From positions 25,599 through 89,598 of the forward strand of contig JAKJBW010000007.1 in the NCBI GenBank assembly GCA_022706785.1: a stretch of 64,000 nucleotides of DNA, read 5' to 3'. Both the position numbers and the translations under genes were made by a program. The notes beneath the pieces are model-generated. The model ran no database searches. It saw only the letters and a list, made by a program, of their open reading frames with translations, and was not told the DNA's origin. Source of the stretch: Bacillota bacterium. Lineage in GTDB: Bacteria > Bacillota > Clostridia > UBA1381 > UMGS1253. Below, in pieces: positions 1 to 64,000 of this stretch. Within the stretch, counting starts at the first letter, position 1. Each line of letters starts with the position of its first letter.

Positions 1-1035
1 GTCATACTGCTTTGCGGCCTCAATGTTTTTCCTGCCCATTTCTTCCCTTAGCGCGCTGTCTTGGGCTAAATCTATAATCGCTTGTGCCAAAGCGCCGCTG
101 TTTCGCGCTTCAACCAATATTCCGTTGATAGTATTGCTGATGATATCAGGCACCCCGTCGACGGCGGTTGCGATCACTGGCAGCCCTGCGCACATCGCTT
201 CAACGACGGACAGCGGCGTTCCTTCAAAATCGGAGGAAAGTATAAAAATATCGGATCCGGCTAAGTATGCCTCAACGTCAGTAACATTACCCGTTAATAC
301 AACCTTATGCTCTAATCCGCAATCCCTGATCTGCTTTTTGATTTCGCCCCTTAATTCACCGTCCCCGACAAGCAAAAGCCGCATACCGGGGACAGCGCCC
401 TGAGCTTTGTTAAAAGCTTCAATCAGGAGTCTGTGATTCTTTTGCCTGTAAAACCTGGCGACACAACACAGCACAAGCCCTTCAAAAACCTTTTTTGCAT
501 TTTTTCTTGTAAACCTGTCCGTGTCGACGGGATTATATATCAAAGGGATTTTATCCTTATTCAGCCGGTGCATTTCAGCGATTTCTTTTTGTATAGAGTT
601 CGATATGGCCACCGGACAGGCCTTGTTTATGTGATACAAAAACCGCTGAATAATTCTCTGTACGGACCGGAGCTCATATTTGGGCGGACAGTGGACTGTG
701 TGGACAATTTTGCACCTGTGGAACATAGCCCACGGAAACACATACAGTATGGTCCCCAGATGGGTGTGCAGCACATCCGGCTTTAATTCCGACAAAGTTT
801 TCCACATGTAAAAAAAACAAGACGGCGCAAATCCCAACGCTTTACCCAGAAACCGTACCTTCACGCCCGCGTCGCAGAGCCGCTTTTCAAGTATTGTGTT
901 ACAGGGTTTCGACATACAGACAAACCCGGCATCATATTTTTCCCGATCTATATTAAGCATGATTTGCGACGCCATAAACTCGGCCCCGCCGACAACCAAA
1001 GACGGCACCAGAATTGCCACTTTTATTTTGGCCAA
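1..1035 (-). CDS. GT4-family glycosyltransferase; C-terminus lies beyond the window edge
   Basis: Absent from the supplied ORF track because it runs off the edge. My minus-strand translation from TTG at 1035 (GGAGAG SD about 8 nt upstream) reads LAKIKVAILVPSLVVGGAEFMA ... LSSDFEGTPLSVVEAMCAGLPVIATAVDGVPDII, the GT-B/GT4 E-x7-E region. Confidence 0.75.
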   Translation of the reverse strand, partial: MAKIKVAILVPSLVVGGAEFMASQIMLNIDREKYDAGFVCMSKPCNTILEKRLCDAGVKVRFLGKALGFAPSCFFYMWKTLSELKPDVLHTHLGTILYVFPWAMFHRCKIVHTVHCPPKYELRSVQRIIQRFLYHINKACPVAISNSIQKEIAEMHRLNKDKIPLIYNPVDTDRFTRKNAKKVFEGLVLCCVARFYRQKNHRLLIEAFNKAQGAVPGMRLLLVGDGELRGEIKKQIRDCGLEHKVVLTGNVTDVEAYLAGSDIFILSSDFEGTPLSVVEAMCAGLPVIATAVDGVPDIISNTINGILVEARNSGALAQAIIDLAQDSALREEMGRKNIEAAKQYD

Positions 1036-1198
1036 ATAAATTACTCTCCGTTCAATCAGCCCAGAAACATGAGCATAATCAGTCCATTTGTTTTATATAA
1101 GCCGTTGCCGTTGGTTTGACGCCTTTTTACTTTATTAATATATTTTATCACAATAACCCCGATAATTCAAGATATATTTTTCGTATTCGGCATTTTGC

Positions 1199-1227
1199 TT
1201 GAATTGCTTTTTCGAGTATGGTAAGAT
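1199..1227 (+). promoter_or_regulatory. Sigma-A-type promoter upstream of rfbB
   Basis: TTGAAT, 17-nt spacer, TGgTAAGAT (extended -10), about 70 nt upstream of the rfbB start. Confidence 0.45.
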
Positions 1228-1295
1228 ATAAAAAGTGCGGAGGTAGCGGTCAGCAGAGGCCTGGCTCATAACAGATAATAAAGGAAGGGGTTTGT

Positions 1296-2282
1296 GTGGC
1301 TGTATGGCTTGTAACCGGCGGAGCCGGTTTTATAGGATCAAACTTCATCTATTTTTTGCTTAAAACCTATCCCGGTGATCGGGTGATTTGTTTTGATGCG
1401 CTGACATATTGCGGTAATTTAAAAACCCTCGACAGGGCTATGGCTGATTCCCGCTTTGTTTTTATACAGGGGGATATTACCGACCCTGCCGCCGTTAATC
1501 TGTGTTTTGAGGCGCACAAACCGGATTATGTGGTTAATTTTGCCGCAGAATCCCATGTCGACCGTTCTATCAGGCAGCCCGATATATTTATTAAAACAAA
1601 CGTGTCCGGTGTTCAGGTGCTGATGGACGCGTGCAGGACGTACGGATGCGGGCGCTTCCACCAGGTGTCTACGGATGAGGTCTACGGTGATTTGCCGCTT
1701 GACCGCCCCGATTTAAAATTTACCGAGGAAAGTCCTTTGCAGCCCTCTTCGCCGTATTCGGCGTCCAAGGCGTCCGCGGATTTGTTGGTGCAGGCATATT
1801 TCCGCACCTTTAAATTACCTGTTTCCATCTCCCGGTGCTCCAATAATTACGGGCCCTTTCACTTCCCTGAAAAGCTCATTCCCCTTACGATCACCAATGC
1901 TTTGCATGACAAGCGGCTGCCGGTTTACGGCGACGGGCAAAATGTGCGGGATTGGCTTTATGTGAACGACCATTGCAGGGCAATTGATATGATTGTCCGC
2001 AGCGGTAAACCCGGATCACTGTTCAATGTGGGCGGAGGCAGCGAATATGCCAATATCAGTATCGTAGGGCTGATTCTTGAAAAGCTCAACAAACCGCAAA
2101 GCCTGATTGAGTTTGTCGCCGACCGCCATGGGCACGATCTGCGTTATGCCATCGATGCCTCAAAAATCAGAAGTGAGCTGGGCTGGGAACCTTTATGCGG
2201 CTTTGACGAGGGCATAAACCAAACGCTGGACTGGTATTTAAACAACAAGGATTGGTGGTGCAGGCTTGTTGCAGACGGCTGA
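1296..2282 (+). CDS. rfbB: dTDP-glucose 4,6-dehydratase
   Basis: 328 aa. TGGAGFIGSN Rossmann motif, ESHVDRSI, YSASK (YxxxK), and overall RmlB-like sequence (NVRDWLYV, HGHDLRYAID). Confidence 0.9.
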   Translation: MAVWLVTGGAGFIGSNFIYFLLKTYPGDRVICFDALTYCGNLKTLDRAMADSRFVFIQGDITDPAAVNLCFEAHKPDYVVNFAAESHVDRSIRQPDIFIKTNVSGVQVLMDACRTYGCGRFHQVSTDEVYGDLPLDRPDLKFTEESPLQPSSPYSASKASADLLVQAYFRTFKLPVSISRCSNNYGPFHFPEKLIPLTITNALHDKRLPVYGDGQNVRDWLYVNDHCRAIDMIVRSGKPGSLFNVGGGSEYANISIVGLILEKLNKPQSLIEFVADRHGHDLRYAIDASKIRSELGWEPLCGFDEGINQTLDWYLNNKDWWCRLVADG

Positions 2283-2536
2283 TCTGGACGAATGGCAGGC
2301 CCATATGCTCTAATGCCCGCTAAACAAAAACCCTGTTCATCCTTTGGGCGAAGCAAAAGCGTGCGGGGATGCAAATCCGCCGTAAGGGGAAGAGGTTTGG
2401 TTATTTTTGCGTGGCAGTGTTTATCGGATAAAATAATTGCCGTATCCTATGATACGGCAATCAGCATTGCGACAGGCATAAACTCGGCGGAATCCGCAGC
2501 TGTTCACCAGCTTGAATATAACGCCATGTAAAATTC

Positions 2537-3571
2537 TCATACGCTTTGGTATACGTTCAGTATTTTCTTTTTGTACTCTCCGATATTATTTATTCTTTCG
2601 GCAGAAACCTCCGCCTCATACGACATTTTCCTGAGGTAATCCGTATCTGTCAGCAGTTTGCAGACGCTTTTGACGAGATCTTCGTTGTCACTGCTTAAAC
2701 AGCCGTTTATGCCGTTATCAATTATCGCTTTAACTCCGTCCACCGGCGTTGAAACTACAGGGGTTCCCAAAAGCATTGCCTCTAAAACGCCCATAGGAAG
2801 CCCTTCATAAACCGAGCTCATCAGCAACACCTTAGCCTGCGACAAAAGCTTATACGGATTATCCATAAAACCGAAAAACGTGACGCTTTCACCAAGGCCT
2901 GCCGTGTTGACGGCATTTGTCACGGCTTCCTTTAACTTCCCTTCGCCCGCGATGCCAAAGCTGGCCCCCGGAACTTTTTCAATTACCCGTGCGGCAATTT
3001 CAACGGCTCTGAGCGGGTCCTTTTGAGCAGACAGCCGCCCCAAAAACAAAAAATCAACCGCATAGTTATGGGCATCCTGCGCAATCGCTTCGATCAGCCG
3101 GCTGTGGTTTACAACATTATATATAACAGCAACCTTGGACTTTATTGCGCCGGCAAACGCGAAATCGTTAAAAACCGAGTCGGAAACGGCGATTATCTTA
3201 GCGTATTTTTTTATGGTAAGCCTATACATCAGGGATTTTAAGGTTATCCTGCGCATATTGATGAAATTACAGTGCAAGTGGGATATTACAGGGATGCTGC
3301 CGGCTGCGGCCGACACAAATACGCTTGCTCTGATGTCATGCGCATGGATGATATCAGGCGCTATAGCTTTAATGGCTTTCCTTATATGTCTGACCGACAG
3401 TTTCCCGATGTCAAAAAAAACGTGCCCACGCTGCGCGACCCGCCGGGCTATCGGACCGTTCGGCGATGCGTAGACCATATCGATTTCACCGCGAAACGCA
3501 TCCATTATTTCCAAAACCACATTTTCCGCACCGGACAACCGGTCGGAGGAAAGCACATGCAAAACCTTCAT
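2537..3571 (-). CDS. GT4-family glycosyltransferase
   Basis: 344 aa. N-terminal SGAENVV and C-terminal SVYEGLPMGVLEAMLLGTPVVSTPVDG (E-x7-E). Confidence 0.8.
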   Translation of the reverse strand: MKVLHVLSSDRLSGAENVVLEIMDAFRGEIDMVYASPNGPIARRVAQRGHVFFDIGKLSVRHIRKAIKAIAPDIIHAHDIRASVFVSAAAGSIPVISHLHCNFINMRRITLKSLMYRLTIKKYAKIIAVSDSVFNDFAFAGAIKSKVAVIYNVVNHSRLIEAIAQDAHNYAVDFLFLGRLSAQKDPLRAVEIAARVIEKVPGASFGIAGEGKLKEAVTNAVNTAGLGESVTFFGFMDNPYKLLSQAKVLLMSSVYEGLPMGVLEAMLLGTPVVSTPVDGVKAIIDNGINGCLSSDNEDLVKSVCKLLTDTDYLRKMSYEAEVSAERINNIGEYKKKILNVYQSV

Positions 3572-3586
3572 TTGTATCCCTTTCAG

Positions 3587-4711
3587 TTAATTTAGGTATA
3601 GGGAATATATTTCCTTCATTTTTCCCAACACAATGTCAATGTCATATGCCCGGACTTTTTTCTTGTTATTTTCACCCATCTGCCGGCATAAATCGGGCGA
3701 TTTCATCAGCAGTTCAATGTATGCGGCAGTTTTCTTCGCATCGTCACAGCCGACCAGAAAGCCGTTTGCGCCATGCTCTATAAGGTCTGTATTCCCTCTT
3801 ATCTTTGTTGCAACAGCCGGAAGTCCGGCTGCCATTGCTTCCATCAGCGCCTTTGACAAACCTTCCTGGTAGGTGGTAAAAAGAAAAAGGTCGCTGCACG
3901 AAAGAATGTCACCGACATCAGTTCTGTGTCCCAGAAAAATGACGTTTGCATCCAAATCCAGCTTGCCGCAGAGTTTCTCCAGCTTTTTTCTGTACGGACC
4001 GTCTCCGCATATGCCGTAAAGCATATGCGTTATCCCGTTCGCCTTCAGGATGGAAACAGCATTTAGCGCCTGCTTGTGATTTTTCCGCTTTCTTAAATCG
4101 CTGACTGTGACAATAAAAAAGGCTTGCTGGGGAATGCCTGTTTCTTGGCGGCGGCAGGCAATATCGTCCGCTGGGAGAGCGTCTGCGCACGCCACTCCGA
4201 CGCCTGGAATATAAAAAACCCTGCCGTTTTCAGCCAGCCGAAACCTTTGGGCCAGCGTAAAGTCCTCATGGTTAATGGTCAGCAGGCCATCCGTGTATCG
4301 TGCCAGAAACAGCTCTACAGGATAAAATAGCAGCCATGACAAAAACGGGGAACCTTTAAAAAAGTGAAACCCGTGCGCCGTATACAAAACCTTTGTCCCC
4401 CGGCGACGGGCCTTTATGGCGGCAAGCCTTGCCAAAACGCCGCCGACCGGCGTATGGCAATGAATTAAATCATAGCTGTTTTTTGATATAATAGATTTCA
4501 GCGCTTTGTATGCCCTGACATTTTTAATGCTGAAGGGATTTTTTTGAAAGCAGATGTTATATTTTACGTCGGCATAAGGCACCGCCGTTTCTCCGTTGCT
4601 TGCGACGTGAACGGCATACCCCAAATCCTTGAAGTATTTGATGCAGGGAATGTGAAAATTAATGATATGGCTGTCAACATGCGCAACAAACAATACCTTC
4701 TTCAAACGCAC
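3587..4711 (-). CDS. GT4-family glycosyltransferase
   Basis: 374 aa. TTYQEGLSKALMEAMAAGLPAVATKIRGNTDLI (E-x7-E). Sits 16 nt downstream of the preceding gene, so probably the same operon. Confidence 0.8.
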   Translation of the reverse strand: MRLKKVLFVAHVDSHIINFHIPCIKYFKDLGYAVHVASNGETAVPYADVKYNICFQKNPFSIKNVRAYKALKSIISKNSYDLIHCHTPVGGVLARLAAIKARRRGTKVLYTAHGFHFFKGSPFLSWLLFYPVELFLARYTDGLLTINHEDFTLAQRFRLAENGRVFYIPGVGVACADALPADDIACRRQETGIPQQAFFIVTVSDLRKRKNHKQALNAVSILKANGITHMLYGICGDGPYRKKLEKLCGKLDLDANVIFLGHRTDVGDILSCSDLFLFTTYQEGLSKALMEAMAAGLPAVATKIRGNTDLIEHGANGFLVGCDDAKKTAAYIELLMKSPDLCRQMGENNKKKVRAYDIDIVLGKMKEIYSLYLN

Positions 4712-4727
4712 ACCTCATTGCGGCAGT

Positions 4728-6095
4728 TCATATTTTTATCTCAACCTTGTTATCGTATACGGCCTTCTCCGCTTTTGCGTTTTGGTAAGAGCTTATTTCG
4801 TTCCCAACGCCTTGGGCAGCGTCTTTTACAAACAGCACGCCCAGCGTCTGAAACATGATCTTTATATCCTGCAGCAGGGAATACTCCTGAATATAAAGCA
4901 AATCATATTTAAGCTTGTCCACGGCGGTCGTATTATATTTGCCCCTGATCTGCCCCAGACCGGTCAGCCCTGCTTTTACGTTGAGCCTGTATTCAAACCC
5001 TGGGATTTCGTTTATATATTTCTCAATGAATACTTCCCTTTCAGGCCTCGGTCCGACAACGCTCATATCTCCCAGCATAATATTAAAAAGCTGGGGCAGC
5101 TCGTCCAAACGCAGAATGCGCAAAACACGCCCGACAGGCGTTATTCTCTCGTCATTTCTTGCGGCAAGCACTGCGCCGCTGTGTTTTTCGGCATCCGGTA
5201 TCATTGTGCGAAACTTATAAAGCTGAAATTTCCGGTATTTGTACGTGATACGCTGCTGCCGGTATATTACCGGCCCGCCGTCATACAGCTTAATTAAGCC
5301 CCCGATGACCAGCATAACGGGCAGGGTCGCAATTATTCCGGCGGCGGCTACCAAAAGGTCAAACGCCCTTTTGATTACCCTTTGGTCTTTGGTCAATTCC
5401 AAGGCTTTGCAATATAAAATAGGGACGTCGTCCACTGTAAATTTGACCGATGAATTCATAACAATTTCATATATTTCGGGTACGATATAAACCCCTTTTT
5501 TATTTTTAACGCAGTAGTTAATAATATTGTGCTTCTCTCCATCCGGTATGCCAAGCAGAAAGACATAATCGCACATTTCAATATCGTCAAGCAGGTCGGC
5601 GCTGGTGTAGCTTACCACATTGATCACTTCAAAATTTACAGGCCTTTTGAGAATTTTTTCAATATAATACGAACCTTTATCAGGACCGCCAAAAATAACG
5701 GTGACCTTTAAAGGCTTATTGAGGGTGTAAAAAATACGGTTACATATGTAAGCCCAAAGCACAACTAAAACAGACTGTAGGGCAAAGCACATCAATACTT
5801 TGTGCAGCGTATAAGCGTATCTGTTCATAATAACTAATATAAAGCATGTGCATAAATCCGCAAAAAAAATGGCCAAAACAACCAAAACAACAATTTCATT
5901 GAGCCTTTTCTGACCAATATTAAGCGCATTGTATAGTTTCAGGAAAACCGCGGAAAAAAGCGCAGTAATGAGGATGTTTTCGATATCAGCCTGCGGAAAG
6001 GAGATAATGGCAATGCATAGGCTTATTATGATAATTGCCGCCGTATAATAAAACACTGTCGATACCGAAATGCTTTGCAACAGCTTCTTTAGCAT
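4728..6095 (-). CDS. Polyprenyl-phosphate glycosyl-1-phosphate transferase (WbaP/CpsE-type priming sugar transferase)
   Basis: 455 aa. N-terminal multi-TM region and a C-terminal bacterial sugar-transferase domain (KRAFDLLVAAAG..., DELPQLFNIMLGDMSVVGPRPE, KAGLTGLGQI). Confidence 0.85.
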   Translation of the reverse strand: MLKKLLQSISVSTVFYYTAAIIIISLCIAIISFPQADIENILITALFSAVFLKLYNALNIGQKRLNEIVVLVVLAIFFADLCTCFILVIMNRYAYTLHKVLMCFALQSVLVVLWAYICNRIFYTLNKPLKVTVIFGGPDKGSYYIEKILKRPVNFEVINVVSYTSADLLDDIEMCDYVFLLGIPDGEKHNIINYCVKNKKGVYIVPEIYEIVMNSSVKFTVDDVPILYCKALELTKDQRVIKRAFDLLVAAAGIIATLPVMLVIGGLIKLYDGGPVIYRQQRITYKYRKFQLYKFRTMIPDAEKHSGAVLAARNDERITPVGRVLRILRLDELPQLFNIMLGDMSVVGPRPEREVFIEKYINEIPGFEYRLNVKAGLTGLGQIRGKYNTTAVDKLKYDLLYIQEYSLLQDIKIMFQTLGVLFVKDAAQGVGNEISSYQNAKAEKAVYDNKVEIKI

Positions 6096-6315
6096 TTTTC
6101 AACCGCCTTTCCCGGTTTTCGCCCTTTTTCGCAGAAATTGCAAATCGGGCATATACCCTTGCCGAAAAACGTAATAAATAATAAGCATATCGCCGTGTTA
6201 ACCTTATTTTTAAACATACATATCTTAGTATATTTTATCACTCGAGTCCTGTGTTGTCAAGCGTAAGACCACCGGTGCCTGCAAATTTCCCTTTACATTT
6301 TTATCTATTCCTTAC

Positions 6316-6344
6316 TTGAAATCATGCTGTGCAGGTGGTATAAT
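6316..6344 (+). promoter_or_regulatory. Near-consensus sigma-A promoter for the 6515-10133 operon
   Basis: TTGAAA, exactly 17 nt, TATAAT. Confidence 0.5.
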
Positions 6345-6514
6345 AAAGGCCGGTAAAAAATGTCGGAATTTAAGCGCTTGGTTTGTTAAACCTGTGCGCA
6401 GGATATCCCTGCTTAAGCGGGTGGCTGCGCAAATGCGGCATATTTGTTGAAACGGTTGGCATAAAGCAATGCCCGCATTATTCTATAATGCTTGAGAAAA
6501 AGGGGACGGATAAG

Positions 6515-7729
6515 ATGGAAAGCACTGCCGGCAAGGCCATCTATAACGGTTTTTTAGAGGTGGCAAAGGAAAAATGCGGCTATTTTGCCCAATGGACCTA
6601 TGATACGCCTATCGCCATCACGACGGCTACAAATCAAAAGCTCCACAAAATACAGAAGCTGCTCTACAAATGTATCCGTTATTTTGTGGAAAATTACGAA
6701 GCGTTCTATGAATTGATGCCGGTTTCGGACCAGGTCCGCGGCATCCTTTCACTGTTTCAGGAAAAGCCTTACAGAACGGGCACATACAGAACGGATTTTG
6801 TCGTCGGGGAGCAGAATGAAATTAAGCTGATTGAGATTACCTGCCGGTTTGCAATGAACGGTTTTTTTACCACCGGGTTTTTCCGCCTGCTTTCGGAAAG
6901 GTTTTTGCAGTATCACCCCGAGATCCGCAAAGTTGATGATTATACGCCGTATTTTGATTACATTGCAGGCTGTTACAAAGCATTCGACCGCATCTGCCTT
7001 TTGAAGGGCGTTGTGGAAAAGAATGAAGATAAGATTATGATACCAATATTTGAGGCGGCAAAATACCCTGTTTTTGTGCTGCGGCCGGATGAAATCTCCG
7101 CTGGCACCCACCTGTTTGAGAATTCATTGGTCATGTCGCAGCTCAGTCACGAAGAGATATGCTCGCTTCCCATGGACACTATACGGGCAATACGGGACGC
7201 CAATCTGATTAACGATTACAGAACGGTATTTCTGATCCACGATAAGCGGTTTTTGTCGGTCCTGTCAAAAGAATCGTTTTTGGACAAAGTGCTGACGGCC
7301 CGGGAAAAAGAGGAATTCCTGCAATACCTCGTCCCCACCTATCAAAAAGGGGAGAGGGAGGATTTATGGCAGGCCGCCAGGCACGAAAAGGAAAAATGGA
7401 TCATCAAGCCAAGCGTCTTGGGCAGAAGCATTGATATCTTCGCGGGCTGCGTGACCGCCGATAAGGATTGGGCAGCTTTATTTGAAAAAGAAAGAACGGA
7501 CATTGTTTTGCAGGAATATATCAGTCAGCGCCGTTTCCGGGGCCGGATCGGCGAACAAAGCTACAACGATTACGCCGTAGGGACCCTGCTGTTTTTTGAC
7601 GACCATTTTTTTGGCCCCGGCATGTTTCGCACCTCTTCCCATCCGGTGACAAACATTACCGACGACAGAAAGATGGCTTTTGTCGTGACCGACGACACCG
7701 AATGTTTTTCGCAGGACAATGTACTTTGA
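6515..7729 (+). CDS. ATP-grasp-like ligase (glutathione-synthetase-like fold), function unknown
   Basis: Start moved to ATG 6515 (MESTAGK) because the upstream extension has no SD. Motifs: YRTDFVVGEQNEIKLIEIT, WIIKPSVLGRSIDIFAG, IVLQEYISQ resemble the ATP-grasp K and QEY/E-N segments. Assigned from motifs only. Confidence 0.4.
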   Translation: MESTAGKAIYNGFLEVAKEKCGYFAQWTYDTPIAITTATNQKLHKIQKLLYKCIRYFVENYEAFYELMPVSDQVRGILSLFQEKPYRTGTYRTDFVVGEQNEIKLIEITCRFAMNGFFTTGFFRLLSERFLQYHPEIRKVDDYTPYFDYIAGCYKAFDRICLLKGVVEKNEDKIMIPIFEAAKYPVFVLRPDEISAGTHLFENSLVMSQLSHEEICSLPMDTIRAIRDANLINDYRTVFLIHDKRFLSVLSKESFLDKVLTAREKEEFLQYLVPTYQKGEREDLWQAARHEKEKWIIKPSVLGRSIDIFAGCVTADKDWAALFEKERTDIVLQEYISQRRFRGRIGEQSYNDYAVGTLLFFDDHFFGPGMFRTSSHPVTNITDDRKMAFVVTDDTECFSQDNVL

Positions 7730-7753
7730 ATTTTTGAAGGTGAACAGTTTATT

Positions 7754-8455
7754 ATGGGATGGAAGGAATTCTGGAACGAATTTCCGCTTAGGTTTGAAAA
7801 AGACAGCCTTTTCCACCAGGTTGGAAAGACATATGGCGGAAAGCCCATCAACGATTGGCAGTTTCGTATCCTGATGGGTGACATTATAGCCAAGCTGAAT
7901 ATTACGCAGGAGGACTATGTGCTGGATTTGTGCTGTGGGAACGGTCTTATCACGCACAGGATCGCGCCGTTCTGCAAAGGCGTTTCGGGGATCGACTTTT
8001 CCGTACCGCTTATCTGTACGGCAGAAGCATGTTGCCGAGCGGGTAACCTGAAATACCACTGTGCATCCGCCCTCCAGATTTCGCGGCAGCACCTGTTCAA
8101 AGAGGGTTCGCTTTTCCGCAGGGTTTATATGTATGAGGCGCTCCAGCACTTTGCTTATGAGCAGCTAGGGCCGCTTTTGCAGCGTATTCTCACCCTATCG
8201 GAGGATGATGTCACCATTCTTCTGGCCAGCATCCCCGACCGGACCAGGTTAACTTCCTTTTACAATACGCCCGAGCTTTTGTCCGATTACTATGCCAAAA
8301 CGGAAAAGGGCGAGCTGCTGCTCGGGACGTGGTGGGATCCGGATTATATCCGGCAGGTCTGCGCGGAAAAGGGGTTGCGCGCTGTAGTATGCCGGCAGCC
8401 CGCACAGCTGCATACAGCGTACTATCGTTTTGACGTATTGATTACAAGAAAATAG
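7754..8455 (+). CDS. Class I SAM-dependent methyltransferase
   Basis: 233 aa. VLDLCCGNGLIT (motif I) followed by GIDFS. Confidence 0.7.
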   Translation: MGWKEFWNEFPLRFEKDSLFHQVGKTYGGKPINDWQFRILMGDIIAKLNITQEDYVLDLCCGNGLITHRIAPFCKGVSGIDFSVPLICTAEACCRAGNLKYHCASALQISRQHLFKEGSLFRRVYMYEALQHFAYEQLGPLLQRILTLSEDDVTILLASIPDRTRLTSFYNTPELLSDYYAKTEKGELLLGTWWDPDYIRQVCAEKGLRAVVCRQPAQLHTAYYRFDVLITRK

Positions 8456-8472
8456 TGATTGGGGAAGTGATT

Positions 8473-9237
8473 ATGAAGCTCGGGCTGATGCAGCCTTACT
8501 TTTTTCCGTATATCGGATATTTTCAGCTGATACAGGCGGTCGACAGCTTTATCGTCTATGATGACGTTGCCTTTATCAAGCAGGGCTGGATTAACCGGAA
8601 CCGGCTTTTGCCGCTGCATGGGCAGCCAGTTTATTTCAATGTGCCGCTTAAGGGTGCGGGTTCCTTCCAAAAGATCCGTTCCATTGAAATTTTCGATGAC
8701 GGCAGATGGCGGCCAAGGCTCTTGAAGATGATCCAACATAACTATAAGTCAGCGTCATACTTTGAGGAGACCTTTCCCCTCATAAAGGATCTCATACTGA
8801 CAGAGGAGCAAAGTCTGTCTGGGTATAACCTTTGCATCATGCGGGGCATAGCGGGCCACCTGGATATCGGCACGGATATCCGCTACGAGCCCGACAAATA
8901 TCAGTGGCTGGAAAGCGCGCTTGCTGCCGAACCGTCCGCTTTAAAGCATAAATATGCTGAGGCGGGGTATGCTTCGGAGTCAAAAGTTATCCGTATCCTT
9001 GAAATCTGCAAGCACGAGGGCGCCGATACTTACGTCAATGCGATTGGCGGACAGGCGCTTTATGACAGGGAAATCTTTTGCCGAAGCGGCGTAGCGCTTT
9101 TATTTGTCAACACACTGCCGTATCAATATGACCAGCGGTCAGAGGCGTTTTATCCGCATCTGTCCATCATTGACGTTTTGATGAACTGCGGAAGGGAAAA
9201 TACCAAAAAAATGCTGTGCGGCTTTACGTTAATTTAG
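8473..9237 (+). CDS. WbqC-family protein (polysaccharide-locus protein of unknown function)
   Basis: Start at ATG 8473 (GGGGAAG SD). N-terminus MKLGLMQPYFFPYIGYFQLI is the WbqC-family signature as I recall it. Confidence 0.65.
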   Translation: MKLGLMQPYFFPYIGYFQLIQAVDSFIVYDDVAFIKQGWINRNRLLPLHGQPVYFNVPLKGAGSFQKIRSIEIFDDGRWRPRLLKMIQHNYKSASYFEETFPLIKDLILTEEQSLSGYNLCIMRGIAGHLDIGTDIRYEPDKYQWLESALAAEPSALKHKYAEAGYASESKVIRILEICKHEGADTYVNAIGGQALYDREIFCRSGVALLFVNTLPYQYDQRSEAFYPHLSIIDVLMNCGRENTKKMLCGFTLI

Positions 9238-9257
9238 ACAGTAAGGACTGATTAATT

Positions 9258-10133
9258 ATGCCAGGCAACGCCCAACCGCTTGTCAGCGTACGAATTATCA
9301 CATACAATCACGCCAAATTTATCAAACAGTGCATTGAAGGCGCGCTTATGCAGAAAACAACCTTTCCGTTCGAAATTCTGATCGGAGAGGATTGCAGCAC
9401 GGACGGCACGCGTGAGATTGTGTTTTCTTACGCCGAAAGATATCCGGACCTGATACGGGTAATCACCTCCGACCAGAACGTGGGGGCTAACCCCAACATT
9501 CAACGGGTCATAGCGGCGTGCAGGGGAAAATATTATACCATATGCGAAGGCGACGATTATTGGATTGATCCGCTCAAGCTGCAAAAACAGTTTGATTTTA
9601 TGGAAGCCAATCCGGATTGCCCTATGTGTTTTCATAACGCCTTTATTATTTCGGAAGATGCAAGTCAGCCTCCCGAATATTTTTGCCCCGGCGGTTTGAA
9701 AAACTGGCTTTCCTTTCCCGATGTCATAGAACGGGAGCGTATTATTCCCACCTTAAGCGTGTTTCTCCGTGCCGACATTGCACAGACCCTGCCGCAGTGG
9801 CGGTTCAAATACTGGTGCGGTGATCTGGTCGTGCGTTTGTGGTGTGCGCACTGCGGCCAGATCGGATATCTGAATGAAATCATGGGCGTTTACCGGAAAC
9901 ACGCCGGTGGTATCACACAGGCAATGGCTTTTACTAAGCATGCGCTGCAAAGCCGACAGGATTTATATGCTGAGCTGGACAGGGATACGGACTATGTGTA
10001 CAGTGATCTTATCAAAGCGGAAATCCGCAGGCAGAAAGAGGAGCACACGCTCCTTACGGGTATCCACAGGTTCGGAAAGCTGTACTATCTTATGAATCCG
10101 GCGGCGGCTTACAGAAAAATGTTTAAAAGGTAA
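9258..10133 (+). CDS. GT2-family glycosyltransferase
   Basis: 291 aa. VSVRIITYNHAKFIKQCIEGAL ... ILIGEDCSTDGT is the typical GT-A N-terminal region. Confidence 0.8.
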   Translation: MPGNAQPLVSVRIITYNHAKFIKQCIEGALMQKTTFPFEILIGEDCSTDGTREIVFSYAERYPDLIRVITSDQNVGANPNIQRVIAACRGKYYTICEGDDYWIDPLKLQKQFDFMEANPDCPMCFHNAFIISEDASQPPEYFCPGGLKNWLSFPDVIERERIIPTLSVFLRADIAQTLPQWRFKYWCGDLVVRLWCAHCGQIGYLNEIMGVYRKHAGGITQAMAFTKHALQSRQDLYAELDRDTDYVYSDLIKAEIRRQKEEHTLLTGIHRFGKLYYLMNPAAAYRKMFKR

Positions 10134-10338
10134 CCGGCTCTTTTTACGACACATACCGGCGTCCATCTGAAAAATATAAACGTTGATCAGGGCTTGTTAA
10201 AAAAATTCCTTTACCCGTTTATCGGCCGAAAAATCCGCCCTGCTGCGGCAAAAATCTTGTTGATACACGAAGCGTTATTTTTCCTGCAGAACAGCCGGCA
10301 TGAACAAAACGGCCAGATTATGATTTGAGGTGATAGTT

Positions 10339-10728
10339 ATGATACAGCAGATTAAAACCAGTCATGCGCCCGAGGCGATAGGCCCTTACTCGCAAGGCGT
10401 CGGTGCGGGCGGCCTGATCTTTACTTCGGGGCAGATCCCCATAGACCCAAAGAGTGGTGAAGTGACAGGCGGCGGGATAGAGGCGCAGGCGGCGCAGGTG
10501 TTTGAAAACCTGGGTGCGGTGCTTGCGGCTGCGGGCACAGGCTTTTCAGAGGTTGTAAAAACAACGGTGTATCTTAAGGATATGAATGATTTTGGCGCGG
10601 TAAACGAAATCTACGCTTCCTATTTCTCACAGCCGTATCCGGCAAGGTCGTGCGTTCAGGTGGCGCGCCTGCCAAAGGATGTGCTGGTGGAAATTGAGGC
10701 TGTGGCTGTGCGTCAGTCTGCGCTGTGA
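10339..10728 (+). CDS. ridA: RidA/YjgF-family reactive-intermediate deaminase
   Basis: GAGGTG SD 7 nt before ATG 10339. APEAIGPYSQG ... SGQIP ... ARSCVQVARLPKDVLVEIEA. Confidence 0.85.
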   Translation: MIQQIKTSHAPEAIGPYSQGVGAGGLIFTSGQIPIDPKSGEVTGGGIEAQAAQVFENLGAVLAAAGTGFSEVVKTTVYLKDMNDFGAVNEIYASYFSQPYPARSCVQVARLPKDVLVEIEAVAVRQSAL

Positions 10729-10832
10729 TGTATCCCGCGTCCGGCGCAGATGTTCCCACCCCAACCGCCGAAAACCTGCCGCACGGCGGATACAGCACTT
10801 TGCACAGCGGCTGCAACGAAAAAGGAATAGTT

Positions 10833-11612
10833 ATGCAAAATGCGTTTTCAAGGACACAGATGCTTTTAGGTAAAGAGGCTATGGAAAGGCTGGCGGCCTG
10901 TACCGTCGCCGTTTTCGGCATAGGCGGCGTTGGCTCGTATGCGGCTGAGGCGCTTGTCCGAAGCGGTGTGGGGGGGCTTGCCCTGTTTGATCCCGATGCG
11001 GTGTGCCTCACCAACATCAACAGACAGCTCATTGCCACGCATGAAACCATTGGCAAGAAAAAGGTGACTGTGATGCAGGAGCGGGCACTTCAGATTAATC
11101 CCGGGTGCCGCGTGGAAAAGTATGAATGCTTCTATTCGGCTGAAAATGCGTCGCAGTTTGACTTGTCAAAATATGCTTACATCATAGATGCGGTGGATAC
11201 CGTTTCCTCCAAGCTCACTCTGGTGCAGCAGGCAAAAGAGGCTGGCGTTCCCATCATCAGCTGTATGGGCGCAGGCAATAAGCTCGACCCCACCGCCTTC
11301 GAGGTGGCCGATATCACCAAAACCTTGATGTGCCCTTTGGCAAAGGTGATGCGAAAAGAGCTGAAGGCAAGGGGGATCACATCGCTTAAGGTGGTGTATT
11401 CCAGGGAAAAGCCGCTGTGCCCCATAGACGACGGCCAGCCAACCTGCAAAAACGGCTGCGTCTGTCCGCCCGACGCTAAAATAAGGTGTGCCGACAGGCG
11501 TCAAATTCCCGGCAGCGTGGCGTTTGTGCCTTCTGTGGCCGGCCTAATTCTGGCCGGCGAGGTGATCAAGGATTTGATTGCCTCTGCCGCGCAAAATTCG
11601 GTAAAGCCGTAG
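10833..11612 (+). CDS. tcdA: tRNA threonylcarbamoyladenosine dehydratase (ThiF/E1-like)
   Basis: Start at ATG 10833. VAVFGIGGVGSYAAEALVRSGVG ... DPDAVCLTNINRQ. Confidence 0.75.
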   Translation: MQNAFSRTQMLLGKEAMERLAACTVAVFGIGGVGSYAAEALVRSGVGGLALFDPDAVCLTNINRQLIATHETIGKKKVTVMQERALQINPGCRVEKYECFYSAENASQFDLSKYAYIIDAVDTVSSKLTLVQQAKEAGVPIISCMGAGNKLDPTAFEVADITKTLMCPLAKVMRKELKARGITSLKVVYSREKPLCPIDDGQPTCKNGCVCPPDAKIRCADRRQIPGSVAFVPSVAGLILAGEVIKDLIASAAQNSVKP

Positions 11613-11680
11613 CGCATATGAACTTTCAAAGCTATAACCAGAGCAAACTATTAAATTAAACAAGAAAGCGTGTAATAGCT

Positions 11681-12967
11681 ATGACACAGGAAAGAAAATA
11701 TAAATTTGAAACCCTGCAGCTGCATGTGGGGCAGGAAAAACCGGACTCCGCGACCGGTGCGAGGGCGGTGCCGATCTATCAGTCGACCTCGTATGTGTTT
11801 GCCGATTGCGCACAGGCGGCGGCGCGCTTTGACCTGAGCGAGCCGGGCAACATCTATTCGCGTATTATGAACCCTACCTCAGATGTGCTTGAAAGGCGCA
11901 TTGCCGCGCTGGAGGGCGGCATTGGGGCGCTGGCAACGGCCAGCGGAGCCGCTGCCGTTACCTATGCCGTTCAAAACATTGCCCATGCGGGCGACCATAT
12001 CGTATCTGCCAATACGCTGTACGGCGGTACATACAACCTGTTTGCACATACCCTCCGCGACTTCGGCATTGGCGTGACCTTTGTTAATCCCGATGAGGAA
12101 GGCAGCTTTGAGGCGGCTATTAAGCCAAACACCAAGGCGATCTTTATAGAAAGTCTGGGGAACCCCAATTCAAGTATAATTGACATTGAGGCGGTGGCCA
12201 AAATCGCGCACAAGCACGGACTTCCGCTTATCGTGGACAATACCTTCCCAACGCCTTATCTGCTGCGTCCCATTGAGCACGGTGCCGACATCGTGGTGCA
12301 TTCGGCCACAAAGTTCATAGGCGGACACGGCACCACCCTCGGCGGTGTGATCGTAGACGGCGGACGTTTCGACTGGGCGGCTTCGGGCCGTTTCCCATGC
12401 CTTACAGAGCCTGACCCCAGCTATCATGGCGCAGTATTTACCGATATTGCGGGCAATGCGGCTTACATTGTCAAGGCAAGGGTAACCCTTCTTCGCGACA
12501 CGGGTGCGGCGCTTTCGCCTTTTAACGCTTTTCTGCTCCTTCAAGGCATTGAAACGCTTTCGCTTCGCATAGAGCGGCACGTGCAAAACGCGCTTGCCGT
12601 TGTGGACTTTTTGAAAAATCATCCCAGAGTGGCGCGTGTGAACCATCCTTCACTGCCAGACAGCCCATATCACGCGCTTTACCGCAAATACTTTTCAAAT
12701 GGCGCAGGCTCCATTTTTACATTCGAAATTAAGGGCGGCGCTGACGCGGCAAAGGCGTTTATCGATAAACTGGATATCTTCTCGCTCCTTGCCAACGTAG
12801 CCGATGTAAAATCGCTTGTCATTCATCCTGCCAGCACAACCCATTCCCAGATGAATGAGCAGGAGCTGGCCGATTCCGGCATCAAGCCGGGCAGCATCCG
12901 CCTGTCGGTGGGTACGGAGCATATCGACGATTTGATTGATGATCTGAAGCAGGCTTTGTCGGGCTAA
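11681..12967 (+). CDS. O-acetylhomoserine sulfhydrylase (PLP-dependent Cys/Met-metabolism family)
   Basis: 428 aa. [10 protein letters not shown] ... [12 protein letters not shown] (PLP lysine) ... [14 protein letters not shown]. Confidence 0.85.
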
Positions 12968-12991
12968 AATGTTGTTACAATACAGGAGTGG

Positions 12992-14077
12992 ATGCTGATG
13001 TCGGAAAAAGTGATGGTTGCAATGAGTGGCGGCGTGGACAGCTCTGTTGCCGCGGTTTTGCTGCAGGAGCAGGGCTATGAGGTGTGCGGGGCGACGCTTA
13101 AGCTTTTTAGCAATGAGAATATCGGCATTGATGAAACGCACACCTGCTGCTCGCTTCGCGACATTGACGACGCAAGGAGCGTTGCCCGCAGGCTGGGCAT
13201 CAGCCACTATGTGTTCAATTTCGGCGATGATTTCAAGCGCAGTGTAATCGAGCGGTTCGCGAATGGATATGTCAATGCCGAAACGCCCAATCCCTGTATA
13301 GACTGCAACCGGTATATTAAATTTGGCAAGCTTTTGGAGCGGGCTACCTTGCTGGAGCAGGACTTTATCGCCACAGGCCACTACGCACAGGTCGGATGGC
13401 ATGAAGAGAGCGGCCGCTATCTGCTCAAAAAGGCGAAGGACGCCTCCAAGGATCAGACCTATGTGCTCTATGCTATGACCCAGGCCGAGCTGTCAAGGAC
13501 GCTGTTTCCGCTTGGCGCTCTTACAAAAGGCGAGGTGCGTGCCACCGCCGGAGCGCACGGGCTCGCCAACTCAGACAAGCCCGACAGTCAGGACATCTGC
13601 TTTGTGCGCAACAACGACTATGCGGGGTTTTTGGAAAATGTGATGGGAATCCCGGCAGCGCCCGGGGAGTTTGTGGACGAAAGCGGCAAAGCGCTGGGCC
13701 GCCACAAAGGCCTGATCCACTACACCATAGGTCAGCGCAAGGGGCTTGGCCTTAGCTTTGACCGACCCAAGTATGTGATCAAAAAGGATAAGGATACCAA
13801 CACAGTGGTGCTTGGTGACGAAAGTGCGCTGCTCAGTCGGACTGTCGCTGTCGGTGATGTGAATTTGATTTCAGTCGAAGAGCTGACGCGGCCTATGGCG
13901 GTCACGGCCAAGACAAGATATTCGCAGGCGGAGGTGCCTGCCGTGATATCGCCGCTTGGGGATGGGCGCATACAGGTGGAATTTGCGTCCGCTGTGCGTG
14001 CCGCAACGCCTGGGCAGGCGGCTGTATTTTATGACGGTGATACCGTTGTAGGCGGCGGCACGATCCTTTACGCATAA
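12992..14077 (+). CDS. mnmA: tRNA 2-thiouridine(34) synthase
   Basis: 361 aa. VAMSGGVDSSVAA PP-loop, NPCIDCNRYIKF, KDQTYVLY. Confidence 0.9.
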   Translation: MLMSEKVMVAMSGGVDSSVAAVLLQEQGYEVCGATLKLFSNENIGIDETHTCCSLRDIDDARSVARRLGISHYVFNFGDDFKRSVIERFANGYVNAETPNPCIDCNRYIKFGKLLERATLLEQDFIATGHYAQVGWHEESGRYLLKKAKDASKDQTYVLYAMTQAELSRTLFPLGALTKGEVRATAGAHGLANSDKPDSQDICFVRNNDYAGFLENVMGIPAAPGEFVDESGKALGRHKGLIHYTIGQRKGLGLSFDRPKYVIKKDKDTNTVVLGDESALLSRTVAVGDVNLISVEELTRPMAVTAKTRYSQAEVPAVISPLGDGRIQVEFASAVRAATPGQAAVFYDGDTVVGGGTILYA

Positions 14078-14094
14078 ACGAATCGTGAATAGTA

Positions 14095-14260
14095 TTTTAT
14101 ACTAATCTCCAATAGAAATCACAATATCTTTCCGGGCCTTTTTGCACCGGGCGGTGTTCTCCTCTTTAGCGGACGACGGCCCGCCTGCATGGTCAGCCTT
14201 GCCCGGCTGGAAAAATCCTCGGAAATCTTATCGCACTTTCTATTGGAGATTAGTATAAAA
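14095..14260. repeat. Perfect 24-bp inverted repeat flanking a GC-rich 118-bp core
   Basis: ttttatactaatctccaatagaaa at 14095-14118; its exact reverse complement at 14237-14260. Confidence 0.9.
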
Positions 14261-14290
14261 CGGGATACGCAAAGCGCGCATCCCGTTTCA
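14259..14290 (-). terminator. Intrinsic terminator of the flavodoxin-like gene, possibly bidirectional
   Basis: aacgggat / atcccgtt stem. On the minus strand it is followed by TTTTAT. Confidence 0.55.
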
Positions 14291-14323
14291 AGTTTTTGAT
14301 TCAATGATACCAGCCGCAAGAGC

Positions 14324-15034
14324 TTAAAACGGTTTGCCGCCGCTAAGCCAGCCTCGGGATTCCCAGTAGCTTTTATCGTAAGGGATGCAAAAGTTTTTTT
14401 TCATCATGCTTTTGACGATAAAGAACATAAAACCTCTGAAAAAGGGCGAGGGGAGGGCGTCCGCGTTTTTTACGGCTTTTGCGATCTTTTTAGCCAATGC
14501 GGCCGCCTGCTTTTTTATGCGTGCCATATTCGCCTCAGAAACACCATTCCAGGCGGAGGCGGCAACTGCCTTTTTATAGGAAAAAATCCTTTTAACGCCC
14601 CAGAATTTAAGGCTGTATTTTATTGTTTTAGCGGTGTGGGAAAGACCTGCGCCGGCGGTGGTGGACACAGTGAGCCCAATCTTGTTAAACATTTTGGGGT
14701 TAGGCCTGTGGGTAAGCCACATAAAGCATAAATGATCCAGGAGTGCCTTTAACTGTCCTGTCACATCCATCGCGTAAACAGAGGATGTGATAATAATCAG
14801 GTCGGCCTCTGCCAAAGCCTCCGCGATAGGGCTTACACTGGCGGTGTGCGGGCAGGTGTGCTCGCCGTTTTGGAAGCAGGAAAAACAGCCGTTGCAAAAA
14901 TGCGGCATATTCCGGGGTAGAAAGAACTCCGCCGTCTCAATGTGGTCGTAGCGCGAAAGCTCGTCACATATCAGTTGCGCGCAATGACGGGTACTGCCGT
15001 TGCGCGTGCTTCCGTTAATGATGGTCAGTTTCAT
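14324..15034 (-). CDS. Flavodoxin-like fold NAD(P)H-dependent FMN reductase / iron-sulfur flavoprotein-like
   Basis: 236 aa. MKLTIINGSTRNGSTR N-terminus, Cys cluster CNGCFSCFQNGEHTC, and LIIITSSVY. Confidence 0.65.
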   Translation of the reverse strand: MKLTIINGSTRNGSTRHCAQLICDELSRYDHIETAEFFLPRNMPHFCNGCFSCFQNGEHTCPHTASVSPIAEALAEADLIIITSSVYAMDVTGQLKALLDHLCFMWLTHRPNPKMFNKIGLTVSTTAGAGLSHTAKTIKYSLKFWGVKRIFSYKKAVAASAWNGVSEANMARIKKQAAALAKKIAKAVKNADALPSPFFRGFMFFIVKSMMKKNFCIPYDKSYWESRGWLSGGKPF

Positions 15035-15183
15035 AAAAAAACCCCTTTGCCGGATTATTCTGCAGGCTCCGTATCTGTATAAAGTATACCATAGAGGCCT
15101 TATAAATCAAGGGCCTTATACTTTTTAATCATTGCAGAATTATTTAAACAAACAAGCTTTGCGTGCAAATTTCGCCCGATGCA

Positions 15184-15213
15184 TTGACACGCAGCATGTC
15201 TGTATGCTATTAT
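15184..15213 (+). promoter_or_regulatory. Promoter for tRNA-Leu
   Basis: TTGACA, 18 nt, TATTAT, about 30 nt upstream of the tRNA. Confidence 0.45.
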
Positions 15214-15245
15214 ATTAGGGCAGTATTTTTTAAAAAAATCAGTGT

Positions 15246-15332
15246 GCCGGTGTGATGGAATTGGCAGACGTGCTGGACTCAAAATCCAGTGGTAGCGATA
15301 CCGTACCGGTTCGACCCCGGTCACCGGCACCA
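15246..15332 (+). tRNA. tRNA-Leu (anticodon CAA)
   Basis: Acceptor GCCGGTG / CACCGGC, anticodon loop CT-CAA-AA, long variable arm, GGTTCGA T-loop, encoded CCA. Confidence 0.9.
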
Positions 15333-15334
15333 AA

Positions 15335-15366
15335 AGTCTTCGGCTGTCTGCCGAGGACTCTTTTTC
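15335..15366 (+). terminator. Intrinsic terminator after tRNA-Leu
   Basis: agtcttcggc / gccgaggact stem (one G.U pair) followed by CTTTTTC. Confidence 0.55.
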
Positions 15367-15494
15367 TACAGAAAGACCCGGACATTATACCCGGACAACC
15401 CCGGATATGCACTGTAAGCTGTCAAGCGAAACAAACCGCTTTAAGGGGTTTATGCGTTTTAAAGCGGAAAATATAAAGGGGGCTTGTTTCAATC

Positions 15495-16880
15495 ATGAAA
15501 AAGCAGACTGTTTTTACCGCGTGGCTGTTGGTTACGGCGCTGTCCTTAGGGATATTCATAGGTACGCTTGCCGAACCGACGCAGAAGGAGATAACGGCAT
15601 ACCTGAATTCGGCGTATAACATTGATCTGAACGGCAGCCGCTTTGAAGCGACTGATGAAAATGGCACGGCGTATGTGCCCGTTGTATACAACGACAGGAT
15701 ATATCTGCCTCTGAGGGCGATAGGCAATGCCGTCGGCGTTTCGGTGGACTGGGACGAAGCGACGCAAACCGCCAAGCTTACATCGCCAAATACCCAACAG
15801 GTAAAAACAGCAAAAAACGTGATATATATGATCGGCGACGGCATGGGCTTGTATCAGGCACAGATCAGCCAGTGGAAGGGCTTAGGGCCGAAGCAATGGC
15901 TGGCTATGCAGCAAATGCCGGTGACAGGTATTATATCGACATATTCAGCCGATAATCTGGTCACCGATTCCGCCGCCGCGGGAACTGCGCTTTCCTCAGG
16001 CTTTAAAACTAACAACAGTGTCGTAGGCCTTGACCCTGACGGCAAGAAGGTAAAAAATATACTCGAGGCGGCAAGAGAGCAGGGCAAGTCTACAGGTCTG
16101 GTTGCTACGTCAACCATCACGGACGCCACGCCCGCTTCTTTTTCAGCGCACGCCTCCGGCAGAACTAACGTACATGATATCGCATCACAGATCGCCACAT
16201 GCGGCGCCGAGGTGATCCTGGGCGGAGGCAGGGCAGACTTTACTCCCACAGCCAACGGCGGCTCCAGAATCGACGGGCGCAACCTTCTTGACGAGATGGC
16301 ATCGGACGGCTACACCGCCGTAAGAACCAGGGCTGAAATGAACAGCTTTATGATGGGCCGCGGCAAAAAGCTGGTCGGGTTGTTTAAGCCGGGCAACCTT
16401 GAAACCAAGTATCCGCTCGACCCTGCGGGACTTGAGCCCACAATCGAGAACATGACGCGTAAGGCGATAGATGTGCTGAAGGATGATCCGAACGGCTTTG
16501 TACTTATGGTGGAGGGCAGCAAAATAGACAAAATGGCGCATTCAAACGATTCTGCGGCGATGATCCATGAAACGCTGCTTTTTGATAATGCTGTCAGGGC
16601 GGCCGTTGAATTTGCCAAACAAGACGGCAATACCATTGTTATCGTCACAGCCGACCATGAGACCGGTGGTATCAGTATGCCGGACAAGGTCATTTTTACC
16701 GGGGACGAGATGACGAGTGATGTTAAATGGAGCACCGGAGGCCACTCTCCGGCCTATGTGCCACTGTATGCTTATGGCTGCGGCGCCGAGCTGTTTACAG
16801 GTGTGTATGACAATACCCAGATCAGCAGAAAGCTGGCGGATATCCTTGAGCTTAAAAATTTTCCTATGCTGGAACAATAG
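15495..16880 (+). CDS. Secreted alkaline phosphatase (PhoA family) with an N-terminal copper-amine-oxidase-like stalk domain
   Basis: Signal peptide; YVPVVYNDRIYLPLRAIGNAVG; NVIYMIGDGMG; TDSAAAGTALSSG (active-site Ser); ADHETGG. Confidence 0.8.
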   Translation: MKKQTVFTAWLLVTALSLGIFIGTLAEPTQKEITAYLNSAYNIDLNGSRFEATDENGTAYVPVVYNDRIYLPLRAIGNAVGVSVDWDEATQTAKLTSPNTQQVKTAKNVIYMIGDGMGLYQAQISQWKGLGPKQWLAMQQMPVTGIISTYSADNLVTDSAAAGTALSSGFKTNNSVVGLDPDGKKVKNILEAAREQGKSTGLVATSTITDATPASFSAHASGRTNVHDIASQIATCGAEVILGGGRADFTPTANGGSRIDGRNLLDEMASDGYTAVRTRAEMNSFMMGRGKKLVGLFKPGNLETKYPLDPAGLEPTIENMTRKAIDVLKDDPNGFVLMVEGSKIDKMAHSNDSAAMIHETLLFDNAVRAAVEFAKQDGNTIVIVTADHETGGISMPDKVIFTGDEMTSDVKWSTGGHSPAYVPLYAYGCGAELFTGVYDNTQISRKLADILELKNFPMLEQ

Positions 16881-17038
16881 CCATAAAATAAGCAGCGGGC
16901 TTGTTCACCTATGCGAACAAGCCCGTATTAGTGTCAGACATATAGCGCAAAAACTTTAAAAAAGCGGTGGCTGTGCTTGTCATGCTGCGGCATCTGTGCT
17001 ATAATTTTCGGAAATATAAACGGATCGGGGTGGGTGTG

Positions 17039-18142
17039 ATGTTGTCTAAGCTTACTGAAATACTGGCATATCTTGAAACGAATCTGGATGAGGCGCACTT
17101 AAAAAAGGTTGAGCAGCGCTATAAGGACGCGATTGAACTGAAGTCGGAAAAGCCGCCGCTGATCCTCGGATATTTGGACTCCGGTTTTGAGGCATATCCG
17201 TATCCGCAGGTGCACAATGATATGGAAAAAATGCTCTATAACCAGCTATGCGCATGTATGGGCGCGGCACAGGTCAAAGACGACAGTCTCCCCATGGTAC
17301 GCGCCAACTACGGCGTCGGCACGGTGCCTTCGTTATTTGGCCTCACAAGCAGGCTTGTTGGCAACGCCATGCCCTGGGTGGATCATTGCGAAGGAATTGA
17401 CAAGATAAAAGAGATTGTAGATAAAGGCGTTCCTGATCTGGATGCGGGATTCGGGAAAAAGGTAGGTCAGACCCATGCTTTCTACCGTGAAGTGTTTTCT
17501 AAATATCCCAACTGCGAAAGGTGCATCAAGATTTTCCACCCCGACCTGCAGGGGGCGTTTGATATTGCGCATCTGATGTGGGGGCCCGATATCTACTACG
17601 CGCTCTACGATGAGGAGGAGCTGGTACACGAGCTTTTAGAACTGATTACCCAAACATACATTAAAATCTGCGAAAAGTTTAAAACACAGATAAACGACAC
17701 CACAGACGACGGCTACATATATCACTGGTCCACGCTTTATCCGGGCAAGGTACTGCTGCGCAACGATTCTGCGGTCAATCTGTCAAGCGATATGCTTTTA
17801 GAGTTCATACGCCCTTATGATGAAAAGATTCTAGCGCATTTTGGCAGCGGCAGTGTGCATTTCTGCGGCCGTGCGGACCAGTGGGTTAACGAGATGTTTA
17901 AAACGAAAAACTTAAAAGCGCTTAATTTCGGCCATGTGTGGAGTATGCAGTTCGGTCAGGAGTACCTTGATCTGCTCGATACCAAGCTGGAAAAAAAGCT
18001 TCCCATCATCAATTATGTCCTTCGTAAACAGGAATTTGAGCGGTTTGATTTTAGCAGGCACAACAAAGGGCTGACGATTGCCGTAGGTATGGATTCCAAA
18101 CAGGCTGCAATAGAGCAGATACGCAAATACTATAACGAATAA
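17039..18142 (+). CDS. Hypothetical protein, possibly uroporphyrinogen-decarboxylase (URO-D)-like fold
   Basis: Start moved to ATG 17039. Only weak resemblance (GAFDIAHLMWGPDIYYALYDEEELVHELLE; VHFCGRA). Confidence 0.3.
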   Translation: MLSKLTEILAYLETNLDEAHLKKVEQRYKDAIELKSEKPPLILGYLDSGFEAYPYPQVHNDMEKMLYNQLCACMGAAQVKDDSLPMVRANYGVGTVPSLFGLTSRLVGNAMPWVDHCEGIDKIKEIVDKGVPDLDAGFGKKVGQTHAFYREVFSKYPNCERCIKIFHPDLQGAFDIAHLMWGPDIYYALYDEEELVHELLELITQTYIKICEKFKTQINDTTDDGYIYHWSTLYPGKVLLRNDSAVNLSSDMLLEFIRPYDEKILAHFGSGSVHFCGRADQWVNEMFKTKNLKALNFGHVWSMQFGQEYLDLLDTKLEKKLPIINYVLRKQEFERFDFSRHNKGLTIAVGMDSKQAAIEQIRKYYNE

Positions 18143-18185
18143 ATCATTGTGGTCATACCCGACGCTTTACCTGCACAAGGAAAAA

Positions 18186-18222
18186 CCGGCCGCAAAACGC
18201 TTTTGAGCAGTTTTGCGGCCGG
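18186..18222. terminator. Bidirectional terminator between convergent genes
   Basis: ccggccgcaaaac / gttttgcggccgg 13-bp stem. Confidence 0.6.
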
Positions 18223-18247
18223 CGTTATCATTTTACCTGGTTTACCA

Positions 18248-19261
18248 TCAATCGCCATAGCCGTCCGGATTGTTTTTCTGCCAATTCCATGCGTCGCGGC
18301 ACATCTGCACGATATCACGCTTCGCTTCCCAGTCCAGCTCTTTTTTGGCCTTGGCAGGGTCGGCGTAGCAGATGGTGACGTCCCCGGGGCGCCTGTCGGC
18401 AAGCCTATAGTTGATTTTGATATCATTTGCCGTTTCAAACGCCTTAATCACATCCAGAACGCTGTAGCCGGTTCCGGTGCCGAGATTGTGGATGAACACG
18501 CCGCGCTCACGCCTTACCTTGTCCAGCGCTTTTAAGTGCCCTTCGGCCAGATCGGCGACATGGATATAATCGCGTATGCATGTGCCGTCAGGGGTGGGGT
18601 AATCGCTGCCAAAGACGCTCAGCTGGGCCAGCTTTCCGGCCGCGACCTTGGTGATGTAGGGCATGAGGTTGTTGGGGATATCTCTCGGATCCTCTCCGAT
18701 AAGGCCGCTTTGGTGCGCGCCAATAGGATTGAAATACCGCAGCAGGGAAACGGACCATTCGTTGTCCGACACATAGAGGTCCTTTAGTATCTGCTCAATC
18801 ATCAGCTTGGTCTGTCCGTACGGGCTGTAGGCAGAAGTGGGCATATCCTCTGTGAGGGGGACTGTTTCGGCTTTGCCGTACACCGTGGCCGACGAGCTGA
18901 ACACTATCTTTTTTACGCCGAACTCACCCATCACTTCAAGCAGGCACAGGGTGCCGGTAATGTTGTTATGGTAATACTTAAGCGGCAGCGCGACCGATTC
19001 GCCTACAGCCTTCAGCCCCGCAAAATGTATGACGGCGTCAATAGCATTTTCACGCATCACCTTAGAAAGCATGGGTTTGTCGAGGATATCACATTCATAA
19101 AATTTTACGGTTTTGCCTGTGATAGCTTGCACACGGTCAAGCGCGGTGCGGCTGCTGTTGGAAAGATTGTCGACGCAGACCACCTCATGGCCGGTTTCCA
19201 GTAAGGATACGCAGGTGTGTGAGCCGATAAAGCCGGCGCCGCCGGTTACTAATATTGCCAT
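18248..19261 (-). CDS. galE: UDP-glucose 4-epimerase
   Basis: 337 aa. VTGGAGFIGSH, YGQTK (YxxxK), RYFNPIGAH, DGTCIRDYIHV. Confidence 0.9.
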   Translation of the reverse strand: MAILVTGGAGFIGSHTCVSLLETGHEVVCVDNLSNSSRTALDRVQAITGKTVKFYECDILDKPMLSKVMRENAIDAVIHFAGLKAVGESVALPLKYYHNNITGTLCLLEVMGEFGVKKIVFSSSATVYGKAETVPLTEDMPTSAYSPYGQTKLMIEQILKDLYVSDNEWSVSLLRYFNPIGAHQSGLIGEDPRDIPNNLMPYITKVAAGKLAQLSVFGSDYPTPDGTCIRDYIHVADLAEGHLKALDKVRRERGVFIHNLGTGTGYSVLDVIKAFETANDIKINYRLADRRPGDVTICYADPAKAKKELDWEAKRDIVQMCRDAWNWQKNNPDGYGD

Positions 19262-19581
19262 ATTCTCATCCTCCCGAACTGTTTATAATGCAACGGTAGA
19301 AAAATTTTCTTTCCCTAAAGCGTTTCAACGAAGCGGGGGATATCTCTCGCTTCGTTATAAAATCATTTTCGTACTATTATACCCTAATTCCCGCACAGAA
19401 TCAAATTATTTTAAAAAATATGCGCAATTTGTCCTTTTTGCCGCCTTGTTTTGAAAATACAGTTGATAGAATATAAAATTTGGATTATAATAAGATAAAG
19501 GATAAAACAATATCTGCCAATGCGCGGCTGAAAAATGCCTGGCTAAAGAGAAAGCCCGCGGAAACGGAAGTGAATGGCTAA

Positions 19582-20562
19582 GTGATAGAAAGAATATTTG
19601 AACTTGAACGGAACGTGGATGTCGCCGCGCTGTTCGGCAGTTTCGACGCCAACATTAACCTTTTGGAAAAGCAGCTTGGCGTCAAAATATTAAACCGTGA
19701 CTCGGAAATCAAAATACTCGGCGAGGAGCAAAACGCCGAAAATGCGGTCAAGGTTTTTGCCAGCCTGGTGGCGCTGCTTGCGCAGGGTGAGCATTTAAAC
19801 GAGCAGAATATCCTCTATACCATCTCCATGGTGGAGGACGGGCTTGAGCAGAACCTGGGCAGCCTGGGTGCGGACGTGGTGTGTATCAACGCCAAGGGTA
19901 AGCCTATCAAGAGCAAAACCTTGGGCCAGAAAAAATATGTCGGCGCAATCAAAAACAACGTGATAACCTTCGGCATAGGCCCTGCCGGAACAGGCAAAAC
20001 CTATCTTGCGGTGGCGGCGGCCGTCATGGCGTTCCGCAACAAGGCGGTGAGCCGCATCATCCTCACGCGCCCGGCGGTGGAGGCAGGCGAAAAGCTGGGC
20101 TTTCTGCCCGGCGACCTGCAGACCAAGGTAGACCCCTACCTTCGTCCGCTCTACGACGCCATGTATGACATGTTTGGCGCGGAAATGTATCAGAAGCACA
20201 TGGAGCGCGACCTTATCGAGGTGGCGCCTTTGGCGTATATGAGAGGGCGCACGCTGGATGACGCCTTTATCATCCTGGACGAAGCGCAGAATACCACAGC
20301 CGAGCAGATGAAGATGTTTCTCACCCGAATCGGCTTTGGCTCAAAGGTAGTGGTGACGGGCGACATCACGCAGATCGACCTGCCGGAAGGCAAAAAGTCG
20401 GGGCTTAAGGAAGCGGTGAGAATATTGAAAAATATTGAAGGCGTGGAATTTTGCTATCTTACCGAGAAGGACGTTGTGCGCCATCCGCTGGTGCAGAAAA
20501 TCATTAAGGCGTATGAGCGTGTGGAACAGGAAAAGCAGCGTGGGCGTGACAGCGCCAGATAG
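19582..20562 (+). CDS. phoH: PhoH-family ATPase
   Basis: 326 aa. Walker A GPAGTGKTYLA, ILDEAQN, VVTGDITQIDLP. Confidence 0.85.
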   Translation: MIERIFELERNVDVAALFGSFDANINLLEKQLGVKILNRDSEIKILGEEQNAENAVKVFASLVALLAQGEHLNEQNILYTISMVEDGLEQNLGSLGADVVCINAKGKPIKSKTLGQKKYVGAIKNNVITFGIGPAGTGKTYLAVAAAVMAFRNKAVSRIILTRPAVEAGEKLGFLPGDLQTKVDPYLRPLYDAMYDMFGAEMYQKHMERDLIEVAPLAYMRGRTLDDAFIILDEAQNTTAEQMKMFLTRIGFGSKVVVTGDITQIDLPEGKKSGLKEAVRILKNIEGVEFCYLTEKDVVRHPLVQKIIKAYERVEQEKQRGRDSAR

Positions 20563-20747
20563 CGTTTGCATGGGTTTAAACATTTAGATTTTGAGCGGAT
20601 TTTGTGCCGGGCAAGACGAAAATTTGCAAGAATACTTTGTGTATTTAAAAATTTTTAACACAGCAGGGTGTAAAATCCACCAAAAGATGGGCGTCGTCCG
20701 CCCGCGCGCGCACTATCCAAGGACGGAAAAGGAGATTATGTAAGGCA

Positions 20748-21242
20748 ATGGCTGACGCAGAGATTTATGTGGAAAACGAGCAGGATGTACTGCCGTTTCT
20801 GCCCGAATACGAGCAGGTCATCGTAACTGTTATTGAAACGGTACTTGAGCAGGAGGAGTTTGTGCATCCTTGCGAGGTGTCGGTGCTGATTACCGATGAT
20901 GTGCGCATCCGTCTTTTAAACGCTGAGCATCGCGGCAAGGACGCTGCGACGGATGTGCTGTCCTTTCCCATGCTGGCATTTGACGATATGGGCGAGCTGG
21001 TAAGCGTCCCGCATGAGCCCCTCGCAGGCGCTCTGCTGCTGGGGGATATTGTTATCAGCCTGGAGCGGGCGGCGCAGCAGGCCGATGAGTTCGGCCACAG
21101 CCTTGCACGCGAGATAGGCTTTTTGACGGCACACTCGGTGCTGCACCTTTTGGGCTACGATCACGAGTGGGGCGAAAAGGAGCGGCAGATCATGCGTGAA
21201 AAGGAAGAACGCACACTCGGGCTGATCGGGCTTGTGCGGTAG
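20748..21242 (+). CDS. ybeY: rRNA maturation endoribonuclease YbeY
   Basis: 164 aa. HSVLHLLGYDH zinc motif, plus phoH-ybeY-dgkA-era synteny. Confidence 0.9.
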   Translation: MADAEIYVENEQDVLPFLPEYEQVIVTVIETVLEQEEFVHPCEVSVLITDDVRIRLLNAEHRGKDAATDVLSFPMLAFDDMGELVSVPHEPLAGALLLGDIVISLERAAQQADEFGHSLAREIGFLTAHSVLHLLGYDHEWGEKERQIMREKEERTLGLIGLVR

Positions 21243-21311
21243 GGGTTTTTACGAGGACATGATCTGCACATAATATGGCGATAAAAACCTTGTAAAAGGT
21301 GGGAGAAAAGC

Positions 21312-21776
21312 TTGAAAAGGGTTTACAGTATTGTGCGCAGCTTTAAGTTTGCCTTGGCCGGTGTGCGCTATACGCTGAGGACACAGCGCAACATGCGCAT
21401 CCATTTTTCTGCGGCGGCGTTTGTAACCGCTTTCGGATGCTTTTACGGTCTTTCGGGGCAGCAATGGCTAGCCCTTGCTTTTACTATCACCTTTGTTGTG
21501 GTATGCGAAATGTTTAACACAGCTGTGGAAAATGCTGTAAATGTCGCCACGTCTTCTTACCACGAAAACGCAAAGATAGCAAAGGACGTGGCTGCGGGCG
21601 CAGTGTTTATGGCGGCCGTTATGGCGCTTGCCTGTGCGGCGCTGCTTTTTTGCGACATATCCAGGCTCTGCGCCGCTGTTTTTGTCATCCTGTCAAACGG
21701 TTTTTACATAGGCGGCTTTTTAACCGGCGGAGCGCTTGCCATCTGGTGGATATTATCGGATGGCAGACGCGCATAG
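21312..21776 (+). CDS. dgkA: Diacylglycerol/undecaprenol kinase
   Basis: 154 aa. Three TM segments and EMFNTAVENAV. Confidence 0.8.
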   Translation: MKRVYSIVRSFKFALAGVRYTLRTQRNMRIHFSAAAFVTAFGCFYGLSGQQWLALAFTITFVVVCEMFNTAVENAVNVATSSYHENAKIAKDVAAGAVFMAAVMALACAALLFCDISRLCAAVFVILSNGFYIGGFLTGGALAIWWILSDGRRA

Positions 21777-21887
21777 GAAGGAAGAGCCTTAAAGATTACG
21801 GAAATTTTTATTCTGACCGGCCTTTTCGCGGCGGCATTGCCGGCGCAAGGGCTTTATCGTGAGTTGAAAGGAGCAGTCATCACGGCT

Positions 21888-22781
21888 ATGAACTTAAAAA
21901 AAACTTTCAGATCCGGATTTGTGTCCATTGTAGGGCAGCCTAATGTGGGCAAATCCACTATATTAAATGCGCTTGTCGGGGAAAAGATCGCAATCATCTC
22001 CGACAAGCCCCAGACAACCAGAAACCGCATACTCGCCATTCTCAATGAAGACGACCTCCAGGTGGTTTTCACGGATACCCCCGGTATCCACAAGCCGCGT
22101 ACCCGGCTGGGTGAGTATATGGTCAAAACGGCAAAGGATTCTATGGACGATATGGACGCGGTACTGTTTGTGACGGACGCCTCCGGCCCCATCAGCGACA
22201 TAGAGCGCGGGATAGCCAAAAATTTAGACGCGCTTGCGGTGCCGGTAATTTTGGTCATCAATAAAATCGACACTGTAAAAAAGGATGCGCTGCTGCCCAT
22301 GATAGCCGATTATTCCGGCCTGTGCAGGTTTGAGGCCATCGTGCCCGTGAGCGCGCTTAAAAACGACGGTATGGACCGGCTGAGAAGTGAAATCCTGCAG
22401 CATATCCCCAAGGGAATGCCATATTACCCGGAGGACATGGTAACCGACCAGCCCGAAAGGCAGATCGCTGCGGAGATCATACGCGAAAAGCTGTTATGGC
22501 TTCTGGACAAAGAGGTCCCGCACGGAATCGCGATTGAGATTATGAGCATGAAGGATACGGGAAAGGTTGTAGAGGTGTCCGCCGCCATCTACTGTGAAAA
22601 GATGTCGCACAAGGGCATCATCATCGGCAAAAACGGCACACTGCTCAAAAAGGTAGGCTCCATGGCGCGCACCGATATTGAAAAAATGCTTGACAAAAAA
22701 GTATTTCTGGAGCTTTGGGTCAAGGTGAAGGACGACTGGCGCAACAACAATACGCTTATTAAGAACTTCGGATACCAATAA
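21888..22781 (+). CDS. era: GTPase Era
   Basis: Start at ATG 21888 (MNLKKTFRSGF). G1 GQPNVGKST, DTPG, NKID, C-terminal KH domain. Confidence 0.9.
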   Translation: MNLKKTFRSGFVSIVGQPNVGKSTILNALVGEKIAIISDKPQTTRNRILAILNEDDLQVVFTDTPGIHKPRTRLGEYMVKTAKDSMDDMDAVLFVTDASGPISDIERGIAKNLDALAVPVILVINKIDTVKKDALLPMIADYSGLCRFEAIVPVSALKNDGMDRLRSEILQHIPKGMPYYPEDMVTDQPERQIAAEIIREKLLWLLDKEVPHGIAIEIMSMKDTGKVVEVSAAIYCEKMSHKGIIIGKNGTLLKKVGSMARTDIEKMLDKKVFLELWVKVKDDWRNNNTLIKNFGYQ

Positions 22782-22906
22782 GAAAAAAATATATTTTTGC
22801 CATATTCAGCCCTAAGTTGGCGGCAAAGTAAAATTGTTACAGCATATTAATATAATTTCTGCAAACCCTAATTTTAAGAAGAAAAAAACACGCAGGGGGT
22901 ATTGCG

Positions 22907-23059
22907 ATGCTGGACAGGTATATGTGGGAAAAGTTTATGACGTCGGGCGATATAGCGGATTATCTGGTGTATTGTGAGCTTGGAGGCGATGAGGAAATGA
23001 CAGCAAAGGCGGACGGTGAAAAGGGAATTTGCACGCGCACCGACGCCGTCAATTTATAA
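22907..23059 (+). CDS. YqzL-family small protein (50 aa)
   Basis: Too short for the ORF track. MLDRYMWEKFMTSGDIADYLVYCELGG... sits between era and recO, as in other Firmicutes. Confidence 0.55.
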   Translation: MLDRYMWEKFMTSGDIADYLVYCELGGDEEMTAKADGEKGICTRTDAVNL

Positions 23060-23090
23060 ATAACGGCTTTTGCAAATCGGGAGGAACAGC

Positions 23091-23831
23091 ATGGAAAGTA
23101 TGGTGTGCAGGGGATTGGTGATCAGGCAGAGCAACTATGGCGAAGCAGACCGCATCCTTACCATATTTACCGGCGAACTTGGCATAGTGCGCGTGGTCGC
23201 AAAGGGCGTACGCAAGTACAAAAGCCATCAGGGTGCGGCCGCGCAGCTTTTGTGTTTCGGGCAGTTTACGCTGTGCCGTGGCAAAAACCTTTATACCTTG
23301 CGCGGTGCGGCGCAGACAGAGAGCTTTTACAGGATTGGCGCCAGTGCGGAAAAGCTGGCGCTTGCCGCGTATTTATGCGAGCTTACGCAGGGCTTCGTGG
23401 CGGAAGGAGTGTGTGAGCCCGAGATTTTACGGCTGCTTTTAAACACGCTCTACATATTGGCGGACAAAGACCGCCCCCTGCAGCTTATCAAGGCGGTATA
23501 TGAGTTGCGGCTGTCTGCGCTTGCCGGCTTTGCGGCGCAGAGCGGCAAATGCGTATGCTGCGGCACAGACACCGGCCTTGTTTATTTTTCTGCGCGGCAG
23601 GGTGGCGTTTTGTGCGGCGCCTGCCTCGATGCTGACCGAGGGGCCCGAAAAATCTCGGATGCCGCCCGTTTTGCGCTTGACTATATTCTCTGCCAGCCCC
23701 CCGAAAGGATATTTGCGTTTGAAGCTTCACAGGGCGTGCTTTTCGAGCTGTATGCCTTAGCGGAGGATTTCGTCTGCGCACACGTCGAAAAGGCGATTTT
23801 GTCGCTTTCTTATTTTAAAAATCTATTGTAA
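23091..23831 (+). CDS. recO: DNA repair protein RecO
   Basis: Start at ATG 23091. GLVIRQSNYGEADRILTIFT (OB fold), Cys4 motif CVCCG...CGAC, and era-recO synteny. Confidence 0.85.
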   Translation: MESMVCRGLVIRQSNYGEADRILTIFTGELGIVRVVAKGVRKYKSHQGAAAQLLCFGQFTLCRGKNLYTLRGAAQTESFYRIGASAEKLALAAYLCELTQGFVAEGVCEPEILRLLLNTLYILADKDRPLQLIKAVYELRLSALAGFAAQSGKCVCCGTDTGLVYFSARQGGVLCGACLDADRGARKISDAARFALDYILCQPPERIFAFEASQGVLFELYALAEDFVCAHVEKAILSLSYFKNLL

Positions 23832-23963
23832 CGCCTTCGGTCAGGCAGTCGGTTAAAAAAATTTGCACAAAAAACTTTACTATTTCCCCAAAATACAGTA
23901 TAATATCACACAGCAATATGAGAAATTGTTCTTAAAATAACGGCTTTAAGGAGTGTATGGGGC

Positions 23964-24752
23964 ATGAAAAAAAGAGGTTTGGTTATTGTTTTAATTTCTG
24001 TACTGGCGCTTTGTTTTGTTTTGAGCGGCTGCAAGGACAAGTCATGGTCCAAGGTTGTGGATAAGGAGCTTATGCTGGTGGGGCTTGACGTAAATTCTCC
24101 GCCGTACTGCTTTATGGACGAAAACAACTCTATCGTTGGTTTTGACGTTGATATGGCTATGGCAGTGGGCAAAAGGCTGGGTATTTTGGTACAGCTTAAT
24201 CCCATTGACTGGAAGAACAAGGAAGGGGTGCTTGCCGCCAACCAGGCCGATGTTTTGTGGACAAGCTATGCCATCACGGATCAAAGGAAGAAGGATATGC
24301 TTTTAAGCGATCCATATTTGTCGGGCAAACAGGTCATACTTGCCAAAGCGGATTCGGCAATCGCCGCCAAGAGTGATCTTGCCGGCACTAAAATCGGGTT
24401 GACTGCCGAAACGGCTGCCTATGACAGTGTGACAAAGGATCCGGGCTACGATCAAATCAAGGAAAATCTGATTACCTACAATAGCAGCAATGCCGCGGTA
24501 AAGGATCTGGATTCAGGCGCGATTGACGCTGTTGTGCTTGACGGGTTTACGGCAAAATGGTATATGAACAAAAATGAAGGAAAGTACAAGGTGTCAGATG
24601 ATGCCTTTGGCAGTGAACAATACGGCATAGCGTTCAGAAAAGCGGATAAGGCGTTTTACGATAAGGTGGCTCAGGCAATAAAAGAGCTGAAGGCTGACGG
24701 AACCGCGTCCAGACTTTCGATGAAGTGGTTTGGCGAGGATTTAATGCAGTAG
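23964..24752 (+). CDS. Amino-acid ABC transporter substrate-binding lipoprotein
   Basis: 262 aa. Lipobox LSGC and a type-3 SBP-like sequence (LMLVGLDVNSPPYCF, DVLWTSYAITDQRK, YGIAFRK). Confidence 0.8.
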   Translation: MKKRGLVIVLISVLALCFVLSGCKDKSWSKVVDKELMLVGLDVNSPPYCFMDENNSIVGFDVDMAMAVGKRLGILVQLNPIDWKNKEGVLAANQADVLWTSYAITDQRKKDMLLSDPYLSGKQVILAKADSAIAAKSDLAGTKIGLTAETAAYDSVTKDPGYDQIKENLITYNSSNAAVKDLDSGAIDAVVLDGFTAKWYMNKNEGKYKVSDDAFGSEQYGIAFRKADKAFYDKVAQAIKELKADGTASRLSMKWFGEDLMQ

Positions 24753-24797
24753 GATAGTACCATTTGCGGATGCGGCCTAAAATATGATTTTCTGTTG

Positions 24798-24836
24798 CGG
24801 ACGGGGAGATATATCTATTTTCCCGTCCGTTTTATT
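24798..24836 (+). terminator. Intrinsic terminator
   Basis: cggacggg / cccgtccg stem followed by TTTTATT. Confidence 0.55.
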
Positions 24837-24911
24837 CCGAAAAAGTGCGTTTGATTTTGTAAGTTTGAAAGATGTCCGCTTTTGCAGGCGTGAAAAATAT
24901 ATGCTTTTCTC

Positions 24912-24940
24912 TTGACACACCAGTCCTGATATGGTAAACT
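24912..24940 (+). promoter_or_regulatory. Promoter of the tRNA-Ser pair
   Basis: TTGACA, 17 nt, TGgTAAACT (extended -10). Confidence 0.55.
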
Positions 24941-24987
24941 AATGCTTGCGGTAATTTAGGGCTTTTTATTAACTGGACTGCTATCTT

Positions 24988-25074
24988 GGAGAGGTGTCCG
25001 AGTGGTTTAAGGAGCTGGTCTTGAAAACCAGTGACTCGAAAGAGCCAAGAGTTCGAATCTCTTCCTCTCCGCCA
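24988..25074 (+). tRNA. tRNA-Ser (anticodon TGA)
   Basis: GGAGAGG / CCTCTCC acceptor, loop CT-TGA-AA, long variable arm, GTTCGAATC, encoded CCA. Confidence 0.9.
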
Positions 25075-25101
25075 CTTGTTTTTAACTTAATAAATTTATA
25101 T

Positions 25102-25193
25102 GGAGAAGTACTCAAGTAGGTCGAAGAGGTGCCCCTGCTAAGGGTATAGGTCGTGAAAGCGGCGCGAGGGTTCGAATCCCTCCTTCTCCGCCA
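25102..25193 (+). tRNA. tRNA-Ser (anticodon GCT)
   Basis: GGAGAAG / CTTCTCC acceptor, loop CT-GCT-AA, long variable arm, GGTTCGAATCC, encoded CCA. Confidence 0.9.
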
Positions 25194-25498
25194 AAGAAAC
25201 TAACAGAATTTAGTACAAAAATAGCTGCTTAAAATAAGCGGCTATTTTTGTGTATTTCCATATATTTACAAGGGATTTGTGGGTTCGCATACGCTGCGTG
25301 TTACCGCTGGTCGGCGCGGTAAATTGATATAAAAATAAGGCGCGATACATATTCCGCTATTTTTATTTGAACCCCACAGGACATATTGCAATAAAGGAAA
25401 ATATTACCGTTAAAAAGCATAAGTTAGCGTTAAAATGTATGAACCCCACAAATCAGCCCCGCGCTTTGGCGGGGCTGGTTTTCATTTTCGGGCGGCTA

Positions 25499-26080
25499 TT
25501 ATTCGGCTACGAAGCCTCGCTCCGCCAGTGCGTCTATCAATTCTTGATTGCTCTCGCCTGTAAGCGTTCCGTTGCGGTCTATGAGGTAGTTTCCGATTGC
25601 GTAAACGTATGTCGGTGCGCCTTTATATACGGGTTTCTCGCCTATTATTTTACCTATTGCCGTAACTAATGCTTTGCGCTGGTCGCCGGTTACGTTGTAC
25701 GCTATTTCTACATTGCCGCTTTCGGCGAGCTGCTCTTGGTCTGCGTTTACCGGGGCAGCTATATTTACTATTACCGCCGGAAATGCTGGCTTTTCTTCTT
25801 CGCTTTCCGCCGCGGCTTTCGCCGCCGCCTTTTCCGCCCGTGTCATTTTGGGGCGTATGTCCGGGAAAACCTCCGGCAGTATGCCTTTTTCAAAAAATAG
25901 CTGAAAGCTGATTTTTCCGTCCTCGGGTACGTCGAATTTGAAGTCTGTAATTTCTAATTCCTTCAGCGCGTCCGGGATGTCAATGTTTTTGTACTGCTTT
26001 ACTTCATCGTTCCCTACCATAAACCTTACCGGAACCGCGTCCCTCAATTTTGCTGTGATTTTTCCTGCTTTCATAGTCAT
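25499..26080 (-). CDS. Hypothetical island protein (193 aa)
   Basis: Long ORF with an Ala/Glu-rich linker; hairpin terminator at 25457-25481 just downstream. No motif recognised. Confidence 0.5.
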   Translation of the reverse strand: MTMKAGKITAKLRDAVPVRFMVGNDEVKQYKNIDIPDALKELEITDFKFDVPEDGKISFQLFFEKGILPEVFPDIRPKMTRAEKAAAKAAAESEEEKPAFPAVIVNIAAPVNADQEQLAESGNVEIAYNVTGDQRKALVTAIGKIIGEKPVYKGAPTYVYAIGNYLIDRNGTLTGESNQELIDALAERGFVAE

Positions 26081-26572
26081 TGTTTTTTCCTACCTTTCAA
26101 AAATTTATTTTTTTGTTGACTTGCTTTGTGTGCCACAGCTTACTCTGGAAATGCTTATAAAGCAAGGCTTTTTATAATTTTCTTTGCATAAAATAAGACA
26201 AAAAAGCTGCTTACTTCTTGTATGAAGTCAACAGCTTTTCAATATTAAAAATATTTTTAATTTTCGCTTGCAATCCCACGGAAATTATTGTAACATCCCG
26301 ACAACGGGATTTTCTCGGAAAATAAAAAGCGTCATGGCAGGCGGGTATGCAGCGAACATAACCGCCCTGCGCGAAAGGTGAACAGACCACCTCTGCACAA
26401 CTTAAAAAGCACCATGACTTTAATATTATACATCCGCTGAGAAATATTTTCAAGTCATTTATACAAATGTGTGCGAGGGTCGGAGGTCGTTTATGCGACC
26501 TTACCTTTGTACGCATTTTTGTATATACGGGAATTTCCCGACATATTAAAATTTGTCGGGAGGTAGTAAAAA

Positions 26573-27250
26573 GTGAACATTTTTGAAAATGCGGGCGCGT
26601 TTCTCGGTGAAATTCGCCTGGAGAGCTTGGGAAATGCTCTGACGGAATTTTACGGGGCGGTGGCTGATGTTAAAGGGAGGCTCGGTCATAGCGGGCGGTT
26701 ATTGGATGAATACTTAGAACTTGTATTCGGGGCTATCCATGAGGTTAGCACGGAAACATCCGCAACGGACGGGTATTCTTCCTGTATGCCGGAGTTAAAA
26801 AGAATGTGCGGCTCGATTGTGCGGGGCGAGAGTGGGTACGAAAACCACCCTCTATACGAGCAAACAAAGCAGTATATTGATTTGCACCCGCTTCCGCACC
26901 TCGAACGCTTGCACAAAATCGAAGTGTACGCCGGGGTTTTAATGGGGGATTACAGTAAATATGCAATAGAAAAATATTACAACAAATACAACGGTAGGCT
27001 GGCGGACAGCGGGTATATTTCCGAATTGAATCCGTTATATAACGATATTTGCGGCATACTTGGGTCGGAGGACGCTATGGAGCGGTTAAATATGATAATT
27101 AAACGAAGTTTTTTAATCACCCCTGTTATGCACTCTTTTTTACAGGCTGTAATTGATAATATGCTTGAAATGCTGTCGTTTAAGGTGCCGGAAACCGCGA
27201 AACATGTCTTTGAATTAGTGCCGTGTATGGAGGGACGTGATGAAAACTGA
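26573..27250 (+). CDS. Hypothetical island protein (225 aa)
   Basis: GTG start with GGGAGG SD. The 14-nt overlap with the next ORF suggests translational coupling. Confidence 0.5.
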   Translation: MNIFENAGAFLGEIRLESLGNALTEFYGAVADVKGRLGHSGRLLDEYLELVFGAIHEVSTETSATDGYSSCMPELKRMCGSIVRGESGYENHPLYEQTKQYIDLHPLPHLERLHKIEVYAGVLMGDYSKYAIEKYYNKYNGRLADSGYISELNPLYNDICGILGSEDAMERLNMIIKRSFLITPVMHSFLQAVIDNMLEMLSFKVPETAKHVFELVPCMEGRDEN

Positions 27251-27641
27251 ATATTTGTCAATGAAACATATTGAGATACTTTTCAAATGTTACTATTTGA
27301 AAAGCTACACGAGGGTCGCCGACGCCGAAAATATTATGCCGGGTAAAGTAAAGCAAATAAAAGAAAACGCCCTTCGCATTATCCGGCTGTCATATAGTCA
27401 ATCTCATATGAAGGGGTTACGGTTTGACGGTGAAAATATCTTAAATTATATGGCGGAACGCGCGGGCATGGAAAAAACGGCTCTATTTTCGATTTTTGAA
27501 GGATATATATCCGAGGGGTTGTCATCAGACAATAAGAAATATTGGGCGAGAATTAAGAGTAAAGAGCCTATTCCCTCGCCCGCTGAACTATTAGATTTTA
27601 TATATGATAAATACGAGATTGAGATTGAAGGTTTTATTTGA
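27237..27641 (+). CDS. Small protein with a sigma-70 region-4-like HTH
   Basis: 134 aa. YTRVADAENIMPGKVKQIKENALRIIR resembles a region-4 HTH. Confidence 0.4.
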   Translation: MMKTEYLSMKHIEILFKCYYLKSYTRVADAENIMPGKVKQIKENALRIIRLSYSQSHMKGLRFDGENILNYMAERAGMEKTALFSIFEGYISEGLSSDNKKYWARIKSKEPIPSPAELLDFIYDKYEIEIEGFI

Positions 27642-27812
27642 CGGGATAATATGGAGGTATATATTGCGTATGCGCGTTAAAACGCCTCTATTTTGGACGA
27701 ACATCATCCGCATATGGAGGAATATGGAAACTGACTATACAATGCCTTAAACGGCAAATATGAGCCTCATACGACGAATGTGGAAAAGCGTCTGTGCTGG
27801 GTGGTGATAGCT

Positions 27813-27981
27813 TTTGACGGAATTACGGAATTGACGGGTTTCTGTATTTCTTTACATATAGACCAGTAGAGGAACAATAGAAAAACCATAAGCAAAAAAA
27901 CTTTGTTTTTTTGCTTATTTGCTTATATAAAAAAGATAAATATATGTACTCGTCAAATCCGTCAAGCCGTCAAATTCGGCG
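27813..27981. repeat. Iteron-like repeat unit 1 (TTGACGG motifs in inverted arrangement)
   Basis: Left arm is tttgacggaattacggaattgacggg...tttacatatagaccagt. Right arm is tatataaaaaagataaatatatgtactcgtcaaatccgtcaagccgtcaaattcggcg. Confidence 0.85.
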
Positions 27982-28180
27982 GGATAAAAAACGAGTGTGA
28001 ATTTACAATAAGATGATTGTTTAAGGGTTGCTTATTTGCTAAGAAGTGTGCTAAAATGGTATTATGTGGAAACGTGATTAATGCTGGATTGTTCTTTGTC
28101 CTGAAAAAATTTATAGTTCGTCGTCAGAAAATCATGAGGAACACGGTAAACACCGTATGTTGGTTACTGCTATAAAAGTA

Positions 28181-28327
28181 TTTGACGGAATTACGGAATT
28201 GACAGGTTTCCGTATTTCTTTACATATAGACCAGTGCGGGGATAGGTAAGGGGTTTATGTGTATACGACTATATAAAAAAGATAAATATATGTACTCGTC
28301 AATTCCGTCAAGCCGTCAAATCCGGCG
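28181..28327. repeat. Iteron-like repeat unit 2
   Basis: The 55-nt left arm matches unit 1 at 53/55. The right arm is near-identical. The central roughly 35-55 nt differs. Confidence 0.85.
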
Positions 28328-28456
28328 AAACGAAAAACAAGGCGCAAAGCTACGGAAAATCAGGGTTACAAGCATATAGATAACGGAAAGGCGAAGCCTA
28401 CAGGGAAATAAGGCGGCGGGGACAAAAACAAATTTTATCTTATGGAGGTTTTGTAT

Positions 28457-28861
28457 ATGCACATAGCATTGGCTTATCTTGACAAAAGAACAGCGACGGT
28501 ATCCGCGATAAAAGATTACACGAGTATGGAGTTTATAATTAACAACACGCCGGATGAGGCGAAGCTGGCACCACAGATTGGCGAGATGGACATCCGCAAG
28601 GAATGCTACCGGCGTGCTTTGGAGTACATGGAGTGGTTTCTTCCTGCATGGGATACGCTCACCGATGACGAGCGGTTTGTCCTTTCGGAGTTTTACCGCG
28701 AGGACGGGGCACAGCGCGGGGACGCTATTGATAACATCCGCGACCGCTTCTATATTGAGAGTACATCCGCCTATAAAAAGAAAAACCGCGCTTTGGCAAA
28801 ATTAACAACTTTGCTATACGGAAAAATAAAAGTGTCCAAAAGTGGAGGGTACTTTTTATAA
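28457..28861 (+). CDS. Phage-type sigma-like transcriptional activator (RinA/ArpU-style, region-4 HTH)
   Basis: Start moved to ATG 28457 because GGAGG at 28444-28448 is its SD. LTDDERFVLSEFY ... ESTSAYKKKNRALAKLTTLLYG. Confidence 0.5.
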   Translation: MHIALAYLDKRTATVSAIKDYTSMEFIINNTPDEAKLAPQIGEMDIRKECYRRALEYMEWFLPAWDTLTDDERFVLSEFYREDGAQRGDAIDNIRDRFYIESTSAYKKKNRALAKLTTLLYGKIKVSKSGGYFL

Positions 28862-29621
28862 AAAGTATGATATAATGTTACTGTGCGAAAAATGAAAAGT
28901 GTCCAAAATCGCGGACGATTTTTCGCATTGGATGTGATACACTGTTATTATCGAAAAGTGCGAAGATGAGATTTTTACGAGATGAACATAATACGTTCTC
29001 GTGTTATACTTGTATCATCAAAAAATACACAAGCAAAAAAGTCTTTGAAGCAGGCGCCTGCCAAAGGCTTTTTTTGTTTGCTTTATATAAATAAAATTTT
29101 TTGCTGGGAAAGGAGGGATAAAATCTCTACAAACCGCTCGACGTTCTACCGGCGCCCCCCTTCGCGTGAAAAATCGCGTTTTCAAATAGGGTATAGGGTG
29201 CGAAAAATGCGCTCATAACTTGTCGTTGCGCGGCGTTTGTGGTGTTTTTCGCGAAATATCCCTCCCCCCTGTGGATAAATCAAATAACAATCAAATGAAG
29301 TGTCCACGCGGAGGAGCTTTAGGCTTGGCAGAGGAAAAAACTTGTTCTGGTGTGTTTGTAAAAAGGTGTAATCTTACGGCTATGCCTTTTGAAAGATGGG
29401 GGTTTTATGGGGGTATTTTTGCTCTAAGGTGTGTTATAATGTTATCATCTGAAAATATCAAAACGGGAGCCTTCGGCGCGGAGGCTCCTTTTTCGTGCTT
29501 ATTTTACGAGGGGGGGACAATATGCAAGAGTTAAAGATATATGCCTATGGAGCAGGACAGGTGTTTGGATGAAATGAAATCAAATCATATAAAAAATAAA
29601 TTTTAAGGAGGATTTATCACT

Positions 29622-30875
29622 ATGAAAAACAAAAAATTACTTGCTATGATGGCAAAACGAAACGAACTGAAAACACAGGCACAGAGACTGCTTGACGCGG
29701 CACAAAAAGTGGGACGCCCGCTCACTAACGCAGAGCGCGAAACGCTGGAGGGGCTGAAAGTTAAAATCGAGCAATGGGACGACACTATCAAGGAAATGGT
29801 AACTCTTTGGGAGGATGGCACACCGAGCGGCGCGCCAAATGGTGGTAACTCCCGTAAATTCACCAGCTTTGGCGAACAACTCCACGCGATATATAACGCC
29901 GCCAAGCCGGAGCGTTCCGCAATGGACGCGCGGTTGTTTAACGGGGCGAGCGGCGCGGGCGAAAGTGTTCCTTCGGACGGTGGGTTTTTAGTGCAGAGCG
30001 ATTTTGCGGCAGGACTTTTAAAGCTAACGTATGAAACAGGAATACTCGCGGCGAGATGTAAAAAAATACCGATTTCAAGCGGCGCGAATGGAGTAAAAAT
30101 CAACGCGCTGGACGACGACTCCCGCGACAACGGGGCAAGGTGGGGCGGCATACAAGCCTTTTGGACTGGCGAGGCGGACGAGTTGACTGCCTCAAAGCCG
30201 AAATTCCGTCGAATGGAATTAACGCTGAAAAAGCTAGCAGGCTTATGCTACACCACCGATGAACTTTTAAGCGACACGATGGCGCTTGAAAGTGTAATCG
30301 CGCAGGGCTTTGCCGAGGAATTTGGGTTCAAAATGGACGACGTTATACTGAACGGCACGGGGACGAACCAGCCGCTCGGCATTCTCAAAAGTAACGGTCT
30401 GGTAACGGTGGCGAAAGAAACCGACCAAGCGGACAAAATCACAGTTGATAATATAACAAAAATGTGGGCGCGATGCTGGGGACGGAGCCGTAACAATTCG
30501 GCGTGGTACATAAACCAAGAATTAGAACCGTACCTTTATGCGCTAAAAATCGGCGACGCGCCCGTGTATATTCCCGCAGGCGGGCTTTCCGCGTCGCCGT
30601 ACGGCTCAATATTTGGTCGCCCAGTAATTCCGATTGAGCAATGCCCGGGGGTGGGCGAGAAGGGCGATATTATCCTTGCCGACTTGTCGCAATATCTACT
30701 TGTTGACAAGGGCGGAATTAACGCTGCGTCGTCAATTCACGTTAGGTTTTTGTATGACGAAAACGTGTTTAGATTTACCTATCGCGTGGATGGTCAGCCG
30801 ATTTGGAACGCACCTATCACTCCGTACAAGGGCGCGGGTACATTGTCGCCGTTTGTAACGCTGGCGGCAAGGTAG
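29622..30875 (+). CDS. Phage major capsid protein, HK97 family
   Basis: 417 aa. AAGGAGG SD. N-terminal coiled-coil delta-like region (LTNAERETLEGLKVKIEQW). Typical HK97-family body (GGFLVQSDFA, LAGLCYTTDELL, TNQPLGIL). Confidence 0.8.
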   Translation: MKNKKLLAMMAKRNELKTQAQRLLDAAQKVGRPLTNAERETLEGLKVKIEQWDDTIKEMVTLWEDGTPSGAPNGGNSRKFTSFGEQLHAIYNAAKPERSAMDARLFNGASGAGESVPSDGGFLVQSDFAAGLLKLTYETGILAARCKKIPISSGANGVKINALDDDSRDNGARWGGIQAFWTGEADELTASKPKFRRMELTLKKLAGLCYTTDELLSDTMALESVIAQGFAEEFGFKMDDVILNGTGTNQPLGILKSNGLVTVAKETDQADKITVDNITKMWARCWGRSRNNSAWYINQELEPYLYALKIGDAPVYIPAGGLSASPYGSIFGRPVIPIEQCPGVGEKGDIILADLSQYLLVDKGGINAASSIHVRFLYDENVFRFTYRVDGQPIWNAPITPYKGAGTLSPFVTLAAR

Positions 30876-31041
30876 AATTATGGCTGAAAAAGCTGGCGGA
30901 GGACAGCAACGCCTACTGGCTCGCGTGGAAAACCGTGGTGTTTTTGCGGAGTAAGGGCGTATAAATTTTTCTAAACAATCACAATGTCCCCTTGATGTAA
31001 TATAGTGACAATGCTAACATCAACGGCGAAAGGAGCGGATT

Positions 31042-31455
31042 ATGATGAACGATAAACAAAAAGCTACAATTTATGAATTAAGACAGCAGGGATTGGTGTA
31101 TAGGCGAATAGCGGCGCGGCTTGGTATATCCGCGAATACGGTAAAAGGGTTTATTTATCGTAAGGGAATTACTTCGCAAGCTGCTGCAAAGACAAAATCG
31201 GAGGGTTGCTGCCCGCAATGTGGCGCGGATATATCTCTTGTAAAAGAGCGCAAGAGCCGGAAATTCTGTTCCGACGCCTGCCGCCATGCTTGGTGGAAAG
31301 CGCACGAGCATATAATAGACCGCCGCGCTTGGTATTCCTGTGTTTGCGCCGGGTGCGGTAAGGCTTTCAAAAGTTACGGCAACAACAAACGAAAATACTG
31401 CGATCACGCTTGCTATATTTCCGATCGCTATAAAAAGGAGGTTGTGGCACAATGA
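31042..31455 (+). CDS. Sigma-region-4-like HTH protein with a C-terminal Cys-rich zinc-ribbon region
   Basis: 137 aa. IYELRQQGLVYRRIAARLGISANTVKGFIYRK, then CPQCG...CSDAC...CAGCG...CDHAC. Confidence 0.55.
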   Translation: MMNDKQKATIYELRQQGLVYRRIAARLGISANTVKGFIYRKGITSQAAAKTKSEGCCPQCGADISLVKERKSRKFCSDACRHAWWKAHEHIIDRRAWYSCVCAGCGKAFKSYGNNKRKYCDHACYISDRYKKEVVAQ

Positions 31456-31604
31456 CCGAGGCGCATTTTGACCGCGAGGCGTCCTTTCGGGTGGCGATTA
31501 TCGCCGCTCGTGAAATGTTAAAAAACAACGTAATATCTGCCGCCGATTATTCAAAAATCGCGGCTTTTTTTATGAAAAAATATAAACCTTTTTTCGTGGA
31601 ATAA
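31452..31604 (+). CDS. Small hypothetical protein (50 aa)
   Basis: ATGA overlap with the preceding stop. MTEAHFDREASFRVAIIAAREMLKNNVISAADYSKIAAFF... Not in the ORF track (under 60 aa). Confidence 0.35.
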   Translation: MTEAHFDREASFRVAIIAAREMLKNNVISAADYSKIAAFFMKKYKPFFVE

Positions 31605-31676
31605 TGCTGAAAAACCTTGATTTCCACAGTGTTTGAGAGTAAGCTGTCAACACTAAGGAAGGGGGTGTTTAGCAAT

Positions 31677-32990
31677 ATGGAACGAATAATAACGCAAGTA
31701 ACGCCGCAGGCAATACACCTTGCGGCACCACAATCAAAGCGTGTAGCCGCCTATGCGAGAGTATCGAGCGGCAAGGACGCAATGCTGCACAGCCTGTCGG
31801 CACAAGTAAGCCATTACAGCGGATATATCCAAAGGCAACGCGGCTGGCAGTATGTGGGCGTATATGTGGATGAAGCCGTTACCGGGACAAAGGATTCACG
31901 GGCGGGATTCAAAGAAATGATCGGGGATTGCCGTGCCGGGAAGGTTGATATGATTATAACCAAATCAATCACACGCTTTGCGCGAAATACGGTTACTCTT
32001 TTGAATACCGTCCGCGAATTAAAGCTGCTGGGAATTGACATATTTTTTGAAAAAGAAAATATCCACTCAATGAGCGGGGATGGTGAGATTATGCTTACCA
32101 TCCTCGCTTCATACGCGCAGGAAGAAAGCCGGAGCGTTTCGGAAAATTGCAAATGGCGCATAAGAAAACGGTTTGAAAAAGGCGAGCTTGTGAACTTGCG
32201 GTTTTTGTATGGTTACGATATTAAAAAGAGCGTAATCGAAATTGACCCGGAGCAGGCGGAAATCGTCCGCGTGATTTTTGACGACTATATCGGCGGCATG
32301 GGCGGAGTGTTAATTGCACAAAAGCTAAATGAGGCGGGTATTCCGTCATTTTTCGGCGCACGCTGGAGCGCATCCCGTATTCTTGACATTATCAAAAACG
32401 AGAAGTACATCGGCGATTCGCTGGGACAAAAATCCTTTGTTGCCGACCACTTGACAAAGAAAACCGTCCGTAATATTGGGCAATTACCGCAATATTACGC
32501 CGAGAATGTACTCCCTGCCATTATCGACGCGGCGACCTTCGAGGCGGCGCAGGACGTTATGGCGGGGCGGCGGGAGCATTTCAACGCCAAAGACACCAGC
32601 GCGAACCGTTACCCGCTCACGGGGAAAATCCTGTGCGGGAATTGCGGAAAAAAATTCAAGCGCAAAAAAGGCGTCGGGTGTTTCTATTGGCAATGTTCCA
32701 CCTTTTTACAGGATGGCAAGGCGTACTGCCCCGCCAAGCAAATACCCGAAGGGACGCTGTACGCGGCAACTGCCGAGGCATTAGGACTGGCGGAATTTGA
32801 CGCGGCTGTATTTGCGGAGCATATCGCGGAAATACGGGTGCCGGAGCATAACAAGCTGGTATTTGTATTTTATGACGGACGGACGTTGGAGCGCGAATGG
32901 CAAGACCGCTCCCGGCGCGAAAGCTGGACGGAGAAAATGCGGCAAGCTGCGCGGGAACACGCGCTCAGAGGACAAAGAAAATTAGATTAG
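31677..32990 (+). CDS. Large serine recombinase 1
   Basis: Start at ATG 31677 (AAGGAAGGGGG SD). VAAYARVSSGKD catalytic-Ser motif, ITKSITRFARNT, recombinase domain, Cys4 zinc ribbon CGNCGKKF...CSTF. Confidence 0.85.
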   Translation: MERIITQVTPQAIHLAAPQSKRVAAYARVSSGKDAMLHSLSAQVSHYSGYIQRQRGWQYVGVYVDEAVTGTKDSRAGFKEMIGDCRAGKVDMIITKSITRFARNTVTLLNTVRELKLLGIDIFFEKENIHSMSGDGEIMLTILASYAQEESRSVSENCKWRIRKRFEKGELVNLRFLYGYDIKKSVIEIDPEQAEIVRVIFDDYIGGMGGVLIAQKLNEAGIPSFFGARWSASRILDIIKNEKYIGDSLGQKSFVADHLTKKTVRNIGQLPQYYAENVLPAIIDAATFEAAQDVMAGRREHFNAKDTSANRYPLTGKILCGNCGKKFKRKKGVGCFYWQCSTFLQDGKAYCPAKQIPEGTLYAATAEALGLAEFDAAVFAEHIAEIRVPEHNKLVFVFYDGRTLEREWQDRSRRESWTEKMRQAAREHALRGQRKLD

Positions 32991-33003
32991 GGGGTTTTGA
33001 CTT

Positions 33004-34614
33004 ATGCCAGCAAAAACGGCAACAATAGAAAAACGGGTACGGTATATTCCCGCCGTGGATAATCTCGCGCGGGTGCCGTTCAGTACGGAGTACGTCAAAA
33101 GACGCACGGCTGCTTATGCCCGCGTATCTACCGACGAGGAAGAACAGCTAAACAGCTATGAGGCGCAAGTTCAGTATTATACTGAATATATACAGTCAAA
33201 CGACGAATGGGAATTTGCGGGTATGTACGCGGATAAAGACCGCTCCGGCACCACAACTAAACGCCGGGATGATTTTAACCGTATGATAAAGGACGCGCAG
33301 GAGGGCAAAATTGATTTTATTATTACAAAGTCCGTTTCCCGGTTTGCCCGGAATACGGTTGACACTTTAACGACGGTGCGGCAATTAAAGGAAAAAGGCG
33401 TCGAGGTGTATTTTGAAAAAGAGAATATTTACACGCTGGATAGTAAGGGCGAGCTTCTTATAACTATTATGTCGAGCCTCGCCCAAGAGGAAAGCCGCTC
33501 CATATCCGAAAATGTGACGTGGGGGCAGCGTAAGCGCATGGCGGACGGAAAAGTGAGCCTGCCTTACAAACAATTCCTCGGATATGAAAAGGGCAAGGAC
33601 GGTTTGCCGAAAATTGTGGACGCCGAAGCGAAAATAGTGCGGCGCATTTACCGCCTGTTTCTATACGGCAAAGCCCCTGCTACAATCGCCGCCTTACTAA
33701 CGGTGGACGGCATACCTACTCCGTCCGGCAAGCAGGAATGGCGGGCGCAGACGGTTATTAGTATTCTTACAAACGAGAAATACAAGGGCGACGCGCTATT
33801 GCAGAAAAGCTACACGGTGGATTTCCTTACCAAGAAAAAGAAGGTAAACGAGGGCGAGGTTCCGCAATACTACGTCGAACAAAGCCATCCCGCTATTATC
33901 GAGCGGGAAATATTTGACCTCGTACAACAAGAATGGAAACAGCGCAAAGCGTCCGGCAAACAGTCAAGCTCGGTTCATCCATTTTCGGGTAGAATATTCT
34001 GCGGCGACTGCGGCGACGGGTACGGCTCTAAAATATGGCACAGTAACAGCAAATACCGCCGCGAGGTGTGGTCTTGCAACGGCAAGCACTATGGCGGCAA
34101 AAAGTGCCAAACACCACGCCTAACCAACGAAGAAATACAAACGGCGTTCGTAAACGCCTTTAACGGCTTGATAGACCACAAAACCGAGATAATGAAAGCA
34201 TACGGGGAAATATGCGGCATATTGACCGACACCGCCGCTATTGACGCCGAACGCGAGGAATTGCAGCGGGAATGCGACGTTGTAATGGAATTACTCCGAA
34301 AATGTATTGAAGAAAACGCGCATACCTCGCTTAATCAGGACGAATACCGCCAGCGGTACGAGGGTTATACGGCGCGGTTTGAAACCGCCCGGAACAAGCT
34401 GGTGGAGCTTGACGCCGAACGGCTGGCGCGTATCGCCAAACGCGCAAATATCACGCTGTTTTTGGAAACGCTGGAACAGCGCGACGGGCTTATATCCGCC
34501 TTTGACGAGGAACTATGGTACATTACCGTGGAAAATGTAAAGGTGTACGACGGTAAGCGGCTGATATTTACCTTCAAGAACGGCGTAACGGTGGAAGTAC
34601 CCTCTACGAAGTAA
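33004..34614 (+). CDS. Large serine recombinase 2
   Basis: 536 aa. AAYARVSTDEEEQ, ITKSVSRFARNT, zinc ribbon CGDCGDGY...CNGKH, C-terminal coiled coil. Confidence 0.9.
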   Translation: MPAKTATIEKRVRYIPAVDNLARVPFSTEYVKRRTAAYARVSTDEEEQLNSYEAQVQYYTEYIQSNDEWEFAGMYADKDRSGTTTKRRDDFNRMIKDAQEGKIDFIITKSVSRFARNTVDTLTTVRQLKEKGVEVYFEKENIYTLDSKGELLITIMSSLAQEESRSISENVTWGQRKRMADGKVSLPYKQFLGYEKGKDGLPKIVDAEAKIVRRIYRLFLYGKAPATIAALLTVDGIPTPSGKQEWRAQTVISILTNEKYKGDALLQKSYTVDFLTKKKKVNEGEVPQYYVEQSHPAIIEREIFDLVQQEWKQRKASGKQSSSVHPFSGRIFCGDCGDGYGSKIWHSNSKYRREVWSCNGKHYGGKKCQTPRLTNEEIQTAFVNAFNGLIDHKTEIMKAYGEICGILTDTAAIDAEREELQRECDVVMELLRKCIEENAHTSLNQDEYRQRYEGYTARFETARNKLVELDAERLARIAKRANITLFLETLEQRDGLISAFDEELWYITVENVKVYDGKRLIFTFKNGVTVEVPSTK

Positions 34615-34623
34615 CCTCATATT

Positions 34624-34667
34624 CCCGCCCGTGGGTTCGTCCGAGCCTGCGGGCTTATTTTTGTTTT
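34624..34667 (+). terminator. Terminator after the recombinase genes
   Basis: cccgc...gcggg hairpin followed by CTTATTTTTGTTTT. Confidence 0.5.
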
Positions 34668-34705
34668 GGGGCTTAAGTGTTTTAAGGAAATTATTACAAA
34701 AAACA

Positions 34706-34734
34706 TTGAAAATTGCATAAATATGTGTTATAAT
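34706..34734 (+). promoter_or_regulatory. Strong sigma-A promoter heading the RT cassette
   Basis: TTGAAA, 17 nt, TGtTATAAT (extended -10). Confidence 0.55.
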
Positions 34735-34948
34735 AATTTTACCAGTGTAGAAATAGTCAGATTCACTCCCATTTGGCTCACATTTATTGTGGGCGGCGTT
34801 GTGCCTCAAGGCATGAACGCATTTTTCTCCGGCGCACGCTCTCTCATGTTGTTTTAACACTTGCTAACACTAACGTGTTATGCAGTAGTGATGACAGTGT
34901 GATGATGTGTATGTGTATAAGATAAATCAATTTTATCGGGAGTTAGAT

Positions 34949-35256
34949 TGTGCTGGTGTTATCGGTATACGGCTATTATCTCTTTGTTATTAGAGGGTGC
35001 GGGAGACCCTCGACCGTTTTGGTTAGGGGCCAATAATAACAAGGAGGTGAAAACATCGTGAAGAAAGCGGATAGGCCTAATGTTACCATTAATATTTTTA
35101 ATGGTAACAAGATTTCTCTTGATGGCAAGTCATTGCTGCTAATTATAGTAGTAATTGTATGCCTAACACTGGTTGTATCGTTACGTAGTCCCGAACTGCA
35201 AGCTAATGTTGTCCGCTGGTTAATTAGCTTAGCAGAGAACTACTAACACCAGCACA
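34949..35256 (+). ncRNA. Candidate retron msr-msd-like structured RNA closed by a1/a2-like inverted repeats
   Basis: 13-bp perfect IR: tgtgctggtgtta at 34949-34961 and taacaccagcaca at 35244-35256. Several internal hairpins. Lies directly upstream of the RT. Boundaries are inferred. Confidence 0.4.
35058..35246 (+). CDS. 62-aa predicted single-pass membrane peptide; may instead be non-coding
   Basis: AAGGAGGTGA SD 7 nt before GTG. Hydrophobic core LLLIIVVIVCLTLVV. However, it lies wholly inside the a1/a2 bracket and contains a perfect 12-bp hairpin. Confidence 0.4.
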   Translation: MKKADRPNVTINIFNGNKISLDGKSLLLIIVVIVCLTLVVSLRSPELQANVVRWLISLAENY

Positions 35257-35280
35257 CTAAAATAATGAGGTGTATGCCTT

Positions 35281-36240
35281 TTGATATATAATAATTGTAA
35301 GCTATATCAGTTACAATCAAAAAGAGTATTGAAATATCTGTTGGGGATTACGGATACAAAAATGTTTAATCAAGCATACGTGGCGTCTTTAATAAAGCCT
35401 TATATTGACTCCAACGGAAAGCCGCGTATTATTGAACCACCTTCTTATGGGTTAAAACAAATACAGGCACGAATCAAAAAACTTCTTTATGCGGTTGTGG
35501 TACCAGAAAATGTGTTTTCCGGTATTAAAGGCAGATCATATGCCCAAAACGCAGAAATTCACAAAGGAAATAACTATACATATAAAATAGATTTAACAGC
35601 TTTCTTTCCGAGTATTTCACGAGAAAAAGTTTATGCCTTTTTCAAAAATGAAATGCAAACCGCTCCAGACATAGCGGAGTTTTTGACGAATGTTACAACG
35701 GTAAACATAGATTTATCTGACGTTCAAAACATAGATGATATAAATAAATTTCTTGCAGATAAGAAAATTAAAACTCGCAACCACCTCATATCGGGTTCAC
35801 CGACAAGTCAAATATTATCATATATGGTCAATCATAAGATGTTTAATGAACTTCAAGATTTGGCAAGTAAGAATCAAGCTGTTATGACAATATATGTGGA
35901 TGATGTGGTGTTCTCTTCTAAAAACAAAATATCCAGTGACTTTAAATATGCCATTAACGCAATTGTTAAAAAACATGAGTATAAAATATCAAAGCATAAG
36001 GTTAAAGGGTATTCCAAAAATTATCCTAAACTGATAACAGGGGCAATTATTGATAAAAATGGAAATATGAGAGTCAAAAACTCATTAAGATATAAAATTA
36101 TTATGGCATTTAACGAATCTTTAAAAAATCCTGATGATCTAGAAATTAGAAAACGACTAAGAGGACTTGTTACAGCAGCAAGGCAGGTTGAGCCAAATGC
36201 ATATCCAGAGATACGAAAATATGCATTTAAAAAATTATAA
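35281..36240 (+). CDS. Retron-type reverse transcriptase
   Basis: 319 aa. TTG start with GAGGTG SD 8 nt upstream. PRIIEPPSYGLKQIQ, GRSYAQNAEIH (NAxxH), IDLTAFFPSI, ISGSPTSQILS, IYVDDVVFS (YxDD), LITGAII (xTG). Confidence 0.8.
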   Translation: MIYNNCKLYQLQSKRVLKYLLGITDTKMFNQAYVASLIKPYIDSNGKPRIIEPPSYGLKQIQARIKKLLYAVVVPENVFSGIKGRSYAQNAEIHKGNNYTYKIDLTAFFPSISREKVYAFFKNEMQTAPDIAEFLTNVTTVNIDLSDVQNIDDINKFLADKKIKTRNHLISGSPTSQILSYMVNHKMFNELQDLASKNQAVMTIYVDDVVFSSKNKISSDFKYAINAIVKKHEYKISKHKVKGYSKNYPKLITGAIIDKNGNMRVKNSLRYKIIMAFNESLKNPDDLEIRKRLRGLVTAARQVEPNAYPEIRKYAFKKL

Positions 36241-36313
36241 ATACAGCAGTTATTTTTTAATATGTAACGCTCTTTGTTGTATGCAGTAATTTTTTTTTGG
36301 GGGGGGTGATGCA

Positions 36314-36895
36314 ATGGAAAAAGGGGATAATCGCGCAAGGTTCAATGAAGTAAGGAAAATGCTTTTTGCAGAGAATATTGATACCAAAAAACCTTGTATA
36401 TTTCTGTCACATAGGAGTTTAGATAAAGAAATGGTAAGAACAATAGCGGATTATATTGCCGAGCAAGGTATAGATTATTATTTAGACGAGGAAGATCCTG
36501 CCCTACAAGAAGCCGATAAAAATGAGGATGACCAAGCAACTGTTGATTGTATAAAAGAAGGCATTGGATTATCTTCGCACATATTATGTGTTTTATCTTA
36601 TAATACAGTCAGTTCCTGGTGGGTTCCTTTTGAAGTGGGATATGCAGATTGTTTAAAAAAGAAAGTGGCATCTTTAAAAATAAAAGATTTATCTGATAAA
36701 GAGATACCTGCATTTCTGAGAATCTATGAATGCCTTGCCGGAATTAAAGAGTTTAACAAATACCTTGTAGGAATATCAGATCCATACGGTGGACTTTTCT
36801 CAAAGTACAATAAGCAACAGAATGGAACGACTTCTCCTTCTGTTGAGATAGCATACACTCAAAATCACCCACTATATGATACGCTTGATGAATAG
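36314..36895 (+). CDS. TIR-like (TIR/NDT-superfamily) effector protein
   Basis: 193 aa. CIFLSHRSLDKEMVRTIADYIAEQGIDYYLDE and ILCVLSYNTVSSWWVPFEVGYA match the TIR_2-style pattern (FxSH..D ... S.W...E). Assigned from motifs only. Confidence 0.6.
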   Translation: MEKGDNRARFNEVRKMLFAENIDTKKPCIFLSHRSLDKEMVRTIADYIAEQGIDYYLDEEDPALQEADKNEDDQATVDCIKEGIGLSSHILCVLSYNTVSSWWVPFEVGYADCLKKKVASLKIKDLSDKEIPAFLRIYECLAGIKEFNKYLVGISDPYGGLFSKYNKQQNGTTSPSVEIAYTQNHPLYDTLDE

Positions 36896-36938
36896 GTATA
36901 ATTAAATTAGTCTTCATCTATTTATATTACCGGGGAAA

Positions 36939-37379
36939 ATGACTATGAGTGACTATATCGAAAAAGGGAAGCAAATTATGAACGATTTTACTAAAACATC
37001 AAGTTTTACACGCAAATTGGTATGTGTCAATATTGTATCGTCTGATCCAAAACGGCTCGCCGATTTCTACCGAAACGTTTTAGGTGCAGACATCAACGAG
37101 GAACATGGTGCTCCGCGCCGCATTGAAATATGGTTCGGAGAAAGAGACGAAAACACCGTTTGTATTGTTGTAAATTATGAAGAAGGATTTACGCCGCAGA
37201 CCGTTACCGCCTGTCAGGGATTTGAGTTTCGCGTGACAGACGTTGACGCGGAATACAAACGGATACGAGATTTGGATATTGATGTAAAAGAACCGCCAAA
37301 AGATGTATCTTGGGGTTATCGTTTTTTCAATATCAAAGATCCGGACGGTAACGGTATTGATATTGTTCAAGCTTTATAA
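36939..37379 (+). CDS. VOC-family (glyoxalase / bleomycin-resistance-like) protein
   Basis: 146 aa. LADFYRNVLGA ... FEFRVTDVDAEYKRI ... GYRFFNIKDPDGNGIDIVQ. Confidence 0.7.
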   Translation: MTMSDYIEKGKQIMNDFTKTSSFTRKLVCVNIVSSDPKRLADFYRNVLGADINEEHGAPRRIEIWFGERDENTVCIVVNYEEGFTPQTVTACQGFEFRVTDVDAEYKRIRDLDIDVKEPPKDVSWGYRFFNIKDPDGNGIDIVQAL

Positions 37380-37497
37380 GGGCATATAGGAAGTATAAGC
37401 ATTTTTCTATATTCCCGTTAAAAAGTGTACCCCCTAACACAACGAAATGCACCCCATAAAAGAAAAATACACCCCATAATAAAAACTTTTCGCGTTA

Positions 37498-37526
37498 TTG
37501 ACTTTCTCGTTAAATTGTATTAAAAT
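37498..37526 (+). promoter_or_regulatory. Promoter-like element (TTGACT, 17 nt, TAAAAT)
   Basis: Good -35 and -10 spacing. The only downstream element is the hairpin terminator about 25 nt later. Confidence 0.4.
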
Positions 37527-37547
37527 TTGTTGCATTAGACAATCAGT

Positions 37548-37580
37548 AATGGCGATTCTTTGGAATCGCCATTATTTTTT
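37548..37580 (+). terminator. Strong intrinsic terminator
   Basis: aatggcgattc / gaatcgccatt 11-bp stem, tttg loop, then ATTTTTT. Confidence 0.65.
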
Positions 37581-37711
37581 ACCTCAACTCTCCGCCATTT
37601 TACAATGAACCGGGTTTGCCGGTTCACTAAGGGAAGTTCGCGGCTGCCCAAAACTTAAGCGCAGAGCATAGTTTAAGGAAACTTGGGCTATGCTCTTTTT
37701 CTTTTCAGCAT

Positions 37712-38181
37712 TTAGGCAACCCCGACAAATACTAACCATCCTGCGGCAAATAGGATTGCGCCACCAATCGTCATATTCGGCGCGGAAAATCCAAACCCGC
37801 CGAGAGAGCGAACGGGTGCGCCAATGCCGCTCAAATCGCCATATCCCAGCCACGTTCCAATTCCTTCAGCTTTTTCTGAATGGGGTAAACCCCCTAAGGC
37901 GTCCTCGCCGTTTTGCCTTTCGGGGCCGTTCCAATATGTGCTTACCCTTTCTGTGAACAAGTTATATCGAAAATGGAATTTTAGCACGCGATTACGGTTA
38001 ATCTGAATAGCAAGGGGCTCGCCCGTACCGTACCTGGCAACGGCCGTTTCATAAATTGCCTTTGATTCTTCATATTGTGATCGGTCAAATGGTCCGCGGT
38101 TCTCCGAAAGCAAGCGTTTGTATTGTGCAATAGCCTGTTTTGACTGCTTGGAGTTGCGAGTTCAAATTCCCCTGCTGCCAT
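37712..38181 (-). pseudogene. Possible frameshifted gene encoding a Gly-rich, C-terminally membrane-anchored protein
   Basis: ATG 38181 opens a 66-codon frame. A second frame (TTG 38113, open from about 38160) continues for 133 aa, so one indel would join them. No family recognised. Confidence 0.3.
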
Positions 38182-38446
38182 GGAAAAACCGACTGTGGTA
38201 TAAACAATAAATAAAACTGCGAGGAAGTGGTTTGTTCAAATATATACAGAAAAATATGGCTTAGTTTGCACAGCTATCATCATATTGATAAAAAACTTGA
38301 CAAAAACGGCTAAAAAAATCCTTGAAAAATCCGTAAACTTATAATATACTATTAGTACTTTTTATATTTCTCAGGCTGTTGAAATAAAATATAGTCTAAA
38401 AGCCGGTTGTCAGTTGCCCGGATGGTATCGATTGTGGGGGGTTTTT

Positions 38447-39286
38447 ATGTATGAAATATTAAAAAAGCAAGAGCTTAACGAGCAGGTTAAGCTGATGGAA
38501 ATATATGCGCCGGGGATTGCCAAAAAGGCCAAAGCGGGACAGTTTATTATGCTTCGTATTGACGAGAATGGCGAGCGCATACCTTTAACCATTGCGGATT
38601 ATGATCGCGAAAAAGGTTCCGTGACGATTATTTTTCAAGAAGTGGGCAAAAGCACAATTCATTTGGGTATGTTAAACGAAGGGGAATGCTTGGCCGATTT
38701 TGTCGGTCCGCTGGGCGTTGCCACGCATTTGGAGGGCTACCGGAAAGCGGCGGTAATCGGAGGCGGGTTAGGCACGGCAATTGCATACCCCCAGGCAAAA
38801 GCGCTGAAAAAGATCGGTTGCGATGTTACCGTCATTGCGGGATTTAGGAATAAAGACCTCATCATACTGGAAAAAGAGCTTTTCGATATTACCGATAAAA
38901 CCATCATCACGACTGACGACGGTTCAAACGGAATAAAAGGTTTTGTGACAAATATTCTGGAGGACAAAATCAAAGAGGGGGAGGAGTTTGACCTGGTTAT
39001 CGCCATCGGCCCCCTAGTGATGATGAAAGCGGTTTCGCAGTTGACAAAACGCTACGGCATCAAAACCATTGTGAGCATGAACCCTGTTATGATCGACGGA
39101 ACAGGCATGTGCGGCGGCTGCCGGGTTAAGGTTGGCGGCCAGACCAAGTTTGCCTGTGTTGACGGACCTGACTTCGACGGCCATTTAATTGATTTTGATC
39201 TGGCCATCAGAAGGCAGAACTTTTACAAAAAAGAGGAACAGACATCGGTGGAAAAACATCGCTGCAGACTGGAGGGTGTGAACTGA
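38447..39286 (+). CDS. nfnA: NADH-dependent reduced ferredoxin:NADP oxidoreductase subunit A (PyrK-like FAD/NAD-binding, 2Fe-2S)
   Basis: Start at ATG 38447. GQFIMLRIDENGERIPLTIA, GGGLGTA, C-terminal CGGCRVKVGGQTKFACVDGPDF. Confidence 0.75.
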   Translation: MYEILKKQELNEQVKLMEIYAPGIAKKAKAGQFIMLRIDENGERIPLTIADYDREKGSVTIIFQEVGKSTIHLGMLNEGECLADFVGPLGVATHLEGYRKAAVIGGGLGTAIAYPQAKALKKIGCDVTVIAGFRNKDLIILEKELFDITDKTIITTDDGSNGIKGFVTNILEDKIKEGEEFDLVIAIGPLVMMKAVSQLTKRYGIKTIVSMNPVMIDGTGMCGGCRVKVGGQTKFACVDGPDFDGHLIDFDLAIRRQNFYKKEEQTSVEKHRCRLEGVN

Positions 39287-40695
39287 TGCCGAATATGTCT
39301 TTACATAAGGTTGAAATGCCCGAACAAAATCCTGACGTGAGAAACAAAAATTTTAAAGAGGTTGCGTTGGGCTATGATGAGGATATGGCGGTTACCGAGG
39401 CGCAAAGGTGCTTAAACTGCAAAACAAGGCCTTGTGTTTCAGGCTGCCCTGTCAATGTTGCGATACCGGATTTTATCATGAAAATCATCCGGGGGGATTT
39501 TATCGGCGCATATGAAACCATAAAAGAAACAAACGCGCTGCCCGCGGTTTGCGGGCGGGTATGTCCCCAGGAAAGTCAGTGTGAACAGCTTTGTGTCAGG
39601 GGAAAAAAGGGCGAACCGGTTGCAATCGGGCGGCTGGAGCGTTTTGCCGCCGATTATTTTTTGGCAAACGGCGCTTCAAAGGCAAAAAAAGCTGAAAGCA
39701 ACGGGATCAAAGTGGCCGTGATCGGGGCCGGTCCTGCCGGGATCACCTGTGCGTCGGATTTGGCACAAATGGGGTATGACGTGACCGTGTTTGAGGCCTT
39801 TCATAAAGCGGGCGGGGTTTTGGTTTACGGAATTCCTGAATTCAGGCTGCCCAAAGCCATCGTGCAGAAAGAGATCGACGCCCTTTTGGACATGGGCGTT
39901 AAAATACAGACCAATATGGTGATCGGAAGGATTAAATCTATAGACGAATTGAAGCAGGAAGGCTATCAGGCCATTTTTATCGGTTCGGGGGCAGGCCTTC
40001 CAAATTTTATGAATATCGAAGGGGAAGATTTAAACGGCGTTTATTCCTCCAACGAGTTTTTAACGCGCATCAATCTGATGCGGGCATATGAATTTCCCAA
40101 TTATGATACGCCGGTTAAAATTCCGGAGGTTGCCGCGGTGATCGGCGGCGGAAACGTTGCCATGGACGCGGCGAGGTGCGCTAAAAGGCTGGGGGCCAAA
40201 GAGGTTTATATTATTTACAGGCGGGGCGAGCAGGAAATGCCTGCCCGGCTGGAAGAAATCCATCATGCCAAGGAGGAAGGGATTATCTTTAAGCTGTTGT
40301 CTGCCCCCACAAGGATTCTCGGAAACGACGAGGGCTGGGTAACGGGCATAGAATGCGTGGAGATGGAGCTGGGGGAGCCGGATGCTTCGGGCAGACGGCG
40401 GCCTGTTGTAAAAAAGGGCAGCGAATACACCATTGATTTGGATACGGTTATTGTTGCTATAGGGCAGTCGCCAAACCCGTTGATCCGCAATACGACGCCC
40501 AACTTGGAAACGGAATCCTGGGGCGGTATTATCGTGGAGGAGGAAACGGGAAAGACCTCCAAAGCGGGGGTATACGCCGGCGGGGATGCCGTTACGGGCG
40601 CGGCGACGGTTATCTTGGCCATGGGCGCCGGCAAGGTTGCCGCAAAGGCGATTGATGACTTTTTAAGCGAAAATAAAGAAGAAAAACGGCTGTAG
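39286..40695 (+). CDS. nfnB: NfnB / glutamate-synthase small-subunit-like NADPH oxidoreductase
   Basis: 469 aa. ATGA overlap with nfnA. Fe-S Cys motifs CLNCKTRPCVSGCP and CGRVCPQESQCEQLC. Two Rossmann motifs, VIGAGPAG and VIGGGNVA. Confidence 0.8.
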   Translation: MPNMSLHKVEMPEQNPDVRNKNFKEVALGYDEDMAVTEAQRCLNCKTRPCVSGCPVNVAIPDFIMKIIRGDFIGAYETIKETNALPAVCGRVCPQESQCEQLCVRGKKGEPVAIGRLERFAADYFLANGASKAKKAESNGIKVAVIGAGPAGITCASDLAQMGYDVTVFEAFHKAGGVLVYGIPEFRLPKAIVQKEIDALLDMGVKIQTNMVIGRIKSIDELKQEGYQAIFIGSGAGLPNFMNIEGEDLNGVYSSNEFLTRINLMRAYEFPNYDTPVKIPEVAAVIGGGNVAMDAARCAKRLGAKEVYIIYRRGEQEMPARLEEIHHAKEEGIIFKLLSAPTRILGNDEGWVTGIECVEMELGEPDASGRRRPVVKKGSEYTIDLDTVIVAIGQSPNPLIRNTTPNLETESWGGIIVEEETGKTSKAGVYAGGDAVTGAATVILAMGAGKVAAKAIDDFLSENKEEKRL

Positions 40696-40707
40696 GATCG
40701 GTACTGA

Positions 40708-42123
<1,416 letters not shown>

Positions 42124-42140
42124 TCAACAGAAAACCTTTC

Positions 42141-42182
42141 AAACAGACAGTCCGTTTTATCGGGACTGTCTGTTTTGTTTTG
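42141..42182 (+). terminator. gdhA intrinsic terminator
   Basis: aaacagacagtcc / ggactgtctgttt 13-bp stem followed by TGTTTTG. Confidence 0.7.
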
Positions 42183-42243
42183 TGCGAAGCATTCGGTATT
42201 TCATCAAATCACTTAAAAAACAGATTCGGTTTTTGAGGTGAAC

Positions 42244-42300
42244 AACGGCTGGTATTTGAACATTTTTTTGGAATGCTCAAATACCAGCCGTTATTTTTAC
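42244..42300 (+). terminator. Second hairpin with T-tract (16-bp perfect stem)
   Basis: aacggctggtatttga / tcaaataccagccgtt followed by ATTTTTAC. Confidence 0.5.
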
Positions 42301-42450
42301 GGTGAAACCCTTATAATTAAGGGCTTTACCGTTATGATGTATTTCATATGTAATTGGTGAACAGAATAATTCCATCACAGCATTGTGATACGGCCTCCCT
42401 GAAAGAGAAAAAAGGATTGTGCGGCATGTAACATTTTGGGCAGATTCTGA

Positions 42451-42495
42451 AAACCTCCAAATCAGTGTCGTTATTTGACGCCGATTTGGAGGTTT
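42451..42495 (-). terminator. Terminator of the protease operon
   Basis: aaacctccaaatc / gatttggaggttt. On the minus strand it is followed by TTTTC. Confidence 0.6.
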
Positions 42496-42558
42496 CAGGA
42501 ATATACTCAGTTTATAACTTAATTATTGCATCTTGGCCCTGTTGTCGCTTTCAAAGGA

Positions 42559-45500
42559 TCAGGGCGCTATCAATACCTGGCAGCAGATGAAATCGTCAAA
42601 GTAGTGCGTGCCTCCCCACGAGTCTTTCACAACAAACCTTAAGATATTATTATCTCCGCTGTTGAAGGCAAACGTATACTCCTTCCATTCGTCAGGACTC
42701 CAGCTTGTCGGACCGCAGTCCTTTATTAGCACGCCATCTGTAGTATATATATAGAAATTAGCGGGGATATAGCCCGATTTTCCATATACTCTCCATATAT
42801 AGTCGGTATGCGGGAGTAAATACGCATCCTGCCTGAGCCCGGTCCAGCCTGAATTGCCTGTCAGCTTGGCCGAATAGAAACCCCAAAGATGCTTCTGTTC
42901 GGTTGTCACACTAAACACATCCGATGCGGTCCATGCTGAAAAATCACCTGTTTCAAAACTGTGATTGGCAATCTGAGACGAGAGACGGAAGTGCACAACA
43001 TATGTATTCACCTTGACGCCGTCCTGCGCTGTTACTGTTATTGTTATTGTACCGTTGCCTGATGATACGTCCACCACTCCGTTGGCGGGCATCATCTGTA
43101 CTGTCGCGTTTGGATCCGACTTTATTGCTTCTACCGTTACTGTAGTGGTGAGACCCGACACCTCTGTTATGCGTGTTTCGCCTTGGTTCTCTTCCCCAAA
43201 CCATTCCTGATTCAGCTCCGTTAAACCTGCCGTCTGAAAAACAATTGAGGACAATCTGGCGTCATCCGACAGCGGCGGCGGCTCCGGCGCGCCGGCAATG
43301 CGCAGGTCAGAATCGTCTATGTAGTGCGTCCGTCCGGGATAAGAATCTGAGATGGACGGGACAAGCTGGCTGTAGCTTCCGCTGTTGAAGTTAAGCGTAT
43401 ACTGTGTCCAGACAAAGCCACCCGTGTTATTGACAAAGCCTGAGCCCGGCAGGATGCCGCCGCCGTCAGCCGCAGTTCGCAAAATTCTCATCCGTGCACC
43501 GTTGGCAGCGCTGGATTTCATCCACACTGTCCAGGTGTAGTCTGTATAGGGTATTACATTAACAGTCTGGCCAAGGTAAGTCCAACTGCCGCTGCTGGTC
43601 AGTACAACAGAAAGCATACCCGAATGCGCCTGTTGGGATGTTAAACTGAAATGATCCTGAGGGCTGATCCACGGTGTAAACACGCCTGTTTCAAATCCGG
43701 GATTTGCAAGCAGGTTGTTTGCTACCAGGAATTTGATGGTGTATGTATTTAATGTGATGCCATCCTCGGCCCTGACGACGACTGTTGCTGTGCCGCTTCC
43801 TGACGATAGATCAAGCGTGCCGTTTTCGGGTGTCATCTGTACTGTCGCGTTTGGATCCGCCGCGGTTGCGCCCACATTTACCGAAGTCGCGCCTTCCCAC
43901 AGCTTGACTGTATAGGTGCCGCCTTCATCCGTTGCCGAAAACCCTGTAACCGCTGCGGTCGAGCCATAGCCTGACTGGTATGTCAGTGCTGACAGCTTCG
44001 CGTCGCGGGACAGCGGCTCCGGCGTAGGCCAGTCTTTGAGACGCAGGTCAAAGTCATCGATATAATGCGTGCGGTTCTTTTGCGAATCCGACACAGAGAG
44101 GGTAAGCTCGGTGCAGCTTCCGCTGTTAAAATTAATGGTGTATGGCGTCCATACATTGCCGCCTACGTTATCCACAGCGGTAGTTCCGGGGAGCATACCG
44201 CCGCCTTGAGCTGCGGTTCGAAGCACCCTGAGCCTGGCTCCGCTTGCGCCGCTGGATTTCATGTATACCGTCCAGGTATAATCCGTATTTGGGATGACAT
44301 TGACCACCTGTCCCAAATAGCCCCAGCTGGCGGTTCCCGCAAGCTTGACCGAGTGCGTACCGGAACGCTTCTGCTCTGTTGTCACGCTGAATTGCGGCTG
44401 GTTGAAGGTCCACGGAGAAGAATCTTCTTTTTCAAAACCGGGATTTTTAAGAAGATTGCCCCCGACGCAAACGGTACATGAGGTGGTATAACCGCCCACT
44501 GCCGTTGTTGCGGTGATGGTGGCTTGCCCCGGGGAAACGGCTGTAACATTTCCGGTAGAATCTACTGCAGCTACGGCAGGATCGCTCGAACTCCAGTAAA
44601 TTAATTTATCCTCGTCGGGAACATTACTAGGTATGACAGAGGCGGATAATGCAACAGAGTCGCCTATATTCGGAAGATCCACATATTCATAAACAGGCGT
44701 AATGCCTGTAACCGAATATTCAAGCGCAAGAGATGGATCCCCATAAATGTTATACATTAACATCATAGCCCATGGGAAATCGCCGTTACACGCAAACTTA
44801 CCATATCCTCTGTATGCATTATTTAATGAATCACCCGTAGTCAGCCCATCAAGTATAAGATTTTTAGAGTAGTCATATAGTAACCAGTTATTAAATAGAG
44901 ACCAGCTAATTCTTGTGGCGCCTAAAGTGTTGATAGCGCCGCTTAATAAAAGTTTATAAGCTAAATTATCTGTAGCCTCCGGATAAGCAGTCCAACAACT
45001 GGCTTGGAATGTAAAGCTGTACCAGTCATCCAACGTGCTTGCTGTAGTAATATCCATTATATCGGAAGCCCCTTGAGGCCAGCCATGTGTCGACCAAGCC
45101 ACAAGCCCTGGGGATATGCCGTTCCATTGATCTCTCACATTTGTCTGGGTACATGGCACTGTAATATTAGTATTTGGGTCATTTGGAACATAACTGTCAT
45201 ATACACGTTGATAACCATATCCGGCTGGTATTAAAATATCATTTTTTACTTCTTCCAAAGTCGTATATCCTACATCAGTCGGAGTTATTGGTTTGCCAGC
45301 GAGTAAAACGTCCTTAGAAGGAGTGATCGTCCCAGCATCTATAGTCTTTTGCAAAATTACATCGAGATCATTCATGGTTCCATAATATGGAATTCGCCCG
45401 ACTGTTAATTCTCCATAGCAATCCGCTCCACCATCCCCATAATCATCTTCATATTCACCAAATTTGCCATCAGCATCCACATCCCAATTACCGCTCATTT

Positions 45501-46608
45501 CAGAATAAAAGAAATCAGTAGGAATAGGTTGATATTCGTCCAGTGTTAGATCACGATAAGGACCATATGCACATGCCATTTTCATTGGAACAGTACCGGT
45601 GGCCGGGTTAGGGTTGCCAATCAGCAAGGCGTATCTGAGGCTAAGGCTCTCGTAATTTGATTGCAGCCACGCGCGGATATTGTTGGCAGCGGTGTCGCCT
45701 GTCCCGCCGCCCCAGTCGCTCTCGGTCACCACATAAACATCAAACCCTTTGTTTTGCTTGTCTGCTACAAAGGCATTTAATTTGGTTGAATTATTTTTAA
45801 TATCATTTGTTGTTAAGATGACATATCCCACGCCTAGCTGCGACGAGCTTGCCGCGCCCCGCAAAGTACTTGTCATGCTTTGCGACGGGGCAGCATCATC
45901 AATATATTGGGCTGCCATTTCATTATAATTGGCTGCACCCTCAGCAACCATTTTATCAGCACGGCTCTTCAAAAGATCCTTTCCCGGTTTTTTCGTATAT
46001 TTTTTATCCGAAGCCTTTAGTCTGTAGTTAATGACAATATTACCCGCGCTTAATTTGCGCAAAGATTTGGAAACAGGATTATACAAATAAGGGCTTATTG
46101 TAATGTCATCCATTTTCCACTCGTGTAATTGGCCGGTTTTTGATTGTATAATAGTTGAATTGGGGTAAAACTTATCGGCATTATAGATCGCAGCATCTTT
46201 TCCGTTTTCGATCGTTTTACCCTCCGGCCAGAACTCCTTTTTCTCATTATCAGCCGGCACTAACGGTCCGTTGGCCCGCACATCCCAGGATCCGGGCACA
46301 TCTGTGTATTCGTCTCCTTGCATTTCGACCGTTACAGAACCGAAATCAACGTCCGGCGGCAATATGGCGCTGATCTTTTGAATCGGTATTGCGGGTTCCC
46401 CCGGTATGCTGTTTGTTGTGCAATCCGAAAATACCGCGTAACCGTCCTTATCTGTTTCCAGAGATATATCTTGAATCGGAATAGGAATTACGATCTGATT
46501 CGATCCTTTTGAATCACCCTTCTTTGCAAAGATGTTCGGGCTGACTGAAAAGGAAATCAATAAACTTACAAGCAGAATGGCAGATATTCTTCTCATGCTT
46601 TTATACAA
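42559..46608 (-). CDS. Secreted gingipain-like (peptidase C25 family) multidomain protein with a Big_2 domain, three CBM-like and two cadherin-like modules
   Basis: 1349 aa. Signal peptide. C25 propeptide/catalytic-like region (GEPAIPIQ, VGYVILTT, YALLIGNPNP, LTVGRIPYY, STHGWPQG, FQASCWTAYP). Big_2 (SSSDPAVAAVDSTGNVTAVSPGQATITA). Repeated NPGFE...HYIDDFDLR modules. Confidence 0.6.
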   Translation of the reverse strand: MYKSMRRISAILLVSLLISFSVSPNIFAKKGDSKGSNQIVIPIPIQDISLETDKDGYAVFSDCTTNSIPGEPAIPIQKISAILPPDVDFGSVTVEMQGDEYTDVPGSWDVRANGPLVPADNEKKEFWPEGKTIENGKDAAIYNADKFYPNSTIIQSKTGQLHEWKMDDITISPYLYNPVSKSLRKLSAGNIVINYRLKASDKKYTKKPGKDLLKSRADKMVAEGAANYNEMAAQYIDDAAPSQSMTSTLRGAASSSQLGVGYVILTTNDIKNNSTKLNAFVADKQNKGFDVYVVTESDWGGGTGDTAANNIRAWLQSNYESLSLRYALLIGNPNPATGTVPMKMACAYGPYRDLTLDEYQPIPTDFFYSEMSGNWDVDADGKFGEYEDDYGDGGADCYGELTVGRIPYYGTMNDLDVILQKTIDAGTITPSKDVLLAGKPITPTDVGYTTLEEVKNDILIPAGYGYQRVYDSYVPNDPNTNITVPCTQTNVRDQWNGISPGLVAWSTHGWPQGASDIMDITTASTLDDWYSFTFQASCWTAYPEATDNLAYKLLLSGAINTLGATRISWSLFNNWLLYDYSKNLILDGLTTGDSLNNAYRGYGKFACNGDFPWAMMLMYNIYGDPSLALEYSVTGITPVYEYVDLPNIGDSVALSASVIPSNVPDEDKLIYWSSSDPAVAAVDSTGNVTAVSPGQATITATTAVGGYTTSCTVCVGGNLLKNPGFEKEDSSPWTFNQPQFSVTTEQKRSGTHSVKLAGTASWGYLGQVVNVIPNTDYTWTVYMKSSGASGARLRVLRTAAQGGGMLPGTTAVDNVGGNVWTPYTINFNSGSCTELTLSVSDSQKNRTHYIDDFDLRLKDWPTPEPLSRDAKLSALTYQSGYGSTAAVTGFSATDEGGTYTVKLWEGATSVNVGATAADPNATVQMTPENGTLDLSSGSGTATVVVRAEDGITLNTYTIKFLVANNLLANPGFETGVFTPWISPQDHFSLTSQQAHSGMLSVVLTSSGSWTYLGQTVNVIPYTDYTWTVWMKSSAANGARMRILRTAADGGGILPGSGFVNNTGGFVWTQYTLNFNSGSYSQLVPSISDSYPGRTHYIDDSDLRIAGAPEPPPLSDDARLSSIVFQTAGLTELNQEWFGEENQGETRITEVSGLTTTVTVEAIKSDPNATVQMMPANGVVDVSSGNGTITITVTAQDGVKVNTYVVHFRLSSQIANHSFETGDFSAWTASDVFSVTTEQKHLWGFYSAKLTGNSGWTGLRQDAYLLPHTDYIWRVYGKSGYIPANFYIYTTDGVLIKDCGPTSWSPDEWKEYTFAFNSGDNNILRFVVKDSWGGTHYFDDFICCQVLIAP

Positions 46609-46671
46609 TTTTGATCATTCCTTTCATTGTTGTATTTAATTGACAGGCTCACAGCTTATCCAAGCTGCCGC

Positions 46672-49600
46672 TTATTCGACAACCACGAAATCCCACGGCG
46701 TATAATTCGCATTATCCGTAATAAGCATAGAGTCAAATTTTCCGCCTGCGCCTTGCGGGATAATGCTTAGCACATGTTCTCCTGCCGTCAGGTTTATTAC
46801 GGCTGCCTTTTTCCATAGCCAAACGTCACCGCCACCCGACGAAGTTACAGGGATGTTAACAAAGGTGTACGCATATTGATCGTCGGCCATAATGCAGGCT
46901 GCGCCCTGGCTGGCAGTGCTTGTGCAAACCCTCATCCATATGTAATACGATCCGGATTTATAGGCCGCGAACGAAGCCTTCAAAGGCGCTGTCTGCCAGC
47001 AATTCCAGGGCCCTGCGTGTTCAAGATTGGTGCCTGTCGCCGCTGCGTATTCTCCGCCCTCGCACTGGATCGACTGTCCAACGGTATATCCCGCAACAAC
47101 ATGTCCGTCATCAAGAGTAGAAAGCGTAGCATCTTCCATCTCTGTCTGGTATATGTACTCCTCCATATCGTCAGCGATGATCTGATGCGGGAGCAGATTG
47201 CCTGTGCTTAACGGCTGTCCCGCCTGACCCCATTCATTATCTCCCCAGGCATACCCCAAACCGCCTTTTGTTCTGGCAAAACTGCTGTAGTATCCTGCTG
47301 AAACATTTGCAGCGTTTGTCAGGCCTAACACCTTTACGGGCGTATTGCTGTTCTCGAAAGTGCCATTTCCAAGCTGACCTAACTCGTTGGCACCCCATGT
47401 CCATACAGTCCCGTCATTTTTAAGCGCCACACAGTGAATCCCGCCTGAATCGACCTGCTCAATTCCCGTTAACCCGGTTACCTGAACGGGAATACTACTT
47501 GGTTCATCAAAGGTGCCGTTTCCAAGCTCACCAAAATTGTCGGAGCCCCATGTCCATACCGTGCCATCATTTTTAACCGCCACACTTGAGTTGTCTGCAG
47601 CGTCGATTGCTTTAACATTCGTCAGGCCTGATACCTGCACAGGCGCATAGCTTGTCTGGGTAGTGCCGTTACCGAGTTGCCCAAAGGTATTCTCGCCCCA
47701 GGCCCACACAGTCCCATCGTTTTTGAGTACCAGCACATGACCATATGATGCTGAAACTGACGCTACATCTGATAATCCGCTTATCTGGACCGGTGACAAC
47801 ATATCGCTCTCAGACATATAGGGCACCGTCGCCCCCCAGGTCCATAAGCTTCCGTCTTCCTTAACGACAAAACTGCTGAAAGCTCCAGCAAAGACCTGTT
47901 TTACATTACTGAGCCCCGCCACAGGTGCAGGCGTACTGCGTGAGGCCGTAGTGCCATCTCCAAGCTGTCCACTGTCATTCTCACCCCAGGCCCACACAGT
48001 CTTGTCATCTTTTAAAGCAAGGCGATGCTCACAGCCTGCGGAAACTTGACTGGTGTCGCCTAAAATAATTTCGCCTGCCCCGCTCGTTGTCAGTTCTCGT
48101 ACATATCCGTCTGCGAGAACATATCTTTCATTATACGTGGATGCTGTGATGTCCCCTTGTAAGTCCGGAATGCGCAACACAGCGCTTAAATGCATGTCAC
48201 GATTAGAGGAAGTGCCATATCCCCATATCCATACGGCGCCGTCCTGCTTAAGCGCGATACTGTCATAGGATCCGACTGCAGCCTGTTTTACGCCTGACAG
48301 CCCTACCGCTTGTACGGGTGTTGCCCTATCCGTTGTTGTCCCGTCGCCCAGCTGCCCATCGTTATTATCTCCCCAAGCCCACACAGTTCCGTCATTTTTT
48401 ACTACCATACAGCTTTGATAAAAAGAAAGGCTTACAGAAACCGACGCCACATCCGAAAGCGAGCTGACGCATTGAGGCGTAGCCAGGCCGCCTCCAAATT
48501 CTTTCCAGGTCCACAGGCTGCCATCCTTGACCGCCAGTACATCGTCACCGTCATAACCGTCTATTTCATAATAATAGCCGCCTACGTCGATATCGTCTAC
48601 TCCGCTCATCTCCTCTATTTCTTGCGGGATAGGTTGATATCTGCCCCATACCCATAATGTGCCGTCTGTTTTCATTGCCAGTATACTCGTCCCTCCGACT
48701 TTTACCTTGCACACGCCATTAAATCCTGACGAAGGAGGTAAGAAACTGCCCCCCCATACCTGTACTGTTCCGTCACTTTTAACGGCGGCGTTATGATAAT
48801 AGCCTGCATCCATCTGTACAATGCCCGATAATCCAGGTATTTGCATCGGTGTTACATATAACTCAGAACTTTCCGAAATTTGGTGGTAGTCATTCCAGCC
48901 CCATCCCCATACGTTTCCATTCTGGTCCAGGGCCAGGATGTGGCCGTCGCCTGCCGATATTTGTACAATTCCTGTCAGGCCTTCTATCTGTACAGCCCCC
49001 TGACCGCTACATCCCCACACGCTTCCGTTATTTTTTAACACATAAAGGCCTGGATTCACCGCCGCAACCTGCTTATTTGGCAGACTGCTAAACAGTTCCC
49101 AGCTCTCCTCGGCTGTCGGCTGGTAGCCGTGCACATCGAAGTCGTCCGCCGGACTAACCGGAACAATGGTTGGGTCTGTCACGCCGGCCACACAATTGTA
49201 TATGCCAAGCATGCTTGCCCCGCTTACCTTATTTTGCAGATTGGAAAGCCGGTATGATGTATTTTTCAGCCGTATTTTTAGGTCTGCGGGGGCCTGCTGC
49301 CCGGCACTCAGCGCCGCTGCCAAAGCTGCCGCGCCGCTCACATACGCAGTCGATACCGAGGTTCCGCTCAGCTCGCCGTATCCGCCGCCGGGGTAGCTGC
49401 TTTCCACATTACGGCCCAACGCCGCGATATCCACGCTCTCGGTTCCGTAGTTGGAATAGTAGCTAAAGCCCATATCCGCGTTCAGCGATGTTACGCTTAC
49501 TACATTGTCAAACCCATATGATGCAGGGTATACCGGTTCTGTATCCACATCCTTGCGCCCATTTCCCGCGGCGCAAACGAACAGCATATCGCTGCTTTGT

Positions 49601-50706
49601 ATCACCTCACGCAAAGCGGGATTGTCCTCACCGCTGCCAAAGCTGCAGTTGGCGATCGTCGCACCGTTTTGTTCGGCATATTCGATTGCGTCTATGATGT
49701 CACTTGTGTAAGCCGAGCCGCCCTCGAATACCTTTAAGGGCATAATCTGCGCCTGCGGTGCCACCGATGCGATCACGCCCGCTATGTGCGTCGCGTGGAT
49801 CTGGCCCATAACGTTATTGTTGTCGTAGGTCAAATCGGTATCGTTGACAAAATCATACCCGGCCGCCAGCCTGCCTGTCAGATCAGGGTGGGTTACATCA
49901 AGACCCGAGTCGATCAGCGCAATTTTTACACCCTGACCTGCCGATAATGTGTGCGCAGCGGTAATGTCAGCCGGCGTGCTGCCCATGATCCCGTCTATGC
50001 CGACTGCGTTCACCGGTGCGGGCTCGGCCGTTGGCGTTTCCTGTGGCAGAGATGTCTGTACGCCAGCATCCGGTATGTCGGGTTCAGCGGTTGCTTCATA
50101 AACCGGCGTGACCTCCGGCGCAGCGCTGGGCGCTTCAGTCTGTTCGGCTTGTCCGCTCAGGCCGGGATCCGGCGAATATGCCTGAGATGACGGATAGAGC
50201 TTATAGTCAGGCTGTATGTACTCAACGGCACTGTCACCCAACTCCGACTTAAGCTGTTGTACATATGCTTCCGTCTCCACCGCCGCGTCAAGTTCAATCA
50301 CGTCTGCATTAATCCGCGCTACCTTGCTGACGCGCGCGTTTGTCACACTTTTCGCTTCCCCGGCATTCTTGCCGTCAGGTCTGCGCCGCACATCCATGCC
50401 CTTAGCTTCATTTATTACCTGTGAAGTATCCAACTTTTTAATATCGTCTCTGCCGGCAACCGTCAGCGCCCTTTGCTTCACCGCCTCGGATCTGTCGGTT
50501 CCGGCAGACTCAGCCGTATACTTAATAATAAAACGATTGGTGTAGCGTTGTCCTTCCCCCATCCGGACAACATCACTAACATCCTCTGTGCTTTTCGTGT
50601 TCTTTGCACGGGCCTCTTGGGCGCCGTTTCCTTTTGACGATACACCCAGAGTCAGACCCAAAACCATACTGATCGCCAAAAATACGCTTATGACACGTTT
50701 CTTCAT
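46672..50706 (-). CDS. Secreted S8 subtilisin-like serine protease fused to an RCC1-repeat beta-propeller and a C-terminal CBM-like domain
   Basis: Start moved to ATG 50706 (AAAGGAGGAAG SD; MKKRVISVFLAI signal peptide). Catalytic triad motifs IDSGLDVTHPDL, HATHIAGVIAS, GTSVSTAYVSGAAAL. About 10 RCC1-like repeats (GxNxxGQLGDGT). Confidence 0.75.
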   Translation of the reverse strand: MKKRVISVFLAISMVLGLTLGVSSKGNGAQEARAKNTKSTEDVSDVVRMGEGQRYTNRFIIKYTAESAGTDRSEAVKQRALTVAGRDDIKKLDTSQVINEAKGMDVRRRPDGKNAGEAKSVTNARVSKVARINADVIELDAAVETEAYVQQLKSELGDSAVEYIQPDYKLYPSSQAYSPDPGLSGQAEQTEAPSAAPEVTPVYEATAEPDIPDAGVQTSLPQETPTAEPAPVNAVGIDGIMGSTPADITAAHTLSAGQGVKIALIDSGLDVTHPDLTGRLAAGYDFVNDTDLTYDNNNVMGQIHATHIAGVIASVAPQAQIMPLKVFEGGSAYTSDIIDAIEYAEQNGATIANCSFGSGEDNPALREVIQSSDMLFVCAAGNGRKDVDTEPVYPASYGFDNVVSVTSLNADMGFSYYSNYGTESVDIAALGRNVESSYPGGGYGELSGTSVSTAYVSGAAALAAALSAGQQAPADLKIRLKNTSYRLSNLQNKVSGASMLGIYNCVAGVTDPTIVPVSPADDFDVHGYQPTAEESWELFSSLPNKQVAAVNPGLYVLKNNGSVWGCSGQGAVQIEGLTGIVQISAGDGHILALDQNGNVWGWGWNDYHQISESSELYVTPMQIPGLSGIVQMDAGYYHNAAVKSDGTVQVWGGSFLPPSSGFNGVCKVKVGGTSILAMKTDGTLWVWGRYQPIPQEIEEMSGVDDIDVGGYYYEIDGYDGDDVLAVKDGSLWTWKEFGGGLATPQCVSSLSDVASVSVSLSFYQSCMVVKNDGTVWAWGDNNDGQLGDGTTTDRATPVQAVGLSGVKQAAVGSYDSIALKQDGAVWIWGYGTSSNRDMHLSAVLRIPDLQGDITASTYNERYVLADGYVRELTTSGAGEIILGDTSQVSAGCEHRLALKDDKTVWAWGENDSGQLGDGTTASRSTPAPVAGLSNVKQVFAGAFSSFVVKEDGSLWTWGATVPYMSESDMLSPVQISGLSDVASVSASYGHVLVLKNDGTVWAWGENTFGQLGNGTTQTSYAPVQVSGLTNVKAIDAADNSSVAVKNDGTVWTWGSDNFGELGNGTFDEPSSIPVQVTGLTGIEQVDSGGIHCVALKNDGTVWTWGANELGQLGNGTFENSNTPVKVLGLTNAANVSAGYYSSFARTKGGLGYAWGDNEWGQAGQPLSTGNLLPHQIIADDMEEYIYQTEMEDATLSTLDDGHVVAGYTVGQSIQCEGGEYAAATGTNLEHAGPWNCWQTAPLKASFAAYKSGSYYIWMRVCTSTASQGAACIMADDQYAYTFVNIPVTSSGGGDVWLWKKAAVINLTAGEHVLSIIPQGAGGKFDSMLITDNANYTPWDFVVVE

Positions 50707-51734
50707 GCTGCTTCCTCCTTTTGTTGTTTTTTTAAAATTAAATGAAAGTTGAGGACACTTCAGCATTTCGGGTACGATATTTCTGCGATAAAATCAAGCG
50801 CCTCTCGCAAGAGGAAACGGCCTCATACAGAAAACGGTATCCGTTGTATGCCAAAAGCGCAACAACAGTCATTTAGTTTTATCATTGAAATGGAGATTCT
50901 GATAGGAATAAAAATCTTTGCCGGAGCTGTTGTCTTGAATTTGCACCCGACCGCCCAAGGCAAGCCTTTTGCGTCGTGATGGCGGGGACTATTCAAACTG
51001 CTATTTGCAATAAAAAATGCAGTCATGCATTTTTTGCCTTTAAAAGCACCATAATAACCACACCCTTCCTGTCGGCACTGTGGGGTAGACACGGTTTTAA
51101 GCGAATGCATTACCTGCTTATTTCATTATTGTTAAATTGCCCATGCTCTGGGTTAGTAAAAAAGTAATTCATAACAGTGGAAAGCTTCAAAAACGATACT
51201 TTCAAAAATTGGATTGAGTCTTTGACAAGCAATTTAAGACGTGATACAAAACCAAACAGGGCTTTTTTCCTTTGCGTTAGTAAATAAGCGCATTTCTCTG
51301 TTCGTGTTTTTTTTTGACTATATCAGACCGTATCGCGTGCTTTATGGGTTGACGTCTGCCCGGATGGCCGGTTTGACTTGTCAGGCAAAAGCGGGAGTAT
51401 TTGCCCATTTTGTAAAGCAACTATACGATTTTAAGTACTTTTTCCAGTTTTATTTTACGGATTCTGGAGTTTGCTGTAGGATTTTGCTAATTATAGGTAT
51501 AATATAGTTCCGAAAGATATTTTTGTCAATTGTTTTCGGGCGCAGGTTTTCTTATTTTTCGACATCCCTTGGCGCTGTCTGAACACATGAGCAGAAAAAT
51601 ATGAAACAGGGTATTGGTAAATGCTTAGTCAAGGGCAAATAAAAGCGGTTGAAGGATTAACTGAAAATATTACTGCTTCGCCACGGAAAAAAAGGCGCTG
51701 CTTTTGATCACGCTAACTATTTTACACAAAAAAC

Positions 51735-51762
51735 TTGACTACCGCATAAAAAGTGATATAAT
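51735..51762 (+). promoter_or_regulatory. Promoter of the riboswitch-controlled transcript
   Basis: TTGACT, 16 nt, TGaTATAAT (extended -10). Confidence 0.6.
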
Positions 51763-51784
51763 AGAGTTGTATATGATATACCCA

Positions 51785-51955
51785 TGTAAAAGGCAAAGCA
51801 TATGAAAGTATGTGACGCAAAGCTATAGGGCCTAAAGATGATGAATCTATGGCAGCCAGTTGCCGGCTAATAAGAAGTGCTGACAGGATAGCTGTATCCT
51901 TATGCCTGTTATTAAAGGACAACTGATTTGTTTCGGTTGTCCTTTTTGTTTTTCA
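51785..51955 (+). promoter_or_regulatory. c-di-GMP-I (GEMM-I) riboswitch with a terminator expression platform
   Basis: aGGCAAAGCatatGAAAgtatGtGACGCAAAGCtatagGGCCTAAAg parallels the Vc2 aptamer segments GGCAAACC-(GNRA hairpin)-GGGACGCAAAGCC-..GGCCTAAAC. Terminator aaaggacaac / gttgtccttt plus TTGTTTTT at 51915-51953. Confidence 0.7.
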
Positions 51956-52002
51956 TATGGCAGAGCACAAAAAAATCTTATGAGTAAAAGGGATGTATAA
52001 TC

Positions 52003-53211
52003 ATGAAAAAACTTATGAATTGTCTGAAACGGGCTAAAAGCAATGAACAAGGGGCAGCCGTTGTGATTGTTGCGGTCTCAATGACGGTGCTGCTGGCCTT
52101 TGCGGGCGCGGCGGTTGACTTCGGTATGGTTTACCTCAATACCTCACAGCTCCAGACCGCATTGGACGCGGGCGTTATGGCGGGGGCCGCCCGATTGCCC
52201 GACACGGTGCTGGCCGAATCAACCGCGAAAGAATACATAGAAAAGAACGGAGTACCGGCACAGGACATTCAGATTTCATTTGGCGACAACAACAGTGTGA
52301 TCAGCGCTGAAAGCGAAAAGGCGATGGGTGCGACTTTCCTGAAAATCATCGGTATCGATGTGATGCCGTATGCGGCAGCGGCCAGCGCCCAAAGAGCAGT
52401 AGAAACGCTTGGCGGGCCGTTTGATTATAAGATATTTTCAGGGGATCCCGACTATACCCTGACTTTGGGCGGTAATTTTAATATTGCCGGAAGCGTTCAC
52501 TCCAACGGCTCACTGAACGCAAACCCGGCCAAAGGCAATATTACCGGTACCGCACAGGCTTGTAAAAATGTCAATATCAATACCTATACCACAACTGTCG
52601 GTCATACGGAGGCCGGTGTGGGAAAAATCAATATGGTTGATTTTTCAAATGTTGTCAGTGAGAATATGCCCGGATCGTACGGTATCGTTTGGGACGCAAG
52701 CTACGTCAATGCGCAATGGACAAAGCAGTATTGGAACGGAAACATAAAAATAACCGGGAATACCCATGTGTCCAATCAGGTGGTCATTAACGGAAACGTT
52801 TATATCGACGGCAATCTGACTATTAATGGCGGTGCGCCCGTCTGTGTCCTCAACGGCAATTTATACGTCAACGGAACGATTGAGTTTAACAATACCACGG
52901 TTGTCAACGGTTGTGTTTTTGCGAAAAATAATATTTATTTCAAAGGCGGCGGCTTGTCCCTGAACACCACCAGTACAGTATGTGTCTATTCGCAGCAGGG
53001 AAGCATTGATATCAGCACCGCGTCAAGTGAAGTGAGAGGGATGATATACGCCCCAAACGGAACGGTGCAGATCGCGGGCGGCACAACCACCTTTTATGGC
53101 AGCATTATTGGCAACAGGGTATCGGGTATCCCTGCCAATCTGCTCATGAAAGACCCTGACGTTACCTTGCCCTTTATCCATTCCTCCTACAAAATACGCC
53201 TGGTGCGGTAA
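52003..53211 (+). CDS. TadE/TadG-like (Flp-pilus pseudopilin-type N-terminus) protein with a beta-helix repeat body
   Basis: 402 aa. NEQGAAVVIVAVSMTVLLAFAGAAVDFGMVYL...LDAGVMAGA, then Asn/Gly-rich repeats (GNIKITGNTHVSNQVVINGNVYIDGNLTINGG). Confidence 0.6.
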   Translation: MKKLMNCLKRAKSNEQGAAVVIVAVSMTVLLAFAGAAVDFGMVYLNTSQLQTALDAGVMAGAARLPDTVLAESTAKEYIEKNGVPAQDIQISFGDNNSVISAESEKAMGATFLKIIGIDVMPYAAAASAQRAVETLGGPFDYKIFSGDPDYTLTLGGNFNIAGSVHSNGSLNANPAKGNITGTAQACKNVNINTYTTTVGHTEAGVGKINMVDFSNVVSENMPGSYGIVWDASYVNAQWTKQYWNGNIKITGNTHVSNQVVINGNVYIDGNLTINGGAPVCVLNGNLYVNGTIEFNNTTVVNGCVFAKNNIYFKGGGLSLNTTSTVCVYSQQGSIDISTASSEVRGMIYAPNGTVQIAGGTTTFYGSIIGNRVSGIPANLLMKDPDVTLPFIHSSYKIRLVR

Positions 53212-53331
53212 GCGCAAGGTGCCCGGATTTTGAGATTTATGCAAACGGCTTATGCGTATGCCGGCCTGCCGCGAAAAAAACATCGCAATCTGTCTGCAAA
53301 TATGGTATGATAGATACCGGAGTGAGCGCAG

Positions 53332-54414
53332 ATGAAAAAAACGGTGTTTGAAAACAACAATAATCCGCAGCTTTGCGGGATAGTGCAGCCGCTTTTAAGG
53401 TGGTATGCCGAAAACGCACGGGTGCTGCCGTGGCGGGAAAATACGGACCCTTACCGGGTATGGGTGTCTGAGATCATGCTGCAGCAGACGCAGGTGGAAA
53501 CCGTAACGCCTTATTTTGACCGTTTTATGCGGCAGTTTCCGGATATACAAAGCCTGGCGCACGCAGAGGAGGAAGCGCTTTTAAAGGTATGGGAGGGCCT
53601 GGGGTATTATACGCGGGCACGCAACCTGCAAAAAGCGGCCCGGATCATCGTGCAAAAATACGCCGGGCGCTTTCCCTTTTCTTACGACGAGATACGCGCC
53701 CTGCCCGGCATTGGGGCATACACCGCCGGCGCTGTCGCCTCCATTTGCTTCGGCCAGCCCACCCCGGCGGTGGACGGGAATGTGGTGCGGGTGGTCGCAA
53801 GGCTTACCGGGTATGACGGGGACACGGCCCATCCAAAGGTGAAAGAGCAGATAGCGGCGGCTTTGCGCGGGGTTTATCCGGCGTCCCAGAGCGCCGACTT
53901 CACGCAAAGCCTGATGGAGCTCGGCGCTACAGTCTGTTTGCCGAGGGGAGCGCCCAAATGCGAAAGCTGCCCGGTTAATTCGTTGTGCATGGCATACCAG
54001 ACAGGCACGCAAATGGCGATTCCGGTAAAGGTTAGTAAAAAGCCCCGGAAAAAGGAACAAAAAACGGTGCTGCTGCTTTGCTGCGGCGATAAAATCGCGC
54101 TCCGGCGGCGGGAGGCGGGGGGCTTGCTTGGCGGGCTTTGGGAATTTCCGAATTCAGACGGCAGCCTAACTGTCCAGGAAGTAAGGCGCATACTGGACTG
54201 GTGGCATATATCGGTTGTCAGTGTGGCGGAAAGCGTACGCAAAAAGCACATTTTTACCCATATCGAATGGGATATGAGCAGCTATATCATCATCTGCGAA
54301 AATATGCCGCAAGATTTTTTGTGGGTGACCAGGGAAACGCTTGAAAAGCAGATAGCCTTGCCGTCTGCTTTCCAGGCTTTTCGGCGTGTGTTTTTTTGCA
54401 CGCTTGCGGACTGA
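53332..54414 (+). CDS. mutY: A/G-specific adenine DNA glycosylase
   Basis: 360 aa. PWRENTDPYRVWVSEIMLQQTQV, HhH-GPD, 4Fe-4S cluster CLPRGAPKCESCPVNSLC, NUDIX-like C-terminus. Confidence 0.9.
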   Translation: MKKTVFENNNNPQLCGIVQPLLRWYAENARVLPWRENTDPYRVWVSEIMLQQTQVETVTPYFDRFMRQFPDIQSLAHAEEEALLKVWEGLGYYTRARNLQKAARIIVQKYAGRFPFSYDEIRALPGIGAYTAGAVASICFGQPTPAVDGNVVRVVARLTGYDGDTAHPKVKEQIAAALRGVYPASQSADFTQSLMELGATVCLPRGAPKCESCPVNSLCMAYQTGTQMAIPVKVSKKPRKKEQKTVLLLCCGDKIALRRREAGGLLGGLWEFPNSDGSLTVQEVRRILDWWHISVVSVAESVRKKHIFTHIEWDMSSYIIICENMPQDFLWVTRETLEKQIALPSAFQAFRRVFFCTLAD

Positions 54415-54430
54415 TAATACGCACCAAACA

Positions 54431-54700
54431 TTTTTTGCGAAGTAAAAGGGCAAAGTTTTGGTCAAACTTTTTTAAAAGCGGGCAGCGCCCGCTGGCACCT
54501 GTGCGGGTAGTCTTGCGGCAGTTTCGCCCTTGCGCCCGGATTCTTTTGCGAAGCAAAAAGCTAAAGTTTTACTCGATTTTTTTCAAAAAATCGCGGGTTT
54601 TAAAAGGGCAGAGCCCTTTTATCGCCGTCCGCAGACGGCGAAAGCCCAAGCGTACAGGAGCATTTTTCTTTGTTACTTTCTTTTTGCGATAGAAAAAGAA
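54431..54700. repeat. Block A of concatenated short palindromic repeat units
   Basis: A chain of hairpins (gcgggcagcgcccgc, aaaagggcagagccctttt, cgccgtccgcagacggcg, ctttctttttgcgatagaaaaagaaag). The unit ttttgcgaag.aaaag..aaagtttt occurs twice. The core 54474-54616 recurs inverted at 55712-55855. Confidence 0.8.
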
Positions 54701-54764
54701 AGTAAGGTTTTGTTTATACACTTTTATACGCTGTCCGCCGATTTAGTACAAATGAACATAAAGC

Positions 54765-54938
54765 TTATTCTGCGTTTTCACGTTCCTTATAGTGTTCGCA
54801 GGCCTTTGCGGCAGTTTCCCGCTTTTTTAATCGGGGATAAACGCAGTGCCCATACCAAAGCTCGCGATAGCTGAGCCCATGTTTGATATAGTGCTGCCTG
54901 AAATGCCTGCAATTTTTGCAGATATTATTCTCATTCAT
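54765..54938 (-). CDS. Small Cys-rich protein (57 aa)
   Basis: MNENNICKNCRHFRQHYIKHGLSYRELWYGHCVYPRLKK...ACEHY. Overlaps the stop of the upstream RHH gene by 8 nt. Not in the ORF track. Confidence 0.4.
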   Translation of the reverse strand: MNENNICKNCRHFRQHYIKHGLSYRELWYGHCVYPRLKKRETAAKACEHYKERENAE

Positions 54939-55113
54939 TTTTAATTATCTCCCGATTAAATATATACTTTTTCAGCAAATCCTCAATCGCTTCATCCAGC
55001 AATTTGGTCTTGGGTATTCTGGTCCGCTCAGCCAAGCGGTTAAAAGATGGCACCAACTCATTTTTCAACGAAGACGTAAAGCGTGTTCTGTTTTTCAAAA
55101 ACGGCTCAGCCAT
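54931..55113 (-). CDS. Ribbon-helix-helix (CopG-like) DNA-binding protein
   Basis: 60 aa. TSSLKNELVPSFNRLAERTRIPKTKLLDEAIEDLLKKY fits a beta-strand plus two helices RHH pattern. Confidence 0.55.
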   Translation of the reverse strand: MAEPFLKNRTRFTSSLKNELVPSFNRLAERTRIPKTKLLDEAIEDLLKKYIFNREIIKNE

Positions 55114-55170
55114 TATATCACTCCCATATGTTTTTTGCTTACTATCTATTATATATCTGTCATAAACCTA

Positions 55171-55212
55171 AAACAATTGGTTGCATATAGTAAACAATTT
55201 GTTGCAGATAGT
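55171..55212. promoter_or_regulatory. Two tandem 21-bp direct repeats upstream of the RHH gene (candidate operator)
   Basis: aaacaattggttgcatatagt followed by aaacaatttgttgcagatagt (19/21 identical), 58 nt upstream of the RHH start. Confidence 0.45.
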
Positions 55213-55619
55213 GATTATATAGCATAACGCGAATATGACAAAAGACAAGCACAATAGCTGATGGTTTCTGTTTTGCAAGCCCTATCCATTCCGTATGGTC
55301 AGGGGCGACCTTTTATACGCCGGATGCCTGTTGGGTAGTATTTTACGATAATAAGCACAGGGCTGTATACAAGCAAAGTGTTATCAGAATGTTATCATCA
55401 GAAAATTTTTGTGCAGACGCATACCATAAAAATTGAGCACAAATAAGGCTTTGCGCCGGAATGCGGCCGAGATAAAAATTAAAAACTTTTTTAGAAATCT
55501 AAAAAAAGCCCGTTGCGTTTGCAATAGGCTCAGACTGTCAAAAGGGACAGGGGATCGGTTAATTTGCGCAAAATAAAAGCCATAAAGAGATAATGGGGAA
55601 ACCCCCGGCGAGGGTTTCC

Positions 55620-55860
55620 CCACGCAAAAAAGCTTCCATCGGAAGCTTTTTTCGCGCCCCTTCCTGCGCTTTGGGGCGCTTAAAACCTTAAGACTCTAAG
55701 ACTCTAAGACCTTGGGGCGCCGCCCCAAACCCCGCAAGCTTTTGAAAAAGCTTGACCAAAACTTTTGGCCTTTTGCTTTGCAAAAGGATTCGGGCGCAAG
55801 GGCGAAGCCGCCGCAAGACTACCCGCGCAGGTGCTAGCGGGAGCGTACCGCTTTTATACT
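55620..55860. repeat. Block B of palindromic repeat units (inverted copy of block A core)
   Basis: The reverse complement of 55712-55855 aligns with 54474-54616 over about 140 nt at roughly 80 percent identity by eye. Also contains taagactc x2.9 (55689-55711) and several perfect hairpins. Confidence 0.8.
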
Positions 55861-56134
55861 ATTTGGATAAGGCGGACCGGTAGGCTTCATGGAACGCTTT
55901 GAGGATTGTCATGGTCATTTTATCCTTGTCGGTAACGCCTTCCTTGACAAACGCCCTGTACAAAGTATTTCGGGGACGCAGCACCTTTAGCCGTATCATC
56001 GTCCCTAATCCCAGGTTGTATTTGTTCAGCTTGTCCGCCGGTGTACACAAGAATTCCAGCAGACGGGACGGGGTAAAAAGCGCTTCTATCAACAGAAATG
56101 ACTTCTTTATGGTTTTGCTTAGCTTTTTGTTCAT
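55859..56134 (-). CDS. Hypothetical protein (91 aa), divergent from the XRE regulator
   Basis: Start at ATG 56134 (GAGGTG SD 9 nt upstream). No motif recognised. Confidence 0.45.
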   Translation of the reverse strand: MNKKLSKTIKKSFLLIEALFTPSRLLEFLCTPADKLNKYNLGLGTMIRLKVLRPRNTLYRAFVKEGVTDKDKMTMTILKAFHEAYRSALSK

Positions 56135-56156
56135 ATTACGTCCCACCTCAAATTCA

Positions 56157-56210
56157 TTTTAGCGAATATATCGCTAAAAGTCAATAGCGAATTATTCGCT
56201 AAAGTATAAT
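56157..56210. promoter_or_regulatory. Two palindromic operators sharing a TAGCGAA half-site, overlapping a TATAAT box
   Basis: ttttagcga-atata-tcgctaaaa (56157-56179), tagcgaat-t-attcgcta (56185-56201), TATAAT at 56205-56210. Confidence 0.5.
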
Positions 56211-56229
56211 GGAACCGAGGTGATGGGCG

Positions 56230-56457
56230 ATGTATCAGAATATACGCAGCCTGCGTGAGGACAATGACTGGACGCAGAAGCGGGTGGCAGATTATTTGCA
56301 TTGCAGCCAGCGGGTCTACAGCAACTATGAGCGCGGTGATGTGGATATTCCCACAGCTGCTTTGATTAAGCTTGCCGATTTGCATGAAACAAGCACGGAT
56401 TATTTATTAGGCAGAACAAAGATTAAAACGGCTTATCCCAAAACTGAGTCGGTGTGA
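56230..56457 (+). CDS. XRE-family HTH transcriptional regulator
   Basis: 75 aa. IRSLREDNDWTQKRVADYLHCSQRVYSNYERG. GAGGTG SD. Confidence 0.8.
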   Translation: MYQNIRSLREDNDWTQKRVADYLHCSQRVYSNYERGDVDIPTAALIKLADLHETSTDYLLGRTKIKTAYPKTESV

Positions 56458-56867
56458 TTGAGCAGACGGCGGCCTTTTTTGGCATGTTTTTTTATTGACG
56501 TTTTGACACAGGCGCCTTGGCGCGTTTTTTTGAAGGCCGGGTATTTTATATGAAGAAGGATAAAACCCGCACCACTGTCTTAGTGCGGGTTTTTTGATAT
56601 TGTATTTGACCGTTTGATATGCTATAATAACTTTGTTGCCTGTCCGTGCATATGGCAGCGGCTTATACTATTTAACACGACAATCAAGCTGATTTTTGAT
56701 CTGGTCGCTTTTAAATCGCTTGTATCTGTTTCATCGGTGCCAGACATAAGTTTCCCGACAAAATCGAAGGCTAATGCGTTCGATTTATTTATTGCATTGA
56801 AAACACGGATATGGCATATGGAACCCAGGCAGGGTCAGTATGCCATTGGCCGGCAATATAGGAAAGG

Positions 56868-57326
56868 TTGATATTTGTGGCGGGGATGACGGGGTCAGAG
56901 GAGAAGTATGGCAGGGCTGTTGAATTTATAAAGGAATTCATGAGATACGTATTGGTAGGGGGTACTGCCTTTATTGTTGACACGGGGGTTTTATTTCTGT
57001 TCAAAACGTTTGTTTTCGGCAGCATGGGTGCCATGGGGATATTAATTGCTACCGCTTTTGGATTCATAGCCGGGCTTATTTACAATTATATTTTATCAAT
57101 CATGTTTGTTTTTAAAAAAGCCGACGGCAAAGTAAAAGGCAGACAGATGCAAGCGTTCATTATTTTTGCGATAATAGGCATTATCGGTTTGGGATTGACT
57201 GAAGGCGGCATGTATTTAGGCGTTATTGTTTTTGGGACAGCATATTATCTTGTCATTAAGATTTTTGTGGCGGCTGTAGTTTTAATCTGGAATTATCTTG
57301 CCAGAAAGCTATTGATTTTTAAATAA
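56868..57326 (+). CDS. GtrA-family membrane protein
   Basis: [22 protein letters not shown] ... four TM segments ... [11 protein letters not shown]. Start uncertain (TTG 56868, GTG 56877 or ATG 56886). Confidence 0.75.
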
Positions 57327-57351
57327 TATTTGTAACGTTGGGGGAAGACAA

Positions 57352-58917
57352 ATGCACACAGATGGTTTGCCTAAAAGCGCAATCATTATTGGAGCCGGTC
57401 CTGCGGGGCTGACCGCAGCTTATCAATTATTGAAAGAGACCGGCATAAAGCCTGTTGTATTGGAAGAATCTGAGTTTATTGGCGGGATATCAAGAACGGC
57501 GCAATATAAAGGCAACCGGATGGATATCGGGGGTCACAGATTTTTTTCAAAAAACCAACAGGTAAATGACTTATGGAAAGAGCTTATGCCAATCCAGGGA
57601 GCGCCGTCCCGGGATGATAAAAAATTAGGCATAGAAAAACCCTTGGCGCCGGACGGCCCTGACCCTGAGCAAACAGACAGGGTGATGCTTGTCAGAAATC
57701 GCGTGTCGCGCATATTTTATTTAAGGAAATTTTTTGATTACCCTATATCGATTAAGCCTGCAACCTTTATCAATATGGGTTTGGCCCGTACTATAAAGGC
57801 CGGATTTGGCTTTGTTGCGGCGTCGATTAAGAAAAGAGAAGAAAACTCGCTGGAGGACTTTTATATCAACCGGTTTGGCCGGGCACTTTATGAAACATTT
57901 TTTGAGGACTATACCGAAAAGCTTTGGGGCGTGCACCCTTCAAAAATCTCTTCCACATGGGGCGCGCAAAGGGTGAAAGAGCTTTCTTTGAGTAAGGCAG
58001 TAAAGGAAATGCTTGCCAAAGCATTCAATAAAAATTATAAAAGCAGTCAGACGTCTCTTATCGAGCAGTTTGCTTACCCCAAAAAAGGTCCGGGTCAGCT
58101 TTGGGAAACCATGGCGGACCGTATAACGGACATGGGCGGACAGATCAAACTAAATTCAAAAGTAATTAAAGTGAACGCCGACGGGAATCAAATCGGGGAA
58201 GTCATTGTAAGGCATCCGGACGGGCAGGAGCGATCCATCACAGGGGACTTGTTTTTCTCTACTATGCCAATTAAGGATTTGGTAGAAGCAATGGGGGATA
58301 CCCCGGAGGCTGAGGTGAGAGACATTGCGGCCCATTTGCCATACCGTGATTTTATTACCGTAGGGCTATTACTGAAAAAACTTAAAATAAAAAATAAAAC
58401 AAAGATCAAAACAGTCGGAAATATTGTGCCCGATTGCTGGATCTACATTCAGGAAAGAGACGTGAAAATAGGCAGGCTTCAAATTTTTAATAACTGGTCG
58501 CCATATATGGTGGAAGACAATGAGAACACAGTATGGGTGGGGCTTGAGTATTTTTGCAGTGAAGGCGATCATATGTGGAATATGAGAAGTGAGGATTTTG
58601 TTAAGTTTGCCCTTGATGAGCTTGCCAAGATAGATGTGATAGAAAAAGAAGATGTGCTTGACGCGACGCATATCAGAGTGAAAAAAGCTTATCCCGCCTA
58701 CTTTGGAGCCTACAGCAGGATAGATAAGGTGAAAGAATATCTTAACGGCATTGAAAACCTTTATTGCTTAGGCAGGAACGGTCAGCACAGATACAACAAC
58801 ATGGACCATTCGATGCTTACGGCAATTGAGGCTGTTAATCTTGTGAAGTCGGGCAAAAACGATAAGTCACTGGTATGGAAGGTCAATACAGAAGAAACGT
58901 ACCATGAATCCAAATAG
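57352..58917 (+). CDS. NAD(P)/FAD-dependent oxidoreductase (amine-oxidase / UDP-galactopyranose-mutase-like fold)
   Basis: 521 aa. [16 protein letters not shown] dinucleotide-binding motif and [14 protein letters not shown] near the C-terminus. Confidence 0.7.
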
Positions 58918-58955
58918 AGACAAGGTACGTTTCTTTATATTGTCGGGCAGTTTTT

Positions 58956-60689
58956 TTATCTCGTAATAAATTGCGGTTTAGGAATTTTATAAATACACAT
59001 ATTCCCTTTTTGGTTGTACAGAAAAGCATTATTGGCAAACTGCTGCAGCCAGCCCGGAATATTGTTCTTGTCGGCGATAAAAATAGTAACCGTGGCGCTG
59101 CTTGGCAAAGGCGCCATTGTACCGCTGATGTCGGCTAAGCTTGCGACCTGCCGTACCTGCTTTAAAGACCAGCATAGCTTTGAATGCTGCTCCGACGCAA
59201 CGGAAAAATCCGGCGAGAAGACAACATCGAAATAGCCGGTATTATCCCGTACAAAGGTTCCGTACGTTTCAACCTCTGGTGTGCTGGGGGGATACATAGC
59301 TTTGTATGTCGGCGTGACAGAATGTATATATGTTGAGGCCGAGTACACGACAGCCACTGTGATTGCGTATGCCACAACAGCATTCAATATGGTTTTATTG
59401 CCTAATTTTGATATATCTCTCAAAATGGCATAGAGTGTGACAGGCAGTATGATCCAGCCTGTTGAAAGTATAAATGAAAGCTTAGCTATTGAGAAATCAT
59501 GGATAGCCGAATGGTTTTTAAAGGCGTAAAGCTGCATAAAGCATGGAAATACGATCAGCATTAAAAAGTTTGAAATAATCATTAGGTTTTCAATCGTATG
59601 GGATCTATCAGTATTTTTTGCGGAGGCCATTGTTTCTTCCGCCTCATTTTTTTCGTCTCGTTTTTTCCTAAATCTGCGGATCAAGAGAACCGCCAAAAAG
59701 CATAGGAAAAGTCCTGCCGCCAAGTAGAATGTACCCCATATGATCACATTTGCCCAAGGCCCGTATCCCGCTTTCATATACCTGTCCCAAACCATAGTGT
59801 CGAACCAGTTTATCCATCCGCTTTTGTCATCAATCCCTGTTCTCTCTAAAAACACTTTCATAAAGCGGTCAGAACTATTTGTTAAAAGCTGTGCTGCGTA
59901 AAACGCAACTGCGGCAAAAGCCGGAAAAGCCAAATCAAAAGTATTGCAGACAAAAGCCTTAAACGTCTTCCCCAGCTGGCCGTTAATAAGCCTTTTTATA
60001 AACAGCACAACGCATATAAACGCAAACAGCCAATCGGTCAATACACCGAAAAAGATAATGCTCCACTGCAGTATGTCAAATGTTCGTTTAAATTTCGACG
60101 GGTATACCAAATCGCGCGCCGCCTCTAAAAAAATTAAAGCTGCGAACGGGAGCAAAACCGCCTGATCCGAAAAAAATACGTTTTGCAGATAATACATGGT
60201 TTCGGGCATGAAAAGGATAATGGCTGAGGTGACAAATGCCGATAAGATTGAACCGATATAAGCAAAGCGTATGCGTCTAAGCGTCAAAAACAGTGCGCAG
60301 GCCAATAAAAACGAAATCCAAAAGTGGGAAAACAGATTATATCCCATGACCATGGCGGGACTGGGGGGCGTGTGGGCGATAACGCTTATCAGATAAATCG
60401 GTATGATTGTTCCGGGCGGATAGGTATCATAGACAAATCTTTTGTCGGGAGTCGGAGAGTCAACGGACTTTCCCAAATAATACATTTTAAAACCGAGGCT
60501 GAGTGGATTTTCGTTGTACCAATGCGTGGCAAATAAGATTGTACTTCCCGTAAGGTGGTTGTGGTGCTCTAGGTTCAGTTTGCCAAACTGATTACTCCTG
60601 ATTTTAGCCGATACACAAAACATTGAAAACGTGGCAATAAAAATAATAATAAGTCCAAAAATAACAGGGCGCCTAATAACTTTGCGCAT
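58956..60689 (-). CDS. Large polytopic membrane protein, possibly a GT-C-type glycosyltransferase
   Basis: 577 aa with more than 10 hydrophobic segments. Neighbours gtrA and the FAD oxidoreductase. No catalytic motif confidently identified. Confidence 0.45.
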   Translation of the reverse strand: MRKVIRRPVIFGLIIIFIATFSMFCVSAKIRSNQFGKLNLEHHNHLTGSTILFATHWYNENPLSLGFKMYYLGKSVDSPTPDKRFVYDTYPPGTIIPIYLISVIAHTPPSPAMVMGYNLFSHFWISFLLACALFLTLRRIRFAYIGSILSAFVTSAIILFMPETMYYLQNVFFSDQAVLLPFAALIFLEAARDLVYPSKFKRTFDILQWSIIFFGVLTDWLFAFICVVLFIKRLINGQLGKTFKAFVCNTFDLAFPAFAAVAFYAAQLLTNSSDRFMKVFLERTGIDDKSGWINWFDTMVWDRYMKAGYGPWANVIIWGTFYLAAGLFLCFLAVLLIRRFRKKRDEKNEAEETMASAKNTDRSHTIENLMIISNFLMLIVFPCFMQLYAFKNHSAIHDFSIAKLSFILSTGWIILPVTLYAILRDISKLGNKTILNAVVAYAITVAVVYSASTYIHSVTPTYKAMYPPSTPEVETYGTFVRDNTGYFDVVFSPDFSVASEQHSKLCWSLKQVRQVASLADISGTMAPLPSSATVTIFIADKNNIPGWLQQFANNAFLYNQKGNMCIYKIPKPQFITR

Positions 60690-60731
60690 AGTTTCCGACT
60701 CCTTAAATAAAATAATCCTATCACATTACAG

Positions 60732-60950
60732 ATGATATAATAAATGCAACTAAAGGGATAAACCCTATCGGGTTTATTTCATATGCATTTATTGTATCGG
60801 TGTGTAACAAGCCGACTACGGCTTGTATTTATGATATAATAAACGCAATCATGGATATAAAACCTTTCGGTTTTATTCTTTATGCATTTATTGTATCGGT
60901 GTGTAGTAAGCCGACTGCGGCTTACAATTATGATATAATAAACAATTATC
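60732..60950. repeat. 99-bp tandem direct repeat, 2.2 copies
   Basis: atgatataataaa begins at 60732, 60831 and 60930. Each unit holds the hairpins ataaaccc/gggtttat (or variant) and acaagccg/cggcttgt (or variant). Confidence 0.85.
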
Positions 60951-61223
60951 CTTGTCAAGGCGTTTCCGGCCAAAGCCTTGATAGCAGCCGAAATTATGCC
61001 TGTCAAGCTAAAAATTTCGCAAAACCCTTTTCATTACCCAAAAAGCTTGGTATAATATTTCAATCGTGCTAATAGGATAATGGGGGCGTGACGGCAATCG
61101 TGCGGTATACCGGCCCCGGCTTCTCTTGGCGATTTTGCGGATATGTATTCAGGCGAACGTGATGCAACCGTTTGCCTGCTTTCGGCTAAGCTCAACTATC
61201 ACAATAAACGGGGATGTGAATAT

Positions 61224-62858
61224 ATGGCCAGGGATCTGACCGGAAACGCAATCAAAAAGCAGACGTTTGTACAGGGCGCGGCAATCATCGCCGCCGCCCA
61301 TATCATGATAAAATTTATCGGAGCGGCATATAAAATACCGCTTGACGGCTTGATTTTGAAAACGGAAGGCATGGGCATTTACGGCGCCGCCTACACTATC
61401 TACAACTGGATGTTTATGATTTCCACCGCCGGTCTGCCGGTCGCGGTGTCCAAGATGGTAGCGGAGAGTGCAGCACTTAGAAACTATGCGGACGCTAAAA
61501 AAATATTTTCAATCTCCCGCGGACTGATGTTTATTATAGGCTTATGCGGAAGTGCGGTGCTGTTTTTCGGCGCTTCTATGTTTGCCGAAGCGTTAGCAGC
61601 GCCATCGGCTAAATACACCATCATGACCATGGCGCCCAGCCTGTTTTTTGTAGCGATGATGTCGTCCTACCGCGGCTTTTTTCAGGGGCTCAGCAATATG
61701 ACGCCCACCGCCATATCTGAGGTAATTGAAGCTTTAGGTAAGCTTGTTGTGGGCATAACGTTGGCGCTTGCCTTTATCGGATACGGTGTGCAATGGGGCG
61801 CGGCGGGCGCAATTGGTGGGGTCACTATAGGCACTGTATTGGGTCTTATTGCGCTGTTGGTTTATTCCGCGTTTGCCAGAAGAAAGCTTCCCGAATTCAG
61901 CCGCGCTGCGCTGAGCAAAGGCAAAAGCTGCGCGGTAGTGCGGACGGGCAGGCAGATTCTAAAGCAGCTTGTCTATATCGCTATCCCCATCACCCTGGGG
62001 GTATCGGTATTCACGCTGACATCGCTTATCGACACGGCAATGGTCATGAACCTGCTTAAAGGGCTGGGGCATGTTGAAGCCGAACGCCTGAGCATGTACG
62101 GTTATCTGTTGCGGGCTATCACCATGTTTAACATGCCGCCTACCATTATCTCCGCTATTGCTATCAGTGTGGTCCCGGCTATAGCATCAGCGCTTGCGTT
62201 GGGCAACAAATGGCTTGCATCCGAAACCGCCAAATCCGCCCTGCGTATTACCATCCTGATCTCGGTGCCGTGCGCGGTGGGGCTGTGTGTGCTTGCAAGC
62301 CCTATACTGCGCCTGCTGTACCACGACTCCGGCTATTACCAGCTGCTCAATATCATGGGCCTTGCGGTGGCGATGGTTACCATAGTGCAGGTCGGCAACG
62401 CTATCCTGCAGGCAAACGGCAGGGTGTGGACGCCTGTGCTGAACATGCTTGTGGGCGGCTTTGTCAAGATTTTTGTCAACTACACGCTGGTGGGCAATCC
62501 GGCGATCAATATCTATGGCGCGCCGGTGGGCACCTTCCTGTGCTATTTCACGGTAGCGGTGCTCAACCTGATCGCCATCAAGCGCATCACAGGCATCAAG
62601 TACGAGGCGGCAGACTTTCTCATACGCCCGCTGGCAAGCGGTATCGTCATGGGCGTGGCAACCGACCTGACCTATAAATTTGTCAATAACGCTTTGGGAA
62701 ATTATATCATAGCCATGGGCGCGGCGATGGTTGCGGCGGCGGGGATATATTTTGCCATGCTGTTTTTGGTGCGTGCGGTGAAAAAGGAGGATGTGCTGCT
62801 GCTGCCCAAGGGGAAGTACATTTACGCCATGCTGCAAAGGGCGCGTTTGATGAAATAG
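61224..62858 (+). CDS. MOP-superfamily flippase (SpoVB / MurJ-like polysaccharide biosynthesis protein)
   Basis: Start at ATG 61224. About 14 TM segments. Position upstream of mazG-hup matches the Firmicute spoVB context. Confidence 0.75.
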   Translation: MARDLTGNAIKKQTFVQGAAIIAAAHIMIKFIGAAYKIPLDGLILKTEGMGIYGAAYTIYNWMFMISTAGLPVAVSKMVAESAALRNYADAKKIFSISRGLMFIIGLCGSAVLFFGASMFAEALAAPSAKYTIMTMAPSLFFVAMMSSYRGFFQGLSNMTPTAISEVIEALGKLVVGITLALAFIGYGVQWGAAGAIGGVTIGTVLGLIALLVYSAFARRKLPEFSRAALSKGKSCAVVRTGRQILKQLVYIAIPITLGVSVFTLTSLIDTAMVMNLLKGLGHVEAERLSMYGYLLRAITMFNMPPTIISAIAISVVPAIASALALGNKWLASETAKSALRITILISVPCAVGLCVLASPILRLLYHDSGYYQLLNIMGLAVAMVTIVQVGNAILQANGRVWTPVLNMLVGGFVKIFVNYTLVGNPAINIYGAPVGTFLCYFTVAVLNLIAIKRITGIKYEAADFLIRPLASGIVMGVATDLTYKFVNNALGNYIIAMGAAMVAAAGIYFAMLFLVRAVKKEDVLLLPKGKYIYAMLQRARLMK

Positions 62859-62945
62859 GGTATATTGGCAATAATTATAGAAGACTCATGCCGAAACATC
62901 GTCCGACAGCGGACAGGCACCAGACGGAAAGGCGGGCGGAGAGCT

Positions 62946-63746
62946 ATGCAGAAGAAAAAGTATACCATTGATGATCTTTTAGGCATTCTTGCGACATTAA
63001 GAGGCGAGAACGGCTGCCCGTGGGACCGGGTACAGACGCACGACTCCATCAAGAAATGTATGATAGAGGAGAGCTACGAGGTCATTGAAGCGCTTGAGGC
63101 GGGCGACGATAAACTGTTTGCCAACGAGCTGGGCGATCTGCTTTTGCAGGTGGCGTTCCATGCGCAGCTGGCATCCGAGCGCGGCGCGTTCTGTTTTGAC
63201 GATGTTGTGGGGGAGATATGCCAAAAGCTGATCGACAGGCATACGCATGTGTTCGGGGCGGATACGGCCTCCGATCAGACGGACGCACTGGCGACATGGG
63301 AGAAAAACAAGAAGAAGGAAAAGGGGCTGGCCACGCAGGCCGAGATCATGCGCGATATCCCGCACGCGCTGCCTGCGCTTATCCGGGCTGAAAAGGTGGG
63401 CAAGAAGGCGGCGGACGTCGGGTTTGACTGGCCGCAGGTGTCGGGCGCCCTTGAGCGGGTGAGGGAGGAAACAGACGAGCTTGCCGCGGCAATCGCCAGT
63501 CAGGACGGGCAAAATATCGCCGAAGAAATAGGGGACATGCTCTTTTCCGTGGTGAATGTGGCGCGGTTTGCGCAGGTCAACGCCGAAGAGGCGCTAAGGC
63601 ATGCGACAGATAAGTTTATCGCCCGTTTCGGCATTGTAGAGCAACTTGCACAACAATCGGGGGAAAATTTGTCCAAAATGACGTTGGATGAGCTGGAAAC
63701 CCTGTGGCAGCAGGCAAAATTACAAAAAAAAGCGGAAAAACTTTAA
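62946..63746 (+). CDS. mazG: Nucleoside triphosphate pyrophosphohydrolase MazG
   Basis: Start at ATG 62946. CPWDRVQTHDSIKKCMIEESYEVIEA, ELGDLLLQV, second MazG repeat EEIGDMLFSVVNVARF. Confidence 0.85.
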   Translation: MQKKKYTIDDLLGILATLRGENGCPWDRVQTHDSIKKCMIEESYEVIEALEAGDDKLFANELGDLLLQVAFHAQLASERGAFCFDDVVGEICQKLIDRHTHVFGADTASDQTDALATWEKNKKKEKGLATQAEIMRDIPHALPALIRAEKVGKKAADVGFDWPQVSGALERVREETDELAAAIASQDGQNIAEEIGDMLFSVVNVARFAQVNAEEALRHATDKFIARFGIVEQLAQQSGENLSKMTLDELETLWQQAKLQKKAEKL

Positions 63747-63818
63747 AAAAAAAGAGGATTTGTTTAAATTTTAGAGAATAATTATTTCATCATCATTAAA
63801 TTAGGAGGTCATATATTC

Positions 63819-64000
63819 ATGAACAAAGCTGAATTAATAGCAAACGTAGCTGGTAGTGCCGGTATTTCCAAGAAGGATGCGGAAAAGTCAATCAATGCGC
63901 TGATCGAAAACATCACAAGCGCGCTGAAAAAGGGTGACAAGGTTCAATTGGTAGGCTTCGGCACTTTTGAGGTAAGAGCAAGAGCCGCAAGAAAGGGCAG
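63819..64000 (+). CDS. hup: DNA-binding protein HU (3-prime end beyond the window)
   Basis: AGGAGG SD. MNKAELIANVAGSAGISKKDAEKSINALIENITSALKKGDKVQLVGFGTFEVRARAARKG. Confidence 0.85.
   Translation, partial: MNKAELIANVAGSAGISKKDAEKSINALIENITSALKKGDKVQLVGFGTFEVRARAARKG

Follow-up and report, generated by a model that had tools for sequence, protein, structure and literature searches.

The locus considered here raises the question of how a gene for a TadE/G-like protein, standing apart from other pilus genes, is controlled by the leader in front of it. The original prediction, made from the sequence, had placed there a class I c-di-GMP (GEMM-I) riboswitch with a terminator. Two directions of switching have to be distinguished for such a leader: c-di-GMP could promote termination and lower the expression of the gene (OFF-type), or it could prevent termination and induce the gene (ON-type). 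Hereinafter, the window is the whole stretch of DNA that was analysed, 64 kb in length. The leader contains, in this order and on one strand, a promoter, an aptamer, a linker hairpin, a terminator, a ribosome-binding site and the ATG; its parts and the gene are as follows.

51735-51762, plus strand: sigma-70-type promoter; -35 box TTGACT (51735-51740), 16-nt spacer ending in TG (51754-51755), -10 box TATAAT (51757-51762)
51782-51867, plus strand: c-di-GMP-I (GEMM-I) aptamer, from the RF01051 match, pair list, covariation and invariant columns
51793-51818, plus strand: first hairpin of the aptamer, from covariance-model pairs; GAAA tetraloop at 51804-51807
51819-51821, plus strand: AAA linker joining the two aptamer hairpins
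51821-51861, plus strand: second hairpin of the aptamer, from covariance-model pairs
51857-51864, plus strand: CAGUUGCC, 5' strand of the predicted anti-terminator; within the aptamer, the 3' strand at the base of the second hairpin, with the presumed ligand-contacting C (C92 equivalent)
51868-51914, plus strand: linker hairpin; outer helix UAAUAA (51868-51873)/UUAUUA (51909-51914), inner helix AGGAUA (51885-51890)/UAUCCU (51895-51900)
51914-51953, plus strand: intrinsic terminator; 5' arm 51914-51926, loop 51927-51932, 3' arm 51933-51945, U-tract 51946-51953
51917-51925, plus strand: 3' strand of the predicted anti-terminator, GGaCAACUG; part of the 5' arm of the terminator
51988-51993 and 52003-52005, plus strand: ribosome-binding site AAGGGA and start codon ATG, read from the sequence
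52003-53211, plus strand: open reading frame of 402 aa with PF13400 and PF23981, the putatively controlled gene

The identity of the aptamer was computed with cmscan. The RF01051 model (c-di-GMP-I, GEMM-I) matches 51782-51867 of the plus strand with a score of 76.1 bits against a gathering score of 35, the E-value being 3.6e-13 for the whole window and all 4227 Rfam families, and the model is covered from end to end (positions 1-87 of 87). Four Rfam hits in the window exceed their gathering scores, three tRNAs and this aptamer, the sole member of its family there. A second riboswitch, sought at permissive E-values on both strands of the segment 50600-52100 (e.g. before the divergent protease gene), yielded only noise below the gathering scores.

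In the covariance-model alignment, the first hairpin comprises a 2-bp stem (51793-51794 with 51817-51818) and a 6-bp stem (51798-51803 with 51808-51813). Both halves of a tetraloop receptor can be read in the second hairpin, CCUAAA (51831-51836) and UAUGG (51848-51852), close to the classical 11-nt GAAA receptor CCUAAG/UAUGG. The window aptamer, including the receptor paired with the GAAA loop, fits the published description of the GEMM motif, that is, two adjacent hairpins joined by AAA, the first of them with 2-bp and 6-bp stems, a 3-nt internal loop and a GNRA tetraloop (PMC1950547).

The structure derived from Rfam was compared with 21 related aptamers from this gene neighbourhood. The helices are well supported, as 96.1% of the cells pair and eight pairs have changed on both sides; the covariation score is 0.330 versus a mean of 0.143 for shuffled alignments (0 of 500 shuffles reach the observed value), and pairing falls to 12-41% in control alignments with the partners slid by 1-3 columns. 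Every column invariant among the 21 local relatives is also retained in the window copy. Such columns contain G51793, A51820 and C51863, which in the alignment that we assume for the Vc2 aptamer presumably correspond to its ligand contacts G20, A47 and C92. Inspection by eye for a closing helix, in which the 5' flank would pair with the bases following C51863, showed only one convincing G-C pair in the window copy; the relatives have 3-4 pairs there (e.g. UGAU/AUCA in locus L005). By all the features that define the family at the sequence level, the element is a genuine class I c-di-GMP riboswitch, and we infer that it binds c-di-GMP.

The promoter-like site matches 11 of the 12 consensus positions and has the TG extension. 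TTGACA-type promoters occupy the equivalent relative position in the leaders of relatives, and transcription in the window would start near 51769-51771. The terminator stem (51914-51945) consists of 13 pairs, five of them G-C, and is followed by TTGTTTTT; the energy of the hairpin is -18.2 kcal/mol. The obvious reading of this anatomy would be transcriptional gating of 52003-53211 via the terminator. The original prediction described the leader correctly. Its class I call came through the comparison with the RF01051 covariance model, which it had itself named as decisive, by a wide margin; the motifs that it quoted (GGCAAAGC, the GAAA tetraloop, GACGCAAAGC, GGCCUAAA and CUAUGGCAGCCAGUUGCCGGC) are all present in the sequence; the promoter that it saw ahead of the aptamer is near-consensus; and the terminator that it placed with its U-tract about 50 nt before the ATG is found at that distance.

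The protein encoded by 52003-53211 has two recognisable domains, PF13400 (Tad, putative Flp pilus-assembly TadE/G-like) at residues 17-64 with 30.7 bits against a cut-off of 22.3, which supports the TadE/G-like label given to the gene earlier, and PF23981 (DUF7305) at residues 259-373 with 38.1 bits against a gathering threshold of 27. The open reading frame is intact and is covered by homologues over 100% of its length. In the AlphaFold model, built with 25 homologues (mean pLDDT 86.9), a long N-terminal helix (residues 17-62) is followed by a small alpha/beta domain and then by a beta-helix in the DUF7305 region. A fold search of the PDB with this model gave nothing at E <= 0.001, the weak neighbours being ice-binding beta-helices (E = 1.9e-3), the Tapirin C-terminal domain (1.4e-2) and the ComZ minor pilin (1.7e-2), and hence we limit the structural claim to a generic architecture of an N-terminal helix and a beta-helix. 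A sub-threshold bactofilin-like signal was also seen in the protein and was put down to the beta-helix repeats.

In the prepilin-peptidase motif expected of true minor pilins, a G precedes a hydrophobic stretch that has E at +5. In the N-terminal segment ...SNEQG/AAVVIVAV... the G is present and the E at +5 is absent; the family consensus is ExGAxxV. The 402-aa protein would probably serve a Tad/Flp pilus, encoded at another place in the genome, as a large minor pilin or as part of its tip. A search by tblastn with TadA, TadB, TadZ, RcpC, the A24 peptidase, Flp and TadE from loci L003 and L045 detected in the 64-kb window only 52003-53211 itself, so that the gene, which had been called an orphan, is one on the scale of the window. 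A search for GGDEF, EAL and HD-GYP motifs in the window returned one weak EAL-like string and nothing convincing. Downstream, the next gene encodes a MutY-like glycosylase (53332-54414); as no intrinsic terminator was found after 52003-53211, read-through into it is possible.

Homologues at 35-66% identity come from metagenome-assembled genomes of uncultured Clostridia, Oscillospiraceae and 'Bacillota', and also from ones annotated as Eubacteriales; a few of them carry the name 'pilus assembly protein TadG-related'. Related loci were gathered with an alignment of nine sequences. For homologues at approximately 34-50% identity, a class I aptamer is situated upstream and in the same orientation in 9 of 14 loci, and in seven of these nine there are three GEMM-I aptamers in series. 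No class I aptamer was found upstream of 14 more distant homologues (26-31% identity, mostly from Acutalibacteraceae), and no riboswitch was found within the 228 nt of sequence available upstream of the closest one (L044, 66% identity). The loci fall into four arrangements.

Arrangement A (L004, L045/L046): one GEMM-I aptamer with a terminator, a nucleotidyltransferase/HEPN pair and a full tad locus with an A24 peptidase, 1-5 Flp, TadE and the homologue of the 402-aa protein; L045/L046 additionally have a second TadE, a second Tad-domain protein, RcpC, TadZ, TadA, TadB and TadC
Arrangement B: a riboswitch, then TadE and the homologue as a two-gene unit; the riboswitch is RF01051 in L007 and the variant RF03167 (c-di-GMP-I-GGC) in L047/L048
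Arrangement C (L002, L003, L005, L008, L010, L011, L012): riboswitch 1, the homologue, riboswitches 2 and 3 directly 3' of the homologue and each with its own terminator, and a tad operon; the genes after riboswitch 3 are an A24 peptidase, Flp, TadE, CpaB and further genes
Arrangement D (the window): a riboswitch, then 52003-53211 alone

Within complete tad loci the homologues sit between TadE genes. Judging by gene order, the protein is a component of Tad loci that stands repeatedly, if not always, behind class I c-di-GMP riboswitches. It has been proposed that TadE/F/G-like minor pilins make up the tip of the pilus, where they present variable domains, and that further clusters of tip genes can stand apart from the machinery genes (PMC12075869); by analogy, the window gene may be such a separate tip cluster.

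As to the direction of the switch, the position of the terminator relative to the aptamer is informative. In the ON-type GEMM design described in 2007, the terminator's 5' side overlaps the 3' side of the aptamer (PMC1950547). This design is not seen in the window leader, where the end of the aptamer (51867) lies 47 nt before the start of the terminator stem (51914), with no overlap. When the aptamer pairs are enforced, what remains of the leader still forms the linker hairpin and the complete terminator (-46.5 kcal/mol). Since the terminator forms in full beside the enforced aptamer, a ligand-bound aptamer would be unable to block termination. The sole competitor of the terminator that was found is a helix using the aptamer's own 3' strand, in which 51857-51864 pairs with 51917-51925 and the pairing is extended by UAAUAA/UUAUUA of the linker; the linker hairpin is common to the aptamer-enforced and the anti-terminator folds. 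For a transcript ending at 51926-51932, when the 3' arm of the terminator is yet unmade, the minimum-energy fold contains 14 anti-terminator pairs and lies 9.5 kcal/mol below the aptamer-enforced fold. If the anti-terminator depends on the 3' strand of the aptamer, the ligand, by locking that strand, would free the terminator. Hence, from the structure and the comparison with relatives, we read the element as an OFF-type switch of the classical design, in which c-di-GMP promotes termination and lowers gene expression, with a probability of roughly 0.7.

The proposed course of events would be the following. The leader RNA would be transcribed from the sigma-70-type promoter at 51735-51762, and the class I c-di-GMP aptamer would fold first. 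Without c-di-GMP, 51857-51864 would pair with 51917-51925 as soon as the 5' arm of the terminator emerges, while the linker helix 51868-51873/51909-51914 would stack on the anti-terminator and keep its two strands side by side; the terminator would thereby be delayed, and the polymerase would read through into 52003-53211. With c-di-GMP bound, the 3' strand would be locked in the aptamer, the terminator would form and transcription would stop. Such an OFF-type switch would act kinetically, during transcription. The common rule is that c-di-GMP promotes adhesion, and an OFF switch on a pilus component is at odds with it.

The recurrence of this pairing in relatives was considered next to the window copy. 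A terminator is present after 24 of the 25 GEMM-I copies in related loci, and folding of the nascent transcripts gives the equivalent pairing between the aptamer 3' strand and the terminator 5' arm for 9 of 10 related leaders that precede homologous genes. The 5' arms of the relatives' terminators are GGCAACUG, GGCAGCUGA or GCAACUGA, complementary to the invariant CCAGUUGCC. Paired with the last 15 nt of the aptamer, the terminator 5' arms of 19 leaders have a mean energy of -12.3 kcal/mol, while the controls, 55 terminator arms taken from the window, average -6.8 kcal/mol (Mann-Whitney p = 2e-6, for sequences that are not independent). Each leader's linker pairs better with its own pre-terminator zone than with the zones of the other leaders (permutation p = 0.00025, the lineages again not being independent), and the linker helices keep the pairing while differing in sequence: UAAUAA/UUAUUA in the window, GCAUC/GAUGU in L005 and CGCUU/AAGCG in L003. 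For the window leader taken alone, a shuffle test of the complementarity gave p = 0.0175, and 16-21% of the control arms pair equally well with the G+C-rich 3' end of the aptamer; a claim of significance for the window alone was dropped for this reason, and the case for the anti-terminator is built on its recurrence across relatives, which share ancestry.

In the full leader, the terminator fold lies 13 kcal/mol below the best alternative that leaves the 3' arm unpaired; across 11 leaders this gap ranges from 2.8 to 13 kcal/mol, and that of the window is the largest. As the energy model favours the terminator at equilibrium, ligand-free read-through would have to be kinetic and could be low in the window copy. 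The equilibrium fold of the whole leader, where the A-rich 5' flank of the aptamer pairs with the U-tract, was rejected as the functional structure, since the polymerase still encloses the U-tract at the moment when termination is decided.

The same energies bear on two other readings of a genuine or once genuine riboswitch. An ON-type switch, whose ligand would prevent termination and induce the pilus-related gene, agrees with the preference of the energy model for the terminator in the ligand-free leader, and would fit the usual adhesion-promoting role of c-di-GMP; some class I switches in other Firmicutes are of the ON type. The founding GEMM paper proposed ON logic for many copies with a terminator overlapping the aptamer (PMC1950547), and type IV pilus genes of C. 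difficile are induced by c-di-GMP, though via a class II switch (PMC6200980). In the window, however, neither arm of the separate, complete terminator would be sequestered by the bound aptamer, and the ligand would remove the only competitor found, so we consider an ON-type switch unlikely. The size of the energy gap might also indicate a decaying or ligand-insensitive remnant, in which a strong terminator acts constitutively and the orphan gene has been largely silent since its split from a tad locus. The closing helix that is not obvious in the window copy, the detachment of the gene from any tad locus within the window and the lack of a riboswitch in the 228 nt upstream of the closest homologue point the same way. 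Yet the score of the aptamer is within the range of intact tad loci (64-81 bits), all columns invariant among the relatives are kept, the promoter is near-consensus and the reading frame is intact and fully covered by homologues; decay thus seems to us quite improbable.

Two further readings concern the ligand and the product. It is conceivable that the short terminated leader RNA is itself the main product and acts as a small RNA, control of the downstream gene being secondary, as five class I riboswitches of C. difficile have no detectable downstream coding sequence and their transcripts were detected (PMC6200980). This is very unlikely for a leader that has an intact gene and a ribosome-binding site, with the ATG 50 nt past the U-tract, and whose leader-then-gene arrangement recurs in relatives. 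The least probable reading, to which we assign hardly any weight, is that the aptamer senses another cyclic dinucleotide, e.g. 3'3'-cGAMP, like the GEMM-Ib subclass of Geobacter. Variants of GEMM-I whose specificity is altered do exist, and in the related locus L047/L048 the RF03167 variant precedes a TadE and TadG-like pair. Against this, RF01051 remains the best model for the window copy after Rfam clan competition, and G51793, the presumed equivalent of Vc2 G20, is invariant in 21 of 21 local copies. Members of GEMM-I selective for cGAMP carry A at the Vc2 G20 position, and the G would argue for c-di-GMP rather than cGAMP.

The OFF-type riboswitch preferred here can be compared with several known systems. 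With Vc2 of Vibrio cholerae, the structural reference, the window aptamer shares the two-hairpin architecture, the GAAA tetraloop, a receptor of the 11-nt type and, by the presumed residue mapping, the conserved nucleotides of the junction, with the counterparts of G20, A47 and C92 among them. Vc2, which is from a Gram-negative host, has an evident closing helix and is not known to use a simple intrinsic terminator as its platform; the window copy has a terminator and no obvious closing helix. Closer are Cdi-1-3 (Cd1, in the flgB leader) and the other class I switches of C. difficile, which share with it the Rfam family, a host from Clostridia and the terminator platform. These switches are uniformly OFF, c-di-GMP binding leading to termination of the transcript (PMC6200980); the direction is established there and predicted in the window. 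They control flagellar, protease and adhesin genes, whereas the window switch would control a TadG-like pilus component. Cdi-2-4, upstream of pilA1 in C. difficile, is likewise a c-di-GMP riboswitch gating transcription of a pilus gene in Clostridia (PMC6200980), but it is of the c-di-GMP-II class, belongs to a type IVa pilus rather than a Tad pilus and works in the opposite direction (ON).

The genes associated with GEMM by Weinberg et al. in 2007 include pilus and flagellar genes, among them cpaA for the Tad prepilin peptidase, and tandem GEMM copies within one UTR were already noted there (PMC1950547); both the association with pilus genes and the tandem copies are seen in relatives of the window locus. 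Unlike the aptamer-overlapping terminators with ON logic stressed in that work, the window has a separate terminator and a predicted anti-terminator made from the aptamer 3' strand, and the protein with PF13400 and DUF7305 is absent from the 2007 gene list (PMC1950547).

On the protein side, the model of the window protein resembles the TadE/F/G-like Tip complexes of the Myxococcus Kil system (KilN-type large minor pilins), with which it appears to share a hydrophobic alpha-helix at the N terminus, a head and an additional domain that is exposed. The homologues adjoin TadE genes, either inside tad loci or in separate small clusters, which is a further likeness to the Kil-type Tip genes. The resemblance is taken from the general architecture, and a prepilin-peptidase cleavage site is not evident in the window protein. 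Tip proteins have been proposed to prime the pilus and to give the tip its function (PMC12075869), and a similar role may be suggested for the product of the window gene.

Reports of 2007-2008 covered class I c-di-GMP riboswitches together with their terminator platforms, their tandem copies and their link to pilus genes, cpaA among them (PMC1950547), and the role of these riboswitches in the surface biology of Clostridia is well documented (PMC6200980). Apart from the cpaA entry of 2007, our search of the literature produced no described link between GEMM and TadG, DUF7305 or tad loci. The combination of GEMM-I with a TadG-like/DUF7305 gene would extend the set of genes associated with a known switch and would bring no new mechanism, and the finding mainly adds a well-supported annotation to a known riboswitch class. 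It ties class I c-di-GMP switches to the uncharacterised PF13400 and DUF7305 family, resembling large Tad minor pilins or tip proteins, and yields a testable prediction, namely, that c-di-GMP lowers the expression of a pilus component, opposite to its usual effect on adhesion.

For the group of uncultured Clostridia as a whole, one may tentatively go further, although we regard this extension as somewhat doubtful: c-di-GMP might repress the Tad pilus via serial OFF-type class I riboswitches, one before the TadG-like tip gene and two before the tadV-flp-tadE operon, and the window gene might be a detached, interchangeable tip module that has kept its own copy of the control. If so, the choice of the tip and the production of the pilus would be set separately by the second messenger. 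The relatives in which three switches punctuate one tad locus would lend themselves well, as a natural system, to the study of riboswitch control in grades or steps.

Seven related tad (Tad/Flp pilus) loci, all from MAGs (L002, L003, L005, L008, L010, L011 and L012), each contain three RF01051 (c-di-GMP-I) aptamers scoring 64-81 bits, with all copies on the same strand and spanning approximately 2.3 kb. The first copy precedes the TadG-like gene; the second and third come after that gene's stop codon, ahead of the A24 peptidase-Flp-TadE-CpaB operon. A terminator was detected 3' of every aptamer in these loci, except copy 3 of L008. The arrangement in L005 is given as an example.

L005 3762-3848, RF01051 aptamer, copy 1
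L005 5367-5451, RF01051 aptamer, copy 2
L005 5526-5863, spacer of ~320 nt from the riboswitch 2 terminator to aptamer 3
L005 5864-5948, RF01051 aptamer, copy 3

No convincing ORF, sigma-70-like promoter or Rfam match was found in this spacer. When L005 was aligned with L010, L011, L012, L008, L003 and L002 (alignment A4), five loci were seen to share conserved blocks within the spacer, among them CCGATGCAAGGCGCCGGCATTTGCCTTTTTGCGCCGGGT and GTACTACAAAAGTCATCT, the latter located immediately 5' of aptamer 3.

Three related loci have an insertion that separates the riboswitch and terminator from the opening gene of the tad locus: a nucleotidyltransferase (NTP_transf_2) gene and a HEPN gene, a pair resembling a toxin-antitoxin module.

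L045 2619-3773, NTP_transf_2/HEPN pair
L046 2403-3557, NTP_transf_2/HEPN pair
L004 1281-2393, NTP_transf_2/HEPN pair

Given this position, the pair would come under the same c-di-GMP control. Two further loci feature the variant class I aptamer c-di-GMP-I-GGC (RF03167; 60.6 bits vs. the gathering score of 59), followed by a two-gene unit, TadE plus TadG-like, placed apart from any tad machinery genes.

L047 5305-5435, RF03167 aptamer
L048 1097-1227, RF03167 aptamer

In the window, the whole-leader equilibrium fold pairs the A-rich stretch flanking the aptamer on its 5' side, CCAUGUAAAAGGCAAA (~51782-51797), with the terminator U-tract and the following sequence, UUUUUGUUUUUCAUAUGG (~51943-51960). 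This pairing probably reflects chance complementarity of A-rich and U-rich segments; if formed, it could stabilise the terminated leader RNA.

Upstream, the riboswitch promoter is separated from a divergent S8 protease gene by ~970 nt (50767-51734), an unusual length for intergenic DNA in bacteria, where neither a Pfam-recognisable ORF nor an Rfam family match was found; the G+C content of this stretch is low (37% over 51000-51999). Two very large predicted secreted proteases are encoded divergently from the riboswitch, and neither gene has a riboswitch of its own.

42559-46608 (-), large predicted secreted protease
46672-50766 (-), large predicted secreted protease

One belongs to the C25 (gingipain-like) peptidases and also carries Big_2, CBM_4_9 and cadherin-like domains; in the other, numerous RCC1 repeats are fused to an S8 subtilase.

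Downstream of the TadG-like gene, no intrinsic terminator was found (53212-53331), and therefore riboswitch-governed read-through into the mutY-like gene at 53332 is possible; the latter has its own -10-like element, TGGTATGAT. Further downstream (54765-55113 (-) and 56230-56457 (+)) lie a 57-aa cysteine-rich ORF, overlapped by that of a small ribbon-helix-helix protein (RHH_3, E = 1.5e-16), and, nearby, a separate XRE-type HTH protein; they may represent what is left of a mobile element or of a toxin-antitoxin system.
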